Below are positions 1 to 52,654 of a stretch of DNA of 52,654 bases, piece by piece (the stretch's first letter is position 1; the number at the start of each line of letters is the position of its first letter). The stretch comes from a virus (lineage: Duplodnaviria; Caudoviricetes): the IMG/VR virus record IMGVR_UViG_3300010397_000015, positions 1 through 52,654 of that record, one strand, 5' to 3'. The position numbers and the translations under genes were made by a program. Under the pieces are notes generated by a model. The model was given only the letters and a program-made list of their open reading frames with translations, did no database searches and had not been told where the DNA came from.

Positions 1-123
1 GAAGACGCGCACTTCGTCGAGCAGCATCCGGCAGTTCAGTTCCGCGTAGCCGAGGCCCGCAGCGGCTCGCGGCGAACGAGGCGACCATCGTCCGCCGATG
101 CAGATGACCGACCGCGCGAGATC
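1..123. repeat. Terminal direct repeat, left copy (probably circular-assembly overlap)
   Basis: 1-123 is identical to 52532-52654 and lies inside a coding frame that continues across the join. Confidence 0.95.
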
Positions 124-2517
124 CCGCTTCCTGATCGTGATGTGCTGCGCGACGTAGTACGCCGGATTCACGTCATAGGTCTCGCCACCGGCCGAGAAGT
201 AAGCGAACTCCGCGTCTCCAGGATCCCCATCCGTTGGATTGATGTCCGCCTTCGGCCGCATGGCGAGATACACGTCGTACTGATCGTCCGTCCCCGTCGG
301 CTGGATCCCGATCTGAATCGTGACGGGCTTCCCAACCCAGGGCGCGTCGGTCGCGTAGCGGGTCACGTCGACCGCGCCCGAGACGTACCATGGCAGGATG
401 TCCGAGTGGACGACCGGATCCTGGTTCTCCTGGTCCGTGCGCGTCTCGACCTCGACCGACCACGGCAGAGGATTCAGGAACGGGGCCTGGTTCTCGTCGT
501 TCCGCAGCGAGCGGTAGGACAGCGCGATGATCGACCGCGGCTTGGACTTGGTGCCCGAGTCGTCCGGATCAGGCACGTCCCAGGTAATCACGTCCGGGAC
601 GAACCGCGGCCGGGATGCGTTGGTCACACCGCCGTCGGGCGGAGGCTCTCCGGTTCCAGGGATGCCGTACAGGGCCTCGGGGAAGACGCAAGTGATCTCG
701 ACCGCGAAGCCCTGAGTCGGCGAGCCCTGAGCCAGAGCGAGCACGCGCTCCGCGATCGGGTTCTCGGAGAAGTCGACCTTGAACGCCTCGCCCTCGCCCG
801 AGAGGAATAGCAGATCCTTCCCGCGCGTCCCGCCGTCGGAGACGCCGATCCCGAACGGGGCCAGGTAGCCGGCCCTGCGCCCACCGATGACGCCCTCGCG
901 CAGCACGGCGCCGCCCGCGTCGTCCGCGGCCCAGCGCGCGAGCAGCGTCTCGATGTCGGGCTCCGTGAGGTCGTCGAGCATGACCGAGGAGCGCAGGGAG
1001 AGCTTGCGCCGAGCGGCCAAGGCCGGGTCCACGTCATCGTAGGCGCGCGGCGCAGACCAGATCCGCAGCTCGCACGTCTCGATCTCGCGTTGGTGCCATC
1101 GGAACGCCTGGACGAGAGCGGGGATCGCTGCGAACGCGCCGATCGTCGCTCCGTCCGTGATCGTTACCGGGTAGCGTCCACCCGAAGGCGTGTCGTCGTA
1201 GCTCTCGATGTTGAGGACCATCCCCTTCGCATCGGGAGTCCCAGCCGTGAAGTCCGCCGTCGTCACGAGCCGGTAGTTGCGCAGCGCAGCCGGATTGAAG
1301 TATCCGCCAGCACCAGCAGCGTCGAGGCCAGCCCATTCGAGGTACGCGGAACCGCCCCAGAACCCCATCGGAGCCGTGCCGCCATTCGTGTTCGACGCCG
1401 CGAACCCGAGGTGGTTGATCGTGACGAACGTGTCGGCGAGGTTCGCCTTCGCGATCGTGAGCGTGTGAACCGCAGCGCCGTAGATGTCCGTGATCGTGTT
1501 CGCCGAGCGATCGATCATCCGGTAGCCGCCGTTCTCGGTCGGAGCGGCATCCGCACCCCACGGGATGAACGACGCCTTCTTCCAGACGTGCGGCCTGAAC
1601 CCAAGCCCCCAGAACATCGCGTCGCGAGCGGAGTAGCGCACTCCGTACTTCACGAAGTAGTCGAGCGAGTCGATCGGACCCTTGTAGACCTCGAGCCCGT
1701 CCGCTGTCGGGAATCCCTTGGACGCACCGTAGATGAACCTCTCCGGCTCGTCCCCATCCTCGGAGACCCACACCTTGAAGAAGCCGTCGTCGTTCCAGGA
1801 GGTGTTCGTTCCGGACGCACCCGGCAGACCCGAGTCGATCTGAAGCTGGACCGCGACGTTGTACCGCTTGCCCGGCTCGACGAACTTGTGGATCAGGATC
1901 GCTCGGAGCGCCTGCGTGCTGAACTGCGCGTCCATACCCGTGACGGGATCCTGGCCGGCGGTCAGGTTGTACATCATTGACAGGGGCACGTTCTGACCCC
2001 ATCCAGGCGCGTCGAACCAGATCCAGACGAGCCCGTAGTTCGAGACGCGATCGGTCGGAGCGTTCGTCTCGCCGCCCTCTCCGATGTTCACCACCGCGAG
2101 CGCCCACGACATCGGAGCGGTTCGGTCTCCGCCCTTCTGGATGATGCAGAAGCACTCGTCGAGCGCCTCGTCGTAGCCGTGCGGCGGATTGAAGGTCGAG
2201 TCCGGAGTCGCCGGAGCCCCAGATCCGAGCGTCGGCGCGGAGTAGAGCTTCTCCTCGGGAGGGATCCGGAAGCTGACGTTCAGCTCGAAGCTGCGTCCGC
2301 GCCTGCGGTGAAACTCGCCAGTGGGCGGAGGAGGGGGAGGTGGCGGTGGCGGCGCGTAGGTGTACGCGACCTCGAGATAGTTCTGGGTGTCGCGGGCGTT
2401 GCTCGCGACGACACGCTCCGTGGCCTCTACGTAGGCTTGCGTCTCACGAGCGTTGCTCGCCGTGACGTTCTCGCTGACCTCCAGCGAGTTCTGCGTGTCT
2501 CGGATGTTGTTCGCCAT
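1..2517 (-). CDS. 5' part of a giant virion/tail nozzle-like protein (continues at 52531..47249; ~2599 aa in total)
   Basis: ATG at 2517 (MANNIRDTQNSLEV...YTYA-P10-TGEFHRRRGRSFELNVSF...). Absent from the ORF track, consistent with no stop before the window edge. Codons 27..1 read MLLDEVRVF, the start of ORF 47249..52558. Confidence 0.85.
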   Translation of the reverse strand, partial: MANNIRDTQNSLEVSENVTASNARETQAYVEATERVVASNARDTQNYLEVAYTYAPPPPPPPPPPTGEFHRRRGRSFELNVSFRIPPEEKLYSAPTLGSGAPATPDSTFNPPHGYDEALDECFCIIQKGGDRTAPMSWALAVVNIGEGGETNAPTDRVSNYGLVWIWFDAPGWGQNVPLSMMYNLTAGQDPVTGMDAQFSTQALRAILIHKFVEPGKRYNVAVQLQIDSGLPGASGTNTSWNDDGFFKVWVSEDGDEPERFIYGASKGFPTADGLEVYKGPIDSLDYFVKYGVRYSARDAMFWGLGFRPHVWKKASFIPWGADAAPTENGGYRMIDRSANTITDIYGAAVHTLTIAKANLADTFVTINHLGFAASNTNGGTAPMGFWGGSAYLEWAGLDAAGAGGYFNPAALRNYRLVTTADFTAGTPDAKGMVLNIESYDDTPSGGRYPVTITDGATIGAFAAIPALVQAFRWHQREIETCELRIWSAPRAYDDVDPALAARRKLSLRSSVMLDDLTEPDIETLLARWAADDAGGAVLREGVIGGRRAGYLAPFGIGVSDGGTRGKDLLFLSGEGEAFKVDFSENPIAERVLALAQGSPTQGFAVEITCVFPEALYGIPGTGEPPPDGGVTNASRPRFVPDVITWDVPDPDDSGTKSKPRSIIALSYRSLRNDENQAPFLNPLPWSVEVETRTDQENQDPVVHSDILPWYVSGAVDVTRYATDAPWVGKPVTIQIGIQPTGTDDQYDVYLAMRPKADINPTDGDPGDAEFAYFSAGGETYDVNPAYYVAQHITIRKRDLARSVICIGGRWSPRSPRAAAGLGYAELNCRMLLDEVRVF

Positions 2518-2520
2518 CCC

Positions 2521-3606
2521 CTAGGCATTTCGCTGCGAGCCGAACTCCCATCCCGTCGCGATGTCCGCGGGGATCCACGAGCCGCTTCCGTCTGGGCGCA
2601 CCGCCCACGCCTTGCGAATGTCGGTGAAGGTGTCCGCGAGCGCCTGTGCCGTCCCGAGGTAGTCGGTCCCGTAGGCGCCGCCCTTGACCGTCCCGGGCTG
2701 AAGCGTGTTAGAGAACCCCGCCGTGACCCGCCGCGCCATGATGTTGAGCTGCACGCTCTTGATCGAACTGATCACGGACCCGGGCGGCCCCTGGAGAGTC
2801 CCGAAGCTCGTGTAGTGCTTGTTCCCGATGGCGGTCAGATCCACTCCGTCCGTCTCATCGTTCTGGAGCATGTGCTCGTCGATCCCGTCGAATCCGTTCG
2901 TGGCTCCGCCGTAGGGAGTGCCCTGGTTGTGGCCGGCGTCGCCGGAGATCGCGTCGGGGTAGACCGTCTCGATGACCAGATCGCCAAGGAAGTCCGTCGC
3001 GTTGTTGTAGCCGCTCGGAGCAGTCCGGTAGTAGAAGTCGTCGAAGCGCGATCCAGTCCCCGTGCTGACGAGTTCCACGGTGTCGAACTGATTCGAGGCG
3101 TTCGAGGTGGCCTTGCCCGTGAGGCCGAAGAGTCCGGTGATGTGCGCGCCGTTCACCACGACATCGGCAGAGCCGTTCGTGAGGTGGGCCAGCTCTCCGA
3201 ACTCGATGTAGTACCCCGTGGCCGGCACGAGCGATTGAAGCGGGTCGGTCGCGCTCGCGATGATCCCGAGCGTCTGCCCGTTGATGAGCTGGAGGACGCC
3301 GCCAGTCGTGTACTGGAGCGCCGTGCCGCGTCCACCGCTGAGGCTGTTGTAGAACGCGCAGATCACCGTCGTGCTCGCCGGGAGGACGTTGGGAGTCCGG
3401 AACCAGAACTGCATGATCCCGCCGTTCGTGGCCGTGACCGTGCGCCGCATCGAAGCGAACTCGCCGACCATTTGCGAGTCGGTGATGCCCGCTCGACCAG
3501 GCGTGGCCACGATGCTCGGACCTCCGACGTTCCACTTGCGCGCGACCTGAGCCGCGCTGTTGGCATCGAAGCCGTCCTTGAAGTCGGGTTCTGCGACGAT
3601 GGCCAT
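2521..3606 (-). CDS. Virion structural protein, beta-rich (LamG/ConA-like fold possible)
   Basis: 361-aa Thr/Gly-rich ORF in the structural block with a FDDFYY...DFLGDLVIETVYP motif. Confidence 0.6.
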   Translation of the reverse strand: MAIVAEPDFKDGFDANSAAQVARKWNVGGPSIVATPGRAGITDSQMVGEFASMRRTVTATNGGIMQFWFRTPNVLPASTTVICAFYNSLSGGRGTALQYTTGGVLQLINGQTLGIIASATDPLQSLVPATGYYIEFGELAHLTNGSADVVVNGAHITGLFGLTGKATSNASNQFDTVELVSTGTGSRFDDFYYRTAPSGYNNATDFLGDLVIETVYPDAISGDAGHNQGTPYGGATNGFDGIDEHMLQNDETDGVDLTAIGNKHYTSFGTLQGPPGSVISSIKSVQLNIMARRVTAGFSNTLQPGTVKGGAYGTDYLGTAQALADTFTDIRKAWAVRPDGSGSWIPADIATGWEFGSQRNA

Positions 3607-3609
3607 CTG

Positions 3610-3936
3610 CTAGTCCTCCGCGAAGTCTCCGCCGATGTCGTACTCGGGCTGGTAGCCGATGTACCCGTAGCCCCGAAGCTGAACCGCCTTCGCATCCTCG
3701 ATGTAGAGCGGCGAGAAGCTCTGGTCGACCTTCGTCCGGAACCCAGACCTCGGCGCGATCTGGTTGCCGAACTTGAGCGCACCCTGCGAGCTCCGCACCG
3801 TCTCGCGGTTGAAGTCCACGTTCAGCGGCGCCGGTGTCTCGCTGGGCGAGAGCAGCGTCGGGTTGTCCGTGTCGTTCATTCCCCCCGCGAGGGAGGTCAG
3901 TCGAACGGGGCGGTACGTGCGGTTCGGGTTGCTCAT
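3610..3936 (-). CDS. N-terminal segment of a tail tubular B / P22 gp10-like protein (108 aa)
   Basis: ATG overlaps the upstream TGA (ATGA). SLAGGMNDTDNPTLLSPSETPAPLNVDF...VRSSQG resembles nozzle-protein N-termini; ends in TAG. Confidence 0.55.
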   Translation of the reverse strand: MSNPNRTYRPVRLTSLAGGMNDTDNPTLLSPSETPAPLNVDFNRETVRSSQGALKFGNQIAPRSGFRTKVDQSFSPLYIEDAKAVQLRGYGYIGYQPEYDIGGDFAED

Positions 3937-4550
3937 CTCGGGCCGTACCCGCCAGAGTCGTAGACCACCTGGATTCCGCCGGTCGTCGTGCTCATCTTGA
4001 AGCCGATCGGGTGCGGGAAGTAGATCCCGTCGCCGAAGTCGGCGAGCATCCCAGGGAGACTCGTGGTCTGGAGCGTGAGGCGGAAGTTCGACAGCGCCGT
4101 TCCGGCCGCATCGGTGATGTCCACGGTCTGGCCGGCGGACGCGATGCTGAGCAGGTTGATCCGCTTGAGCAGGACCGGACCGAATCCGGCGAGGTGGCAC
4201 GGGCTGTGGACGGTGCAGGCGACCGCAGTCGTCGGAGTCCAGAGCGCACCGCTTCCGAGCACCCCGGGCTTTCTCCAGCGGTCGACCGTGAGGACGCTGT
4301 TGTTCGCCGCGGGCGCGTAGCTCACCACGATGCCCCACATCGGATTCGCCCCGGCCGTCCCGGGCGTGAAGGCGTAGTCCCCGGGCAGTACGCCCGTGAG
4401 CGTCCAGGACGCCGCCGTGTCCGTGACGGTGTTCGGCGTGTAGGTCGTCGTTCCCGCGGCAGAGGCAGAGCCTCGGATCGCCGAGACCGCCCCCTTGCCG
4501 TCGGCCGGGAAACACTGAGTCGAGACCGTCACGTTTGCGTATTCGTTCAT
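3933..4550 (-). CDS. Virion protein, unknown function
   Basis: 205-aa ORF coupled to its neighbours in the structural operon. Confidence 0.65.
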   Translation of the reverse strand: MNEYANVTVSTQCFPADGKGAVSAIRGSASAAGTTTYTPNTVTDTAASWTLTGVLPGDYAFTPGTAGANPMWGIVVSYAPAANNSVLTVDRWRKPGVLGSGALWTPTTAVACTVHSPCHLAGFGPVLLKRINLLSIASAGQTVDITDAAGTALSNFRLTLQTTSLPGMLADFGDGIYFPHPIGFKMSTTTGGIQVVYDSGGYGPR

Positions 4551-4554
4551 CTGT

Positions 4555-5577
4555 TCACCATCCGAAAGCGCCGCGTGAGAAGCGGTCTGGACTGTACACG
4601 GCCCCGAGCGTCCGCCCGCCCGAGGTCTTGAAGTAGGGACCCGAGCTGTCCCGCGGAGCCTGTGCGTAGGTTGCGAAGGACTGCATCTCCGTCTGCATCT
4701 CGGGGTAGATCGCCTTCTGCAAGTCGACGTTGAACTTCTTGATCGCGCAGGCGTTCGCGACGCGCAGGATCAGAAGCCGCGTGTGGATCTCCGGAACCGG
4801 GATCCTCGTCTGAACCGTGTCGCCGGCGGCGAACGCGCTCGAGACCGCCGACTCCAGAGTCAGCTCGTGCAGCCGCACTCCAGCCTGGACGGTCGACGGA
4901 ACTGAGTAGACCACGCGGCGAACGTTCCCGATCTTCGTGTCCGTCGCTACCGAGGTTCCCGTGACCTCGATCTCCGCGTTGACGTACCGACCCTCCTCCA
5001 TGAAGGACAGATCGCCGAGATCCTGATTCGCGACGAGCGTCGTCGGCAGGAAGAACTTCGTCGTGCTCGGAGCGGTGTGGGCAACCGTGAGCGCGACCTT
5101 GAAGACCGGCGGGGGCAGCGCGGCCACTTCCAGCAGGTAGTCGTTCGGCGTCGCGTTGACGTTCCACATGCGGAAGGTGTGATTGCCTTCCCAGCTCCAG
5201 CCGGTGCGACGCGTCGTGTCCGTCTTCGGAACCTCCTCGCGGAGCTGATTCGCCGTCGAGGTCCACATGTAGGGCGAGAACGTGCCCTCGAGCGCCGCGT
5301 CCGTGGGCTGGCGCACGTAGACCTTGACGACCTTCTCGATCCAGGTCGGGAGGCGCCACTCGTAGGTGCCGTTGAACAGAAGTCGAGCGTCCGCCGTCTT
5401 CAGCGCGACGCCCATGTTCGACCACTCCTGGTTCGAGAAGATCATCGTCCGGTACATGCCCCGGATCTGCTCGTCGACCGAGCGAATGATCTCCTGGTCC
5501 GAGTAGGTCCGAGACGCGACCGGAGCCGGGTCGTCCACCTGGTCGCGGATGCGCTGGAGGATCTGCTCGGTGTTCAC
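4555..5577 (-). CDS. Head-tail adaptor / tail tubular A-like protein
   Basis: 340 aa; N-terminus MNTEQILQRIRDQVDD...YSDQEIIRSVD and C-terminal IPVPEIHTRLLILRV; lies between capsid and nozzle genes. Confidence 0.6.
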   Translation of the reverse strand: MNTEQILQRIRDQVDDPAPVASRTYSDQEIIRSVDEQIRGMYRTMIFSNQEWSNMGVALKTADARLLFNGTYEWRLPTWIEKVVKVYVRQPTDAALEGTFSPYMWTSTANQLREEVPKTDTTRRTGWSWEGNHTFRMWNVNATPNDYLLEVAALPPPVFKVALTVAHTAPSTTKFFLPTTLVANQDLGDLSFMEEGRYVNAEIEVTGTSVATDTKIGNVRRVVYSVPSTVQAGVRLHELTLESAVSSAFAAGDTVQTRIPVPEIHTRLLILRVANACAIKKFNVDLQKAIYPEMQTEMQSFATYAQAPRDSSGPYFKTSGGRTLGAVYSPDRFSRGAFGW

Positions 5578-6161
5578 GGACTGCTACCGCTCCACTTCTT
5601 CGCGTGATCACGCAGGAACCGCTGGTGGTTCGTGTTCTCCAGGTCGGACTGCTTCACGCGGCGCCGACGGATGTAGCCGGGGCCGAAGGTCTGCCGGATC
5701 CCGTTGTGGCGGGCCGAGAGGTCTTCGTGCAACTCGTTGCAGGCTTCGGCGAACTCTCCGTGCCGCTCCTTCTCGCGTCGCTCCGCTGCGTCCTCGGCGA
5801 TCTTGGCAGCCTCGGCGGTCGGAACGCTCGCCCTCCCGAGTCGCTGGAGGATCGGCTCGACCGGGAGCGGGTCGCGGTACTCGCCGTTCTCGCCCTCCCA
5901 GTAGAAGCATGTGAGCCAATTTCCTTGGTTCGGAGCCCACTCGACGACTCTCCAGCGTCCGGGGCGCTCGGCTGGACAGTCGCGCACGTAATCCCACGCC
6001 TTGCGGCTTGGACTCCACCAGAGCGACAGCCGAGAGTCGAAGCGCTCCAACCGGCGACGGCATTCGTCAACGGCTGAAGCTGGAGACCAGATCGGGTCGG
6101 GAGGTCTGAAATTGAACGAGCGCCACTGAGCTGTTCCCTCTTTCAGTCCGTGGATCCTCAT
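5574..6161 (-). CDS. Hypothetical protein of the head-tail region
   Basis: Trp-rich ORF; likely start at ATG 6161; TGA overlaps the next GTG. Confidence 0.6.
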   Translation of the reverse strand: MRIHGLKEGTAQWRSFNFRPPDPIWSPASAVDECRRRLERFDSRLSLWWSPSRKAWDYVRDCPAERPGRWRVVEWAPNQGNWLTCFYWEGENGEYRDPLPVEPILQRLGRASVPTAEAAKIAEDAAERREKERHGEFAEACNELHEDLSARHNGIRQTFGPGYIRRRRVKQSDLENTNHQRFLRDHAKKWSGSSP

Positions 6162-6241
6162 GCGATACTTCCGGAAAGCAAGGTGCCCCCGCGACGATTG
6201 GGTCGTCCGGGAGCGTGGCACCGGAACAAGGAGCGTTCGCG

Positions 6242-6877
6242 ATGCAGACGCAGATTACCACGCCTCCCTCGAAGGAGTGCGTCCATTGTGGCTCGACCTT
6301 CTTTCGCAGGGCTACGTGTCGAGATGGGGATTGGACCAGACAACGTTTCTGCGGAAACGCCTGTGGGGCGCGCGGTCGACGCAATCATCCCAGGACGACG
6401 CTCGCAGAACGTTTTTGGAAACGTGTCCGGAAGTCCGAAGCTCAGAATGGGTGCTGGATCTGGATCGGGAGGCTGAGCGACAGCGGCTACGGAATGATCG
6501 ACAGGGGGCCAGCAGACGCCAACCAGACCGGCGCTCACCGCGCGTCCTGGGAAATCCACCGCGGCCAGATTCCAAACGGGATGTGGGTTCTTCACAATTG
6601 CCCCGGAGGGGACAACCGCGCCTGCGTTCGACCAGACCACCTCTGGCTGGGTACCGTTGCGGATAACAACGCGGATGCCGTCAGGAAGGGCGCCAACCGT
6701 GGAGCTATCGGAACGGCCAACGCGAGCGCGAAGCTCGACGAAATGAAGGTTCGCGAGATCCGCGCTGCGTATGCCGCCGGCGACGTGGCGCAGTTGACCC
6801 TTGGGAGACGCTACGGCGTCAGCCAAGAAGTCATCAGCCGCATCGTGCGTTTCCAAGCCTGGACCCACGTCCCTTAA
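6242..6877 (+). CDS. HNH homing endonuclease (Zn-ribbon + HNH + C-terminal HTH), antisense to the late operon
   Basis: AAGGAG RBS; CxxC..RFCGNAC, RFWKRV, CWIWIG, GYG, AHRASW, VLHNCPGGDNRACVRPDHLWLGTVADN, HTH LGRRYGVSQEVISRIV. Confidence 0.9.
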   Translation: MQTQITTPPSKECVHCGSTFFRRATCRDGDWTRQRFCGNACGARGRRNHPRTTLAERFWKRVRKSEAQNGCWIWIGRLSDSGYGMIDRGPADANQTGAHRASWEIHRGQIPNGMWVLHNCPGGDNRACVRPDHLWLGTVADNNADAVRKGANRGAIGTANASAKLDEMKVREIRAAYAAGDVAQLTLGRRYGVSQEVISRIVRFQAWTHVP

Positions 6878-7494
6878 ACGCCTCCTGCGGACGGGTCGAT
6901 CATCGCCGTGATGTGCCCGTGGCCCGTCGTCGGGGTCACGATGTTCACCGACGCCGCGAGGATGTTGTACCGGGCCACGCCCGAAACGATGTCCGACGCG
7001 GTGAAGGTCGGCTGGGTGCCGATCTGGTTGGTGTCCGAGACGGAGAGGACCGCGCCCGCCGCGATCTTCGCCAGCATCGGCACGCGAGGGGCCACGAGGC
7101 TGTACCCGAGGCTCACCGTGTCGCCCGCCGCGGGAGTGCCCGTCATCAGGACGATCTTGCACCCGGTGATCCGCTTGTAGCAGAGCGTCGTCTGTTGCGT
7201 TCCGGTCGCCACGTAGACGAGCGTCTCGCTCACGGCCTCGTTGAACTGGTTCAGGCCCGAGATCAGCAGCGACAGGGCCGTGATCGGCGTGCCGCCCATC
7301 GTCACGGTCACGAAGAGCGACTGGCACGTCTTCATGTAGAACGCGGCGAAGCCGGTCGGGGAATCCCCCACGACCTTGCCGTTCAGCGTGCCCGCGTTCA
7401 GGTGTTCGGTTGCATCGGTCGGCTGGCACTTCAGGTCCCACCAGGAACCGCTCAGAGTCCGCAGCGCACCATCGACGTTTCGAGATCGAATCAT
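6874..7494 (-). CDS. Probable capsid decoration / minor structural protein
   Basis: 206-aa Thr/Ala/Val-rich ORF directly after the major capsid gene. Confidence 0.55.
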   Translation of the reverse strand: MIRSRNVDGALRTLSGSWWDLKCQPTDATEHLNAGTLNGKVVGDSPTGFAAFYMKTCQSLFVTVTMGGTPITALSLLISGLNQFNEAVSETLVYVATGTQQTTLCYKRITGCKIVLMTGTPAAGDTVSLGYSLVAPRVPMLAKIAAGAVLSVSDTNQIGTQPTFTASDIVSGVARYNILAASVNIVTPTTGHGHITAMIDPSAGGV

Positions 7495-7549
7495 TGGATA
7501 GTTCCCCCCGCGTCAGCACGCGGATACTGGGTTGAGTTGAGAGGAGTGA

Positions 7550-7575
7550 GGGGGCGAGCAACACGCCCGCCCCCT
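7550..7575 (-). terminator. Stem-loop after the major capsid gene (terminator or mRNA stabiliser)
   Basis: ggggcgagc-aacac-gcccgcccc hairpin; no U-tract. Confidence 0.35.
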
Positions 7576-7584
7576 GTCGAACGA

Positions 7585-9039
7585 TCAGGCCGAGAGGTCC
7601 ACGAGGTTGAACCCGACGCGCTGGCGAACGCCACGCACGACGAATTGCTGGCTCGAGACGTGGCCCATCCAGTACGAGTCCTTGTCCTGGAGACGCTCCC
7701 AGGCTCCGACGCCCAGGTAGTTCAGCGGCTTCAGCGGCTCGGTCTCGTACACGGCCAGTTCACCGAGGTTGATCCCCTTCACGCGGTTCGCGTAGGCGAA
7801 GCGATCCTTCACCCAGCCGACGCCGTTGAACGAGAGCAGCTTGTGACCACCGCGCAGCTCCAGCGTGTCGTTGAACCGCTTATCGCCGGTCAAGAGCTTC
7901 ACGTAGGAGTTGTAGGTGGCGTACCCCGAGTAGAGCAGGTCGATCTGCGCGTTGTTGCGCTCCTCGGCATCCGAGAACGCTTGCTGGAGGAGTTCCTCCG
8001 AGAGCGCCCTCGCACCGGAACCGCCGTTGTCGAGCACGACCGCCTGGTTCCACTTGTAGCTGGCCGTCGCCGGGTTCCCCTGGAATCCCGCGGAGGCCAA
8101 GCTCGTCGTGGTCTGGTCGTAGGTGCCCGTGTGCTGGTTCCACGCCGTCGCCGTGCCGAGGCCAGCCGTTCCCAGACCGTCGAGGACACCCGAGTCCCCG
8201 AAGATTCCCTCGATGCCCATGATCTCGGATCGCCGACCCGAGGACCGCGCATCCGTGTTCGCATCGGCGCTCACCCGAACGATCCAGTCGGCCGCTGTGA
8301 GACCCGTGATGGACGCCACCGTGACGGCAGCGCCACCGGGAGTCAGAGCGATCTGGATGTCCGTCGAGTTCACGACCGACACGATGTAGAACCCGTTCGT
8401 GCCGCCCGAGTGCGCACGGAGAGCGTCCGTGCCGGGGATGGCGAAGCCGATCCGGTCTCCGACTTCCAGGTAGATCGTCGGTGCGGTGAGACAGGTCGCC
8501 GCCCCTTCGATCGACTGGTTGATCCGGAGGGTGAAGGTCGAGGCCGAGCCGCTCGCGTACTCCGCGAGGCGACCCGAACCGTCGTTCTGCACCATCCGGT
8601 TGTAGTCGACGGCGATGTCGTCCATCTGCCCTTCGACTTCCATCGGCTCGATCGGCATGAACGCCCCGCCGTTGGTCTTGCCACGGCGCAGGAGTTCGCC
8701 CGCGATCTTGATCCGGCCCATGTAGGTCCGGGTCTCGGTGAAGCACGACGCGAGGCCCTGAGAACCCGGGTCGGGCAGTTGCCCGTCGGGTCGGATGGCG
8801 CCGCGTCCGGTGTTTCGCGTGGTCCGCGTGGGCCACACGATGAAGCGCCCGCTGGTCGTCTCCTTCGCGACCTTCTCGACCATGTTCCAGAGAACGGTCG
8901 AGTTGTTGCGAGCGTCGGCGATGAACGGGAGGTAGAAGTTCGTGAGTCCGTGGTTCGCGTAGGTCGCCGCGGTGCCGAAGCCCGACGTGAAGCCGTCGAA
9001 ACCTGCACCGGGTGAGTCTGCGCTGTCGATTCCAGCCAT
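7585..9039 (-). CDS. Major capsid protein
   Basis: 484 aa following the scaffold; GRIKIAGELLRR, YNRMVQNDGSG, IMGIEGI and GGHKLLSFNGV motifs fit P22-like/HK97-fold capsids. Confidence 0.8.
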   Translation of the reverse strand: MAGIDSADSPGAGFDGFTSGFGTAATYANHGLTNFYLPFIADARNNSTVLWNMVEKVAKETTSGRFIVWPTRTTRNTGRGAIRPDGQLPDPGSQGLASCFTETRTYMGRIKIAGELLRRGKTNGGAFMPIEPMEVEGQMDDIAVDYNRMVQNDGSGRLAEYASGSASTFTLRINQSIEGAATCLTAPTIYLEVGDRIGFAIPGTDALRAHSGGTNGFYIVSVVNSTDIQIALTPGGAAVTVASITGLTAADWIVRVSADANTDARSSGRRSEIMGIEGIFGDSGVLDGLGTAGLGTATAWNQHTGTYDQTTTSLASAGFQGNPATASYKWNQAVVLDNGGSGARALSEELLQQAFSDAEERNNAQIDLLYSGYATYNSYVKLLTGDKRFNDTLELRGGHKLLSFNGVGWVKDRFAYANRVKGINLGELAVYETEPLKPLNYLGVGAWERLQDKDSYWMGHVSSQQFVVRGVRQRVGFNLVDLSA

Positions 9040-9063
9040 GTGAGTAGCTCTGTTGTCGTGAGG

Positions 9064-9930
9064 TCAGCGAGCGCGGCCGATAACTCCCAGGAACTCCGTC
9101 ATCTTCCGTTGGAACGTGCCGTCGCGGAGGGCCTTCTTGGTCCCCCATCCGTCGGGGTTCGCGGTCGTCATTTCAGGAGTCCCGCCCGAGGTCGGGGCGA
9201 GGGGCATCTCTGCGGCACGCTGCTGTCTCGTGTCTCGAACCTGAGTGACCTGCGAGGTCAAGATCGCGGCCATTCGACCGTGAATCTCGCTCGCATGGTC
9301 GGCCACGGCCACATCCGGCTGACCGGCGTGCAGCCCCGCGATGGTGAGCTTCGCGAGTTCGCGTGCCTTCTTCCCGACCTCCGTACTCGTGTCTCGGAAG
9401 ATCGGGTAGGCGTCCAGGGCAGCTTCGATCTGACGATCGACCGACTCGACCTGTTGGGTCGCGGTCATGTTCGCCATCCTGGCTGCGAGTTCGCTGACTT
9501 GGCGCTCGAGACGCGAAGTAGTCGCGCTGGGAGCACCTTCGCCTCCGGACGGTAGGCCGGAATCACCATCATCCTGTGCGGAGTTTCCTGGCAGCTTCAC
9601 GCGCCGCCCCAGTTGCTTCTCCGCGAACTGTTGCATCTCCAGGATCGCACCCTCTGGATCCGTGGCGATCTTCGCCTTGATCCGTCGAGCGAGGTCCACG
9701 TCGGCCTTGTGCTCGGTCAGGATGCGGTTGGCATCCGCCAAGCGGTTCTCCGCAGCCGTCTGCGTCTGGTAGGACGCGCGCAGCTTGGAGAGGGGCTCCT
9801 GTCGCGGTTGCCGATCCACCACGACCTGAACCAGAGTGTCGTCGCTGATTGCCGGCGCGGGAGCAGGTTGGCTCGCCGCGACCGGAACTGTCGGGGCCGC
9901 AGTAGGCGTCCCGTTCGGTTGGTCAACCAT
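9064..9930 (-). CDS. Capsid scaffolding protein
   Basis: 288 aa, helical; VQVVVDRQPRQEPLSKLRASYQ matches the scaffold VkVdG..v.l.eL..gYQ pattern. Confidence 0.7.
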   Translation of the reverse strand: MVDQPNGTPTAAPTVPVAASQPAPAPAISDDTLVQVVVDRQPRQEPLSKLRASYQTQTAAENRLADANRILTEHKADVDLARRIKAKIATDPEGAILEMQQFAEKQLGRRVKLPGNSAQDDGDSGLPSGGEGAPSATTSRLERQVSELAARMANMTATQQVESVDRQIEAALDAYPIFRDTSTEVGKKARELAKLTIAGLHAGQPDVAVADHASEIHGRMAAILTSQVTQVRDTRQQRAAEMPLAPTSGGTPEMTTANPDGWGTKKALRDGTFQRKMTEFLGVIGRAR

Positions 9931-10648
9931 TGGTCAGCACTCCTTCCTGGCGAGCCTTCGCGAGTTTGGCCTCGTTCTCGGCTCTCCAGAGATTCGACGA
10001 TTCGGTCGGAAGGTCGAAGGCGCGGGTCATGCCCTCGATCTTCAGCCGCTTCAGATCACGCGGCTGTTTCCAGATCCACCGTTTGTCGGGGATCCAGAGT
10101 CCGCGGTGCGGGTCCTGCCACTCGTAGTGCAGGCGCGCACCTTCGATGTTCATCATCAGGCAGACCTGGCAGAGAATCTCCTGACCGCGCCAGACGGTGT
10201 TGGCGTCCTTCTTGTAGCGCGCGTACCAGTCGTCATCGCCGACGACCGACCCGGGCCGCTTCGTGAAGTAGACGCCGTGCGGAGGAGCCGGCCGGCCACC
10301 GACCATGTGGATCGGCGTGCGGCACTTCAGGAAATAGATGTAAGTCGCGGAGTCGGCTTCGTCGCGCTCGGAGCGGATCTTTTCCTCAGCCAGGCGGTTG
10401 TTCTCGAACTCCGAGGCCGCGTCCCACGCATCTTGTTCGTTCACCCCTTCGATTGGAATCAGGGCGACGGCGTAGGCGTCTCCCTTGCCGGGCTCCTTCG
10501 CCCTCGTGATGGCCGCCCGCGTCGACGCCGCTTCTCGGATTGCGTCAGCCGCGGCGTTCACAAGCTCTGGACCCCTGATATCAGGGGCGTCGAGGAGCTC
10601 TTTCTTTCTCAGCTCATTCTCTTCCTTGGTCAGATCCTTCGCAGGCAT
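9923..10648 (-). CDS. Hypothetical protein of the head module
   Basis: GAAGGAG RBS before ATG 10648; 241 aa. Confidence 0.65.
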   Translation of the reverse strand: MPAKDLTKEENELRKKELLDAPDIRGPELVNAAADAIREAASTRAAITRAKEPGKGDAYAVALIPIEGVNEQDAWDAASEFENNRLAEEKIRSERDEADSATYIYFLKCRTPIHMVGGRPAPPHGVYFTKRPGSVVGDDDWYARYKKDANTVWRGQEILCQVCLMMNIEGARLHYEWQDPHRGLWIPDKRWIWKQPRDLKRLKIEGMTRAFDLPTESSNLWRAENEAKLAKARQEGVLTNG

Positions 10649-10650
10649 CG

Positions 10651-11073
10651 TCACTCCTTCTCCGGCGCAGTAGGGCCGGCTAAATGCTTCGATCTCGACT
10701 TCCACGCAGCCTGGTACGCCGCGCTGCACGCCCTGTGCGTGTGTATCGACGGCCTTGTGGCGCTGTGCCACATTGACTCCCGAGGACCATTCTGCTTGCA
10801 GAGTCCACACTTGGTCCAGTCGGCGTGTCCAGATGCCCTGAGGGCGTCCCCCCTCATGTGGAGCAGTCTGTGAAATGCGCGGTCCTCGCAGATCACCAGA
10901 TTCGACGGCCGGTTGTCCGACCTGTCTCCGTTGACGTGGTGGACCTCAACACCCTTTGGGATAGGACGCTGAAGCGCTCGGCTCGCAAGGAGTACGTGTT
11001 CGGCGATTCTTCCAGCGCAGTTTGCGTTTGGATGGCCCTTCGCTAGAACGCTCACGTATTCTCCGCTCATCAC
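10651..11073 (-). CDS. HNH endonuclease
   Basis: EHVLLASRALQRPIPKGVEVHHVNGDRSDNRPSNLVIC; overlaps the portal stop. Confidence 0.88.
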   Translation of the reverse strand: MMSGEYVSVLAKGHPNANCAGRIAEHVLLASRALQRPIPKGVEVHHVNGDRSDNRPSNLVICEDRAFHRLLHMRGDALRASGHADWTKCGLCKQNGPRESMWHSATRPSIHTHRACSAAYQAAWKSRSKHLAGPTAPEKE

Positions 11074-13109
11074 GATGCGGGCTGGCTCGCCCTACCCTTT
11101 TGGCCCGGAGACCCTTGCGTCATGGCGGCCATCTGTAGCTGTTGAAGCTGCTCTTGCATCAGAGCCTTCTTGTGCAGCGCCCCGTGCGCGACGATGATCG
11201 CCTTGGTCATGGGATCCAAGTCCCTGAATTGCTGACTGTAAGCGAAGTCGCGCACCACCGCGTACTCCTGCGCATGATCCTCCCAATCCATGATCGGATA
11301 CCCGCCCTGCGCGTACTTCGCCGGATCGGCCATCATCTGCCGGATCTCGTTCTCCTGATTCTTCCGCGCCTTGAGCTTCGAGTTGATGAGGATCCCGTCG
11401 TCGTTGAAGTGCAGCGACGCCAGCACCAGTTCGCGGTCCTCCGGGTTCTCCACCGGGTTGACCGCGCCGATCTGGATCGCGTCCATCATCTCCTGCCGCT
11501 TGCCCGCGCTCGTCTCCATCTGTCCCGGCTCGCCGACGATGATGAGGTCGTTCGTGAGGTCCGCGCCGTGGAAGTCAATCCACTCGAAGGCTCCGTCGCG
11601 TCCGAGGAACCGAGCCGTGCGCTTCTCCGTGTAGAAGAGCTGGCCGAGTGCGAGCGCCGCGCGTCCGACATCCCGCGTCGAGCGAACCGCCTCGCGTGAA
11701 GTGACGGTCAGGGCCAGGTCGCGCATCTGCGTCATCTCCTGGATCGCGGCACCCGAGCGCATCTGTCCGGGCAGCTTCGTGCCGTCGACATCCGACTGGC
11801 TCGCGACGGCCAGGAGATCCTGCTGGCAGATCATCCCGATGTTCGTGACTTCGGGCGGGAGAACCGGAGCCGCTCCGTACACCGGAGGCCGCGACATCGG
11901 GCTGATCTCGTAGACCCCGCCCGGCGCGATCGTCATGTTCTTCACGTCGAGGCCGCTGTTCGAGTCGATGTAGGTCGGCGGTCGACCGAACACGCGCAGG
12001 AACTCGAGCACGCACGAGCGCGACTCGTTCAGGTTGTTCTGGGGACTCGTCAGATCCTCCACGAGCGAGGATCCCCAGAAGCGGCCCGGATGCGGCGTCC
12101 AATCCTGCTTCACGACGGGCAGGTGCGACGCCGCGCTCAGATCGCCGACGTGGGGGTTGTTCCCGTCGACCACGACGCGCCCGCCGCAGGACACGACGCG
12201 CCGGCCCTTGGGGTACTCGCTCGACGGTCGCTGCCAGAGCTCGACGTGCAAAGCCCGTTCGTTTCGCTTGTCCTCGGGCGTGTACCACGAGAAGGGCGAT
12301 CCGCCGTTGGACTGGCCGAAGAACGCGATGGCCTCCTCGTAGTTCTGCAGACCGATGCCCGCCTCGCTCGTCTGGATGTCCTCGATGTCGAGGTTGTAGC
12401 GGTCGGCCAGCACCGAGCGGTCCATGTAGTGCTTGAATCCGATCCACTGGCATCCGTCGATCGACTTGTCTCGGCTCGTCCAGTCGTGGTAGACGGCGAA
12501 CGGGTTCTCGACGGTGATCCGCACGTCGCCCGCGGAGATGTCTTGGAAGAGCCCCTCGCGGTCCTTCTCGCGCATGTCCGCGTCGGACAGAATGATCTCG
12601 GGCACGACGTTCTTCGTCTGCTTCGAGTCGAGGTAGAACCGATCCGGTTGGCCGGCGAGCGGATCGAACGCGATTCGGTAGAACCCGCTCCCGCAGATCG
12701 CCGACCATTCCGTGCAGAGCAGGTGCAGTCGGTAGTCCCAGTCGTTGAGCTGCCGAATGTGATCGAACACCTTCTCGCTGGTCTCCGCGATGTTACGGTG
12801 GCGCATCGAGGGCGTCTTCGGGACGGCCTTGAAGCGCGCGTTCACGTTGCAAACCTTCGCAACCGCGCGAATCACGGCGCTGCGAGTGAGGTTGACCTGG
12901 TAGATGACCTTGTGCTCGGGGATGTCGCCGCTCGCGTCCCACACTCGCCCGTCCGCGATGTAGAAGCACTGTTGGCCCGAGAAGTAGGCCATGTTCTTGA
13001 TCCAGCCTTCTTCCATCCGCATCCGCTCCATGCGGATCCCGTTGGGGTCGATCCGCTTCTGGAGCATCTCCAGCGTCGCGGACTCGCGGGTGGAGGGCGG
13101 CTTGCGCAT
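11070..13109 (-). CDS. Portal protein
   Basis: 679 aa between terminase and scaffold; PGRFWGSSLVEDLTSPQNNLN and RSGAAI motifs; Gln-rich tail. Confidence 0.85.
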   Translation of the reverse strand: MRKPPSTRESATLEMLQKRIDPNGIRMERMRMEEGWIKNMAYFSGQQCFYIADGRVWDASGDIPEHKVIYQVNLTRSAVIRAVAKVCNVNARFKAVPKTPSMRHRNIAETSEKVFDHIRQLNDWDYRLHLLCTEWSAICGSGFYRIAFDPLAGQPDRFYLDSKQTKNVVPEIILSDADMREKDREGLFQDISAGDVRITVENPFAVYHDWTSRDKSIDGCQWIGFKHYMDRSVLADRYNLDIEDIQTSEAGIGLQNYEEAIAFFGQSNGGSPFSWYTPEDKRNERALHVELWQRPSSEYPKGRRVVSCGGRVVVDGNNPHVGDLSAASHLPVVKQDWTPHPGRFWGSSLVEDLTSPQNNLNESRSCVLEFLRVFGRPPTYIDSNSGLDVKNMTIAPGGVYEISPMSRPPVYGAAPVLPPEVTNIGMICQQDLLAVASQSDVDGTKLPGQMRSGAAIQEMTQMRDLALTVTSREAVRSTRDVGRAALALGQLFYTEKRTARFLGRDGAFEWIDFHGADLTNDLIIVGEPGQMETSAGKRQEMMDAIQIGAVNPVENPEDRELVLASLHFNDDGILINSKLKARKNQENEIRQMMADPAKYAQGGYPIMDWEDHAQEYAVVRDFAYSQQFRDLDPMTKAIIVAHGALHKKALMQEQLQQLQMAAMTQGSPGQKGRASQPAS

Positions 13110-13387
13110 CAGGCTTCGCAGTCCTCGGGCACCGGATCGACGCCAGCCTCGGGCGAGAAGAGGTCGCTAGCAAGCGTTCCGGCCTCAGTGATGTGCAGCA
13201 CGCCACCGTTGCCGTCGGACGACTTCTCCAGGATCGTGGCCCAGCCGCGCTCGACCAACTCCTCACGGATCTGCGTCGGGATGTAGAACGTGCCGCTAGC
13301 CTCTTCGTCGTCGTAGCGCGTCGCACCGTTCAGGTTCAGCCGGAAGGCGCACAGCCACGTCAGCAGGATGTCGTCGCGGATCTTCAC
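13109..13387 (-). CDS. Small hypothetical protein (possible winged helix)
   Basis: GTG 13387 overlaps the upstream TGA; EELVERGW...LHITEAG pattern. Confidence 0.5.
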   Translation of the reverse strand: MKIRDDILLTWLCAFRLNLNGATRYDDEEASGTFYIPTQIREELVERGWATILEKSSDGNGGVLHITEAGTLASDLFSPEAGVDPVPEDCEA

Positions 13388-13677
13388 TGGGCTCGCCGCA
13401 TCGGGAACTTCGGTCCCTGTCCCGCCTCGGCCTGGAGCTTGTCCCGCTGCGCGTCGGTCGACTCCATCATCCCGGCCATCGACTGTGCCTGCGGGTTGCC
13501 CGACAGCGCCATGATGCACTTCATCTGGTCGCGGCTCTGCGTCTCCATCCGCGCCACGAGCTTCCATCCGAGCAGCCCCGCCCCGACCGCGCAGATCAGC
13601 ATCGACAGCACCGGGATCGCGCAGCAGAAGAAGAGCACGAGGATCGTCGCCCACTCGAATCCGCTCAGGTTGCTCAT
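13384..13677 (-). CDS. Small membrane protein
   Basis: ATGA-coupled start; hydrophobic N-terminus WATILVLFFCCAIPVLSMLICAVGAGLLGW. Confidence 0.6.
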   Translation of the reverse strand: MSNLSGFEWATILVLFFCCAIPVLSMLICAVGAGLLGWKLVARMETQSRDQMKCIMALSGNPQAQSMAGMMESTDAQRDKLQAEAGQGPKFPMRRAQ

Positions 13678-14411
13678 GCTCGCCTCTGGAACCTCCGTCG
13701 CGTCCCTTCCTGGTTTCGCTGCATCGCCCAGTACCGCTCCGATTCGTTCGAGGGCCGGGGCTTCTCGGTCCGAAGCTGGCCGGCGACCCATGCCGTGTCG
13801 CGCGTCATCAGAGCAACCCCGTAGGCCATTACAAGGTCGTCGTGGTCGTCCGAGACCATCTTGGGAGCCCCGATCCGGCCCATGCCTGTCTTCGGCTTGT
13901 CCCACCTCTGGGCGCGCAGTTCTTCGATCAGTTCCGTCGCCGGAATGTCGCAACCGTCGTCGAGAGCTAGCTTTAGCCTGTCCAGAAGTTGCGGCTTCGT
14001 AATCGAGTTGGTGTGGAAGCCGAGGTCGTCAGTCGTGTCCCGGCTCGCCCGGTTGTACATCCGATTCCGGAATAGGTTCTGGTAGCCGGTTGCGACCGCT
14101 GCGTGCGCCGCGCTCAAGCCGTGCGCGCTCGGGAACGTCTCGAAGCTCAGGAGCGCCGTCCCGAAGTACCAGCCCAGTCGCGCGCAGCACTTCCCCCATG
14201 GAATCGCCGGGGTGTGGTCTCGCCACGTTGCGACGACGGCACAGGTTTCGGCGTCGATGACGACCGCCGCCGCGAAGTCGCCGTCCGGTCCGCCGCCGGA
14301 AGCGTCCGCGCCGATGACATAGGCGCGGCCCTGTTGCGGCTGGGTCCAGATCCGCAGCTTGCCGTCACGCGAGGGCGACAGGCGGTAGCGGTTGGGCTCC
14401 TGGAGCGGCAC
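13674..14411 (-). CDS. terL: Terminase large subunit, RNase H-like nuclease domain (separate ORF)
   Basis: YVIGADASGG..DFAAAVVID and HDDLVMAYGVAL motifs. Confidence 0.85.
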   Translation of the reverse strand: MPLQEPNRYRLSPSRDGKLRIWTQPQQGRAYVIGADASGGGPDGDFAAAVVIDAETCAVVATWRDHTPAIPWGKCCARLGWYFGTALLSFETFPSAHGLSAAHAAVATGYQNLFRNRMYNRASRDTTDDLGFHTNSITKPQLLDRLKLALDDGCDIPATELIEELRAQRWDKPKTGMGRIGAPKMVSDDHDDLVMAYGVALMTRDTAWVAGQLRTEKPRPSNESERYWAMQRNQEGTRRRFQRRA

Positions 14412-14425
14412 GGGCTCCGATGCTG

Positions 14426-15646
14426 CTACTGCGCCGACGCTCCGTCAAGCGAGGATGCCGCGGGCTCCTCAAGGGCGCCCGACCAGACCGGCTCGGATGC
14501 CCTTCTCGCGTACCTCTCCAGAATGTCCGGGGAGAACACGCGATTCCCGGTCGACATGAAGGCAACGCTCGGGCGCGACGGGTACTCCTGATTGAAAAGA
14601 TTCACGTCGTTGTGGATCTCTGGGTCGGCAATTTTCGCGCGACGCCAGGCCAGTTGATCGTATCCGACGTTGCGCCACCCGACTCCGCGCTCGAAGTACC
14701 GCTGTGTCAGGAGCCATCTCTCCTCGTCATCGAGCGTCGCCTCGATCTCAGCAATCATCGCGGCGCTTGGTTGCTGCCCGCCGCCGTAGGTTTTGGAATA
14801 GAAATACTCCTCGTGTTGTTGCCACGCGAAGAACTCCGACGCCCACTGAAACGTCCTCGACCGAAGCGGAACGTCCTTCTCGGCCCATCCCGCCCACCAG
14901 TTGTCGCGGAACAGGCCAACGTCTCCGTTCGCGGTCGACTCGTCGAAGCCGTAGGTCCACGGCTCGCTCGGTAGCGAAGCGAGGATCGACGGGTACTTGA
15001 GTTCGGCCTCGACGAAGTGCGCGGACTCCGACAGGTGAACGAACCCGCGAGTGCCGCCCATCCCGGGTCGATCGACTTCGGACGAGGTGATCTCGATCAG
15101 TCCGTCGATCGGAGCCGCCCACGCAAGCTGGTATTTGGCCTTGGACGACATCTTGAAGTCGAAAAAGTCGTCCTCGGCCGTGGTCTTCGGCATCTTCCGC
15201 CGCGCCGTGTTCGCGATGCGGAGGAGAAGTTCGGAGCGGTCCTTCGTGTCCGCGCAGATCAGACCGCGCTTGTTCTTGCCGCGGAGGATCGTCTCGAACA
15301 TCACCGCCTGGATGTAGGTCGAGAAGCCCAATTGCCTCGCCTTAAGTATGCCGATGCGAACCGGAATCCCCGCTCGTTCCGCACGCAGGATCATCGCCTC
15401 CAGTCTCCGCTGCGCGCGATTCAGCACGAGCGGTCGAAGGTTGCCCTTCTTGTCGACGATCGTGAAGTACGTCTCGATCCAGCGTCGACGCGAGAGCTTC
15501 CGGCCCGACTCGTCGCTGTAGAGACCCGTCTCGCGGTTGAACAGGCCCGAGAAGTAGTAATTCTGCGCGAGCTGCTTGTCCTCGCCCGCCTTCGTGTTCG
15601 CGTCGAGCGAGACTCGGCCGACTTCCTCTGCGGTCGGCTCAGACAC
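14426..15646 (-). CDS. terL: Terminase large subunit, ATPase domain (separate ORF)
   Basis: LNRAQ, ILKARQLGFST (Walker A), VHLSESAHF (Walker B), ESTANG, FNQEYP. Confidence 0.9.
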   Translation of the reverse strand: MSEPTAEEVGRVSLDANTKAGEDKQLAQNYYFSGLFNRETGLYSDESGRKLSRRRWIETYFTIVDKKGNLRPLVLNRAQRRLEAMILRAERAGIPVRIGILKARQLGFSTYIQAVMFETILRGKNKRGLICADTKDRSELLLRIANTARRKMPKTTAEDDFFDFKMSSKAKYQLAWAAPIDGLIEITSSEVDRPGMGGTRGFVHLSESAHFVEAELKYPSILASLPSEPWTYGFDESTANGDVGLFRDNWWAGWAEKDVPLRSRTFQWASEFFAWQQHEEYFYSKTYGGGQQPSAAMIAEIEATLDDEERWLLTQRYFERGVGWRNVGYDQLAWRRAKIADPEIHNDVNLFNQEYPSRPSVAFMSTGNRVFSPDILERYARRASEPVWSGALEEPAASSLDGASAQ

Positions 15647-15914
15647 TTTCCATCCACCGCTTCACGGTAGGAGTGCTGACGCCGAGCTTGCGCGCGATCT
15701 CGAGCGGAGTCTTCCCGGCCCGGTTCATCTTCACGGCGACCGGAGCGAGCTTCTCGCGCCGATCGTGGAGGCTCTCCAGGAAGTTCCCGCCCTGTCGGTG
15801 ACGCGACGCGCATCGGTTACAGCCGATTCGAGACTTGCCCTTGTAGAGCACGCGCGTCTTGGGTTCTGCTCCACAGGCGAAGCACTTGCCGCGGATGGGC
15901 TTGGTCTTGGTCAT
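15639..15914 (-). CDS. Zn-ribbon + HTH protein (terminase small subunit candidate)
   Basis: CFAC..CNRC plus TPLEIARKLGVSTPTVKRW; immediately upstream of terL. Confidence 0.55.
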   Translation of the reverse strand: MTKTKPIRGKCFACGAEPKTRVLYKGKSRIGCNRCASRHRQGGNFLESLHDRREKLAPVAVKMNRAGKTPLEIARKLGVSTPTVKRWMESV

Positions 15915-17557
15915 GGGCTGATTTGCATCTGCGCGACGATCCCAGCGTCCTTGCGCATGTCCGTGATGGCTTCGATGAACAGAGCCGCCTGAATCCACTT
16001 CTGGCGGTTCGCGGGATCCATCTTCGCGGCGAGAGCGCAGCCTGCGTGCGAGTGCGTCGAGTCTCCCGTATTCCCCTTGCCGCCGTCGATCGTAGGACGC
16101 GGAGCTCCGCCGCGGTTCGCGACCCAAGCGTACTGAGGTGGGCCATGATTTCCGTAGTACGGCAGCATCGGCGCTTCGATGTAGAGCGCGTCCGCCCAGC
16201 GCAGCGGGTTCGCGATCGGACGGTTCCCCTGGATTCCGCACCCGATCGCTCCGTGCTTCTCAATCGGCACCTCGAAGGCGTGTGCGAGGTCGTAGGTCGG
16301 GTCGTACCAGACATCGTTCGGGTTCGGCTGACGCCAGCAGCGCGAGAGGATCCCGTTCGGCATCGAGCCGGTCTCGGAGAACTCCGCGTACATCCGGCAC
16401 CAGTTGACGTTTTCGGTCGCACCGGCTCGCTTCACGCTCTGCGCGATCAGGTACGCCGTCCACCCGAACTGCCGGCCCGTGTCCATGCCCATGAACCCGG
16501 TGTGCGGGGCGGCGGCGACCACGGCGAGGTTGTGCCGCAGCGACGGAGGCACGTAGTTCGGGTTCGTGACGTGCGGCCCGATGTCGGAGAGCTGCAAGCG
16601 CATCTGCGCGGCCACGCTCCGCAGCATCCGCTTCACCGCGGGCGAGTCCGTCATCTCCGAGAGCGGGATCAGGTCGCTCCACCCGCGAACCGAGTGGCCC
16701 GCGTCGTAGGGCATGAGGAGCGGATCGGGATGCTGCGCGACGCCGATGAACTCGGGCAGCCAGCCGTTGTTCGGATCGCCCGTCCCTTGCTGGTACATCG
16801 GACCCGGATCGCCGTAGAACTCGGCGGTGACGATCGCTCCGGTGTTTCGATCGTATGCGTGCCACCAACGCTCGTGCCCGCAGCACGCCTTGATCCAGTG
16901 GTACGCGGGCGATAGCGGCGCGTTCTCCCAGCCGTAGTAGAAGAAGACGTTCGACCCGCCCTCGGCTCCGCGGTTGGTGATCCCGTCTGGAGTCCACCCG
17001 TCGCGCGGAACGAAGATCCCCTCCTGTGAATCCTCGACCTGCCCGATCGCGCCCGGAACGGAGAGGATCTGCTGGTAGCGAGCGAGCCATCCCGCGATCT
17101 TCGACGCTTCCTGCGCGGCCTGAGTCGCCGTGAGGTTCGGCAGCGGCAGGTTGCACGGACCGTAGGCAGCTCGACCGCGGCGCCACCGAGTCGTGAAGTA
17201 CGGCATCTTCGCTTCGCGTTGCGCTTCCGCGGCTAGGTCGGGCCGATTGCTCGGGTACATCGCGACGCGGCGAATCGACTCGTGCATCGGGTACCAGACG
17301 CTCGGAAGTGCCCGGTAGCAGTCGTACACCATCGTCCAGCCGGTCGGCGGCTCGATCGTCACGGTGCAGGGGAACGCGCCTCGGGCCTTCTGTCCGCGCA
17401 CGATCCCGGCGTTGTGCAGTCCGACCTCGTGGACGACGACACCCGATGCGGTGCTCTTCGTCGCAGTCCAGCGATCCGGCTCGTTCGTTCCGCCGACGAT
17501 GATCGGCGTCTCGGACCAGGGAGCGCCGGCGGCGATGGTGGTGGGGACGTGGATCAC
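15911..17557 (-). CDS. Large hypothetical protein (548 aa)
   Basis: Long ORF coupled at both ends; rich in W/Y/G/P/H; no motif recognised. Confidence 0.75.
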   Translation of the reverse strand: MIHVPTTIAAGAPWSETPIIVGGTNEPDRWTATKSTASGVVVHEVGLHNAGIVRGQKARGAFPCTVTIEPPTGWTMVYDCYRALPSVWYPMHESIRRVAMYPSNRPDLAAEAQREAKMPYFTTRWRRGRAAYGPCNLPLPNLTATQAAQEASKIAGWLARYQQILSVPGAIGQVEDSQEGIFVPRDGWTPDGITNRGAEGGSNVFFYYGWENAPLSPAYHWIKACCGHERWWHAYDRNTGAIVTAEFYGDPGPMYQQGTGDPNNGWLPEFIGVAQHPDPLLMPYDAGHSVRGWSDLIPLSEMTDSPAVKRMLRSVAAQMRLQLSDIGPHVTNPNYVPPSLRHNLAVVAAAPHTGFMGMDTGRQFGWTAYLIAQSVKRAGATENVNWCRMYAEFSETGSMPNGILSRCWRQPNPNDVWYDPTYDLAHAFEVPIEKHGAIGCGIQGNRPIANPLRWADALYIEAPMLPYYGNHGPPQYAWVANRGGAPRPTIDGGKGNTGDSTHSHAGCALAAKMDPANRQKWIQAALFIEAITDMRKDAGIVAQMQISP

Positions 17558-17739
17558 GACACGATCTCTATGCGGCCCGCTGCGGCCATCGACCAGAACC
17601 TTTTCGCGACCTTCACGGCGTCGATCTTGCGCGAGTACATCTGCTTGGTTGAGGACCAGAGGATCTTCTTCCCAGCGTAGATCGTCGAGGTCCAGAACTT
17701 CCCGGTCTTGTGGATCACGATGCGATGCGTCGGCTTCAT
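17554..17739 (-). CDS. Small basic hypothetical protein
   Basis: TAGGAG RBS before ATG 17739; 61 aa. Confidence 0.55.
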   Translation of the reverse strand: MKPTHRIVIHKTGKFWTSTIYAGKKILWSSTKQMYSRKIDAVKVAKRFWSMAAAGRIEIVS

Positions 17740-17746
17740 GGGGCTC

Positions 17747-18031
17747 CTACGCTGCACTCGGCGTAGGCGGGAACGGAATGTCCATCTGCCCAGCGATCCG
17801 AGCGATCTCCTCGTCGAGCCGCTGCGCCGCGTGCCCGCACCACGCCGCGAGGTCACCCGACTCGTCCCGCTCGACGGCGCGCAGGATCCGCATCGCGCGT
17901 TGGAGCTTTCCGGCGAGACCACCGGCTGCCACCGCGACGCGGCGAGAGTGCGCGCCTTTCATCGCGGCGAGCTTCTTTTCCTGGAGGGCGATGCGCTGTT
18001 CGAGGGTGAGGATTGTTCGTGCCATGCCCAC
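17747..18031 (-). CDS. Hypothetical coiled-coil protein
   Basis: ~94-aa helical ORF heading the minus-strand run. Confidence 0.55.
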   Translation of the reverse strand: MGMARTILTLEQRIALQEKKLAAMKGAHSRRVAVAAGGLAGKLQRAMRILRAVERDESGDLAAWCGHAAQRLDEEIARIAGQMDIPFPPTPSAA

Positions 18032-18102
18032 GGTGTAGACACCCTCTACCCTACAGTCCAGAGGAATCTGGAGAATCCCGAAGGTGGGAATCGCTGGGCT
18101 GG

Positions 18103-18138
18103 CTACTTGACTCCGGGTAGTGCGGTTGGGTCAAGTAG
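18103..18138. promoter_or_regulatory. Operator-like inverted repeat in a divergent intergenic region
   Basis: CTACTTGAC-N18-GTCAAGTAG with perfect 9-bp arms. Confidence 0.5.
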
Positions 18139-18200
18139 GGACGGCCTCGGGGGGGACGATCCCCCGGGCGCCACCCGGTACGCAGGAGACTTCACCTCCC

Positions 18201-18605
18201 ATGCCCGAGTCAGACACGACCGTAGGAGAATCAGCCCGGCTTCGCAAGCTCGGGCTGAGAATCAAGGGCCGCAGCTACTCCGACCGGAACCGGATGCTCC
18301 TGGAGATGGGGTTCGCGTCCTACGCGGCCTATCTGCGCAGCCAGCTCTGGGCGAGCATCCGCCGCAGGGTCTACGAGATCAAAGGCGGGTGGTGCTACCT
18401 GTGCGGCCGTCAAGCAACGGAACTGCACCACAACCGCTACCACCTTGCCGACCTGGAAGGACGACGCCTCAGGTACATCAGCCCTATCTGCCGAGGCTGC
18501 CACCACGGCATCGAGTTCGACGGACACAGGAAACTCGGAGTTCGCGAGGCGTCCAAGAGATTCAGAATGCGGCGTTCCGCCGGCCGTTCCGCCAAGCCCC
18601 CGTAG
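18201..18605 (+). CDS. HNH endonuclease (CxxC-H...CxxCH type)
   Basis: AGGAG RBS; YAAYLRSQLWASIRRRV, CYLCG, ELHH, ICRGCH. Confidence 0.8.
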   Translation: MPESDTTVGESARLRKLGLRIKGRSYSDRNRMLLEMGFASYAAYLRSQLWASIRRRVYEIKGGWCYLCGRQATELHHNRYHLADLEGRRLRYISPICRGCHHGIEFDGHRKLGVREASKRFRMRRSAGRSAKPP

Positions 18606-18930
18606 GCTCAAAATCGCGAGGGGCAAGGCCACCCGATGCCCCCGAAACAACCTTGGGTGACAGGGCCAGCCGGAAGGCCAGGGATCGAAGGTCGGAAGCG
18701 TGAGAACGTGGGAGTGGTCACGAGGCCGCTCGGGTGGCCCGACTCGAAACAATCCACCCAGGGGTCCCCTTTCCTGTCTCCCGCCTGGGGAGGAGGGAGG
18801 GGTCTGGACCAGGAACTCCTGCCGCTTCTTGAGGGCGAGCCCCTAGGCGAAGCCCGCATCCGATTCCTGATCCAGAGCGAAGCGACCCCATGTACCCAAA
18901 CCCGAGGCGAAGCCGAAGGGACTGAACCCC

Positions 18931-19122
18931 ATGACCTCCACGAAGACCGAACGCCGTGTCTGTGCCCGCCTGGCCTGTTCCAAGCTCCTGCACCGCCGCC
19001 TGGCCGAAAAGAACCGCGCTTGGGAGAAGCGCCGCTTCTGCTCGAACTTCTGCAACTCCCGCTGCAACGGCTGGGGTCGACGCGAGCCGATGCGAGAGGC
19101 TCAGCTCGGAGTCGCGCTGTGA
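18931..19122 (+). CDS. Small Zn-binding protein
   Basis: CARLAC...KRRFCSNFC. Confidence 0.6.
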   Translation: MTSTKTERRVCARLACSKLLHRRLAEKNRAWEKRRFCSNFCNSRCNGWGRREPMREAQLGVAL

Positions 19123-19292
19123 CTACCACGACCACCCAGCGCCTCTGTGCCCGAGCCGCCTGCAAGCGACCGATTGTGCGCAACTACCGCGAGTCGAGCC
19201 GAGACTTCAACCGACGCCGGTTCTGTCGCGACTCGTGCAACGTGAAGTGCCATCCCTGGAGACGAACTATGGATGCTGTGAGGACCCCATGA
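19119..19292 (+). CDS. Small Zn-binding protein, paralog of the upstream gene
   Basis: GTGA-coupled; CARAAC...RRRFCRDSC; 57 aa. Confidence 0.6.
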   Translation: MTTTTTQRLCARAACKRPIVRNYRESSRDFNRRRFCRDSCNVKCHPWRRTMDAVRTP

Positions 19293-19831
19293 AGCACCGC
19301 GAACTCCACTGGATCGTATGCGACCCTTCCTCCGCCGGTCTCGACCCAACCGACCACCGCGTAGCCTGCGGTCGCTACTGGGTCTCGAGCGCCATGCGAA
19401 CCCACGACTGGACCGCCGTGACCTGTCGCAAGTGTCTCGTCCTGGGTGCCGAGTTCTTCACCGGCAAGAAGCGCCGCTGGAAACACCTCAGCGCGGTCGC
19501 GGCAACAGCGGTCGTGCTGCCACACTCGCACCGGGAACAACCAGCCCCGGTAGTCCATTTCCCGGAGCGGGTCGTGGTGCCATTCGCTCGGCGTGTCGTT
19601 TCGAACGAGCCCGCTCGCGCCGGTCCTCCGCGGCCATCCGCTCCTCCATCAGCACAAGTTTCGCCAACGTCCGAGTCGCGTCGGCGCGAACCTTTCCATT
19701 TCCGTGCTGCAATAGCGACGCAGAAGAAGCCTGCACCAACGCCTTCATCTCGTCCGCCGTCGCGTGCTGCCCACAACGGATCCGAGCTCGCACGCGCTCG
19801 ATCAGAGCCAGAACGATCTCATCGGGCTTGA
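19289..19831 (+). CDS. Hypothetical Cys/His protein
   Basis: ATGA-coupled; H..ACG..VTCRKC; its 3' part overlaps a minus-strand gene. Confidence 0.45.
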   Translation: MKHRELHWIVCDPSSAGLDPTDHRVACGRYWVSSAMRTHDWTAVTCRKCLVLGAEFFTGKKRRWKHLSAVAATAVVLPHSHREQPAPVVHFPERVVVPFARRVVSNEPARAGPPRPSAPPSAQVSPTSESRRREPFHFRAAIATQKKPAPTPSSRPPSRAAHNGSELARARSEPERSHRA

Positions 19832-20000
19832 ACGGCATCCGAGCCGGCAACCCAGCCGCGACCGCAACGTCCGAGAACTTCTTGTTCTCGAACTGCACCG
19901 GGTTCGTCACGTCCGCCACGGTCTTGTGGCGACGGTCGTTCACCCACACGAGGCGTCGATCGCTCGTGCCGGGGTAGCGGCGCTCGTAGTGGCCGGGCAT
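19488..20000 (-). CDS. Hypothetical protein (170 aa)
   Basis: ATG overlaps the upstream TGA (TGATG); helical and basic. Confidence 0.55.
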   Translation of the reverse strand: MPGHYERRYPGTSDRRLVWVNDRRHKTVADVTNPVQFENKKFSDVAVAAGLPARMPFKPDEIVLALIERVRARIRCGQHATADEMKALVQASSASLLQHGNGKVRADATRTLAKLVLMEERMAAEDRRERARSKRHAERMAPRPAPGNGLPGLVVPGASVAARPLLPRPR

Positions 20001-20179
20001 CAGAACGAGTCCAGATAGTCCCGGAACGCCAACTCCTGCGCAGTCCACGCCGGCTTCATCACTCCGCACCGATGGCAGGCCACGCGCAGATCCGTCACGC
20101 CGTCACTCCGGAGAGGCCGAACCCACGAGGTCGCGTGGCCGCGGACGAGGCAAATCAAGCGAGCGAAGAGGCGCTTCAC
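20000..20179 (-). CDS. Small protein with C..GH...CxRCG motif (DUF1660-like)
   Basis: Manual translation MKRLFARLICLVRGH...ACHRCG...DSF, 59 aa, coupled at both ends; below the ORF-track cutoff. Confidence 0.6.
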   Translation of the reverse strand: MKRLFARLICLVRGHATSWVRPLRSDGVTDLRVACHRCGVMKPAWTAQELAFRDYLDSF

Positions 20180-20418
20180 TTCCCTTCCGGCCTCTTATCG
20201 AGACCTCGCTCCTTAAGCATCGACTCGATGTCATCAACGTGCAGGCAATCGCACAGGCACGCCGTGGTGTTCGGGATCATCGCGACGCCGCCGTTGCAGT
20301 AGTCGTTGCCCGGGACCGCGCTGTGCAGCACTCCGAAGCCCGTGACCTTGCTGTCGCTGATCCCGAGCTGGATGACCTTGTCGCCGTTCTTCGCCTCTCG
20401 CACATTTCGGTAGTGCAT
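20176..20418 (-). CDS. Hypothetical phage protein
   Basis: GAAGGA RBS; MHYRNVREAKNGDKVI...CLCDCLHVDD. Confidence 0.65.
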   Translation of the reverse strand: MHYRNVREAKNGDKVIQLGISDSKVTGFGVLHSAVPGNDYCNGGVAMIPNTTACLCDCLHVDDIESMLKERGLDKRPEGK

Positions 20419-20420
20419 GG

Positions 20421-20639
20421 CTATTTTCCTTCGTATTGGATCCTGGCTCGTAGTTCGGACTGGTACCCGCTCGTCCATCGACGATCGGGCCACAGGCATG
20501 GCGGGTAGTCCTGCCGTGGCCTGACGATGCTCTCGCTCCGCTGGGAGAGCCTCAGCAGTTCTTCGTTCGGACGAGAGAGATCAACTCCGTCGACGCGTAG
20601 TCTCGGGCGGAGATCAACGCCATCAACTTCGAGTGTCAC
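20421..20639 (-). CDS. Small hypothetical protein
   Basis: GTG start fills the gap between two genes; internal VDGVDL repeat. Confidence 0.4.
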   Translation of the reverse strand: MTLEVDGVDLRPRLRVDGVDLSRPNEELLRLSQRSESIVRPRQDYPPCLWPDRRWTSGYQSELRARIQYEGK

Positions 20640-20650
20640 GGCACGACACC

Positions 20651-20908
20651 TCAGAAGAACGTCGGCTTCGCGATCGACCGCGTGAGAGCCATCAAGCCCT
20701 CCTGCAGGTGCGTCGCTCCGATCGACACCCAACGCTGATCCGGGAACGGACCTGGGGCGTCTTTCATCTCAGGGGGCGGCTTCGAGTCACGGAGTTTCGC
20801 CACGAGCTCGCCGAGAGCGACGCCCTGCGCCTTGATCTCGTTCATCAGGTCGATCTCGCTCTGGTCCAGCTCGCGGTACCCAGCGATCTTGCGGTGCTGA
20901 TTCTCCAT
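20651..20908 (-). CDS. acb2: Anti-CBASS cyclic-nucleotide sponge, Acb2 family
   Basis: 85 aa, MENQHRKIAGYRELDQSEIDLMNEIK...RWVSIGATHLQEGLMALTRSIAKPTFF, closely matching the Acb2 pattern as I recall it. Confidence 0.85.
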   Translation of the reverse strand: MENQHRKIAGYRELDQSEIDLMNEIKAQGVALGELVAKLRDSKPPPEMKDAPGPFPDQRWVSIGATHLQEGLMALTRSIAKPTFF

Positions 20909-21152
20909 CACCCGCCCCTGGATCCACTCGCCTGCGACCGCGGACCACCCTTCGGACCGCTCTTCATGCCCGCGCCCCCCTTGACCCGACCCGCACCGGC
21001 ATTCCCAGCCACCGTCCCCTTCGCAGGACCCTTCTGAGCATCGCCTGAACTGCCACTCTGCTGCGGACTCCCAGCCATCGCACACCTCCGAACCAGCCCG
21101 GACCATCCCGGACAGAGGTGAAGCTACACCCGGCACTCTGTAGGATCCAGCC

Positions 21153-21512
21153 ATGCCCGCAAGGAAGAGATCGCCCGAGGAGAAGCGTAAGGAGCGACTG
21201 CGGTGGAAGAGGACTGGAGGCCGGCGAGCGGCACAGGTCTACCGCGCCCTGAAAAACCAGCCGTGCCGGGACTGCGGAGTCCAATACCCGCCACACGTCA
21301 TGCAGTTCGACCACCTACCGGAACATCGAAAACGGCGAGACGTGAGCGACCTCAGCACTACTGGGCAGATCCTCCGCGAAGCCGCCAAGTGCGAGGTCGT
21401 CTGTGCCAACTGTCACGCCGAACGCACCTTTCAGCGCCTCGTGCGCGCGCGTACAGGTACCAGCGCCGGAGAAACTCGCCGTCCTGAGCAGGGTCTGTTC
21501 GACCTGACCTGA
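21153..21512 (+). CDS. HNH endonuclease
   Basis: PCRDCGVQYPPHVMQFDHL...KCEVVCANCHAERT; TAGGAT -10-like box 6 nt before the ATG. Confidence 0.82.
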   Translation: MPARKRSPEEKRKERLRWKRTGGRRAAQVYRALKNQPCRDCGVQYPPHVMQFDHLPEHRKRRDVSDLSTTGQILREAAKCEVVCANCHAERTFQRLVRARTGTSAGETRRPEQGLFDLT

Positions 21513-21955
21513 TTTTTCTCGGACGAGGAGTCGATCATCTCCCTGATGGCGGGTGGCCGAGACCCCCGGTGGACCCCCCCCAGCCCCTTTGGCTCGCGAC
21601 CTGCCATAATCGCATCGGCTCGGGCAGCGTCAGCGCGTCCCGAGCATCACCGAGGCGGGCCTGGAGGATCGGGGCGAGGAGATGCGCTCGGTGGCGGGGC
21701 GGCACTGGTATATCGAGGAAGGGCGAGCGGCTGGGGAGGAGCGGGGAGCGGGGTGGGGAGGGAGGGTCAGCCCAAGCCGCAGGAGTGGGAAGCGTTCCGG
21801 GTCCAGTCCGAGCTATTCACGTGAGGGTAGCACGACGCTGCACGGGCGATCGGAAGGCGTCAAGGGTGTTCGGCCCGATTCAGAGCGCCCCGATCCTATC
21901 CCCGCGCCCCCAGTGTAAGCGTTATGTAGCTTCCTGGAAAGGGCATGACTTCCCC

Positions 21956-21984
21956 TTGCCGTCAGCCGTTCTAGTGTGTAGAAG
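21956..21984 (+). promoter_or_regulatory. Possible sigma70-type promoter of the early operon
   Basis: TTGCCG-17 bp-TAGAAG with a TG upstream of the -10; precedes a GGAGG RBS. Confidence 0.3.
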
Positions 21985-22041
21985 CTGTCTACCGCCCGAC
22001 GCGGCTCGTTCCTGGGCTGGCGAGGGTGATTCCTGGAGGAT

Positions 22042-22431
22042 GTGATGACCGACACGAAGAGGATGACGCTCGCGGATGAGCTGCGGGCGCTGAGCGCGAC
22101 GTTCCGGGACGACGAGGATGCCGTGGACCCGTTCCATGCGGCCGAGCAACTTCGCCGCGCCGCCGCCGCGCTGGAGGAGTCCGAGCGGATCCAGGCGATG
22201 GAGCCTGAGTCGTGGGCCGAGCGCGAGGGGCGCATCGCCTGGGAAGACCGACTCGAACGCGAGTACAAGGCCAGGCTAGATCGGCAGCAGATCGCCCTGG
22301 AAGCGAAGGACAAGGCGCTTACTGCTCTGCGCCAGATCGCAGAGACAACCGGCGGCAAGCCCGAGGGCCTGCGCGACATCGCTCGGCTTGCTCTGGCCGA
22401 GCATGACGATTCGATGGAGCGTGCGTCGTGA
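22042..22431 (+). CDS. Hypothetical early protein
   Basis: GGAGG RBS; first gene of the plus-strand run. Confidence 0.7.
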   Translation: MMTDTKRMTLADELRALSATFRDDEDAVDPFHAAEQLRRAAAALEESERIQAMEPESWAEREGRIAWEDRLEREYKARLDRQQIALEAKDKALTALRQIAETTGGKPEGLRDIARLALAEHDDSMERAS

Positions 22432-22597
22432 GACATCTGTTTCGTTTCTTCTGGATGCTCTCCAAAGACCTTCTGTCGCCGAGGCTGTTCTTTCGGGCGA
22501 TCCTTCTTGGCCGACGCCATCCGCGCTTCTGGTGGACTTGGGCCGATTACTGGAGGGCGACCGCTGTCCGCGCCGCTCTCTCCGCCGGGGGTGCGTC

Positions 22598-23113
22598 GTG
22601 AAGCCTGACCCCATCTTCCCCGGCGAGCGCTTCGACGAGAACGCTCTGGACATGGACGCTTGGCGAGCCGACCAGGAGCGGATCCGGGTGCTCGAGGAGT
22701 CGGCCCATTCCCGGCTCGATCGCGCGGTGCTGCGGCTGTCCGCGCCGGCTGTGCCCTACCGAAGTGTCCTGGACGTGGAGGGATCGCCGGCTCCGTTCTG
22801 CCCTGTCCCGCTCCTCGACTTCACCCAACACGGGCGGAAGTGCGCCATCTGGAACGAGGGCGAGTGTGACTGTCCGGGCGAGTACGTGGAGGATGACGAC
22901 GGCTGCCCGGTAGGCGAAGGGGTGATTCCAATGGCACACCCTAAACCCTGCCCGCACGCGACAACCTCACTCGGCCCCGTCTACGAATACTGCGAGGACT
23001 GCGGAGCGGTGCGCGTTCTGCCCGACCTGAAGCCGACCGATGCTCGCTGGCATTGGTGCGAGGCGTGTAGCCTCAATCGTCCCGCTGCTGTGCGCGCGGA
23101 GGCATCACGATGA
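22598..23113 (+). CDS. Cys-rich hypothetical protein
   Basis: GTGA-coupled start; CEDCG and CEAC motifs. Confidence 0.5.
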   Translation: MKPDPIFPGERFDENALDMDAWRADQERIRVLEESAHSRLDRAVLRLSAPAVPYRSVLDVEGSPAPFCPVPLLDFTQHGRKCAIWNEGECDCPGEYVEDDDGCPVGEGVIPMAHPKPCPHATTSLGPVYEYCEDCGAVRVLPDLKPTDARWHWCEACSLNRPAAVRAEASR

Positions 23114-23352
23114 GACCCGATGATCGTCCCACCGATCCGCGCCTGTTCCCGACGGAGCCCAACTTCACCGCGGACCTGGACGCGAAGGCGCTGGACGAGA
23201 TCCTCCGCGAGCTGAACCGATTCAAGACGACAGCCGCGCAATCGCTCGACCTGATCGCCAAGGGCAAGCCCGCGATGTTGCCCGAGGACAACGCGAACCG
23301 GCTCATCAAGGCCGTGATCGTCGCCGTGCGTACCACGGGCCGCAAGGTCTGA
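23110..23352 (+). CDS. Hypothetical protein
   Basis: ATGA-coupled 80-aa ORF. Confidence 0.6.
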   Translation: MRPDDRPTDPRLFPTEPNFTADLDAKALDEILRELNRFKTTAAQSLDLIAKGKPAMLPEDNANRLIKAVIVAVRTTGRKV

Positions 23353-23390
23353 CCTTTCTTCATCCCACCACCAACCAGAAAGCAATCACG

Positions 23391-23693
23391 ATGCCCAAGA
23401 AGAAGACCGCCCCCCACTCCAAGTTCGTCCTCGTCCGCACGTTCTCGGCTGGCGTCCATGTCGGCACGCTCGCAAAGCGCGACGGCAAAGAAGTCACGTT
23501 AACCGACGCTCGCCGAATCTGGCGCTGGTGTGGAGCAAACACGCTGCACGAGATATCGCAGAAAGGCGCTTCGGAAGACTGGACGCGGATTTCCGAGCCC
23601 GTCCCGACTATCGAGCTGACCGAGGCTATCGAGCTGATCCCCTGCTCCGCCGAGGCGCGCAAGAACCTGGAGCGTTCGCGATGGGGAGCGTAG
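23391..23693 (+). CDS. Conserved phage protein (DUF6948-like)
   Basis: VLVRTFSAGVHVGTL..EVTLTDARRIWRW.GA.TL.EI..TEAIELIPCS. Confidence 0.75.
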   Translation: MPKKKTAPHSKFVLVRTFSAGVHVGTLAKRDGKEVTLTDARRIWRWCGANTLHEISQKGASEDWTRISEPVPTIELTEAIELIPCSAEARKNLERSRWGA

Positions 23694-23950
23694 GCGCTCT
23701 CGGCTATGGCGATGGCTCTGGCTATGGCTATGGCTGACCCAAGTATGTACCGCTCAATCGACAAGCCGACCGCCTCTCCCTCCAGGAACACCGCTTTCCC
23801 CACAGAGAGCGCGCGAGACGAGGGGCGGTCGGCCCTTTCCCCGAACCTGGCCGGGTGGGCCTTGTGGCTCTACGTGGGCCTGATCCTGGCCACGCTCGCC
23901 GCGCTGATCGTCCCGCCCGTCGTGCATTGGCTCGCGCCGTTGGTGAAGCC

Positions 23951-24550
23951 GTGAAGGCCCTTGGCGATGTTGTGTGGGTCCCGACGGCGCAGAGCGTTCC
24001 CGTCGTGGAGACGTGCCCGGACTGCCTTGGATCGGCACGCTGGCATTGTTCGCTGCCCAACGGAGAGGAGTTCGACGTTGAGTGCCCGCGCTGCTATCAC
24101 GGCGGATTCAGTCCATCCGACGGCAGGATTCAGGAGCGATACGAAGTCGTCGGGAGGGCCACGAAGGGGACCATCACGCGCATCGAAGTGCGGGAGGGTG
24201 TCGTCGAGTATGGCACGACGAGCGGATACATCTACTCCGATGAAGACCTGTGTGAAGACGAAGCGACGGCGATTGCCCGCTCTGTAGTGAAGACGCGCGC
24301 ATGGCATGACGCCGAGTTCAAGCGGATGGATGAGTACCGCCGCAGGAAGGGTCGACCGCGCAAGAATCGAGAGACCGGAGCGCGCGAGGCGAACGACATG
24401 GACTTCGGCGGAGGCTCGGCCAACTACGCGCGTGGAGAGATCCGCAGGAGCTTCAAGGAAGCCATCCGGTGGCGCGACTACGCGGAGCGCAAGGGCACGG
24501 CGATCGACCTGGCCGCGATGCTCGCCAATGCGATGGAGGGCAAGCCGTGA
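23951..24550 (+). CDS. DnaJ-type Zn-finger-like protein
   Basis: CPDCLG...CPRCYHGG. Confidence 0.65.
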   Translation: MKALGDVVWVPTAQSVPVVETCPDCLGSARWHCSLPNGEEFDVECPRCYHGGFSPSDGRIQERYEVVGRATKGTITRIEVREGVVEYGTTSGYIYSDEDLCEDEATAIARSVVKTRAWHDAEFKRMDEYRRRKGRPRKNRETGAREANDMDFGGGSANYARGEIRRSFKEAIRWRDYAERKGTAIDLAAMLANAMEGKP

Positions 24551-24810
24551 GCGACCCCGACGACATCCGCCGCGGGACGCTCAAGGTCGCCTGGAGCGAT
24601 TCCGGCGCGGACCTAGGCGAGACCGTCTCCGCATCCTGCGCCCGCTGCTCGGGTGGCGTCGGGATGCTCTGCGACAAGTGCGTGCTCGAGGTCGCTGCTG
24701 CTGCGATCCGAACGCTCGAGGAGGCCCCAAGTGACCCGGCGTGACGCTATCGAGCTCGCCGTGGCCGTCGCCCTGATCGTCGCCGTCTACTTCCTCCTGA
24801 CTGGAGCCCC

Positions 24811-25683
24811 ATGAGCACCTTCGAGCCCGGCATCTACCACGACATGACCTTCGAGACCTACCTCGGCCTGGAGGCGTGGGGTTCGTCGTCGCTCCGAGCG
24901 ATGCGGAAAGGTCCACCGGCCCGCGTGATATGGGAAAAGGGCGCTCCGAACGTGGACACCTCCGCGCGGCTGCTCGGATCCGCGGTTCACTGTGCGCTGC
25001 TGACTCCGCACCTGTTCGCAGACACCTACGTCGGCAAGCCCGAGGGGATGCGGTTCTCGACGAAGGAAGGCAAGGCGTGGCGAGACGCACACTCAACTCG
25101 GAAGATCCTGTCGTTCGAGGACTTCGCGCGGGTCGGGAGCATCGTCGAGGCCCTGCACGCCAAGGAGTCGGTCGCGAAGTCGCTGGACGGCGCCGCGTGC
25201 GAGCACTCGATCATCTGGCGCTGCCCTGGATCGGGCGAGCTGTGCAAGGGTCGCCCCGACTGGATATCGGAGAGCGACCACGCCATCTACGATCTCAAGG
25301 TGACGCGACACGGAGGAACGCGGTTCATGGCGATTCGAGCCTACTCCGAGGGATGGATGCACCAGCTCGCGCACTACCGCACCGGCGCGATGCTGAGCGG
25401 AGCCGACGTGAAGCGCGGGCGCCTGGTCGTCGTCGAACCGGATCCGCCGCACTTCGTCTGGACGCTCGAGGTCAAGCGGGACGCGCTGGATCTCCTGGAA
25501 CTCGAGAACGGCGAGACGCTCAAGCTGATGCGGGACTGCCGGGTCGCCCACGCCTGGCCTGGAACGCCTGAGAACGAATGGACGAAGATCGAGCCGCCCG
25601 CGGGAACGCTGGACGGACTGGAGAGCGTGCAATTCATGGAGACCGCGGCAGAGCAACAAGGCGACGAACAGGGGGCATTCTGA
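24811..25683 (+). CDS. RecE/exonuclease VIII-like PD-(D/E)XK nuclease (DUF3799-like)
   Basis: PGIYHDM, SSSL, GSAVHCALL, CKGRPDW, DLKVT, QLAHY. Confidence 0.85.
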   Translation: MSTFEPGIYHDMTFETYLGLEAWGSSSLRAMRKGPPARVIWEKGAPNVDTSARLLGSAVHCALLTPHLFADTYVGKPEGMRFSTKEGKAWRDAHSTRKILSFEDFARVGSIVEALHAKESVAKSLDGAACEHSIIWRCPGSGELCKGRPDWISESDHAIYDLKVTRHGGTRFMAIRAYSEGWMHQLAHYRTGAMLSGADVKRGRLVVVEPDPPHFVWTLEVKRDALDLLELENGETLKLMRDCRVAHAWPGTPENEWTKIEPPAGTLDGLESVQFMETAAEQQGDEQGAF

Positions 25684-26171
25684 TGGGACGCCAAGAAGAT
25701 GACGGCGAAGTGTTCGAGGGATCGTTCGACATGCTGCGGGACTCGACTTGGTTGTGCTCCGCAGACATTCCGTGGGACAGCGATACCGTCGTACAGGTCC
25801 AGGAGATCCGTAAGCACCGCAACCTCAAGCTGCGCGACGAGAGCAAGAGCGTCGCCGGCACGCTCCACTTCGTCGGGAAGAAGAAGTGCCTGCTGTTGAA
25901 CGCTGGACACCGCGCCGTGCTGAAACGACTGTTCGGTGATGCCAAGGGCGCGCAGGGTCAATGGGTGGCGCTGTATGTCGATCCGGAGGTCTCAGCGTTC
26001 GGCCAGACGGTATCGGCGGTACGGATCAGAGCGAAGCGCCCCCAGCCGCCCAAAGCCACAGGGTCGCCGGCCGCGAGGCCCGCATCTTTGCCCGCGGAGT
26101 CGATCGACCGCCCGCTGACCGAAGAGGAGATGGCCGCGGCCGACGCCAAGCGCGAGAAGCTGGGTGGCTGA
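25683..26171 (+). CDS. Putative ssDNA-binding/annealing partner of the exonuclease
   Basis: TGATG-coupled; WLCSADI..LLLNAGH..LFG..GQWVALYVD..FGQTVSAVRI; partly acidic tail. Confidence 0.55.
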   Translation: MGRQEDDGEVFEGSFDMLRDSTWLCSADIPWDSDTVVQVQEIRKHRNLKLRDESKSVAGTLHFVGKKKCLLLNAGHRAVLKRLFGDAKGAQGQWVALYVDPEVSAFGQTVSAVRIRAKRPQPPKATGSPAARPASLPAESIDRPLTEEEMAAADAKREKLGG

Positions 26172-26446
26172 TGGTCGCGCGCCGGATCTCCCCGAACCGA
26201 CCGAGGCTGCTCGCGGCTGTGATGGCTGCTCGCGACCACGAGCTCGAGCGAGGCGACTCCCTGCGCCCCGACTTGCTCGAGTTCGCCACGTTCTGCCTGA
26301 TGGTCGAGCTGACCGGAGGCAGACTTCACCACCAGCCCGTGCTGGATCCGTTCTTAATCATGCTGGGCGGCATGAGCAAGAAGTACCAGACGCCCGTGAT
26401 CTGTCGTGCCTTGGCCGCTCTGGCCGAAGATGGAGTCCACCCGTGA
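26171..26446 (+). CDS. Hypothetical protein
   Basis: Coupled at both ends. Confidence 0.5.
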   Translation: MVARRISPNRPRLLAAVMAARDHELERGDSLRPDLLEFATFCLMVELTGGRLHHQPVLDPFLIMLGGMSKKYQTPVICRALAALAEDGVHP

Positions 26447-26769
26447 AGTGTTTCGACCCGACCTGCAAAGTTCCGCACACCGCCGAGTTCGTGAAGCTCG
26501 AGTCCGACATGGAATCGTGCGGTGCGCACCTACCCGATGGCTGCGAGAGCATCATCGAAGGCGACGCCGCTCAGGCCCAGGGCTGGGCGCACGTCGATGC
26601 CACCTGGAAGTGCTGCTACTGCGACATCTACTACAGCGACGATGAGGCGCACCTGGTCTGCGAGAACTGCTCGGAGTCGGTGTGCTACGACTGCATCGAC
26701 TACAACAACGTCTGCACGGGATGTCGCGAGAGAGCGGAGGAGCGTGCGGAAGTGAGGAGCTTGCGATGA
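26443..26769 (+). CDS. Multi-CxxC Zn-binding protein
   Basis: CCYC, CENC, CYDC, CTGC. Confidence 0.6.
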   Translation: MKCFDPTCKVPHTAEFVKLESDMESCGAHLPDGCESIIEGDAAQAQGWAHVDATWKCCYCDIYYSDDEAHLVCENCSESVCYDCIDYNNVCTGCRERAEERAEVRSLR

Positions 26770-27065
26770 CCCTCGACCCCACGACCCGCGCGCTGATCGA
26801 CGCGGCGCTGAATCTGAAAATCTACGCGCGACTCAATGGCAAGTACGAGGTCGAAGACCGTGATGATCTCAGGGAATTTTTCGGCGCACGCATGAACTAC
26901 GTCGCCGCCCACAACACGCCCGACGCCCTGGAAGCCTCCGCCGCCCGATGCGCGGCGCTGGAGAAGGCTCTGCGACGGATTGCGTTCGAGCCGCAAGGGC
27001 CGGCCGATGCGACGCACGCCGAGGTTCTTTCGCGCGTTGAGGCGATTGCCAAGGAGGCACTATGA
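26766..27065 (+). CDS. Hypothetical protein
   Basis: ATGA-coupled. Confidence 0.55.
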   Translation: MTLDPTTRALIDAALNLKIYARLNGKYEVEDRDDLREFFGARMNYVAAHNTPDALEASAARCAALEKALRRIAFEPQGPADATHAEVLSRVEAIAKEAL

Positions 27066-27334
27066 GAACTGTTCGGACGATATTCAACGAAGTCGCTGTC
27101 TGGCGCACGGAGCGGTTCGCCTGTCCCGGTTGTGGCAAGCGCCGCTCGCGGCGGGTGAAGTTCTATCAGACACTCAATCCATACAACATTTGGAGGGCGT
27201 CCGAGGGCGGCGATGGGCGGCCCAAGTCGCGCGAGAGAATCAGGGCTGAGATAAAGGCCCAGGCGGCTGCGTGGAAACCCATTTGCGCCGGATGCGACGC
27301 CGACGCGAAGGCGCGGAAGGGCGGTGCGGTGTGA
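27062..27334 (+). CDS. Zn-ribbon protein
   Basis: CPGCGK..FYQTLNPYN..CAGC. Confidence 0.6.
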   Translation: MRTVRTIFNEVAVWRTERFACPGCGKRRSRRVKFYQTLNPYNIWRASEGGDGRPKSRERIRAEIKAQAAAWKPICAGCDADAKARKGGAV

Positions 27335-27771
27335 TCGACCACCCCGAAGCGGCGCGCGTGGCGGAGAATCTGCGCCACATAGGGATCAGCCTCAAGGCCA
27401 GCTGGGACGAGAACATCGTCCGCCGCCTCGACAGGCTCGAAGCCGCAGCGAATCCGAGACCGGAGCTATTCACGGACGCGCAGATTGCCAGCATCGAAGC
27501 GTTCGTCGGCGCGGGGGTTCACCGGCACCTGTCGGAGTTCCACGTCGAATCCCCCGCCCCCGCGCGGGAGAGCGCCTTCGCTTTCGATCCGAAGTCTCCA
27601 GCATTCGAGGCTGGGTACAAGGCCGGAAACGTGGTCGGTCGCGAGCGCGGGATCAGGGAGGCGCTGAAAATCGCGTGGAAGCACGCACCGACCGCAGGCA
27701 ACCTCACTACGGCGGAACTATCCGGTTTGCTCAAGGCCCTCTCCACCCCCGCCGCGAGGGTCGAGGGATGA
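27331..27771 (+). CDS. Hypothetical protein
   Basis: GTGA-coupled. Confidence 0.55.
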   Translation: MIDHPEAARVAENLRHIGISLKASWDENIVRRLDRLEAAANPRPELFTDAQIASIEAFVGAGVHRHLSEFHVESPAPARESAFAFDPKSPAFEAGYKAGNVVGRERGIREALKIAWKHAPTAGNLTTAELSGLLKALSTPAARVEG

Positions 27772-28022
27772 AGCCGCTACCCGTCGCGATCTGCAATGAT
27801 CGCCGCCCGTGCCGTGGCCTCAAGGAGACGCTCATGGACAACGGCGGGCGTGGTGGCGGTCTCCATTGCAAGACGATTCTGACCATCAAGACCGGAGTGC
27901 AACGTCCGCTCTACATTACGAGATCGCACGCGAACGATTGCGGCGTGGTCTTGAACTTCTGCCCGTTCTGTGGGCGCGCAATCAACAAGCGATGGACACG
28001 ACGCCGAAAGGAATCCAAATGA
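27768..28022 (+). CDS. Small protein with NFCPFCG motif
   Basis: ATGA-coupled at both ends. Confidence 0.55.
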   Translation: MKPLPVAICNDRRPCRGLKETLMDNGGRGGGLHCKTILTIKTGVQRPLYITRSHANDCGVVLNFCPFCGRAINKRWTRRRKESK

Positions 28023-28306
28023 ACACCACCCCGCCGCCGCGCCCGCCGGAACACCCGCGCTACATCGGAACGTGTGTAGTCTGCCGCGAGACGCAGGAGG
28101 GACCGGACTACCTCGGTGAGTTCGTGCGATGCTACGCCTGTCTGAACTGGGAGGCCCGCGAGGAGCTGCGCCAGCTAAGGCAGAGGAAGGACGACGCGGA
28201 CGACTTCTACCGAGACTTCCTGCGATGGGCCGACGAGGAGGATCCGTACCCGACGAGGAAGATGCTGGAGACGCGCGCCCGCGCCGCGCTTCGGAGGAAC
28301 GCATGA
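28019..28306 (+). CDS. Zn-ribbon protein
   Basis: CVVC..CYAC. Confidence 0.55.
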   Translation: MNTTPPPRPPEHPRYIGTCVVCRETQEGPDYLGEFVRCYACLNWEAREELRQLRQRKDDADDFYRDFLRWADEEDPYPTRKMLETRARAALRRNA

Positions 28307-28542
28307 AGCCCCGCAAGGACAAGACGATGGAGGAGAAGTCGCTTGAGGAGGTGATGCGCTTGAGCGAAGCCATCGTGTTCCGGTGGTACGCACTCGCGCA
28401 GGAAGAACACGACATGATTTCGGGCGATGGCCTGGACATGCTCCACAACGCGATCCAGTCCGTGCTGATCGAGGAAGGCGCTGTGCCGATCCGCTCCGCC
28501 CTCGCCGCAGAGCGAGCGACCCGCAAGAAGGGGAGGAAGTAG
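28303..28542 (+). CDS. Hypothetical protein
   Basis: GGAGG RBS; ATGA-coupled. Confidence 0.55.
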   Translation: MKPRKDKTMEEKSLEEVMRLSEAIVFRWYALAQEEHDMISGDGLDMLHNAIQSVLIEEGAVPIRSALAAERATRKKGRK

Positions 28543-28845
28543 ATGGACACGGCAGCGGATGGGTGCGCCTGCGTGGTGCTGGTGATTCTGTGCTCTGCGG
28601 GCGCGCTGATGGGCGGCTGGTGTCTCAGGGACAACAGCTTCAAGGTCGAAGCCGTCAAGCACGGAGCCGCTACATGGGTGGTGGCGGACGACGGGACGAC
28701 GACGTTTCGATGGATCGAGCACCAGCCGTGCGCGTTCGAGCTGATGCAGATGAAGTCGATCGAGGACGCGACGAAAGGCATGGCCGAGCAGGCCGTGCGA
28801 GAGTGCTTGAAGTCCGCCGACGCGGCGGGGGAAGAGGAGAAGTAG
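28543..28845 (+). CDS. Small membrane-anchored protein
   Basis: N-terminal hydrophobic stretch; EAVKHGAATW. Confidence 0.55.
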   Translation: MDTAADGCACVVLVILCSAGALMGGWCLRDNSFKVEAVKHGAATWVVADDGTTTFRWIEHQPCAFELMQMKSIEDATKGMAEQAVRECLKSADAAGEEEK

Positions 28846-29157
28846 ATGGGCGAATTCGAGAGGCTCACCAACGACATGATCGAGGCCGCATACCAAACCG
28901 GACGCCGCGATGGTTGGAGCGCCGCGATGCTCGGCGAGGGCAAGGCCAGCCGTGATAAAATCGAAGCGGCTCGCCGCAAGCTCTCGTTGTCAAGTTTTGT
29001 TACAGAAAAACGCGATGGAACTGGGCGTGATCTTTTGGCGAAGGCCGCTGGCGGCTGCGAACACTCAACAGAGCTTGTGTTATGTTCAGAAGGGTGCTGG
29101 GAGAAGTTGCGGAGCGAGATTAGTTCTTTCCAAACCAGAAGCGAGGGATCGGCATGA
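28846..29157 (+). CDS. Hypothetical protein
   Basis: Abuts the upstream TAG; 3' half is AT-richer. Confidence 0.45.
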   Translation: MGEFERLTNDMIEAAYQTGRRDGWSAAMLGEGKASRDKIEAARRKLSLSSFVTEKRDGTGRDLLAKAAGGCEHSTELVLCSEGCWEKLRSEISSFQTRSEGSA

Positions 29158-29408
29158 TGCACGAGACAAGATTCTACTGGTTCGTCGAGCTGCTTGTGCA
29201 GCCGCCGAAGTACCTGCGTTACGAGACCTACGAAAGCCGGGGGATTCTCGACCCAGGCTTTGAGTTCACGTCCGATCCGCATCTGGCGATGAAGTGCAAC
29301 AAGGGACAGGCGGAGACGATCGCTAACAAATATATTCTGGCTGGTCTAAACGTGGAGGCGCGCGAGCACGGATTCGTGTGGACCAAGGATAAGTCCGATG
29401 CCCCCTAG
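29154..29408 (+). CDS. Hypothetical protein
   Basis: ATGA-coupled 84-aa ORF. Confidence 0.5.
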   Translation: MMHETRFYWFVELLVQPPKYLRYETYESRGILDPGFEFTSDPHLAMKCNKGQAETIANKYILAGLNVEAREHGFVWTKDKSDAP

Positions 29409-29694
29409 CCCTCCCGACCGCCCGGAGCCGTGCCCGGGCGTGCCTGTGTTTTTCTTTTACTTCGATGATATCTTGCGACGATGGCCTGAACCAATAATCT
29501 CCGTGGCGCGGATTCGTCACGAGTTCATGGGCGACGATCGCGAACGCTGGATATACGGCCACAGAAGAAAGCCAGGAGATACAAGTATGGATGGCCCAGG
29601 CGATCAATTCTTGAACGACTCTATACTGGTAAAAACGTACGCGAACCCTGACGAAGCGCCAAGCATTTATTCACTTCCGCCTCATGGATTTTGA
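29398..29694 (+). CDS. Hypothetical protein
   Basis: 98-aa ORF in an AT-richer segment. Confidence 0.4.
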   Translation: MPPSPPDRPEPCPGVPVFFFYFDDILRRWPEPIISVARIRHEFMGDDRERWIYGHRRKPGDTSMDGPGDQFLNDSILVKTYANPDEAPSIYSLPPHGF

Positions 29695-29703
29695 CATAAC
29701 GCA

Positions 29704-30213
29704 ATGAAAGATAATGCATCAAAAGATCAGGCAACATCCTGTCCTGTGTGTGGATGCACTTCCGAAGCGGGATCATTCTCGTCTGGGTTTTTCCGCGTTG
29801 AGTGTCAGTTGGCCGATTGCTTGATCGGACCCGTTCGAGACACCGAGGCCGAAGCCATCGCCGCCTGGAACCGCGTCGCCGCGCGCCCCGCCCCGGTGGA
29901 CGCGGAGGGGCTGGACGATGACTCCGAAGCGAAGCGCCTATGGACGCGCCTCTACATGGACCTGGACCCCGGCAACGAGGACACGGACCCGTTCTGCGGC
30001 GTGTTCCCGCTCAAGCGCGCACGCGCCCTCGCCCGCCTCGTCGCCTCCGAGCGCGCTGGGGCGGTAGCGGAGTCCATCGACGAGGCATACAACCTTCGCA
30101 TCAGGCTGAGTGAGCGCGACGAGAAGATCAAGAGACAGTCCGAGGAGATCACGCGCTGCGGCCGTGCCGTGGAGAGCCTCCGGCGTGAGTTGGAGAAACG
30201 CAATGGGAAGTAG
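29704..30213 (+). CDS. Lar-family restriction-alleviation-like protein with C-terminal extension
   Basis: CPVCG...VECQLADC...TEAEAIAAWNR. Confidence 0.65.
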   Translation: MKDNASKDQATSCPVCGCTSEAGSFSSGFFRVECQLADCLIGPVRDTEAEAIAAWNRVAARPAPVDAEGLDDDSEAKRLWTRLYMDLDPGNEDTDPFCGVFPLKRARALARLVASERAGAVAESIDEAYNLRIRLSERDEKIKRQSEEITRCGRAVESLRRELEKRNGK

Positions 30214-30463
30214 GACGCGCCGATTCAGACATCGAGCGCACAAAGCGTTCGATCGCCTATGGCAATCAGGAACGATGAGTCGCGGGAATGCCTACGCATG
30301 GATGGCGAAGTATCTTCGCGTGAAGACAGCCAACATTAGCTCTCTGGATGAAGAAGAGTGCGAGCAAGTTATAATTGCGATGGAGAAGCAATGGCCCGAG
30401 CTGTTCCCAGGTGCCGCCGCGATCCGTTCCCGTTCGCGGGCAGGGGGAGGAGGGGAAGCGTGA
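30203..30463 (+). CDS. DUF3268-like C-terminal domain protein
   Basis: RAHKAFDRLWQSGTMSRGNAYAWMAKYL..NISSLDEEEC; no N-terminal Zn finger. Confidence 0.6.
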   Translation: MGSRTRRFRHRAHKAFDRLWQSGTMSRGNAYAWMAKYLRVKTANISSLDEEECEQVIIAMEKQWPELFPGAAAIRSRSRAGGGGEA

Positions 30464-30891
30464 GCGGAATCTCGCATTGGACCTGTCCGAAGTGTCAGCG
30501 CAGCTTCGCACACATGATCTCGGGTCGCAGCTTGGGCGCTCCGAAGTGCTACCACTGCGGGCACACGATCGACGCTGATGCGGTCGCGCGCGACGAGGCG
30601 ACGATCAATGCGATCCGCGATCGACTGGAAGCGGAAAGCCAAGCCGAGTGGGACGCGCGCGCTCCCGATCAGGAGGCTGCGTGGGAAGCCGGGCGGGCTG
30701 CGCGCCGACAGTACGACGCCGATGGACAGCCGCCGCTTGTCGGCACACAGATACGGAGCGGACCGCTCGCCGCGAACGAGCGGTGCCCGTACAAGTACAT
30801 TCCGCGTGCGCCCGAGCAGCATCCGCTTCGCGACTGGTGGCATCGAGGATGGACGCACGAAGAGTTCGAGCCGAAAGAAGATCCCCGATGA
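30460..30891 (+). CDS. Zn-ribbon protein
   Basis: WTCPKC..CYHCG; CPY..WWHRGW. Confidence 0.55.
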   Translation: MSGISHWTCPKCQRSFAHMISGRSLGAPKCYHCGHTIDADAVARDEATINAIRDRLEAESQAEWDARAPDQEAAWEAGRAARRQYDADGQPPLVGTQIRSGPLAANERCPYKYIPRAPEQHPLRDWWHRGWTHEEFEPKEDPR

Positions 30892-31349
30892 TGACCCCCG
30901 ACGACCTGGCCCGATTGGCGGAGGCGGCGATTGCCCCGAAGCGTCGCAAGAAGCCCAAGGCGCTCACACCCATGTCGGTGAAGGAGCTCGAGACGCGCGG
31001 CTACATCGTCGCCAAGATCGAGCAGCGCATCCCGCATTGTTTCATCACTCGCGATGCCTTCGGCGTGTTTGACCTCCTGGCCGCGAGCCGTGGCGGCGGC
31101 ATCGTGGGGGTGCAGGTTACGTCGGGAGCGAACGGAGCCGCCAGGCGCGACAAGATCCTGGCCGAACCGCAGGCGCGAACCTGGATCGAATCGGGCGGTC
31201 GGATCCTGCTCCATCTGTGGGCAAAGCGGAACGGTCGAACCGCAGGGGCTCGCAAGGCCTACTCGCTCGTCGAGGAAGAGATCGTGCTCGCTGACTTCCC
31301 TACGGCAGCAGCACACGCGACGTTCTCAGCTTCGCCAGCAGCGAGTTGA
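30888..31349 (+). CDS. PD-(D/E)XK nuclease (resolvase/VRR-NUC-like)
   Basis: RDAFGVFDLLA..VGVQVTS..ILLHLW; last gene of the plus-strand arm. Confidence 0.65.
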   Translation: MMTPDDLARLAEAAIAPKRRKKPKALTPMSVKELETRGYIVAKIEQRIPHCFITRDAFGVFDLLAASRGGGIVGVQVTSGANGAARRDKILAEPQARTWIESGGRILLHLWAKRNGRTAGARKAYSLVEEEIVLADFPTAAAHATFSASPAAS

Positions 31350-31929
31350 AGTCGGTCACGAGCGTCGAGAGCAGGATGGCGGTTGAGTTGGCCTGGGCCG
31401 AACCGGAGGCTAAGGCAACGTCGGTCAGGCCCTCCTGGAGCGTTCCGGCTCCCTTCGGAACGAAGCTGATGCTGACATCCGTGTCTGTTCCATCCGCCCC
31501 GAGTTGAAGTGGATCTCCAGCCCCCGATCCCGACAGATTCCAGAAGTTCACGGGCGTCGCCGACCCCGGCGAGAACGTGATGACCTTCACGTCCAGAACT
31601 CCGGTCGTGTGAATCTCCGTGATGCGCGGGGCGGATATCTGTTCCGCCCCCTGCACGACGCCTGTGGTACTCCACTCGATGCCGTCGCAGAAGATCGTGA
31701 TGGCAGAGTTGTGGGCGGACAGCACGCCGTAGGAGGTGCCTGTAGCGTCCTTGATCGTGACGGTGTTTGCCGTCGGGTCGCCCTTGATGATCGTAATCTG
31801 CGTGTTCGGCGCGGTCTTGTTCGCGTCGTCGATCGTCAAGATAATGTTGCTGGCGGTTGCGTCGACGATGTTGACGCTGGAAGAGGTTGGACTGTTAGGT
31901 CCAGAGGTTCGGAATGTGGTGACGATCAT
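31300..31929 (-). CDS. Virion/tail-fibre-type protein
   Basis: Thr-rich beta repeats ITIIKGD..TVTI..CDGIEW; C-terminal LVTDFNSLLAKLR; last gene of the minus-strand arm. Confidence 0.65.
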   Translation of the reverse strand: MIVTTFRTSGPNSPTSSSVNIVDATASNIILTIDDANKTAPNTQITIIKGDPTANTVTIKDATGTSYGVLSAHNSAITIFCDGIEWSTTGVVQGAEQISAPRITEIHTTGVLDVKVITFSPGSATPVNFWNLSGSGAGDPLQLGADGTDTDVSISFVPKGAGTLQEGLTDVALASGSAQANSTAILLSTLVTDFNSLLAKLRTSRVLLP

Positions 31930-32465
31930 CGGAGTGCCTTTCGTGTCTTGGTGATCTTCATCGGTTTATATCCGAACGCGAGCCTGCGCGTCCAGTCAGC
32001 TCCGACGAAGGCGTGTGCGAAAGCCCAGAAGCGGGAGTCGACGCCATTCTTTGTGAGCGCCGCCAACAGGTACTTACGTCGCAGGAGGCAGAATCCGCCG
32101 ACGGCGACCCAGACGATCCTCCAGCGCCACCGTGTCGCCCAGTCCTTGCCTTCCTCGGCGAGACTGGCCGCGTACTCGGCAGTCTGAGCCTTGGTTCGCC
32201 AGCGACGGAGCTCCGCGGTGAGAGCGTCCTCGCCGACGATCTCGCCCGACCGCAGCGCCGCGTTCTCCGCGACAGCGTGGACGACGAGCGCGCCGATCGC
32301 AGCTCCGACGATCGGACCGAACGGAGGGGCCAGCGTTCCGATTGCCGCGCCACCCGCAGCCCCGCCCGCAGGCGCCGCCGAGGACTTCACCGACGACCAC
32401 ATGGACGCGCACCCCGACAGTCCCCATAGGGCCAGGATTGCGAGCACGACAATCAGAACCGCGAC
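31926..32465 (-). pseudogene. 3' part of an interrupted lipoprotein gene (lipobox, glycine zipper, C-terminal TM)
   Basis: VAVLIVVLAILALWGLSGC with no start codon immediately upstream; joins in frame to 34729..34776. Confidence 0.65.
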
Positions 32466-32528
32466 CGTGAATACCTGATCGGACCTCCCGACGTCTTCGG
32501 GACCTATGACCTCGCGTGCTTCCGGCGC

Positions 32529-32726
32529 ATGGCGATCAAGCACATCCTCGGTCGAATGGGCGCGCTCCAGGCCAGCCAGATCGTGGAGCAGCTTGCTCGA
32601 TGTGATTGGCTCGCTGTCCCCAAGGACAAGGACCACGTGAAGCTCGATCTCAACGCGATGGACGACGCGAAGGAGATCAAGAAGGGCAGTTCTAGGAAGT
32701 GGGTACTTCGAGAGGAAAAGGCATGA
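32529..32726 (+). CDS. Passenger hypothetical protein (65 aa)
   Basis: ORF opposite to the flanking phage genes, inside the element. Confidence 0.5.
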   Translation: MAIKHILGRMGALQASQIVEQLARCDWLAVPKDKDHVKLDLNAMDDAKEIKKGSSRKWVLREEKA

Positions 32727-32735
32727 AGTGAGGTC

Positions 32736-32992
32736 GCCGGAACCCGTCGCTCTCCGGTTCAGAGAAGCGCGACGGGCCCGGCATAGCAGCCCCTCAAGGG
32801 GCAGATCGGAGGTGGGGCCTTGATTGCCCACTACCTGCGCGGCTACCGGGACGGACTCCCGCGTGGCTGCTTGTCGTGAAAGCCGAGGGGGGCTCGCGCC
32901 TCCCTCGGCCTCCTCGGCATTCCGACGGGCGCCATTGTAGACGATTCGCGCACCCGTCCAGCAATAGGCTGCCGGCGCATTGACCGGCAGCC
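32736..32992. ncRNA. Candidate structured RNA/DNA inside the element
   Basis: Five hairpins within ~260 nt between convergent passenger genes. Confidence 0.3.
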
Positions 32993-33058
32993 CCACGACG
33001 AGCAAGGACGGGGCGCGGATGGGTCCCTGGGCGGCCTTTACACCCTGCCTAGCGGGGA

Positions 33059-33265
33059 TCATTCCCCCGGCGCTCCACTCTTCACTCGTCGAACTCCCAG
33101 AGCTCTCAGGATGAGGGCTCGCACCCACTCCGAAGCGCCGGCCTCTCCGGCCATCGCGTCTACCTGGCCTCTCTCAGAAGCGGTCAGGCGAATCGTTAGG
33201 CGTTCCCCACGAGCCTTCCCCACCCCTAGGGGTGGCCGGCCTACGGGACGCTTCTTCGGGCGCAT
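33059..33265 (-). CDS. Ribbon-helix-helix DNA-binding protein
   Basis: GRPP..RLTIRLTASER..AGASEWVRALILRAL; has its own promoter. Confidence 0.7.
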   Translation of the reverse strand: MRPKKRPVGRPPLGVGKARGERLTIRLTASERGQVDAMAGEAGASEWVRALILRALGVRRVKSGAPGE

Positions 33266-33271
33266 GGAAGC

Positions 33272-33300
33272 AGCCTAGATATCGTCCGACAAAAAAGCAA
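33272..33300 (-). promoter_or_regulatory. Sigma70-type promoter, leaderless RHH transcript
   Basis: TTGCTT-17 bp-TAGGCT-6 nt-ATG. Confidence 0.65.
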
Positions 33301-33310
33301 CCCCCCCCCC

Positions 33311-33339
33311 TTGACGCGGGGCTATTATTGGCAGACAAT
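33311..33339 (+). promoter_or_regulatory. Sigma70-type promoter with overlapping palindrome, leaderless transposase transcript
   Basis: TTGACG-17 bp-GACAAT-7 nt-ATG; TATTATTG-N5-CAATAATA spans the -10. Confidence 0.7.
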
Positions 33340-33346
33340 AATACCC

Positions 33347-34177
33347 ATGTACAAGCTCCAGCCCGCCCAGCAGGTCCAGGTGATCTCCGCGCTCTCCGAA
33401 GGATGCTCCGTCCGGGGCACCGAGCGCATGACCGGAGTCCACCGCGACACGATTCTCCGCCTCCTCGTCCGCGTCGGGGAGGCGTGCAACGTCCTGCTCG
33501 ATCGGACGATGCGGGACCTCCCCTGTCGCCACATCCAGCTCGACGAGATGTGGACGTACGTCGGGAAGAAGCAGCGGCACATGACGGCGCAGGATGATCC
33601 GAACCGGAACGGCGATTTCTGGATCTGGTCCGCGATCGACAACGACACGCGGCTCGTTCCGACCTTCCGCCTCGGAAAGAGAACTCATCGCGATGCCAAC
33701 CTATTCGTCCGCGACCTTGAGGATCGGCTTCGCAACCGCGTGCAACTTAGCACCGACGCCCTCCCCGCCTACGTCGATGCGATCGACCGCGTCTTCTGCC
33801 CCAACAAGGTTGACTACGGCCAGATCGTAAAGTCGTACGAGGCCGAGCCGATGGGTCCGGGTAGGTACTCGCCTCCGCGCGTTGCGAGCACGGAGCGAAG
33901 GCCGGTCTTCGGCGATGTGGAAGAACGCTCGATCTCGACGAGCTACGTCGAGCGGCTCCACCTTCACAACCGGATGCGTTGCCGCAGGCTGACGCGCCTC
34001 GTGGACAGCTTCTCGCGGAAGGTCGAGAACCTGGAAGCCGCGCTCCGTCTTCACTACGCGGTCTACAACTTCGTGAAGCCGCACAAGTCGCTCAAGGGCG
34101 CGACTCCCGCGATGGCCGCCGGCGTCGCGGACGGTCACTACGGGATCAGCGATCTTGTGGAGCTGACGGGCTGGTAG
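33347..34177 (+). CDS. IS1-family DDE transposase (single ORF, HTH + DDE)
   Basis: EGCSVRGTERMTGVHRDT, QLDEMWTYVGKK, QLSTD, STSYVER, YNFVKPH, TPAMAAG. Confidence 0.88.
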   Translation: MYKLQPAQQVQVISALSEGCSVRGTERMTGVHRDTILRLLVRVGEACNVLLDRTMRDLPCRHIQLDEMWTYVGKKQRHMTAQDDPNRNGDFWIWSAIDNDTRLVPTFRLGKRTHRDANLFVRDLEDRLRNRVQLSTDALPAYVDAIDRVFCPNKVDYGQIVKSYEAEPMGPGRYSPPRVASTERRPVFGDVEERSISTSYVERLHLHNRMRCRRLTRLVDSFSRKVENLEAALRLHYAVYNFVKPHKSLKGATPAMAAGVADGHYGISDLVELTGW

Positions 34178-34666
34178 TCACGCCATCAGCTTGGGCAGGA
34201 CTCTCACCTGGGCCTCGCGGAAGGCGTCCTTGTCGATGAGGATCGACGAGCATTGGCCGCTAGGACATCCGCACCATAGCTGACTGCTCTTGTTCGGATT
34301 CTCCCCAACTCGAAGCTCGAACAGGTGCCCTCCCGTTTGGAAACACCGATCACAATGCGCGACAGGCTCTCCTGAGACTTGGGAGAGTGCCCATCGCATG
34401 TTGTGATGTGGAATCGTCTTCGGGCCCTTGGCGGGTTCTAGGGCTACGAGCAGGCCGGCAACCTGCTTCTCCAACGCCTCGATCCTCGCGCGGTGCCGGA
34501 ACAGGTCGATCACCGCGAGCACTCCTCGCTTGATCCCCCGTCCGATCGACCGAACCGAGCGCCAGAGCCACCGTGCCGCCGCGAAGTGGTTGTAGGCGAG
34601 CACCAGGGCGGCTCCGACGACGCCGATGAGCGTCCAGATTGCTGCGGGAGTCCATTGCGTAGGCAT
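34178..34666 (-). CDS. Passenger membrane protein with coiled coil and Zn ribbon
   Basis: N-terminal TM, RIEALEKQV, CDRC..CGC. Confidence 0.65.
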   Translation of the reverse strand: MPTQWTPAAIWTLIGVVGAALVLAYNHFAAARWLWRSVRSIGRGIKRGVLAVIDLFRHRARIEALEKQVAGLLVALEPAKGPKTIPHHNMRWALSQVSGEPVAHCDRCFQTGGHLFELRVGENPNKSSQLWCGCPSGQCSSILIDKDAFREAQVRVLPKLMA

Positions 34667-34728
34667 GAAGCGTGGAGGGTATCCATTGCTGCTCCACCGG
34701 CACTAAGCCGGCAAATTAGGACACCGCC

Positions 34729-34776
34729 GATCATCGCGAGGGCGTACTGGTTCGGGAAGTAGGGGTCGTTCGACAT
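34729..34776 (-). pseudogene. 5' part of the interrupted lipoprotein gene
   Basis: AAAGGA RBS + MSNDPYFPNQYALAMI, then the frame runs into the element end. Confidence 0.6.
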
Positions 34777-34806
34777 GGCGATCCTTTCAGGTGTGGATGT
34801 GGCTGG

Positions 34807-36135
34807 TCACGGGACTGTAACGAACCCCGCCTTGACGTGGCGAATGAGTCCGCTGGTCGGCACGAGCTTGCGATTCCAGTTTGCCTTCGACTGGCCGCGC
34901 GCAGCCTGAATGAACTCGTCGGTGGACGGGTTCCATCCGATCGTGTTGAGGTAGCTCGGGACGCCGCGAGACGGGGAGAAGTAGACCGCCGCTGCGTCCT
35001 CGAAGTGGTTTCCAGAGTACGAGACGCCCGCCAGGTCGCCCGATGGCTCGAGCCCGGCTCCCCAGCCGTCAATCACGTTGTCGTCGACTCGGAGGTCGTG
35101 AATGCCAATTCCAACCTCGCCCTCCAGGCGCAGTCCGCTCGGCTGCATTCCGCCGTTGTGGGCGATGACGTTGCCTTCGATCGAGCCCTTGCGGATGTTC
35201 GAGACCTGCATTCCCCAGCCGCGCGGGTTGGCTGCGTCGATGTCCCGGCCCTCCAGAACCAGGTTGCCCCGCACGGTGACGCCGACGCCGAGTGGGTCAG
35301 GCTGGTCGCCTCCGCCCAGGCTGAGGCCGATCGGGTTGCGCAGGAACAGGTTGCCCGTCACGCGACCGCCCGATCTGAGCTGCAGCCCGTGGCTCGAGGA
35401 CTGCGAGATGACGCACCCTTCGATCGTCGTCGGCCCGCCGCCATTCTGGCAGTAGATCCCGTGCCGGAAGATGTCGGGGTTCCAGCCGTTGTGGTCGAAC
35501 ACGCACTCGAAGAGCGAGAGGCCAGAGATCCCGGCCGCGTAGAGCCCCTGGACGTTGCCCAGGCTGCCCCAGGAGTCGAGCACGACGCACCGACGCAGCC
35601 GCACGTTCATCAGCGACCCGTCGAACCCGTAGAGGATCAGGCCGTTCCCGTAGCCAGCCCAGCGGCAGTCCTCGAACAGCACGTTGTTGACCGGCCGGAG
35701 GAAGTTGACCCCATTCGCTTCCGCGGCGCCGTCTCGACCGACCGCCTTGAAGTCGATTCCGATGAAGGCCGCGTGCTCGAACTTGGGCGGAGCTCCACCG
35801 CCTCCCTCGAAGTGCAGGGCCGTCGTGGTCGCGCTCGTGAGCAGGTGCGCTCGCTCGAGCCCGCCGTAGGTGCGCACGACGACCGGGTTCTGCGCGGACT
35901 CGCCAGACCAGATCCACTTCCCGAGCGGCTCGCTCCAGGTGTCCCCGCTCTTGAGACAGAGGTGGTCGCCGTGCCCTTGGCGAACGTTCTTGAGCGCCTC
36001 CGTAACCGTCCGCATCGGGGTCCTCGGGGTCGACCCAGCGTTCATGTCCGATCCCAGAGCTGAGACGTGGACGAGCCTGCCGTCCCCGGAGGGCGCCACA
36101 TCGGTCCATCCGTTCGGGTCGAGCGTGACCGTCAT
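34807..36135 (-). CDS. Right-handed beta-helix (pectin-lyase-like) protein, possible depolymerase
   Basis: VHVS..GSDMNAG..PMRT, LKSGDTW, repeated HGIY/HGLQLRSGG/GNL motifs. Confidence 0.8.
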   Translation of the reverse strand: MTVTLDPNGWTDVAPSGDGRLVHVSALGSDMNAGSTPRTPMRTVTEALKNVRQGHGDHLCLKSGDTWSEPLGKWIWSGESAQNPVVVRTYGGLERAHLLTSATTTALHFEGGGGAPPKFEHAAFIGIDFKAVGRDGAAEANGVNFLRPVNNVLFEDCRWAGYGNGLILYGFDGSLMNVRLRRCVVLDSWGSLGNVQGLYAAGISGLSLFECVFDHNGWNPDIFRHGIYCQNGGGPTTIEGCVISQSSSHGLQLRSGGRVTGNLFLRNPIGLSLGGGDQPDPLGVGVTVRGNLVLEGRDIDAANPRGWGMQVSNIRKGSIEGNVIAHNGGMQPSGLRLEGEVGIGIHDLRVDDNVIDGWGAGLEPSGDLAGVSYSGNHFEDAAAVYFSPSRGVPSYLNTIGWNPSTDEFIQAARGQSKANWNRKLVPTSGLIRHVKAGFVTVP

Positions 36136-36174
36136 GGGTAGTTTCCCGTAGCGGGAAGGAGTCTCTCAGAATCC

Positions 36175-36204
36175 TTGCGCAAGGGAATCGTCCGGGTCTA
36201 GGGT
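36175..36204 (+). promoter_or_regulatory. Promoter of a counter-oriented four-gene cassette
   Basis: TTGCGC-18 bp-TAGGGT-6 nt-ATG. Confidence 0.45.
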
Positions 36205-36210
36205 GGAGGC

Positions 36211-36558
36211 ATGACCAGCGAATCGAAACAGGCGAAGCACGACTTCGAGTCCCATCAGTCGACCGCGCCGGGGTTGCTCTCCAAGGACACCGACGCCTCG
36301 GCTGGACGGCTCCTGGACGTGCTGATCCTGAAGCAGCTCAAGTCGCTCGAGAACTCCAGCATGGGCGATGTGGTCGCCAAGCTGATCGTGATCGAGAAGC
36401 ATCTGCACGACGAGCACCAGGTTGCCGCCGACGCCTCGGGCCGCATCGAAGCAAGCCTCGCTCGCATCGAGCAGGCAGTCACAGACCTGGCCGAGAACGG
36501 AAAGGTCGTTGGCTACGAGATGCACTTCACCAACCCTCAGCAAGAAACGAAGGAATGA
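36211..36558 (+). CDS. Hypothetical coiled-coil protein
   Basis: 115-aa ORF coupled to the next gene. Confidence 0.6.
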   Translation: MTSESKQAKHDFESHQSTAPGLLSKDTDASAGRLLDVLILKQLKSLENSSMGDVVAKLIVIEKHLHDEHQVAADASGRIEASLARIEQAVTDLAENGKVVGYEMHFTNPQQETKE

Positions 36559-36875
36559 CCATGGCCGACTTCAGCATGCTCGACACCGAATTCACCATCT
36601 GGGGACCGACGTTCGTGGACAAGGGCGGGAACCCCGTCACGAAGCCGCCCCAGGGCGCCTCCATCGTGTACACCACGGACAACCCCGCGATCCTCCAGCT
36701 CACTCAACAAGGGCTGGACGTGCGCGTGGGGTCCGGTTCGATCGGGACCGCGAGCATCACCGCGACCCCGGGCGGGACCATCTCGGGATTCCCGGCCGTC
36801 ACCGCGACGATCGAGATCCTCGAGACCGAACCGAACGCCCTGAACATGAGCTTCGGCACTCCTCAGCCGGAGTGA
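36555..36875 (+). CDS. Ig-like (Big-type) domain protein
   Basis: VDKGGNPV..VYTTDNPAIL..GTASITAT. Confidence 0.65.
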   Translation: MTMADFSMLDTEFTIWGPTFVDKGGNPVTKPPQGASIVYTTDNPAILQLTQQGLDVRVGSGSIGTASITATPGGTISGFPAVTATIEILETEPNALNMSFGTPQPE

Positions 36876-36890
36876 TCTTCGCCGACGAAT

Positions 36891-36925
36891 GAGGGGGTGC
36901 CCGGGAACTGCCTGGGTACCCCCTC
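36891..36925. terminator. Strong hairpin (terminator-like)
   Basis: GAGGGGGTGCCCGGG-aactg-CCTGGGTACCCCCTC. Confidence 0.5.
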
Positions 36926-36944
36926 CCTCTTCCAAGGAACTCCC

Positions 36945-37034
36945 ATGCTGAAACTCGACATGACTCACCTGCTCTGGGGAGCCGCGGCGGTGATCGCCGT
37001 TCAGGCCGCAACGATCCTCGTCCTCGTCTGCTAG
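36945..37034 (+). CDS. 29-aa single-TM peptide
   Basis: AAGGA RBS; MLKLDMTHLLWGAAAVIAVQAATILVLVC. Confidence 0.5.
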   Translation: MLKLDMTHLLWGAAAVIAVQAATILVLVC

Positions 37035-37043
37035 GAGACGCAC

Positions 37044-37178
37044 ATGAGCTGGAACCCGGTGACGTGGCGTTGGGGGTGGCTCGGCCTCCTGGCATTCATC
37101 CTCGTGCTGTTCTTCCTGTGGGATCCGGTGCTCGACTTCTTCGAGGCCGTGATCGGCAAGCTGCACGGCGCGCGGTAG
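37044..37178 (+). CDS. 44-aa single-TM peptide
   Basis: AGGAG RBS; MSWNPVTWRWGWLGLLAFILVLFFLWDPVL... Confidence 0.55.
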   Translation: MSWNPVTWRWGWLGLLAFILVLFFLWDPVLDFFEAVIGKLHGAR

Positions 37179-37183
37179 TAGCT

Positions 37184-37546
37184 TCACGGACCGCCCCCGA
37201 GCTTCGAGACCAAGTACCCGACGACCGCGCCGACGATGATCATCGCAATCTGAGTCAGGCGCTCGCCGCCCTTCTCGCGGCCCTCCGCGCTGGCCCTGGA
37301 CCGTTCGAGTGTCTCGAGGCGGGCCTTGATCCCCTCCTGGGCAAGATCCACCTCGGCGCGTCTGGCGAATTCCTGGGCCTGCTCCTTCATCTGGGCGATG
37401 AGGCCGTTGGCGTGGTCGAGGCGGATCGTGAGCTGCGAACTGGCGATGGCGACGGCTGCGTCAGCCGCGGACGAACGAGCCTCGGCGGTCTTCTCCGCGT
37501 GCTGGACTCTGAGCTCGGTCCACTCCTTGAGCGGGACCGTCTCCAT
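37184..37546 (-). CDS. Coiled-coil protein with C-terminal TM (lysis accessory?)
   Basis: RLETLE..IAMIIVGAVVGYLV. Confidence 0.6.
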   Translation of the reverse strand: METVPLKEWTELRVQHAEKTAEARSSAADAAVAIASSQLTIRLDHANGLIAQMKEQAQEFARRAEVDLAQEGIKARLETLERSRASAEGREKGGERLTQIAMIIVGAVVGYLVSKLGGGP

Positions 37547-37839
37547 CAGTCGGGTGTGTGCTCGACCCAGGCGGCCATGATCTGATCGACGTGCCGGCGC
37601 TCCCAGTGGATCGTCGTCTCGTTCGGGTCCTCCTCGCCCTTGGTCGTGACGACGTAGTAGGTGACTCCGCCAGACTTGAAGCTGTGGACGAGCTTCCCGT
37701 TCTCAGCGGTCGTGGGTGTGGTGGTGATAGCCATCGCGTTCGCAATCCTTTCGAGGAGACGTACCTGCTGGTACTGGACGAAGAACACCCCGGCGATCAT
37801 CACCGTCAGGAAGATCCGCCAGGCTCTTTGCTTGGTCAC
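37546..37839 (-). CDS. Membrane-anchored hypothetical protein
   Basis: N-terminal TM IFLTVMIAGVFFV. Confidence 0.55.
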   Translation of the reverse strand: MTKQRAWRIFLTVMIAGVFFVQYQQVRLLERIANAMAITTTPTTAENGKLVHSFKSGGVTYYVVTTKGEEDPNETTIHWERRHVDQIMAAWVEHTPD

Positions 37840-37854
37840 GCACGGTTTCCGAAG

Positions 37855-38151
37855 CTACTTCGCTCCGCGGGTCAGGGCTTCGACAGATCTCTCCATTCTC
37901 CCGATCCGCTCGCCCTGAGCATCCAGAGTGAAGCGAAGCGCCTGGAGCTCGAGGGCCGTCTCGCGCCGCTGGTCCGCGAGCCGCCCAGCGACGTTCGAGG
38001 CGTTCTCGTTCATCATCAGGATCAGGTCGTTGTACTTGCCGCTGGCCCACCAGGTGAACAGGGCGAAGCCGACCAGGGCGCCGAGGGGTACGAGCGTGTC
38101 TTTCGAGATCCACGCTCGTCGTCCGTTGCCGTTGCTGGGTTCGTCCGCCAT
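37855..38151 (-). CDS. Holin-like protein (TM + coiled coil)
   Basis: TGATG-coupled; VPLGALVGFALFTWW then RIGRMERSVE. Confidence 0.5.
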   Translation of the reverse strand: MADEPSNGNGRRAWISKDTLVPLGALVGFALFTWWASGKYNDLILMMNENASNVAGRLADQRRETALELQALRFTLDAQGERIGRMERSVEALTRGAK

Positions 38152-38369
38152 CAGGGTAGGAGGGTCAGAGACAGGGTGAGGTTCTGTCCGACAGGGTAGT
38201 CGTCCGAGTTGAGCGTCCGAACAGTGAACACGCCCGACGCCGACGTGTTCGCGGGCGGGGTCGTCCGGATCCAGTGGTACACGAACGTGAACGTTCCGGA
38301 GCTGTCGATCCCGGTCTGTTCGATTGCCGTGATCTGGATCGGGAACGTGAGCGGGTTCGGGAGTGCCAC
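38151..38369 (-). CDS. Small hypothetical protein
   Basis: 72 aa, coupled at both ends. Confidence 0.55.
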   Translation of the reverse strand: MALPNPLTFPIQITAIEQTGIDSSGTFTFVYHWIRTTPPANTSASGVFTVRTLNSDDYPVGQNLTLSLTLLP

Positions 38370-38770
38370 TACGCGACTCCCACCTCACCCTCGATGGTGA
38401 TGTTGAGCTTGCTCGCCGTGCGCGCCCCGCCGACGAGGAAGTCCGCGGTCGTCATCAGCCTCCGCCCGTTCCAGTCCAGGTGCGAGTTGGCCGGGACCGA
38501 CTCGCCCGTGCTCGCGTCGAGCGCACCGGCCGTCGCGGTGCCGGCGAACGCGAAGCAGTTCGCGATCAGGTTGGTGCCGGTCGCTCCGAGCCAAAGCGCC
38601 ACGTCCACGGCAGCGCCCGCGTTGTTGTTCACGCGGATGTGGGTGAGGATGAAGTAGAGGTTCTGCGCGCCGTAGCCAACCCCACCCGTGGTCGTGCCGG
38701 GATTGATGATGTTGGTGGTGGTCGTCGCGGTGAGCCCGATGTTGTAGGAGAAGGTCTTGTTCTGTGCCAT
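38369..38770 (-). CDS. Virion protein (tail-associated)
   Basis: Thr-rich beta protein ending LNITIEGEVG. Confidence 0.65.
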   Translation of the reverse strand: MAQNKTFSYNIGLTATTTTNIINPGTTTGGVGYGAQNLYFILTHIRVNNNAGAAVDVALWLGATGTNLIANCFAFAGTATAGALDASTGESVPANSHLDWNGRRLMTTADFLVGGARTASKLNITIEGEVGVA

Positions 38771-38782
38771 GTGGATGAGGCC

Positions 38783-39424
38783 CTAGATTTTCACGAGTTC
38801 GATGAAGGCGTTCTTGAATGTGCTGGTGGTGGTCGTCGCGGCCGAGACGTAGGTGACTTCGAGCCAATTGGCGACGGTCGAGTCGAACGCGGACGCGGTA
38901 AGCTCCACGATCTGCCCGTCGACAGCCGAGATGCCCGTGACGCCCGTGTTCTGGAGGAACAGCCAGCCCGAGAGCGTTGCAGCGGCTCCGATGGTGCGGA
39001 CCGTCAGCACAAGTTCAGCGCGGAACGGGATATTGGTTCCCGACGCAGCGGCGACCGAGTTCGCTGCGGATCCGATCACACCGTCGGCGGTCGTCCCGGC
39101 AGTTCCGAGTCGAAACCTCCAGGTCGAAGCGTTGGCGACCGTCGAGGTGCAGGTGCCCTCGAGTGTGGCGCGGATGACCGAGCCGACCTTGAGCATGTTC
39201 GCGTAGATCCGGCAGTTGTTGAGACCGCCGACGATGATCGTCTCCGTCGTGTTGATCGCGCCCGAGTTGGCGACGATGGAGCAGAGGGCATTCGAGGCGA
39301 ACGTCCGGACCGAACCCGTGTCGTCAATGAAGCGGACGGTCTCTTCGGTCGAGTCCAGGTAGACGTGGGCCTTGTTTGCGGACGGCGTGCTGGGCGCGGC
39401 CTGCGTGTTGAGAATCAGCGGCAT
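38783..39424 (-). CDS. Virion protein (tail-fibre-associated)
   Basis: APSTPSANKAHVYLDS N-terminus; Thr/Ala-rich. Confidence 0.65.
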   Translation of the reverse strand: MPLILNTQAAPSTPSANKAHVYLDSTEETVRFIDDTGSVRTFASNALCSIVANSGAINTTETIIVGGLNNCRIYANMLKVGSVIRATLEGTCTSTVANASTWRFRLGTAGTTADGVIGSAANSVAAASGTNIPFRAELVLTVRTIGAAATLSGWLFLQNTGVTGISAVDGQIVELTASAFDSTVANWLEVTYVSAATTTTSTFKNAFIELVKI

Positions 39425-40941
39425 CAGCCAATCTCCACGAAGGAGGTCGCGGGAATGTCAACGTCGATACCTGAGCCAAGCTCCAGGAAGCTCGGGAAAT
39501 ACATGCCCACGCTGGCTTGCAGAGTGAAGCTCAGCCTCGGGACGAGACTCACCATGCCGGACACCTGCCAGTCAATCGGGCCACCCGCTCCACCGATCGC
39601 GCGACCGTACAGGACGTATTCCTGCATCGATGCGGCCGGAGCCGGAATGAGCCCGGTCTGGCCGGCGGCTCCGTTGGTGCATCCCAGTGCGCCCGGAACG
39701 TCGTCGGTGCCGTCGACGTGCGACGAACCGTGCGGCATGGGGAAGGCTTTCGCAATGAACGCCCACCGCTGCTTCTGGCCGTCGTACCGCAGGATTGCGC
39801 TGTCTCCCAGCCTTCCGCTGAGTGCGCCTTTCATCGTCGCGACGATTCCGGTGGATCCGTTTGGCAGATTGATTCGGTTGGCGGCGAGGGAAGCCGCGTC
39901 CTCGTGCGTGACCTGGAGGTCGCCGCATAGGCCCGTCCACCCGCCCATCTGGATGACCTTGATCGTGCCGTCGATGCAGCCGGTCGAGTCGATTCCGGTG
40001 AGGCTGAGTCCGCCGCCGGACGCTTCCAGCCGAATGACGGAGCATTTCGCGAGTCCCGTCGGGCTGTAGTCGTTCTGGCTGACTGTGATCGCTGCTGGCT
40101 GGATGACTCCGCGCCAGGCCCACGGACCCATCGCCCAGCGAGCGTCGTCGGGGATCGAGACTGGCCAGGAGTCGAACGACTCGCCATCCTCGCCCTGCAT
40201 CCCCTGGGACCCGGCCGGTCCGGTCGCGCCGTTCGACCCGGCTGATCCGGTTGACCCGCGCTCCCCGGGAGGCCCGATCGGACCCTCGGGACCCTCATCC
40301 CCGTCGGACCCGCGGTTGCCCTGCGGACCCGTCGCGCCCGTCTGCCCAGCAGATCCAGTCGGACCGATCGGCCCTGCAGCTCCGTCGAGCCCATCCGACC
40401 CGTCCTGCCCGTCCTGGCCCGTGTTCCCCTGCGGGCCGGTTGCCCCGGTCGCTCCGGTGGCCCCCGTAGCCCCAACAGGTCCGATCGGACCGGGCACTCC
40501 AGCCTCGCCATCTGCCCCAGGCTCGCCGGGATCACCTGGAGGTCCCATCGGGCCGGGAACCGTGCTGGCCGCTCCTGTGGCTCCGGTCGCGCCCGCAACG
40601 CCTCGATCCCCGGGAGGACCCTGAGCGCCGTCCTGGCCGTCAACACCGTCGACCCCGGGAGGACCCTGCGGCCCCGGCGTCCCCGCCACCCCCGAAATCA
40701 GGACGCTCGAGACCGCCGTGACCCTGCCCTTGGTGTCGTAGGTGATCTGCGCGACGTGGGTGGCGTCCCCGATCGGTCCGCCGCCGGGTCCGATGACGGC
40801 CAGGGTGGGAGCCGGGTAGGTTCCAGCCAGGTCGCCGCCGGCTGCGCTGTCCCCGATGTGGACCGCGTTCGGGTCGACCATGCCCCCGCCGCCGGTCATC
40901 TGCCGGGGTCGGTACGCCTTGCGCGGGAGCTTCGCTGCCAC
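39424..40941 (-). CDS. Collagen-repeat tail fibre
   Basis: Long G-X-Y run (~40180-40680); AGGDLAGTYPAPT and ITYDTKGRVT fibre motifs. Confidence 0.85.
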   Translation of the reverse strand: MAAKLPRKAYRPRQMTGGGGMVDPNAVHIGDSAAGGDLAGTYPAPTLAVIGPGGGPIGDATHVAQITYDTKGRVTAVSSVLISGVAGTPGPQGPPGVDGVDGQDGAQGPPGDRGVAGATGATGAASTVPGPMGPPGDPGEPGADGEAGVPGPIGPVGATGATGATGATGPQGNTGQDGQDGSDGLDGAAGPIGPTGSAGQTGATGPQGNRGSDGDEGPEGPIGPPGERGSTGSAGSNGATGPAGSQGMQGEDGESFDSWPVSIPDDARWAMGPWAWRGVIQPAAITVSQNDYSPTGLAKCSVIRLEASGGGLSLTGIDSTGCIDGTIKVIQMGGWTGLCGDLQVTHEDAASLAANRINLPNGSTGIVATMKGALSGRLGDSAILRYDGQKQRWAFIAKAFPMPHGSSHVDGTDDVPGALGCTNGAAGQTGLIPAPAASMQEYVLYGRAIGGAGGPIDWQVSGMVSLVPRLSFTLQASVGMYFPSFLELGSGIDVDIPATSFVEIG

Positions 40942-41325
40942 CTAGACCGTCTCCTGTCCGTCCAGCACGCCGACCTCGACGTACACGTTGATCTTGTCGG
41001 CAGCCGAAGCCCAGGCCCGCACCTCGAGACCCCGCTTCAACCTGCCCTTGATGATCACCGGCACGCGACCCTCCCTGATCGGCAGGGTGTACATCACGAG
41101 ATCCTTCGTGGCGAGACCTCCCCAGGCGACGGTGATCGTCCGGTTCGAGGATGCGTCGATGTTGCACGCCTCGATCGTGATGACATCCCAGACCTCGCCC
41201 GAGCTCGACTCGGTGCCGCCGTGGAGGAGCGTACCGGGGCTGGCCGTGGTCGAGAGGCCGATCTGCGTCCCGTCGGCGATCTCGGACCCCACGACCTGAT
41301 CCGGCGCGATCTTGGAGTCCTTCAT
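40942..41325 (-). CDS. Small virion protein
   Basis: 127 aa; GTLLH..ITVAWGG..VRAWASAADKINV. Confidence 0.65.
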   Translation of the reverse strand: MKDSKIAPDQVVGSEIADGTQIGLSTTASPGTLLHGGTESSSGEVWDVITIEACNIDASSNRTITVAWGGLATKDLVMYTLPIREGRVPVIIKGRLKRGLEVRAWASAADKINVYVEVGVLDGQETV

Positions 41326-44300
41326 TGGAAGAGGCCCTGCAGGTTCAGGCCGGGGACGCCCTGCTTGATCCCGGCCTTCTCCTGTCGCTTCGCGCTCGGG
41401 GCCATGACCCGGAACCCGACCGACCGCAGCATGGCCTCGTACCCGTCCATCTGCCCGGCCATCACGTCGATCGCGGACTGGACCTGGATCGGCAGGGACG
41501 CTTCGCCCTGCGACAGCAGGAACGAGGGCATCTGCTCGTAGCTGACAGGACCGGGAGAGGCGTCGCTCGCGTAGCTCGCGGTCTGGCCGGCGAGCTTTCC
41601 GCCCTTTTTCATGCCGGCGACGTGATCGGGAAGGTGCGTGCGCTTGTAGACGCCACGGTCGTCAACCCCGAGAAGCTCCGCCGCGGTCGTGTAGGTGCGA
41701 CCGAAGAAGTTCTCCCCTGTGAGGAGGTTGTGCGTCATGCGCGGCACGACCGCCACTTTCCGATTCAGGTAGTCGAGCGGATCGTTCATCGCCTCGAACG
41801 GCTCGCCGGCCGTCGCGATGAGGTTCACGTACAGCCGGCTCGGATTGTTGCGTCCCGCGGCGTGCAGGATCGGCGTGATGTCCCAGCCCATGAACTCGCG
41901 CAGTCCGAGGCCCCAGTTCTGGAGTGACCGCTTCTTGAAGTTCTTCACGGGGCTCTCCGGATCGTCCACCCACGCGCTCGCGAGGTTCAGCCCGGCCCAA
42001 ATCATCACGTACCGCGACGCCATGCGAGCCCAGAGAGCGCGGTGAGCCTGTCCTGTCGCGCCGGAACGGAACGCATCCGAAAAGGTCTTCAGAGTCGAGT
42101 GCGTCCAGTCGGGCGCGAAGATCGACAGCCGCGCCATGTGGGCGCCCGTCGGATTGATCCGCATCCGCTGGAAGTTCTGCCCGGCCTGGAGGTTGTTCGA
42201 GAGGCGCGACGCGGCCTGAGCGATGGCCTCGTAGGTCATCGTCCCGTTCGCGAGCGGCTTCCTGTTCACGCGAATAAGCCGGTTGTCCTCCAGCACCGCG
42301 AGGTTCGTCTTGAACGCCGGGATGAACCGCCCGTAGAGGAAGTTCACCATGTCGCGGAAGTTGTTCTCCGCGAACGTCTTGGCCGGCCCGACGATCTTCA
42401 GGTCGTCCAGGGCCTTCGAGAATCGGCCGTGCTCGTGCTCAAGGTACGGCGCCACGTCGTAGCTCGGAGCGATCTGGAGCCCACCGTCGCGAATGAGTCG
42501 CTGAACCTGTGGAGTGAGATCCTCGAGCTGCTTCCATCCGCGCCTGTAGACGCTGGCCGGGTTGAGATCCTGGATGCTCTCGATCGGCGTGCCGAGGATG
42601 TTCCTCTGCGCGGCCATGATCTGGTTGTCCTGGATCGCGACCGTCACCATCGTCTTGATCGTGCTGTTCACGCGATCGACGGCCTTCACGAACTTGCCTC
42701 CGGGTGACGGCTCTTCCGCGTACTTCGCGATGGCGCTCTCCCCGAGGATGTTGTTGAGGTCGCGCGCGATGTCCTTCGGCGCGAAGAGCGGCGTCTTGTG
42801 GAGGATCGTGATCTCTCCGTTGTTCGCCGTGATCTTCAGGTCGCGTCCGATGACGCTCGATTCCTTCCCCTCCTTCGCCCAGCCGTAGACCTTCACGGCC
42901 TCGTCGAGCGGGATGTCCTCGCCCAGCACGATGCCCATCTCCTGCGCGAGAGCCGCAGCGTCCTCGGGCATCTTGATCTTCGCGAGGATGCGGTAGTCCT
43001 TGAAGTTCGGGTGCTCGATCGGTTGCCAGTCGTCGCCCTTCTTCTCGGCCGCGGCGAGCCCGACCTTCTTCAGCGTGCGAATCAGGTTGCGGTCGTGGAT
43101 GACCTGAGAGACGACCTTCTCGTTGAAGACCGAGGCGTCGATCGCGCCCTTGATCCGAAGCTCGCGACCATTCGCCCAGCCTTCCAGGATCGACGAGTAG
43201 CTGCGCGGTAGAGCGCCGGTCGTGAACGTCTGGAAGCGAGCCTTGCCGCGCGGCTGCGGGCCTTCCTTCGACGGCTCGCCCTGCCACACGCGCTTCGTGT
43301 AGTTCTCCAGGACGTTCGTGATGACATCCGCATCGAACGCAGCCTGGGACAGCTCGCGGTTCGAGAGGATCATCTGGTCCGCGAGCGCGCGTTGTCCGGG
43401 CGAGAGCTTGGCGGCGCGGGCTAGGATCGCGCGGTGCTCGTCGGAGAGCTCGCCGCCGTACTTTCCGTACTCCTCGTCGAGCTTGCCGAGCGTGTCGATG
43501 TAGGCGTGGATCGCCTCGTCGATCTGGGATCGCTTGTGCTGACCGACCGGAAGCCGCTTCTCCGCGAGCCGCTCGAGCTTCGACTGGTTCAGCGTGGAGT
43601 CGAGGGCCTTCTTCCAGCGAGCGCCCTTCACGCGAGCGTGGATGTCGGAGAGCTGCCGGTCTCCAAGCCAGCGGTCGATGATGTCGGGCGCGTGCGGATC
43701 TCCAGGTCCGGGCAGAGCCTCGTCGGGCACGGGCGGACGAGGTGGACGCGGAGGCTCGCCGTATTTGTCGAACAGGGCCTTGCCCTCTGCCTCCAGTTCC
43801 GGTGGGATATCGGGAACGGAGGACGTTTCGGCGCCCTCCGCCCCCTTCACCGTTTCGCTAGTAGGAGCGACCCGATGCTCGACAGAACTTGTATCCAGTG
43901 CGGGGCGGGCTTCAAGGCCAAGGCCTCGCGAGTCCGAAATGGCAGGGGGCTCTACTGCGGCCGCCCCTGCTTCGCCTCCAATAGGCGCGTCGGATGGACT
44001 ACTCCCGGCGGCTACAGCAGCTTCACTATCGACGGGAGGCAGGCCCTTGAGCATCGGCTCATTGTGGAGCGACATCTCGGTAGGGCCCTGCTGCCCAGCG
44101 AGATCGTTCACCACGTCAACGGAGTTAAAACCGACAACAGGATCGAGAATCTCAGGGTTATGAGTCGATCCGCTCACTCCCGCGAACACTTCCCCCTGTC
44201 CTGGGACTTTGACAGAGCCAGACGTCTTCGAGAGACTGGTCTCAGGTGGTGCGAGATCGGCAGGGCCATTGGGATTAGGCCTGAAAACATCTTCTCCGCC

Positions 44301-45425
44301 TTCCGCAATCAAGGTCTGACGGCCCGAGGCGGCTAGATTCTGAAATTCAACGGCCAGCCGCTGCGTCTCGCCGATTAGTCTAAGGCGCTCCTGGATATCA
44401 TCGGTTGATGCGCGCCTGCCGCGGTTCTTCTCCTCCAGCCCAGCGAGTTTAGTCTGAGCCGCCTGAAGTTCCGCCGTCTTCGCCTCCAGCGATTCGGCCT
44501 GGACCGCCTTCGCGCCCTCCGTCCCAACGAGCTTCGGCTGTTCGACTCCGGGCGGCGTCTCCAGCTTCAAGGCCTGGTCGGTTGCTCTCAGCTGGACCTT
44601 CTCCGCCGCGTCACGGTATTGCGCCGAGACCTTGTGCCCGGGGAAGATCGCCGTCATCAGGAGGCCCACGGCAGCGTCGGTCGCAGCGCGGCCCTTCAAC
44701 CCGGTCAGAACCTCCACGTCCTCCTGCTTCGTGTAGCGCGTCAGGGCGTTGTGGAGCGCCTGGGTCGCCTGGCCCGTCCCGACCCCGAGCGCCGCGTTCT
44801 TCCAGAGCTTCGAGAGGATCCGTCCCGAGTTGACGTTCAGCTTCGTGGCGAGCTTCGCGGTCAGAGCAACCGAGGCCGCGTCGACTCCGCCCTGGACGAG
44901 CGCACCCTTCCATGCGTCGAGCTCGCTGCCACCGCCGGCCTTGATCTCGTCGTAGACCTGCATCCCGCCCTGGCCGCCCTGGGCGAGAGCCATCGCGGGG
45001 ATGCCGGCCGGTCCGAGAATCGGGAGCTGGGCGACGCCGCCGATGACCGTCCCGGTCTGGTACGCGCCGCTCTGACGCTGCTCGGGAGTGAGCGGGACGA
45101 TCGCCTGCGAGACATCTTGTGCCCGCGGCGGCTGCGGAATCTCGACCCCGAACAGCTTGCCGACCTGCCTCGCCGGTCCGGTCTGGAGTCGGCTGAACAG
45201 CTCCGGGAGGCGGTAGAAGCCCTCGATCGCGCCGCCGGCCGTCTCCTTCGCAGCATCGACCGTGCTGAACTGCTTCGGCGGAGCTGCGGCCGAGACGGGC
45301 TCGCGGGTCAGCGGGAAGGCGGGCTTGGTCTTTGCGGCCTGGACCTCAGCCCACGCCGAGTCGAGGGACTGGGCCTTCTCGACCTCGCCCCACGCGGCCT
45401 CGAGCGTTCCCTGCCCCTGGGCCAT
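41322..45425 (-). CDS. Large internal virion/ejection-type protein (1367 aa) hosting an antisense HNH gene
   Basis: Third and largest gene after the nozzle; Gly/Ala-rich N-terminus; frame is open throughout. Confidence 0.75.
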   Translation of the reverse strand: MAQGQGTLEAAWGEVEKAQSLDSAWAEVQAAKTKPAFPLTREPVSAAAPPKQFSTVDAAKETAGGAIEGFYRLPELFSRLQTGPARQVGKLFGVEIPQPPRAQDVSQAIVPLTPEQRQSGAYQTGTVIGGVAQLPILGPAGIPAMALAQGGQGGMQVYDEIKAGGGSELDAWKGALVQGGVDAASVALTAKLATKLNVNSGRILSKLWKNAALGVGTGQATQALHNALTRYTKQEDVEVLTGLKGRAATDAAVGLLMTAIFPGHKVSAQYRDAAEKVQLRATDQALKLETPPGVEQPKLVGTEGAKAVQAESLEAKTAELQAAQTKLAGLEEKNRGRRASTDDIQERLRLIGETQRLAVEFQNLAASGRQTLIAEGGEDVFRPNPNGPADLAPPETSLSKTSGSVKVPGQGEVFAGVSGSTHNPEILDPVVGFNSVDVVNDLAGQQGPTEMSLHNEPMLKGLPPVDSEAAVAAGSSPSDAPIGGEAGAAAVEPPAISDSRGLGLEARPALDTSSVEHRVAPTSETVKGAEGAETSSVPDIPPELEAEGKALFDKYGEPPRPPRPPVPDEALPGPGDPHAPDIIDRWLGDRQLSDIHARVKGARWKKALDSTLNQSKLERLAEKRLPVGQHKRSQIDEAIHAYIDTLGKLDEEYGKYGGELSDEHRAILARAAKLSPGQRALADQMILSNRELSQAAFDADVITNVLENYTKRVWQGEPSKEGPQPRGKARFQTFTTGALPRSYSSILEGWANGRELRIKGAIDASVFNEKVVSQVIHDRNLIRTLKKVGLAAAEKKGDDWQPIEHPNFKDYRILAKIKMPEDAAALAQEMGIVLGEDIPLDEAVKVYGWAKEGKESSVIGRDLKITANNGEITILHKTPLFAPKDIARDLNNILGESAIAKYAEEPSPGGKFVKAVDRVNSTIKTMVTVAIQDNQIMAAQRNILGTPIESIQDLNPASVYRRGWKQLEDLTPQVQRLIRDGGLQIAPSYDVAPYLEHEHGRFSKALDDLKIVGPAKTFAENNFRDMVNFLYGRFIPAFKTNLAVLEDNRLIRVNRKPLANGTMTYEAIAQAASRLSNNLQAGQNFQRMRINPTGAHMARLSIFAPDWTHSTLKTFSDAFRSGATGQAHRALWARMASRYVMIWAGLNLASAWVDDPESPVKNFKKRSLQNWGLGLREFMGWDITPILHAAGRNNPSRLYVNLIATAGEPFEAMNDPLDYLNRKVAVVPRMTHNLLTGENFFGRTYTTAAELLGVDDRGVYKRTHLPDHVAGMKKGGKLAGQTASYASDASPGPVSYEQMPSFLLSQGEASLPIQVQSAIDVMAGQMDGYEAMLRSVGFRVMAPSAKRQEKAGIKQGVPGLNLQGLFQ
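43875..44336 (+). CDS. HNH homing endonuclease nested antisense in the ejection-type gene (153 aa)
   Basis: AGGAG at 43863-43867; CIQC..YCGRPC, GY, EHRLIVERHLGRALLPSEIVHHVNGVKTDNRIENL, HTH-like tail. Confidence 0.88.
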   Translation: MLDRTCIQCGAGFKAKASRVRNGRGLYCGRPCFASNRRVGWTTPGGYSSFTIDGRQALEHRLIVERHLGRALLPSEIVHHVNGVKTDNRIENLRVMSRSAHSREHFPLSWDFDRARRLRETGLRWCEIGRAIGIRPENIFSAFRNQGLTARGG

Positions 45426-46679
45426 CTACTTGATCCCGGCCTTCCTGGCCTCCTCGAAGAACCGCTCCTTCGTCCAGCCCTCTGAGATGGCCTTCTGCTT
45501 CAGGGTGTCGATGGTGATCGGAGCCGCCGTCTGGTCCGCAACGGCCTGGGATCCACCGGGCTTCCACCCGTTCAGAGTCGCGATGTCGTTCCCGTACCGG
45601 ATGGAAAGGTTTTCCTGGTTCTGCTTCGCCTGGACCGGATCGACCCCTTCCACGAGCGTCATGGCCCACGCCGGGTCCTTCTGAGCCTGCTCGCGTCCGA
45701 GAGCGTAGAGCGCTTGTCGCTGCTCGCGGCTCATGTCCTCGAAGCTCCCGCCCTTGGAGAGTCCGATGCTGTCGTGGATCGGCGTGCCGCTGGGCAGCAC
45801 GATCTTGGCCTCGCCCGTCTTCCCGGCCTTCGGCGTCCCCACCCCGGCCATCTTCGCCTGGAGCTGCTTGAACTCAGCCGCGAGAGCCGGCCCGCTGGAG
45901 TGCGAACGACCGAACGACACCGCGAGCGCACGAGCTTCCAGGAAGTCCTCCGGGTCGACCTTGAGCCCAGCCTCCTCGATCCCTTTGCGCTTGTCGGTGA
46001 GCGTCTGGAGGAGCTCCTTCGGCCCCGCCTTGCGGAGATCGTCGTCGATCGCGCGTTGGTCCAGCACCTTGCTCTTGGCAACCATGCCCTGAGCAACCTG
46101 CCGCACCTGAACCGGATCGCCGCTGTCGAGCTGCATCGACGCGAGCGCGTGCTCCTGGTCGGTGAGATCGCCGCGCTGGAGCATCTCGTCGGCGAGCTTC
46201 TTCGCGGCTCCGGCCTCGGCTTCCTGGTGGAGTCGCTTGTACGCAGCCTCGTCCGAGCGCCTCCGCTGCTCCATCTCCAGTCGGCCCTGCGTGCGGGCGA
46301 ACTGCTCCTGCTGAGTCTGGTATCGCTGATCCTCCAGGTTGATCCGCTGCTGGCCCTGCGACTCCATCACGCCCTGGTGCTGCTGGGTGTCGAAGTCCCG
46401 AAGCGCCTGCATTCGAGCCTGGGATGCCTGGTGCGCCGCGATGGCCTGGTCCTTCACCTCCTGCGCGTGAGCGAGCGCCTTTCGCACCGTCATCTGGATG
46501 TCGAATTGGCGCTTCTCCTCCTGCATCTTCGCGCGTTGGATCAGCCCCGACGCGATCGACTGGCCGATGTCCGCGTAGGCGTGACCACGCACGGCGCCGG
46601 CCTGCACGGTGGGCGTGTTGTCCACTTGCTGTGGGTTGGCCCGGTAGAACAGGCCGCCGAAGTCGACCGGAGGACTCAT
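45426..46679 (-). CDS. Internal virion/ejection-type protein
   Basis: 417 aa, Gln-rich coiled coil. Confidence 0.65.
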   Translation of the reverse strand: MSPPVDFGGLFYRANPQQVDNTPTVQAGAVRGHAYADIGQSIASGLIQRAKMQEEKRQFDIQMTVRKALAHAQEVKDQAIAAHQASQARMQALRDFDTQQHQGVMESQGQQRINLEDQRYQTQQEQFARTQGRLEMEQRRRSDEAAYKRLHQEAEAGAAKKLADEMLQRGDLTDQEHALASMQLDSGDPVQVRQVAQGMVAKSKVLDQRAIDDDLRKAGPKELLQTLTDKRKGIEEAGLKVDPEDFLEARALAVSFGRSHSSGPALAAEFKQLQAKMAGVGTPKAGKTGEAKIVLPSGTPIHDSIGLSKGGSFEDMSREQRQALYALGREQAQKDPAWAMTLVEGVDPVQAKQNQENLSIRYGNDIATLNGWKPGGSQAVADQTAAPITIDTLKQKAISEGWTKERFFEEARKAGIK

Positions 46680-47239
46680 CCGAACAGCCCGCCTCCGATT
46701 GCGCCACCGAAGAGACTGCCGAGGCCCTGGTAGATCCCCGACTGCTGCATCGAGTTGGCCGAGTTCTTCGCAATCTGCTTGTTCAGCTTCATCGCGAGTT
46801 CCTCCTGCGTCAGCCCGGCGAGTTCCGTCCCGGTGCCCTTGAAGAGCTTCGCCAAGTCGAAAGCGAGACCTGAGCTGGCCTCTCCCTGCAACCCGCCCAG
46901 GTTCGCCTGAAGTTCCTGTCCCGGCGCGTACATCATCCGCTGCACGACATCGGGCGAGAGTCCCTGCGACGCGGCCTGCGCACCGTAGCGCGACTGTGCC
47001 TCACCGAACCCGCCGATCATGCCCTGTGCGCGAGACCGGAAGAGATCCTCGTAGCCCTGCCGCAGATAGTCCGCCGCGCTCGCCGTGCCGCCGCGCAAGT
47101 AGTTCTCTGCCGTGTCGAAGCCGCGCGTGATCTGGGACGCCTTGCCATCTCCCGTGCTGCTTCCTCCGCCGAAGAGGCTGTCTCCGAAGAGCCCGCCGGT
47201 CACTCCGCCGGCCGCGAATCCACCCCAGTTCCAGCCCAT
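46676..47239 (-). CDS. Gly-rich pilot/ejection-type protein (P22 gp7-like position)
   Basis: GGAGG RBS; Gly-rich hydrophobic ends. Confidence 0.65.
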   Translation of the reverse strand: MGWNWGGFAAGGVTGGLFGDSLFGGGSSTGDGKASQITRGFDTAENYLRGGTASAADYLRQGYEDLFRSRAQGMIGGFGEAQSRYGAQAASQGLSPDVVQRMMYAPGQELQANLGGLQGEASSGLAFDLAKLFKGTGTELAGLTQEELAMKLNKQIAKNSANSMQQSGIYQGLGSLFGGAIGGGLFG

Positions 47240-47248
47240 GTCAGCCTC

Positions 47249-50200
47249 CTACGTCTGCTCCACGTCTCTGATCCGCCACACGATTGCCGACAGGTCGAAC
47301 TCCGTGCCTGTCACCCCGAACGGCACGTAGAGTCGACACTTCATCCAGGTTCCGAGTACGGATCGCAGCGGATAGTTCCGATGCGTGACGCTGAGGTCGA
47401 TCGTTCCGCCGTCCACCACGGTCGTATCGTCCATGTCCGTGAGGATCTCGAACGTGAGTGAACCCGTCGTCTCCTTGCGGAACACGAAGTCGATGTACGT
47501 CGCGATCTTTTGCCGCTCGGGATTGCCCAGGTCCAACCACGGTGTCTCAAATCTGTGCTCCATCACGCCCAGGAGCACTACGCCGTCCAAGGGTACGGCG
47601 GCGTCGGCCACCTCGTCGAGCAGCAGGATTCCAGAAGCAGCCCCCAGGACGACGGCCGTTCTCTCGACCGAGGAAGCGTCGAGGTATCGAACGGTCGCGC
47701 CCCGGGGGCCTTCCAAGGTCGCGTCGATGCTTCCAGTCGTTACCACCAACGCGGTCGTGGTCGATCCGGTTCCAGCCACGAGGGACAGGTCCCCCCAGAC
47801 CTCCGGCGTGTCTCCGATCAGCATCCCCTGGGTGTCGCTCCGGTCGAGCCACACCACGAATCCGTCGTCCGTGCCGCCCACGAGCCGCTCGGAGCCGCCC
47901 GGACCGGACTGGACCTGCCCGATGGCCGAGAGGTTCGGGGTCTCGTACCGACTGAACCGGAAGCTGCCTGCCTGATTTCCCTGGAGCTCGGCGCCGGCCC
48001 GCTGGACGTAGGACTCCATCGAGATGCGGTGCTTCTGCCTGGTCTCGTCGACCTCCCTCGTCAGAAGGAGGTACTGGTCCCTGGAGCGATTGATCGTGGC
48101 CGCGAAGAGCCGCGCCTTCCGCCGGTCCATGACGTTCGCGAAGTAGTTCTCCAGCGCCGTCGAGACGAAAACCGGGCGGCCGAGATTCGTCACGCCGGAT
48201 CGCGAGACGATGTGCGCGCCGCGGTCCCCGAGGAAGTTCGCTCGGTCGTCGAGAGCCACCATCGCCCCGGGAGAGATCGCCCCGACCCCGCCCGAAACCG
48301 TCTCCACCCTCGCCAGGTCGTCAGACCCGATCGTCGCCGATGCGACAGCCAAGTCCTTCGCGATGACCATGAGTTCGTCAAGCTGGACCATCCCCGTGAT
48401 CTCGTCCCCGCGTCCGCTCGCGAGCCGGAAGAAGCCCACGGTCGGCGTGATCCGGATCGACACCGGGAACCCCGCCCTGGAGTACATCACCCCGTCGAGC
48501 TGCTTCAGCTTCGTGAGTGCCCCGAACCACAGGCGCGTCCCGGAGGAGGCCAGCACCTTGCAAGCCGGCGGCGGGAAGTTGTCGAAGCCCAGCGGCGGAC
48601 CTTCCCCGATCGTCTCTTCCGTGGCGCGGATGGCGTACTCGTTCGCGGAGGCATCGAACCGGGCGACCCGCAGCAGAGCCGCGCTGGATCCGAAGCTCGA
48701 GATCCGCAGCCGGGTCTGAGCGCGGATGGCCGCACGGGTCGCCTTGGCTCGCTCCTCGTCCTCCCGCGCCGCGGCCTTCGGGTGATTCTTCCGGCGCTTG
48801 GCGAGGGCCTTCTCGTCCAGGACCGGCTCCTCGGGATCGAACTCCCCGTCGTCACCGATCTCGAACGATCCGCCCAGGCTCTCGAACACCCAGAGCTCGT
48901 GGCCCTTCTTCTGCGGGAGGCCGGTGAGCAGGATGCGGACAGCCCCGGACGGGTTCTTCGGGTCCTCCGCCGCCGCGGCGATGGTCAGGATCGGACCCCC
49001 GTTGGACACCGCATCCTGCACCGGATCGTAGAAGGCGCACGACACGAAGCGCGTCGAGGACCAGACCGAGGGGTCCTGGATCCACTTCAGCGTCGGGTGC
49101 GCAGCCTTGCTCGCGCGCGTGTACGGGTGCGCGGTCGGATCCTTGTCGATGAAGGGCGGTCGCGTCGCGGTGCCGTTCGGCTGGCTCGAAGCGTTCCCAC
49201 CCTCGTCGTTGAACGTCCGCGCGTCGGCTGCCCAGAACGTCGCGAGCGGGGTCGCCGGCTCGTTTACCGCGGGGCGCCCGTTGTACCGAAGCTCCCCGGG
49301 CTCGCCGTTCAGGCCGTCGTAGAGCGGGTGATCCAGGATGTCCACGCCGACCTGAGCCGGGTCGAGCAGGTTGCCCGCGGCGGAACTGTCCACGTCCTCG
49401 AACACGAAGGCGCCCTCGCCGTTCGTCCCGGTGACGGTGGTCCAGCCGGGCGTCCACATCTCGCCCTCGTGCGGCGCGAAGCCGTTGACGCTCGACTCCT
49501 GGAGACCAGTCCCAAGAAACTCCACGTCGCCGTTCGTGTCCGGGCTTCGCGCCAGGTCGAAATCATCCGACTTGGTGAGCCCGATTCCCATGAAGATTCC
49601 GCCGATCAGGCCCGATGCGACCCCGAACACCTCGGCTGTCGCGGTCCCAGCGATCACGGTGTCGATCGTCGTCGTGTTGACCCGACCCGTGATCCGGTAG
49701 AGCTTCCCGGCGAACGCGCCCGCTCCGAACTGGAAGTACATGCCGACGTGATCGACCGAGAAGGCGTCCTTGCTCGACACGACGCGGCCCGCCGTAGCGT
49801 TCGTCGAGTACGTCCCGGCGATCATCCCACCGAGGCCGGTCGCATCGGTTCCAAGGGGACGGATCTGAGAGACCTCCGTGGTGAAGCCAACCATGCTCCG
49901 ACCCGAGACCGCCTCGTCCAGCTCCATGACGTTCCCAGCGGTTGGGGCCGTCGTCCGCAGCCTCTTTACGATCGCAACGTCGTGCATCGGGTTGATGATG
50001 CCGACAGGGGTGAGAGTCGTTGCCGTCGCGGCGCTCGTTCCGCCCGTCACCAGCTCCCCAGCCGTGAACGTGCCCGCCGTGTCCTCGTACTCGATGAAGC
50101 CGTTCTCCCCGGCCGTAGCCTGAGCAAAGCGCAGCACGGCTCCGGTTGCCGCGGACGTTCCACCCGTGATCGTCTCGCCGACCGTGAACGTCCCGGAGAA

Positions 50201-52654
50201 TGGAGACGTGATCGCGATGCGCCTCCGGATGATCCCGGCGTTCATGTCCACGAAGCTGTTGACCCAGTTCCCTTCGAGCAGGTCGTTCTGGGGGAACCGC
50301 TTGCGGACGTAGATGTAGTGGACGCGACCCGGAGTGAAGACGGGCGATGTCGTCTCGACGTAGACCTCCTTCTTCAGAGCGGTGTCGTACCACCCGAACA
50401 CGAGCTTCCCGTCGCGGCACTCCACGAACGGTCCGCCCGAGTCCTTCGACTGTCCGCGCCGCCAGATGGAGATGCGTCCGGAGATCGACGCCGGCTTCCA
50501 GTAGCACTTGAACGCGAAGTAGCGCCCGCTCGTCCAGTCGAGAATGTCCGCGTCGGCATCCCCGATCCTCTGCCGGAAGTAGCTGTTCCCGTAGGACTGG
50601 TAGTGGCTGATCTGCGTCGCCGCACCCCGAGTCGCTCCGTCGATCGGATCGTTCGCGGGGTTCGCCGCGCTCGTCTTGTCCCGCTCGTTCGCGACCCAGA
50701 CCGGGAACCGCTGGAGCTCGAACGACGGCTTGATCGTGGGCGGAAGAACGCCAGCGAGTCGACCCTGGCCCTTGATGATGACCGCGGGACGAGAGCCGTT
50801 CGTCGCGTAGACCTGGGTCCCGAACTGCGCCCAGGAGACCACGTTCGTCTCGCGACCGAACTCGTGGAACAGGCTGATGAGCGGATGCGACCGGATCAGG
50901 CCGTACTGGTCCGTCTCGACATCGTGGACCTTGTGGCCGACACCCTCCGCGTTCGGACCAAGGATCCAGAAGTCTGGCTGCCTCGGAAGTGTGCTGGCAA
51001 GGTAGTCGAGCGCGAACGGATCGAAGTCGGCCGGGGCAACCCCGGTGTTCGATCCAGTCCAGATGTCGTCGCGCAGCACGACCAGCTCTCCCAGCCGTCC
51101 CTGGAGGCTGTGCAGGAAGCCCTGGATGCGCTGCGGCTTGATCTGGTCCACGCCCTCGGTGAAGGTCGGCTCGTCCTGCGGCGCGCTGTAGGAATCCCTG
51201 GAGGCTCCGACGAGGATCGTCCCGGGAGTGCCGGGCGAGACCAGCTTCGAGTCGCGGATCCAGTCGATGTCGGTCAGCCCCGACACTCCCGAGTCCTGCG
51301 CGTTCAGCGTGACCTCGGAGGCGTGGCCGTTGATCTTGAGGTGCGGCTTGAGCCAGACCGTTCCCTCCGCGCGCGTTGGCAGGTACCAGCGGATGTGCGC
51401 CCAGTCCCCCGGACCGATCGCGGACGACCCCGACGTGATGTACAGGCCCTTCTCGGTCAGGGGCGTCGCCGTGGATCCGACCACGAGCTCGGGAGTCCCG
51501 TACCGCAGGCGACCGATCAGGTGGACGCGGTGCGAGCCAGCATCGAGCGCGGGGTCGGTCTCGAGATCCCCGATCCAGAACAAGGTCTGGTATTCGGCGG
51601 TCGCGTCCAGCTTCACCCAGGCGTCGATCACCGTGACCCACGCATCCGTCGCCGACGAGTTCAGCGTGAACACCGTCGCGTCGTCGAACACCACCCGGTC
51701 GTCGTGGAGCGGAGCCGCGATGCCCGTGTCCTGAATTGTTGTGGCACGGAATCTCAGACTCTTCTCGATCGAGTCCGTCGGGCCTTCGTCGACCCAGCGA
51801 TCGTCAGCTTGGAACAGAGCGCCCTGAGCCGCCGCGTAGATGTCGCCCGAGCGGCCCGTGATTCCGAGGATCGGATTCCGCCGAGGTCGGACGAGGCCCC
51901 GGCACCAGGAAGGAAGGAGGTCCTGGATCGTGCCTCGTCCGAGCGGCGAGTAGATCCGCAGCCCGCCGGTCGCGGTGATCGGAGCCACGTTCGCCCACAG
52001 GTCGTCCACGATCAGCGCGTCGTCGATCGTCGAGGTCGACGGCACATAGGCGTTGCCCGCGCCCAGCGACAGTTCCTTCTCGGAGAGGTCGTCGGCGAAC
52101 GCGGTGTAGTACAGCAGCCGGATGATGTCGCACCGCGCAGCCGATCGCGTCGCATCTCGGAACGGTTCCGCGAGCGTCAGCGAGGATCCGTCCGCCGCCA
52201 CGGAGTCGACGAGGTAGAACTCCTCCTGTTCCTTCCCGATCGTCTCGGGGTCCTCGATCTTCGTCATGTCGCCGCGAGCCATGAAGATCGTCTCGGTGAC
52301 GGCTTCCTTCGTGTCCTCCGGCGCCGAGGTGAAGAACTTGCCACCGCCCGAGGGAGTGACCACAGCCGAGCCTTCCACGACATTGGCTTGGCGCAGTCCT
52401 CTCCCGAGCGGGAGCAAGATGTCGTCGGCCGTCAGGAGTCGCGCCGGCAGACATTTTAGACCCAAGAGCTTCCCGTCGCGTTCAACGATCCCCCCGTTGA
52501 CGCTCGGCAGGGCTCCAGGGCCGATCGTGCTGAAGACGCGCACTTCGTCGAGCAGCATCCGGCAGTTCAGTTCCGCGTAGCCGAGGCCCGCAGCGGCTCG
52601 CGGCGAACGAGGCGACCATCGTCCGCCGATGCAGATGACCGACCGCGCGAGATC
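47249..52654 (-). CDS. 3' part of the giant tail nozzle-like protein (begins at 2517 across the origin)
   Basis: LamG-like segments; C-terminal propeller-type motifs RLWFG, DEITGM, SGGVGAISP, ETPWLDLGNP. Confidence 0.85.
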   Translation of the reverse strand, partial: DLARSVICIGGRWSPRSPRAAAGLGYAELNCRMLLDEVRVFSTIGPGALPSVNGGIVERDGKLLGLKCLPARLLTADDILLPLGRGLRQANVVEGSAVVTPSGGGKFFTSAPEDTKEAVTETIFMARGDMTKIEDPETIGKEQEEFYLVDSVAADGSSLTLAEPFRDATRSAARCDIIRLLYYTAFADDLSEKELSLGAGNAYVPSTSTIDDALIVDDLWANVAPITATGGLRIYSPLGRGTIQDLLPSWCRGLVRPRRNPILGITGRSGDIYAAAQGALFQADDRWVDEGPTDSIEKSLRFRATTIQDTGIAAPLHDDRVVFDDATVFTLNSSATDAWVTVIDAWVKLDATAEYQTLFWIGDLETDPALDAGSHRVHLIGRLRYGTPELVVGSTATPLTEKGLYITSGSSAIGPGDWAHIRWYLPTRAEGTVWLKPHLKINGHASEVTLNAQDSGVSGLTDIDWIRDSKLVSPGTPGTILVGASRDSYSAPQDEPTFTEGVDQIKPQRIQGFLHSLQGRLGELVVLRDDIWTGSNTGVAPADFDPFALDYLASTLPRQPDFWILGPNAEGVGHKVHDVETDQYGLIRSHPLISLFHEFGRETNVVSWAQFGTQVYATNGSRPAVIIKGQGRLAGVLPPTIKPSFELQRFPVWVANERDKTSAANPANDPIDGATRGAATQISHYQSYGNSYFRQRIGDADADILDWTSGRYFAFKCYWKPASISGRISIWRRGQSKDSGGPFVECRDGKLVFGWYDTALKKEVYVETTSPVFTPGRVHYIYVRKRFPQNDLLEGNWVNSFVDMNAGIIRRRIAITSPFSGTFTVGETITGGTSAATGAVLRFAQATAGENGFIEYEDTAGTFTAGELVTGGTSAATATTLTPVGIINPMHDVAIVKRLRTTAPTAGNVMELDEAVSGRSMVGFTTEVSQIRPLGTDATGLGGMIAGTYSTNATAGRVVSSKDAFSVDHVGMYFQFGAGAFAGKLYRITGRVNTTTIDTVIAGTATAEVFGVASGLIGGIFMGIGLTKSDDFDLARSPDTNGDVEFLGTGLQESSVNGFAPHEGEMWTPGWTTVTGTNGEGAFVFEDVDSSAAGNLLDPAQVGVDILDHPLYDGLNGEPGELRYNGRPAVNEPATPLATFWAADARTFNDEGGNASSQPNGTATRPPFIDKDPTAHPYTRASKAAHPTLKWIQDPSVWSSTRFVSCAFYDPVQDAVSNGGPILTIAAAAEDPKNPSGAVRILLTGLPQKKGHELWVFESLGGSFEIGDDGEFDPEEPVLDEKALAKRRKNHPKAAAREDEERAKATRAAIRAQTRLRISSFGSSAALLRVARFDASANEYAIRATEETIGEGPPLGFDNFPPPACKVLASSGTRLWFGALTKLKQLDGVMYSRAGFPVSIRITPTVGFFRLASGRGDEITGMVQLDELMVIAKDLAVASATIGSDDLARVETVSGGVGAISPGAMVALDDRANFLGDRGAHIVSRSGVTNLGRPVFVSTALENYFANVMDRRKARLFAATINRSRDQYLLLTREVDETRQKHRISMESYVQRAGAELQGNQAGSFRFSRYETPNLSAIGQVQSGPGGSERLVGGTDDGFVVWLDRSDTQGMLIGDTPEVWGDLSLVAGTGSTTTALVVTTGSIDATLEGPRGATVRYLDASSVERTAVVLGAASGILLLDEVADAAVPLDGVVLLGVMEHRFETPWLDLGNPERQKIATYIDFVFRKETTGSLTFEILTDMDDTTVVDGGTIDLSVTHRNYPLRSVLGTWMKCRLYVPFGVTGTEFDLSAIVWRIRDVEQT
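52532..52654. repeat. Terminal direct repeat, right copy
   Basis: Identical to 1-123. Confidence 0.95.

Follow-up and report, generated by a model that had tools for sequence, protein, structure and literature searches.

The locus described here raises the question of whether a mobile element lodged in a phage lipoprotein gene could leave that gene precisely, and so serve as a switch on it, or is what remains of an ordinary transposon. The window is the whole of a 52,654-nt virus record (Caudoviricetes, IMGVR_UViG_3300010397_000015), in which a cargo-carrying IS1-family element lies inside a phage gene. The reading favoured here, to which as a whole a probability of roughly 0.7 is given, is that the element is a truncated IS1-family remnant. 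The features of the locus are as follows.

31926..32465, minus strand: 3' part of the lipoprotein gene, 179 codons and a stop, with a hydrophobic core, lipobox LSGC, glycine zipper, long helix and short C-terminal hydrophobic segment
32463..32466, no strand: left junction, not a transposon end, with no inverted repeat and no duplication
32466..32726, plus strand: orf65 cargo ORF, ATG at 32529, frame open back to the left junction
33010..33078, plus strand: tRNA-like structured RNA with a 7-bp acceptor stem, G3·U70 and T arm, conserved in the IS clade
33059..33265, minus strand: small gene of the ribbon-helix-helix (Arc/CopG-like) type, divergent from that of the transposase, with a PHROG match to an Arc-like repressor at E 5e-4
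33347..34177, plus strand: IS1-family DDE transposase, 276 aa, one ORF
34178..34666, minus strand: orf162 cargo gene, full length, with an N-terminal hydrophobic segment and then a Cys-rich C-terminal domain
34710..34728, minus strand: right terminal inverted repeat, outside-in GGCGGTGTCCTAATTTGCC
34729..34736, no strand: 8-bp flank of the right end, GATCATCG, the would-be single copy of a target duplication
34729..34798, minus strand: start of the phage gene, with a GAAAGG RBS, ATG at 34776 and 16 codons to 34729, ended by the element

The inserted element and its relatives

From its genes and its right end, the insert in this soil phage gene can be recognised as an IS1-family transporter IS, present as a copy of 2.3 kb. 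Its transposase scores 60.9 bits against NCBIfam IS1 (cut-off 100) and 23.6 bits against Pfam DDE_Tnp_IS1 (cut-off 24.1), short of the curated cut-off in either case, with IS1 as the best family in both; relatives 39-41% identical to it bear the RefSeq label 'IS1 family transposase', and copies in Planctomycetota genomes are 59-61% identical. The 276-aa frame has no internal stop and no InsA/InsB frameshift layout, and a single-ORF transposase is found in 16 of the 17 matching genomes listed, the G034 copy having one internal TGA. The IS clade occurs in Planctomycetota, Acidobacteriota, Chloroflexota and alphaproteobacterial plasmids, and the archaeal Methanosarcinales hold many transposase relatives at 27-30% identity.

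On its right side the element stops at a true transposon end, position 34728, exact to the base. Window positions 34712-34728 are identical to 1429-1445 of the relative L003 at 15 of 17 bases, and the match stops exactly at the junction; it contains the sole 11-mer that the 76 nt following the L003 transposase gene have in common with 623 nt of the window. The right repeat also agrees with the left repeat of L004 (15/17) and with that of L175 (16/17), and its reverse complement fits the repeats of L004, L162, L175, L176 and L177. The original prediction that an IS1-family cargo element interrupts a phage gene is upheld.

The passenger gene orf162 is complete and sits inside the element, flanked by the transposase gene on one side and the right repeat on the other; its stop codon abuts that of the transposase gene. 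It is full length, its homologue P0015 (166 aa, 42% identity) aligning to it nearly end to end (4-160 to 10-164), C-termini included. Orf162 has no match in Pfam, PHROG or NCBIfam, and its alignment, searched against viral contigs, found no relatives. For orf65, there is no start codon within 32466-32528, codon-position GC supports the plus-strand frame from about 32460 (third-position GC 16/21 over 32466-32528), and no homologue was found besides the window's own protein, nor any weak match in the elements of relatives. The ribbon-helix-helix gene ends at the 3' side of the tRNA-like RNA, and its homologues occupy the equivalent site in L154, L176, L177 and L158 and another site in the L004 element.

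Twelve relatives are known with both ends (L160, L161, L162, L164, L004, L005, L175, L176, L177, L158, L183 and L184; L004, L074 and L075 are the same single locus). They are 2261-3372 bp long, and all 12 have both terminal repeats, none being one-ended. The terminal inverted repeats measure 17-23 bp in 12/12 and start with GGTAGTG or a close variant, and a perfect 8-bp target duplication flanks 10 of the 12, with L162 and L184 counted as perfect if a single ambiguous G is taken as part of the flank; the duplication is 7 bp in L177 and 5/8 in L004. Every one of these elements holds 1.4-2.5 kb of non-transposase DNA inside its repeats. Among close relatives a core can be made out, consisting of the tRNA-like RNA, the divergent ribbon-helix-helix gene and the single-ORF DDE transposase, with passengers on both sides; different passenger genes occupy the site held by orf162 in the window. 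The passengers comprise a small protein resembling histone H1, one of roughly 100 aa, ribbon-helix-helix genes, orf162 and orf65, with no resistance or metabolic genes. In a scan of IMG/VR for the repeat pattern, only 14 pairs with a perfect 8-bp duplication were counted; unpaired matches in 76 contigs were considered as frequent solo ends and set aside, as chance alone, roughly estimated for a 17-mer in which three positions are two-fold, would yield a number of similar order. Near-identical copies that would fix the left end of the window element were not found in the viral, genome and metagenome contigs searched.

The interrupted lipoprotein gene

When 34776-34729 is joined to 32465-31926, translation gives 195 aa and one terminal stop, as originally predicted, with the predicted RBS in the form of GAAAGG 7-8 nt upstream of the ATG at 34776; an RBS of equal type precedes the neighbouring gene's ATG at 31929. 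For the 179-aa 3' part, 12 homologues were found at E <= 0.001 among 1503 candidates, and one more in the viral contig L002, a distant homologue in another context. The lipobox and glycine zipper read from the joined ORF are present in 13/13 homologues together with an ENAxLRSGE motif, and the lipobox Cys is invariant in all 13 aligned sequences. Of the C-terminal transmembrane segment, the hydrophobic stretch was recovered, but it is weaker than proposed, as the uncharged stretch spans 12-16 residues with a Kyte-Doolittle 19-residue maximum of 0.7-1.4. The AF2 model consists entirely of helices (pLDDT 70.7, pTM 0.38), Protein Atlas returned unnamed viral clusters only, and 401 genomes of the Planctomycetota phylum gave just two partial glycine-zipper matches.

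One neighbour of the gene encodes a beta-helix protein and the other a protein whose C-terminus is tail-fibre-like, with no lysis cassette in sight; no endolysin or holin was identified beside it, the nearest lysis-type match being a weak PHROG 'hemolysin' at 37184-37546. Scans of viral contigs for a sister phage free of the insert gave no close relative; they started from the lipoprotein fragment or its alignment, from the beta-helix and 209-aa neighbours, and from a degenerate pattern covering the first 12 codons.

The 16-codon fragment beyond the right end is, on balance, favoured slightly as the lipoprotein's own start. All 13 homologues own an N-region, and it is just this part that the 3' fragment of the window is without; no in-frame ATG, GTG or TTG stands at its expected start. 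The Cys at 35 of the joined ORF falls within the 31-44 of close homologues. As the start of a phage gene, the fragment has G or C at 16/16 third codon positions. The original prediction had named differing N-termini among homologues beforehand as a test of the joined gene; formally they do differ, but the N-regions of signal peptides diverge fast and the point carries little weight. Cut in this manner, the lipoprotein gene would be inactivated or, at best, aberrantly expressed.

The missing left end

That no terminal inverted repeat pair and no target duplication frame the insert between 32465/32466 and 34728, as first reported, was confirmed, and the alternative that conventional repeats and a duplication lie at other coordinates was not borne out, as a scan of both strands of the whole 52.6-kb record, allowing up to 6 mismatches in 19, found the right end alone. 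A degenerate repeat at 32463 (GACCGTG...) was considered and is no better than random windows (quantiles 0.98 and 0.067). A second copy of the 8-bp flank is absent from the left junction, where the left flank agrees at 0/8 in either register; another occurrence of this 8-mer, at 31924, was rejected as a displaced duplication, having no adjoining repeat and being one of 7 in the window. At the left junction the sequence passes directly into an open plus-strand frame whose first start codon is the ATG at 32529. The left arm, measured up to the tRNA-like RNA, is 544 nt long, as against 703-1717 nt in L158, L176, L177 and L175, a comparison that rests on these relatives since the left arm of the nearest one (L003/L154) is cut by a contig end. 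The window copy thus appears to be left-truncated or one-ended, its left end having presumably been removed by a later deletion or never having arrived. It would be immobile, because its transposase has just one end to act on and could neither move nor excise it.

Contigs of four soil runs, X1-X4, were compared over 30500-36500 for an empty site or the junction of a circular form. The left junction is bridged by contigs of X1, X2 and X4 with 0 differences and the right junction by identical contigs of X1, X2 and X3; both junctions are real, and in several runs. The contigs of all four runs hold the occupied form only, and none joins 32465 to 34729 as an empty site would, which is weak evidence in that contigs drop rare variants. 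The sole joint reported (33477-33812, with 331 other letters between) proved to be a diverged transposase of another organism.

In the proposed history, a cargo-carrying IS1-family copy would have entered a soil phage gene by transposition at codon 16/17. Its left repeat, the left copy of the duplication and probably some hundreds of bases of its left arm would now be missing, together with phage DNA in some amount, possibly zero, so that at 32465/32466 the element interior adjoins the lipoprotein gene near its codon 17. Against this history, the in-frame join and the sensible signal-peptide length suit an insertion that cost hardly any DNA, or none, more than they suit a random deletion.

The switch as originally proposed, in which a complete element naturally without repeats or duplications targets mimics of its own end and leaves by precise excision, is now very improbable. 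It draws on the plausible 195-aa lipoprotein given by the in-frame join and on the likeness between left flank and right end, for which the reported 10/15 identity (32451-32465 against 34714-34728) was reproduced; among window 15-mers such identity has a frequency of 6.8e-4, which comes to about 0.005 when 7 registers are allowed for. This is nominally unusual, and the truncation model offers no explanation for it. Yet every both-ended relative has its terminal repeats, and perfect duplications are the rule among them, as opposed to an element devoid of both by nature, and since the right end in the window is an ordinary repeat of the family, the missing left one would reflect loss and not design. 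Target choice by end mimicry is not a family trait, as the flanks of 10 relatives resemble their ends at chance level only (left 2-7 of 14-15, right 1-6 of 15). As for excision, the longest perfect block common to the two 15-mers is 3 nt, a poor substrate for a repeat-mediated event, the transposase is left with a single end, and the missing cross-element joint in the four runs points, if weakly, the same way. A chimera of phage and host contigs made in assembly is the least probable reading of all; X1 contigs do break at 33234-33305, near a C10 run, but an X2 contig covers the break (32136-33350), and, the possible source run aside, contigs of two or more runs cross each junction with 0 differences.

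A one-ended or aberrant insertion, in which the right end was used alone and the donor was joined at an arbitrary internal point, is unlikely, if less so than either of these. Under it no phage DNA would have been lost, the joined ORF would be ancestral and the copy would be immobile all the same. It would account for an exact right end beside an arbitrary left one within an open frame, for a join in frame with a family-typical length before the Cys, and for the missing duplication, which fits a non-canonical event; weighing against it, none of the 12 both-ended relatives is one-ended, and we know of no record of one-ended transposition in IS1-family elements. In these data a later deletion would look the same. 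Considerably more weight, although still as a doubtful reading, is given to an origin of the 16-codon fragment in a different small membrane-protein gene. A deletion would then have taken the remainder of that gene, whatever lay between the two genes and the lipoprotein gene's 5' end, and the in-frame join would be coincidental. In keeping with this, the fragment has no Lys or Arg, whereas 13/13 homologues have at least one before the hydrophobic core, it is not significantly similar to the N-terminus of any homologue, a P0004 stretch included (every shuffle p > 0.01), and in L002, the one homologue whose surroundings are available, the gene comes after those of a small membrane protein and another lipoprotein. 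However, the fragment is not significantly similar to that small protein either (shuffle p 0.43), hydrophobicity continues across the in-frame join, and genes are packed tightly on either side, the upstream one lying 30 nt away and the downstream one overlapping in an ATGA.

The tRNA-like RNA and comparison with known systems

In this clade a tRNA-like RNA of 68-70 nt (69 nt in the window) with a cloverleaf-like fold lies a short way ahead of the transposase gene, and G3·U70 is kept in 7/7 aligned copies along with the 7-bp acceptor stem and T arm. It further has a short D arm, an 'anticodon' stem of about 8 bp and a conserved loop N-U-A-C-A. The predicted cloverleaf is well supported by covariation, as 96.1% of cells are paired and 13/22 pairs change on both sides, values that 0/500 shuffles reach and that compare with 39-55% paired in slid controls. 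ARAGORN called no tRNA at these sites, and in Rfam the RNA stays below every gathering score; for the L003 copy the best matches are mascRNA (28.6 bits) and tRNA-Sec (18.4 bits). The conserved block by the L003 transposase was considered as the host tmRNA gene and rejected, as the host tmRNA lies elsewhere and has different ends; host genomes hold ordinary tmRNA genes elsewhere, with other acceptor sequences. In a literature search, tRNA-like RNAs were not found described in prokaryotic DDE IS. It is suggested, tentatively, that the clade carries its own alanine-identity tRNA-like RNA, which, if working, would be an undescribed IS-borne regulatory or decoding RNA in a DDE transposon. Such an RNA could be processed by RNase P/Z and charged by AlaRS, insulating or tuning transposase expression, or could alternatively be a suppressor-like decoder of UA-N codons. 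It is the part that could be of wider interest, as RNA partners of DDE transposons are a current topic; cultivable hosts exist.

For the locus as a whole, the truncation reading would mean not a new class of end-mimicking, precisely excising switch but a decayed copy of a canonical transposon. This copy would have cost a phage envelope lipoprotein gene its function, or at the least its head, and the gene persists in disrupted form in several soil samples. The locus adds a clear example of an IS1-family element that carries passengers within a phage genome, and ends, duplication size and core gene set are defined for a poorly described IS1 clade.

Unimolecular spanins such as gp11 of phage T1 have an N-terminal lipoprotein signal and a C-terminal TM, are encoded in a lysis cassette beside holin and endolysin, and are needed to disrupt the outer membrane at lysis. 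The window protein shares the N-terminal signal, a C-terminal hydrophobic segment and a similar size, but it has no sequence or family match, its segment has 12-16 residues only, its model is all-helical, and its gene lies among tail-fibre-like genes with no endolysin or holin identified beside it. The tRNA-like RNA is like tRNA-Ala and the tRNA-like domain of tmRNA in its 7-bp acceptor stem, G3·U70, T arm and cloverleaf-like fold, and differs in not being called by ARAGORN, in its scores below Rfam gathering thresholds, its short D arm, its 'anticodon' stem of about 8 bp and its UACA loop.

Among insertion sequences, the single-ORF transposase presumably resembles that of the ISMhu11 subgroup (IS1 family, ISfinder); sizes in this subgroup reach several kb, and the many Methanosarcinales relatives of the window transposase (27-30% identity) belong to the same comparison. 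A literature search for ISMhu11 found nothing. Transporter IS (tIS) hold passenger genes inside their repeats, as is the case here with complete orf162 and likewise in 12/12 relatives, the passengers here being neither resistance nor metabolic genes. With IS1 of the E. coli type the element shares a related DDE transposase, IS1 being the best NCBIfam/Pfam family, if below the cut-off of each, and the terminal repeats begin with GG-N3-TG, the IS1 family end consensus. IS1 makes target duplications of 8-9 bp, and those of the relatives are 8 bp. Unlike classical IS1, which is 768 bp and has an InsA/InsB pair with a -1 frameshift, these elements have a single ORF and, passenger genes included, extend over 2.3-3.4 kb; the tRNA-like RNA and the ribbon-helix-helix gene are found in part of the clade, and the window copy has a single end.

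An insert at the end of the structural genes

The insert belongs to a canonical, poorly described clade of cargo-carrying IS1 elements; it is truncated on the left and immobile. The phage, whose virus record (52,654 bp) is complete, has a P22-like portal gene and, between 52558 and about 31300, a long series of structural genes read on the minus strand, among them one for a collagen-like tail-fibre protein. The possibly split gene and the insert sit at the end of this series. Elsewhere in the phage, ARAGORN calls a 91-nt gene at 26915-27005 (+) as tRNA-Ile (anticodon GAT), and in PHROG 29704-30213 (+) weakly matches a Lar-like restriction alleviation protein (E 5.5e-5).

Features of the insert and its flanks in the window
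31300-31929: 209-aa protein with tail-fibre-type C-terminus, one flank
31926-32465, minus: lipoprotein gene fragment, 179 codons
32466-34728: insert
ATG at 32529, plus: orf65, frame open back to 32466; codon-position GC supports the frame from about 32460; no homologues found
33010-33078, plus: 69-nt tRNA-like RNA, after orf65 and a structured region
33265-33059, minus: Arc/CopG-like gene
33347-34177: transposase, 276 aa; best Pfam and NCBIfam family IS1, under curated cut-offs
34666-34178, minus: orf162, 162-aa gene
34776-34729, minus: 16-codon gene start
34807-36135: beta-helix protein, 442 aa, other flank

The junctions are both genuine: contigs of identical sequence cross the left one (32465/32466) in soil runs X1, X2 and X4, and in X1, X2 and X3 they cross the right one (34728/34729). 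X1 may be the source sample. Between the RHH and transposase genes lies a run of ten C (33302-33311), near which the X1 contigs are broken (33234-33305) and the X2 contig is continuous. The gene orf162 is full length, with a 166-aa homologue (42% identity) aligned over residues 4-160 and the C-termini matching, and its stop codon adjoins that of the transposase gene. This rules out a phage gene interrupted by a small IS: orf162 is a passenger travelling with the transposase. Another protein, P0014, encoded on a 999-bp contig, differs from orf162 by a single substitution.

One transposon end and the family it belongs to

The nearest relative lies in a Planctomycetota MAG (L003, the same as L154; transposase 59% identity), where a 17-mer 3' of the transposase gene equals window 34712-34728 at 15 of 17 positions, the match ending exactly at 34728, and the sole 11-mer common to the two searched stretches falls within it. 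Read from the outside in, the end of the window element is GGCGGTGTCCTAATTTG; a 2756-bp relative (L004) is bounded on each side by GGTAGTGTCCTAATTTG, and a 2935-bp one (L175) by GGCGGTGTCCTAATC. These comparisons show 34728 to be a genuine end of the transposon.

Among 401 genomes from the phylum of the L003 genome, a protein search found the transposase in 17 (E <= 1e-40), and further relatives came from a scan of genome contigs and from two annotated plasmids (gene name 'IS1 family transposase'). Across these three sources both ends could be located in 12 elements of 2261 to 3372 bp, all of which have inverted repeats of 17-23 bp starting GGTAGTG or a close variant, and 1.4-2.5 kb of passenger DNA. 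Ten of the 12 show a perfect 8-bp target duplication (L162 and L184 once one ambiguous G is given to the flank), the duplication being 7 bp in L177 and 5/8 in L004. In viral contigs, 14 elements of 220-3972 bp are bounded by the same repeat and perfect 8-bp duplications, of which the short ones (220-790 bp), judged by these boundaries, resemble non-autonomous (MITE-like) elements derived from this family. An unannotated transposase relative (33% identity over 98% of the query) is also found in a cultured jumbo phage, Brevundimonas phage vB_BpoS-Gurke (ON529850.1 174797-175660).

Two small proteins recur among the relatives. In more distant members a Lys/Gly-rich protein, which carries the name 'histone H1' in CP050295.1, directly follows the left repeat, and a passenger of about 100 aa with the motif VW-G-VEVF-L-GHP...YAWSH usually lies between the transposase gene and the right repeat.

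Features in relatives of the element
Short elements: L205 9719-9938; L203 615-1037; L209 6333-6737; L192 4664-5452; L198 2397-3169; L242 5176-5965
Lys/Gly-rich protein: L160 90-335; L161; L164; L005 2346-2576; L184 1075-1284
Passenger of about 100 aa: L004 4813-5124; within the element, L175 287-583, L176 2328-2690, L177 2593-2901, L158 1871-2212
tRNA-like RNA: L154 250-319; L158 860-928; L175 5363-5431; L177 8582-8651; L176 8022-8090 and 8101-8170; L223 6114-6182; L186 10166-10234 (-); L221 5976-6045

No second end was returned when both strands of the whole record were scanned with three repeat variants at <=6 mismatches in 19, which recovered only 34728, and the eight bases left of the left junction match GATCATCG at 0/8. 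GACCGTG at 32463 was considered as a left repeat and rejected, since it scores like random windows. The original prediction that inverted repeats and a duplication are missing therefore stands for the window copy and fails as a trait of the element. The left arm, from junction to tRNA-like RNA, is 544 nt in the window versus 703-1717 nt in four relatives; in L003/L154 the contig stops 250 nt to the left of this RNA. The left junction of the window copy opens into a reading frame whose first start codon is at 32529. Most probably, the element inserted in the ordinary way at codon 16/17 of a phage gene and later lost its left terminus; the chief alternative is an aberrant insertion by one end. 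Under either history only one end is left for the transposase, so transposase-driven excision is not available to this copy, and the precisely excising switch that had been proposed is unsupported. For repeat-mediated excision the substrate would be two 15-mers with 10 bases in common and a longest shared block of <=3. The likeness of the left flank to the right end is nominally unusual, a fraction of 6.8e-4 of the 15-mers in the window reaching it (about 0.005 over seven registers), and we offer no explanation for it; because the flanks of ten relatives match at only 2-7 of 14-15 positions (left) and 1-6 of 15 (right), targeting by end mimicry is not a family habit.

A tRNA-like RNA of the clade

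The item most worth follow-up is the clade's own tRNA-like RNA, 68-70 nt, which is encoded 5' of the transposase gene in the window, L154, L158, L175 and L177 (one copy each) and L176 (two), and is also carried by viral contigs L223, L186 and L221. L176 (G034:C5) is the sole element with two in tandem, and its transposase gene has one in-frame TGA. Over seven copies, 96.1% of cells are paired and both sides have changed in 13 of 22 pairs, values reached by 0 of 500 shuffles, with slid controls 39-55% paired. G3·U70 is present in all seven aligned copies while the remaining acceptor stem covaries, and the loop has a conserved UACA. Neither ARAGORN nor Rfam recognises the RNA; host tmRNA was rejected as its identity, the hosts' tmRNA genes being elsewhere and different. 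Our literature search turned up no account of an RNA of this kind in prokaryotic DDE IS. To its left, window 32775-33010 can be aligned to L003 16-250 in the two nearest elements, with hairpins preserved despite base changes (e.g. GCCCC-UCAA-GGGGC versus GCCCC-GCAA-GGGGC), and this stretch and the tRNA-like RNA may form one longer RNA.

A possibly split lipoprotein gene

As originally predicted, a gene body without a start and a start without a body lie 2.26 kb apart, and their junction (34776-34729 plus 32465-31926) gives 195 codons with a single terminal stop and the lipobox Cys at 35; the predicted ribosome-binding site is likewise borne out, GAAAGG lying 7-8 nt upstream of ATG 34776, as also of ATG 31929. 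Of 1503 candidates, 12 are homologous to the 179-aa 3' part (E 2.7e-61 to 2.5e-18), P0001-P0004 being the closest, and viral contig L002 has one more. These are 129-186 aa long, and every one has an N-terminus of its own, the lipobox Cys, ENAxLRSGE and the AAPAGGAAGGAA glycine zipper; the window copy begins within the hydrophobic core, with no in-frame start codon at the expected position.

That the 16-codon fragment is the lipoprotein's own start is slightly favoured when the points on both sides are weighed. In favour, the two pieces meet in frame with no break in hydrophobicity, a pre-Cys length of 35 is usual among close homologues (31-44), and the neighbouring genes leave little space on either side; against this, Lys and Arg are absent from the fragment, versus at least one in 13 of 13 homologues, and it shows no significant similarity to the N-terminus of any homologue. 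The fragment has a start of the MSNDPYF type, and all 16 of its codons have G or C in the third position. The AF2 model of the lipoprotein is helical at modest confidence, and no lysis genes were identified beside the gene. The suggested likeness to unimolecular spanins would be one of topology alone, and the C-terminal hydrophobic stretch of the lipoprotein is short.
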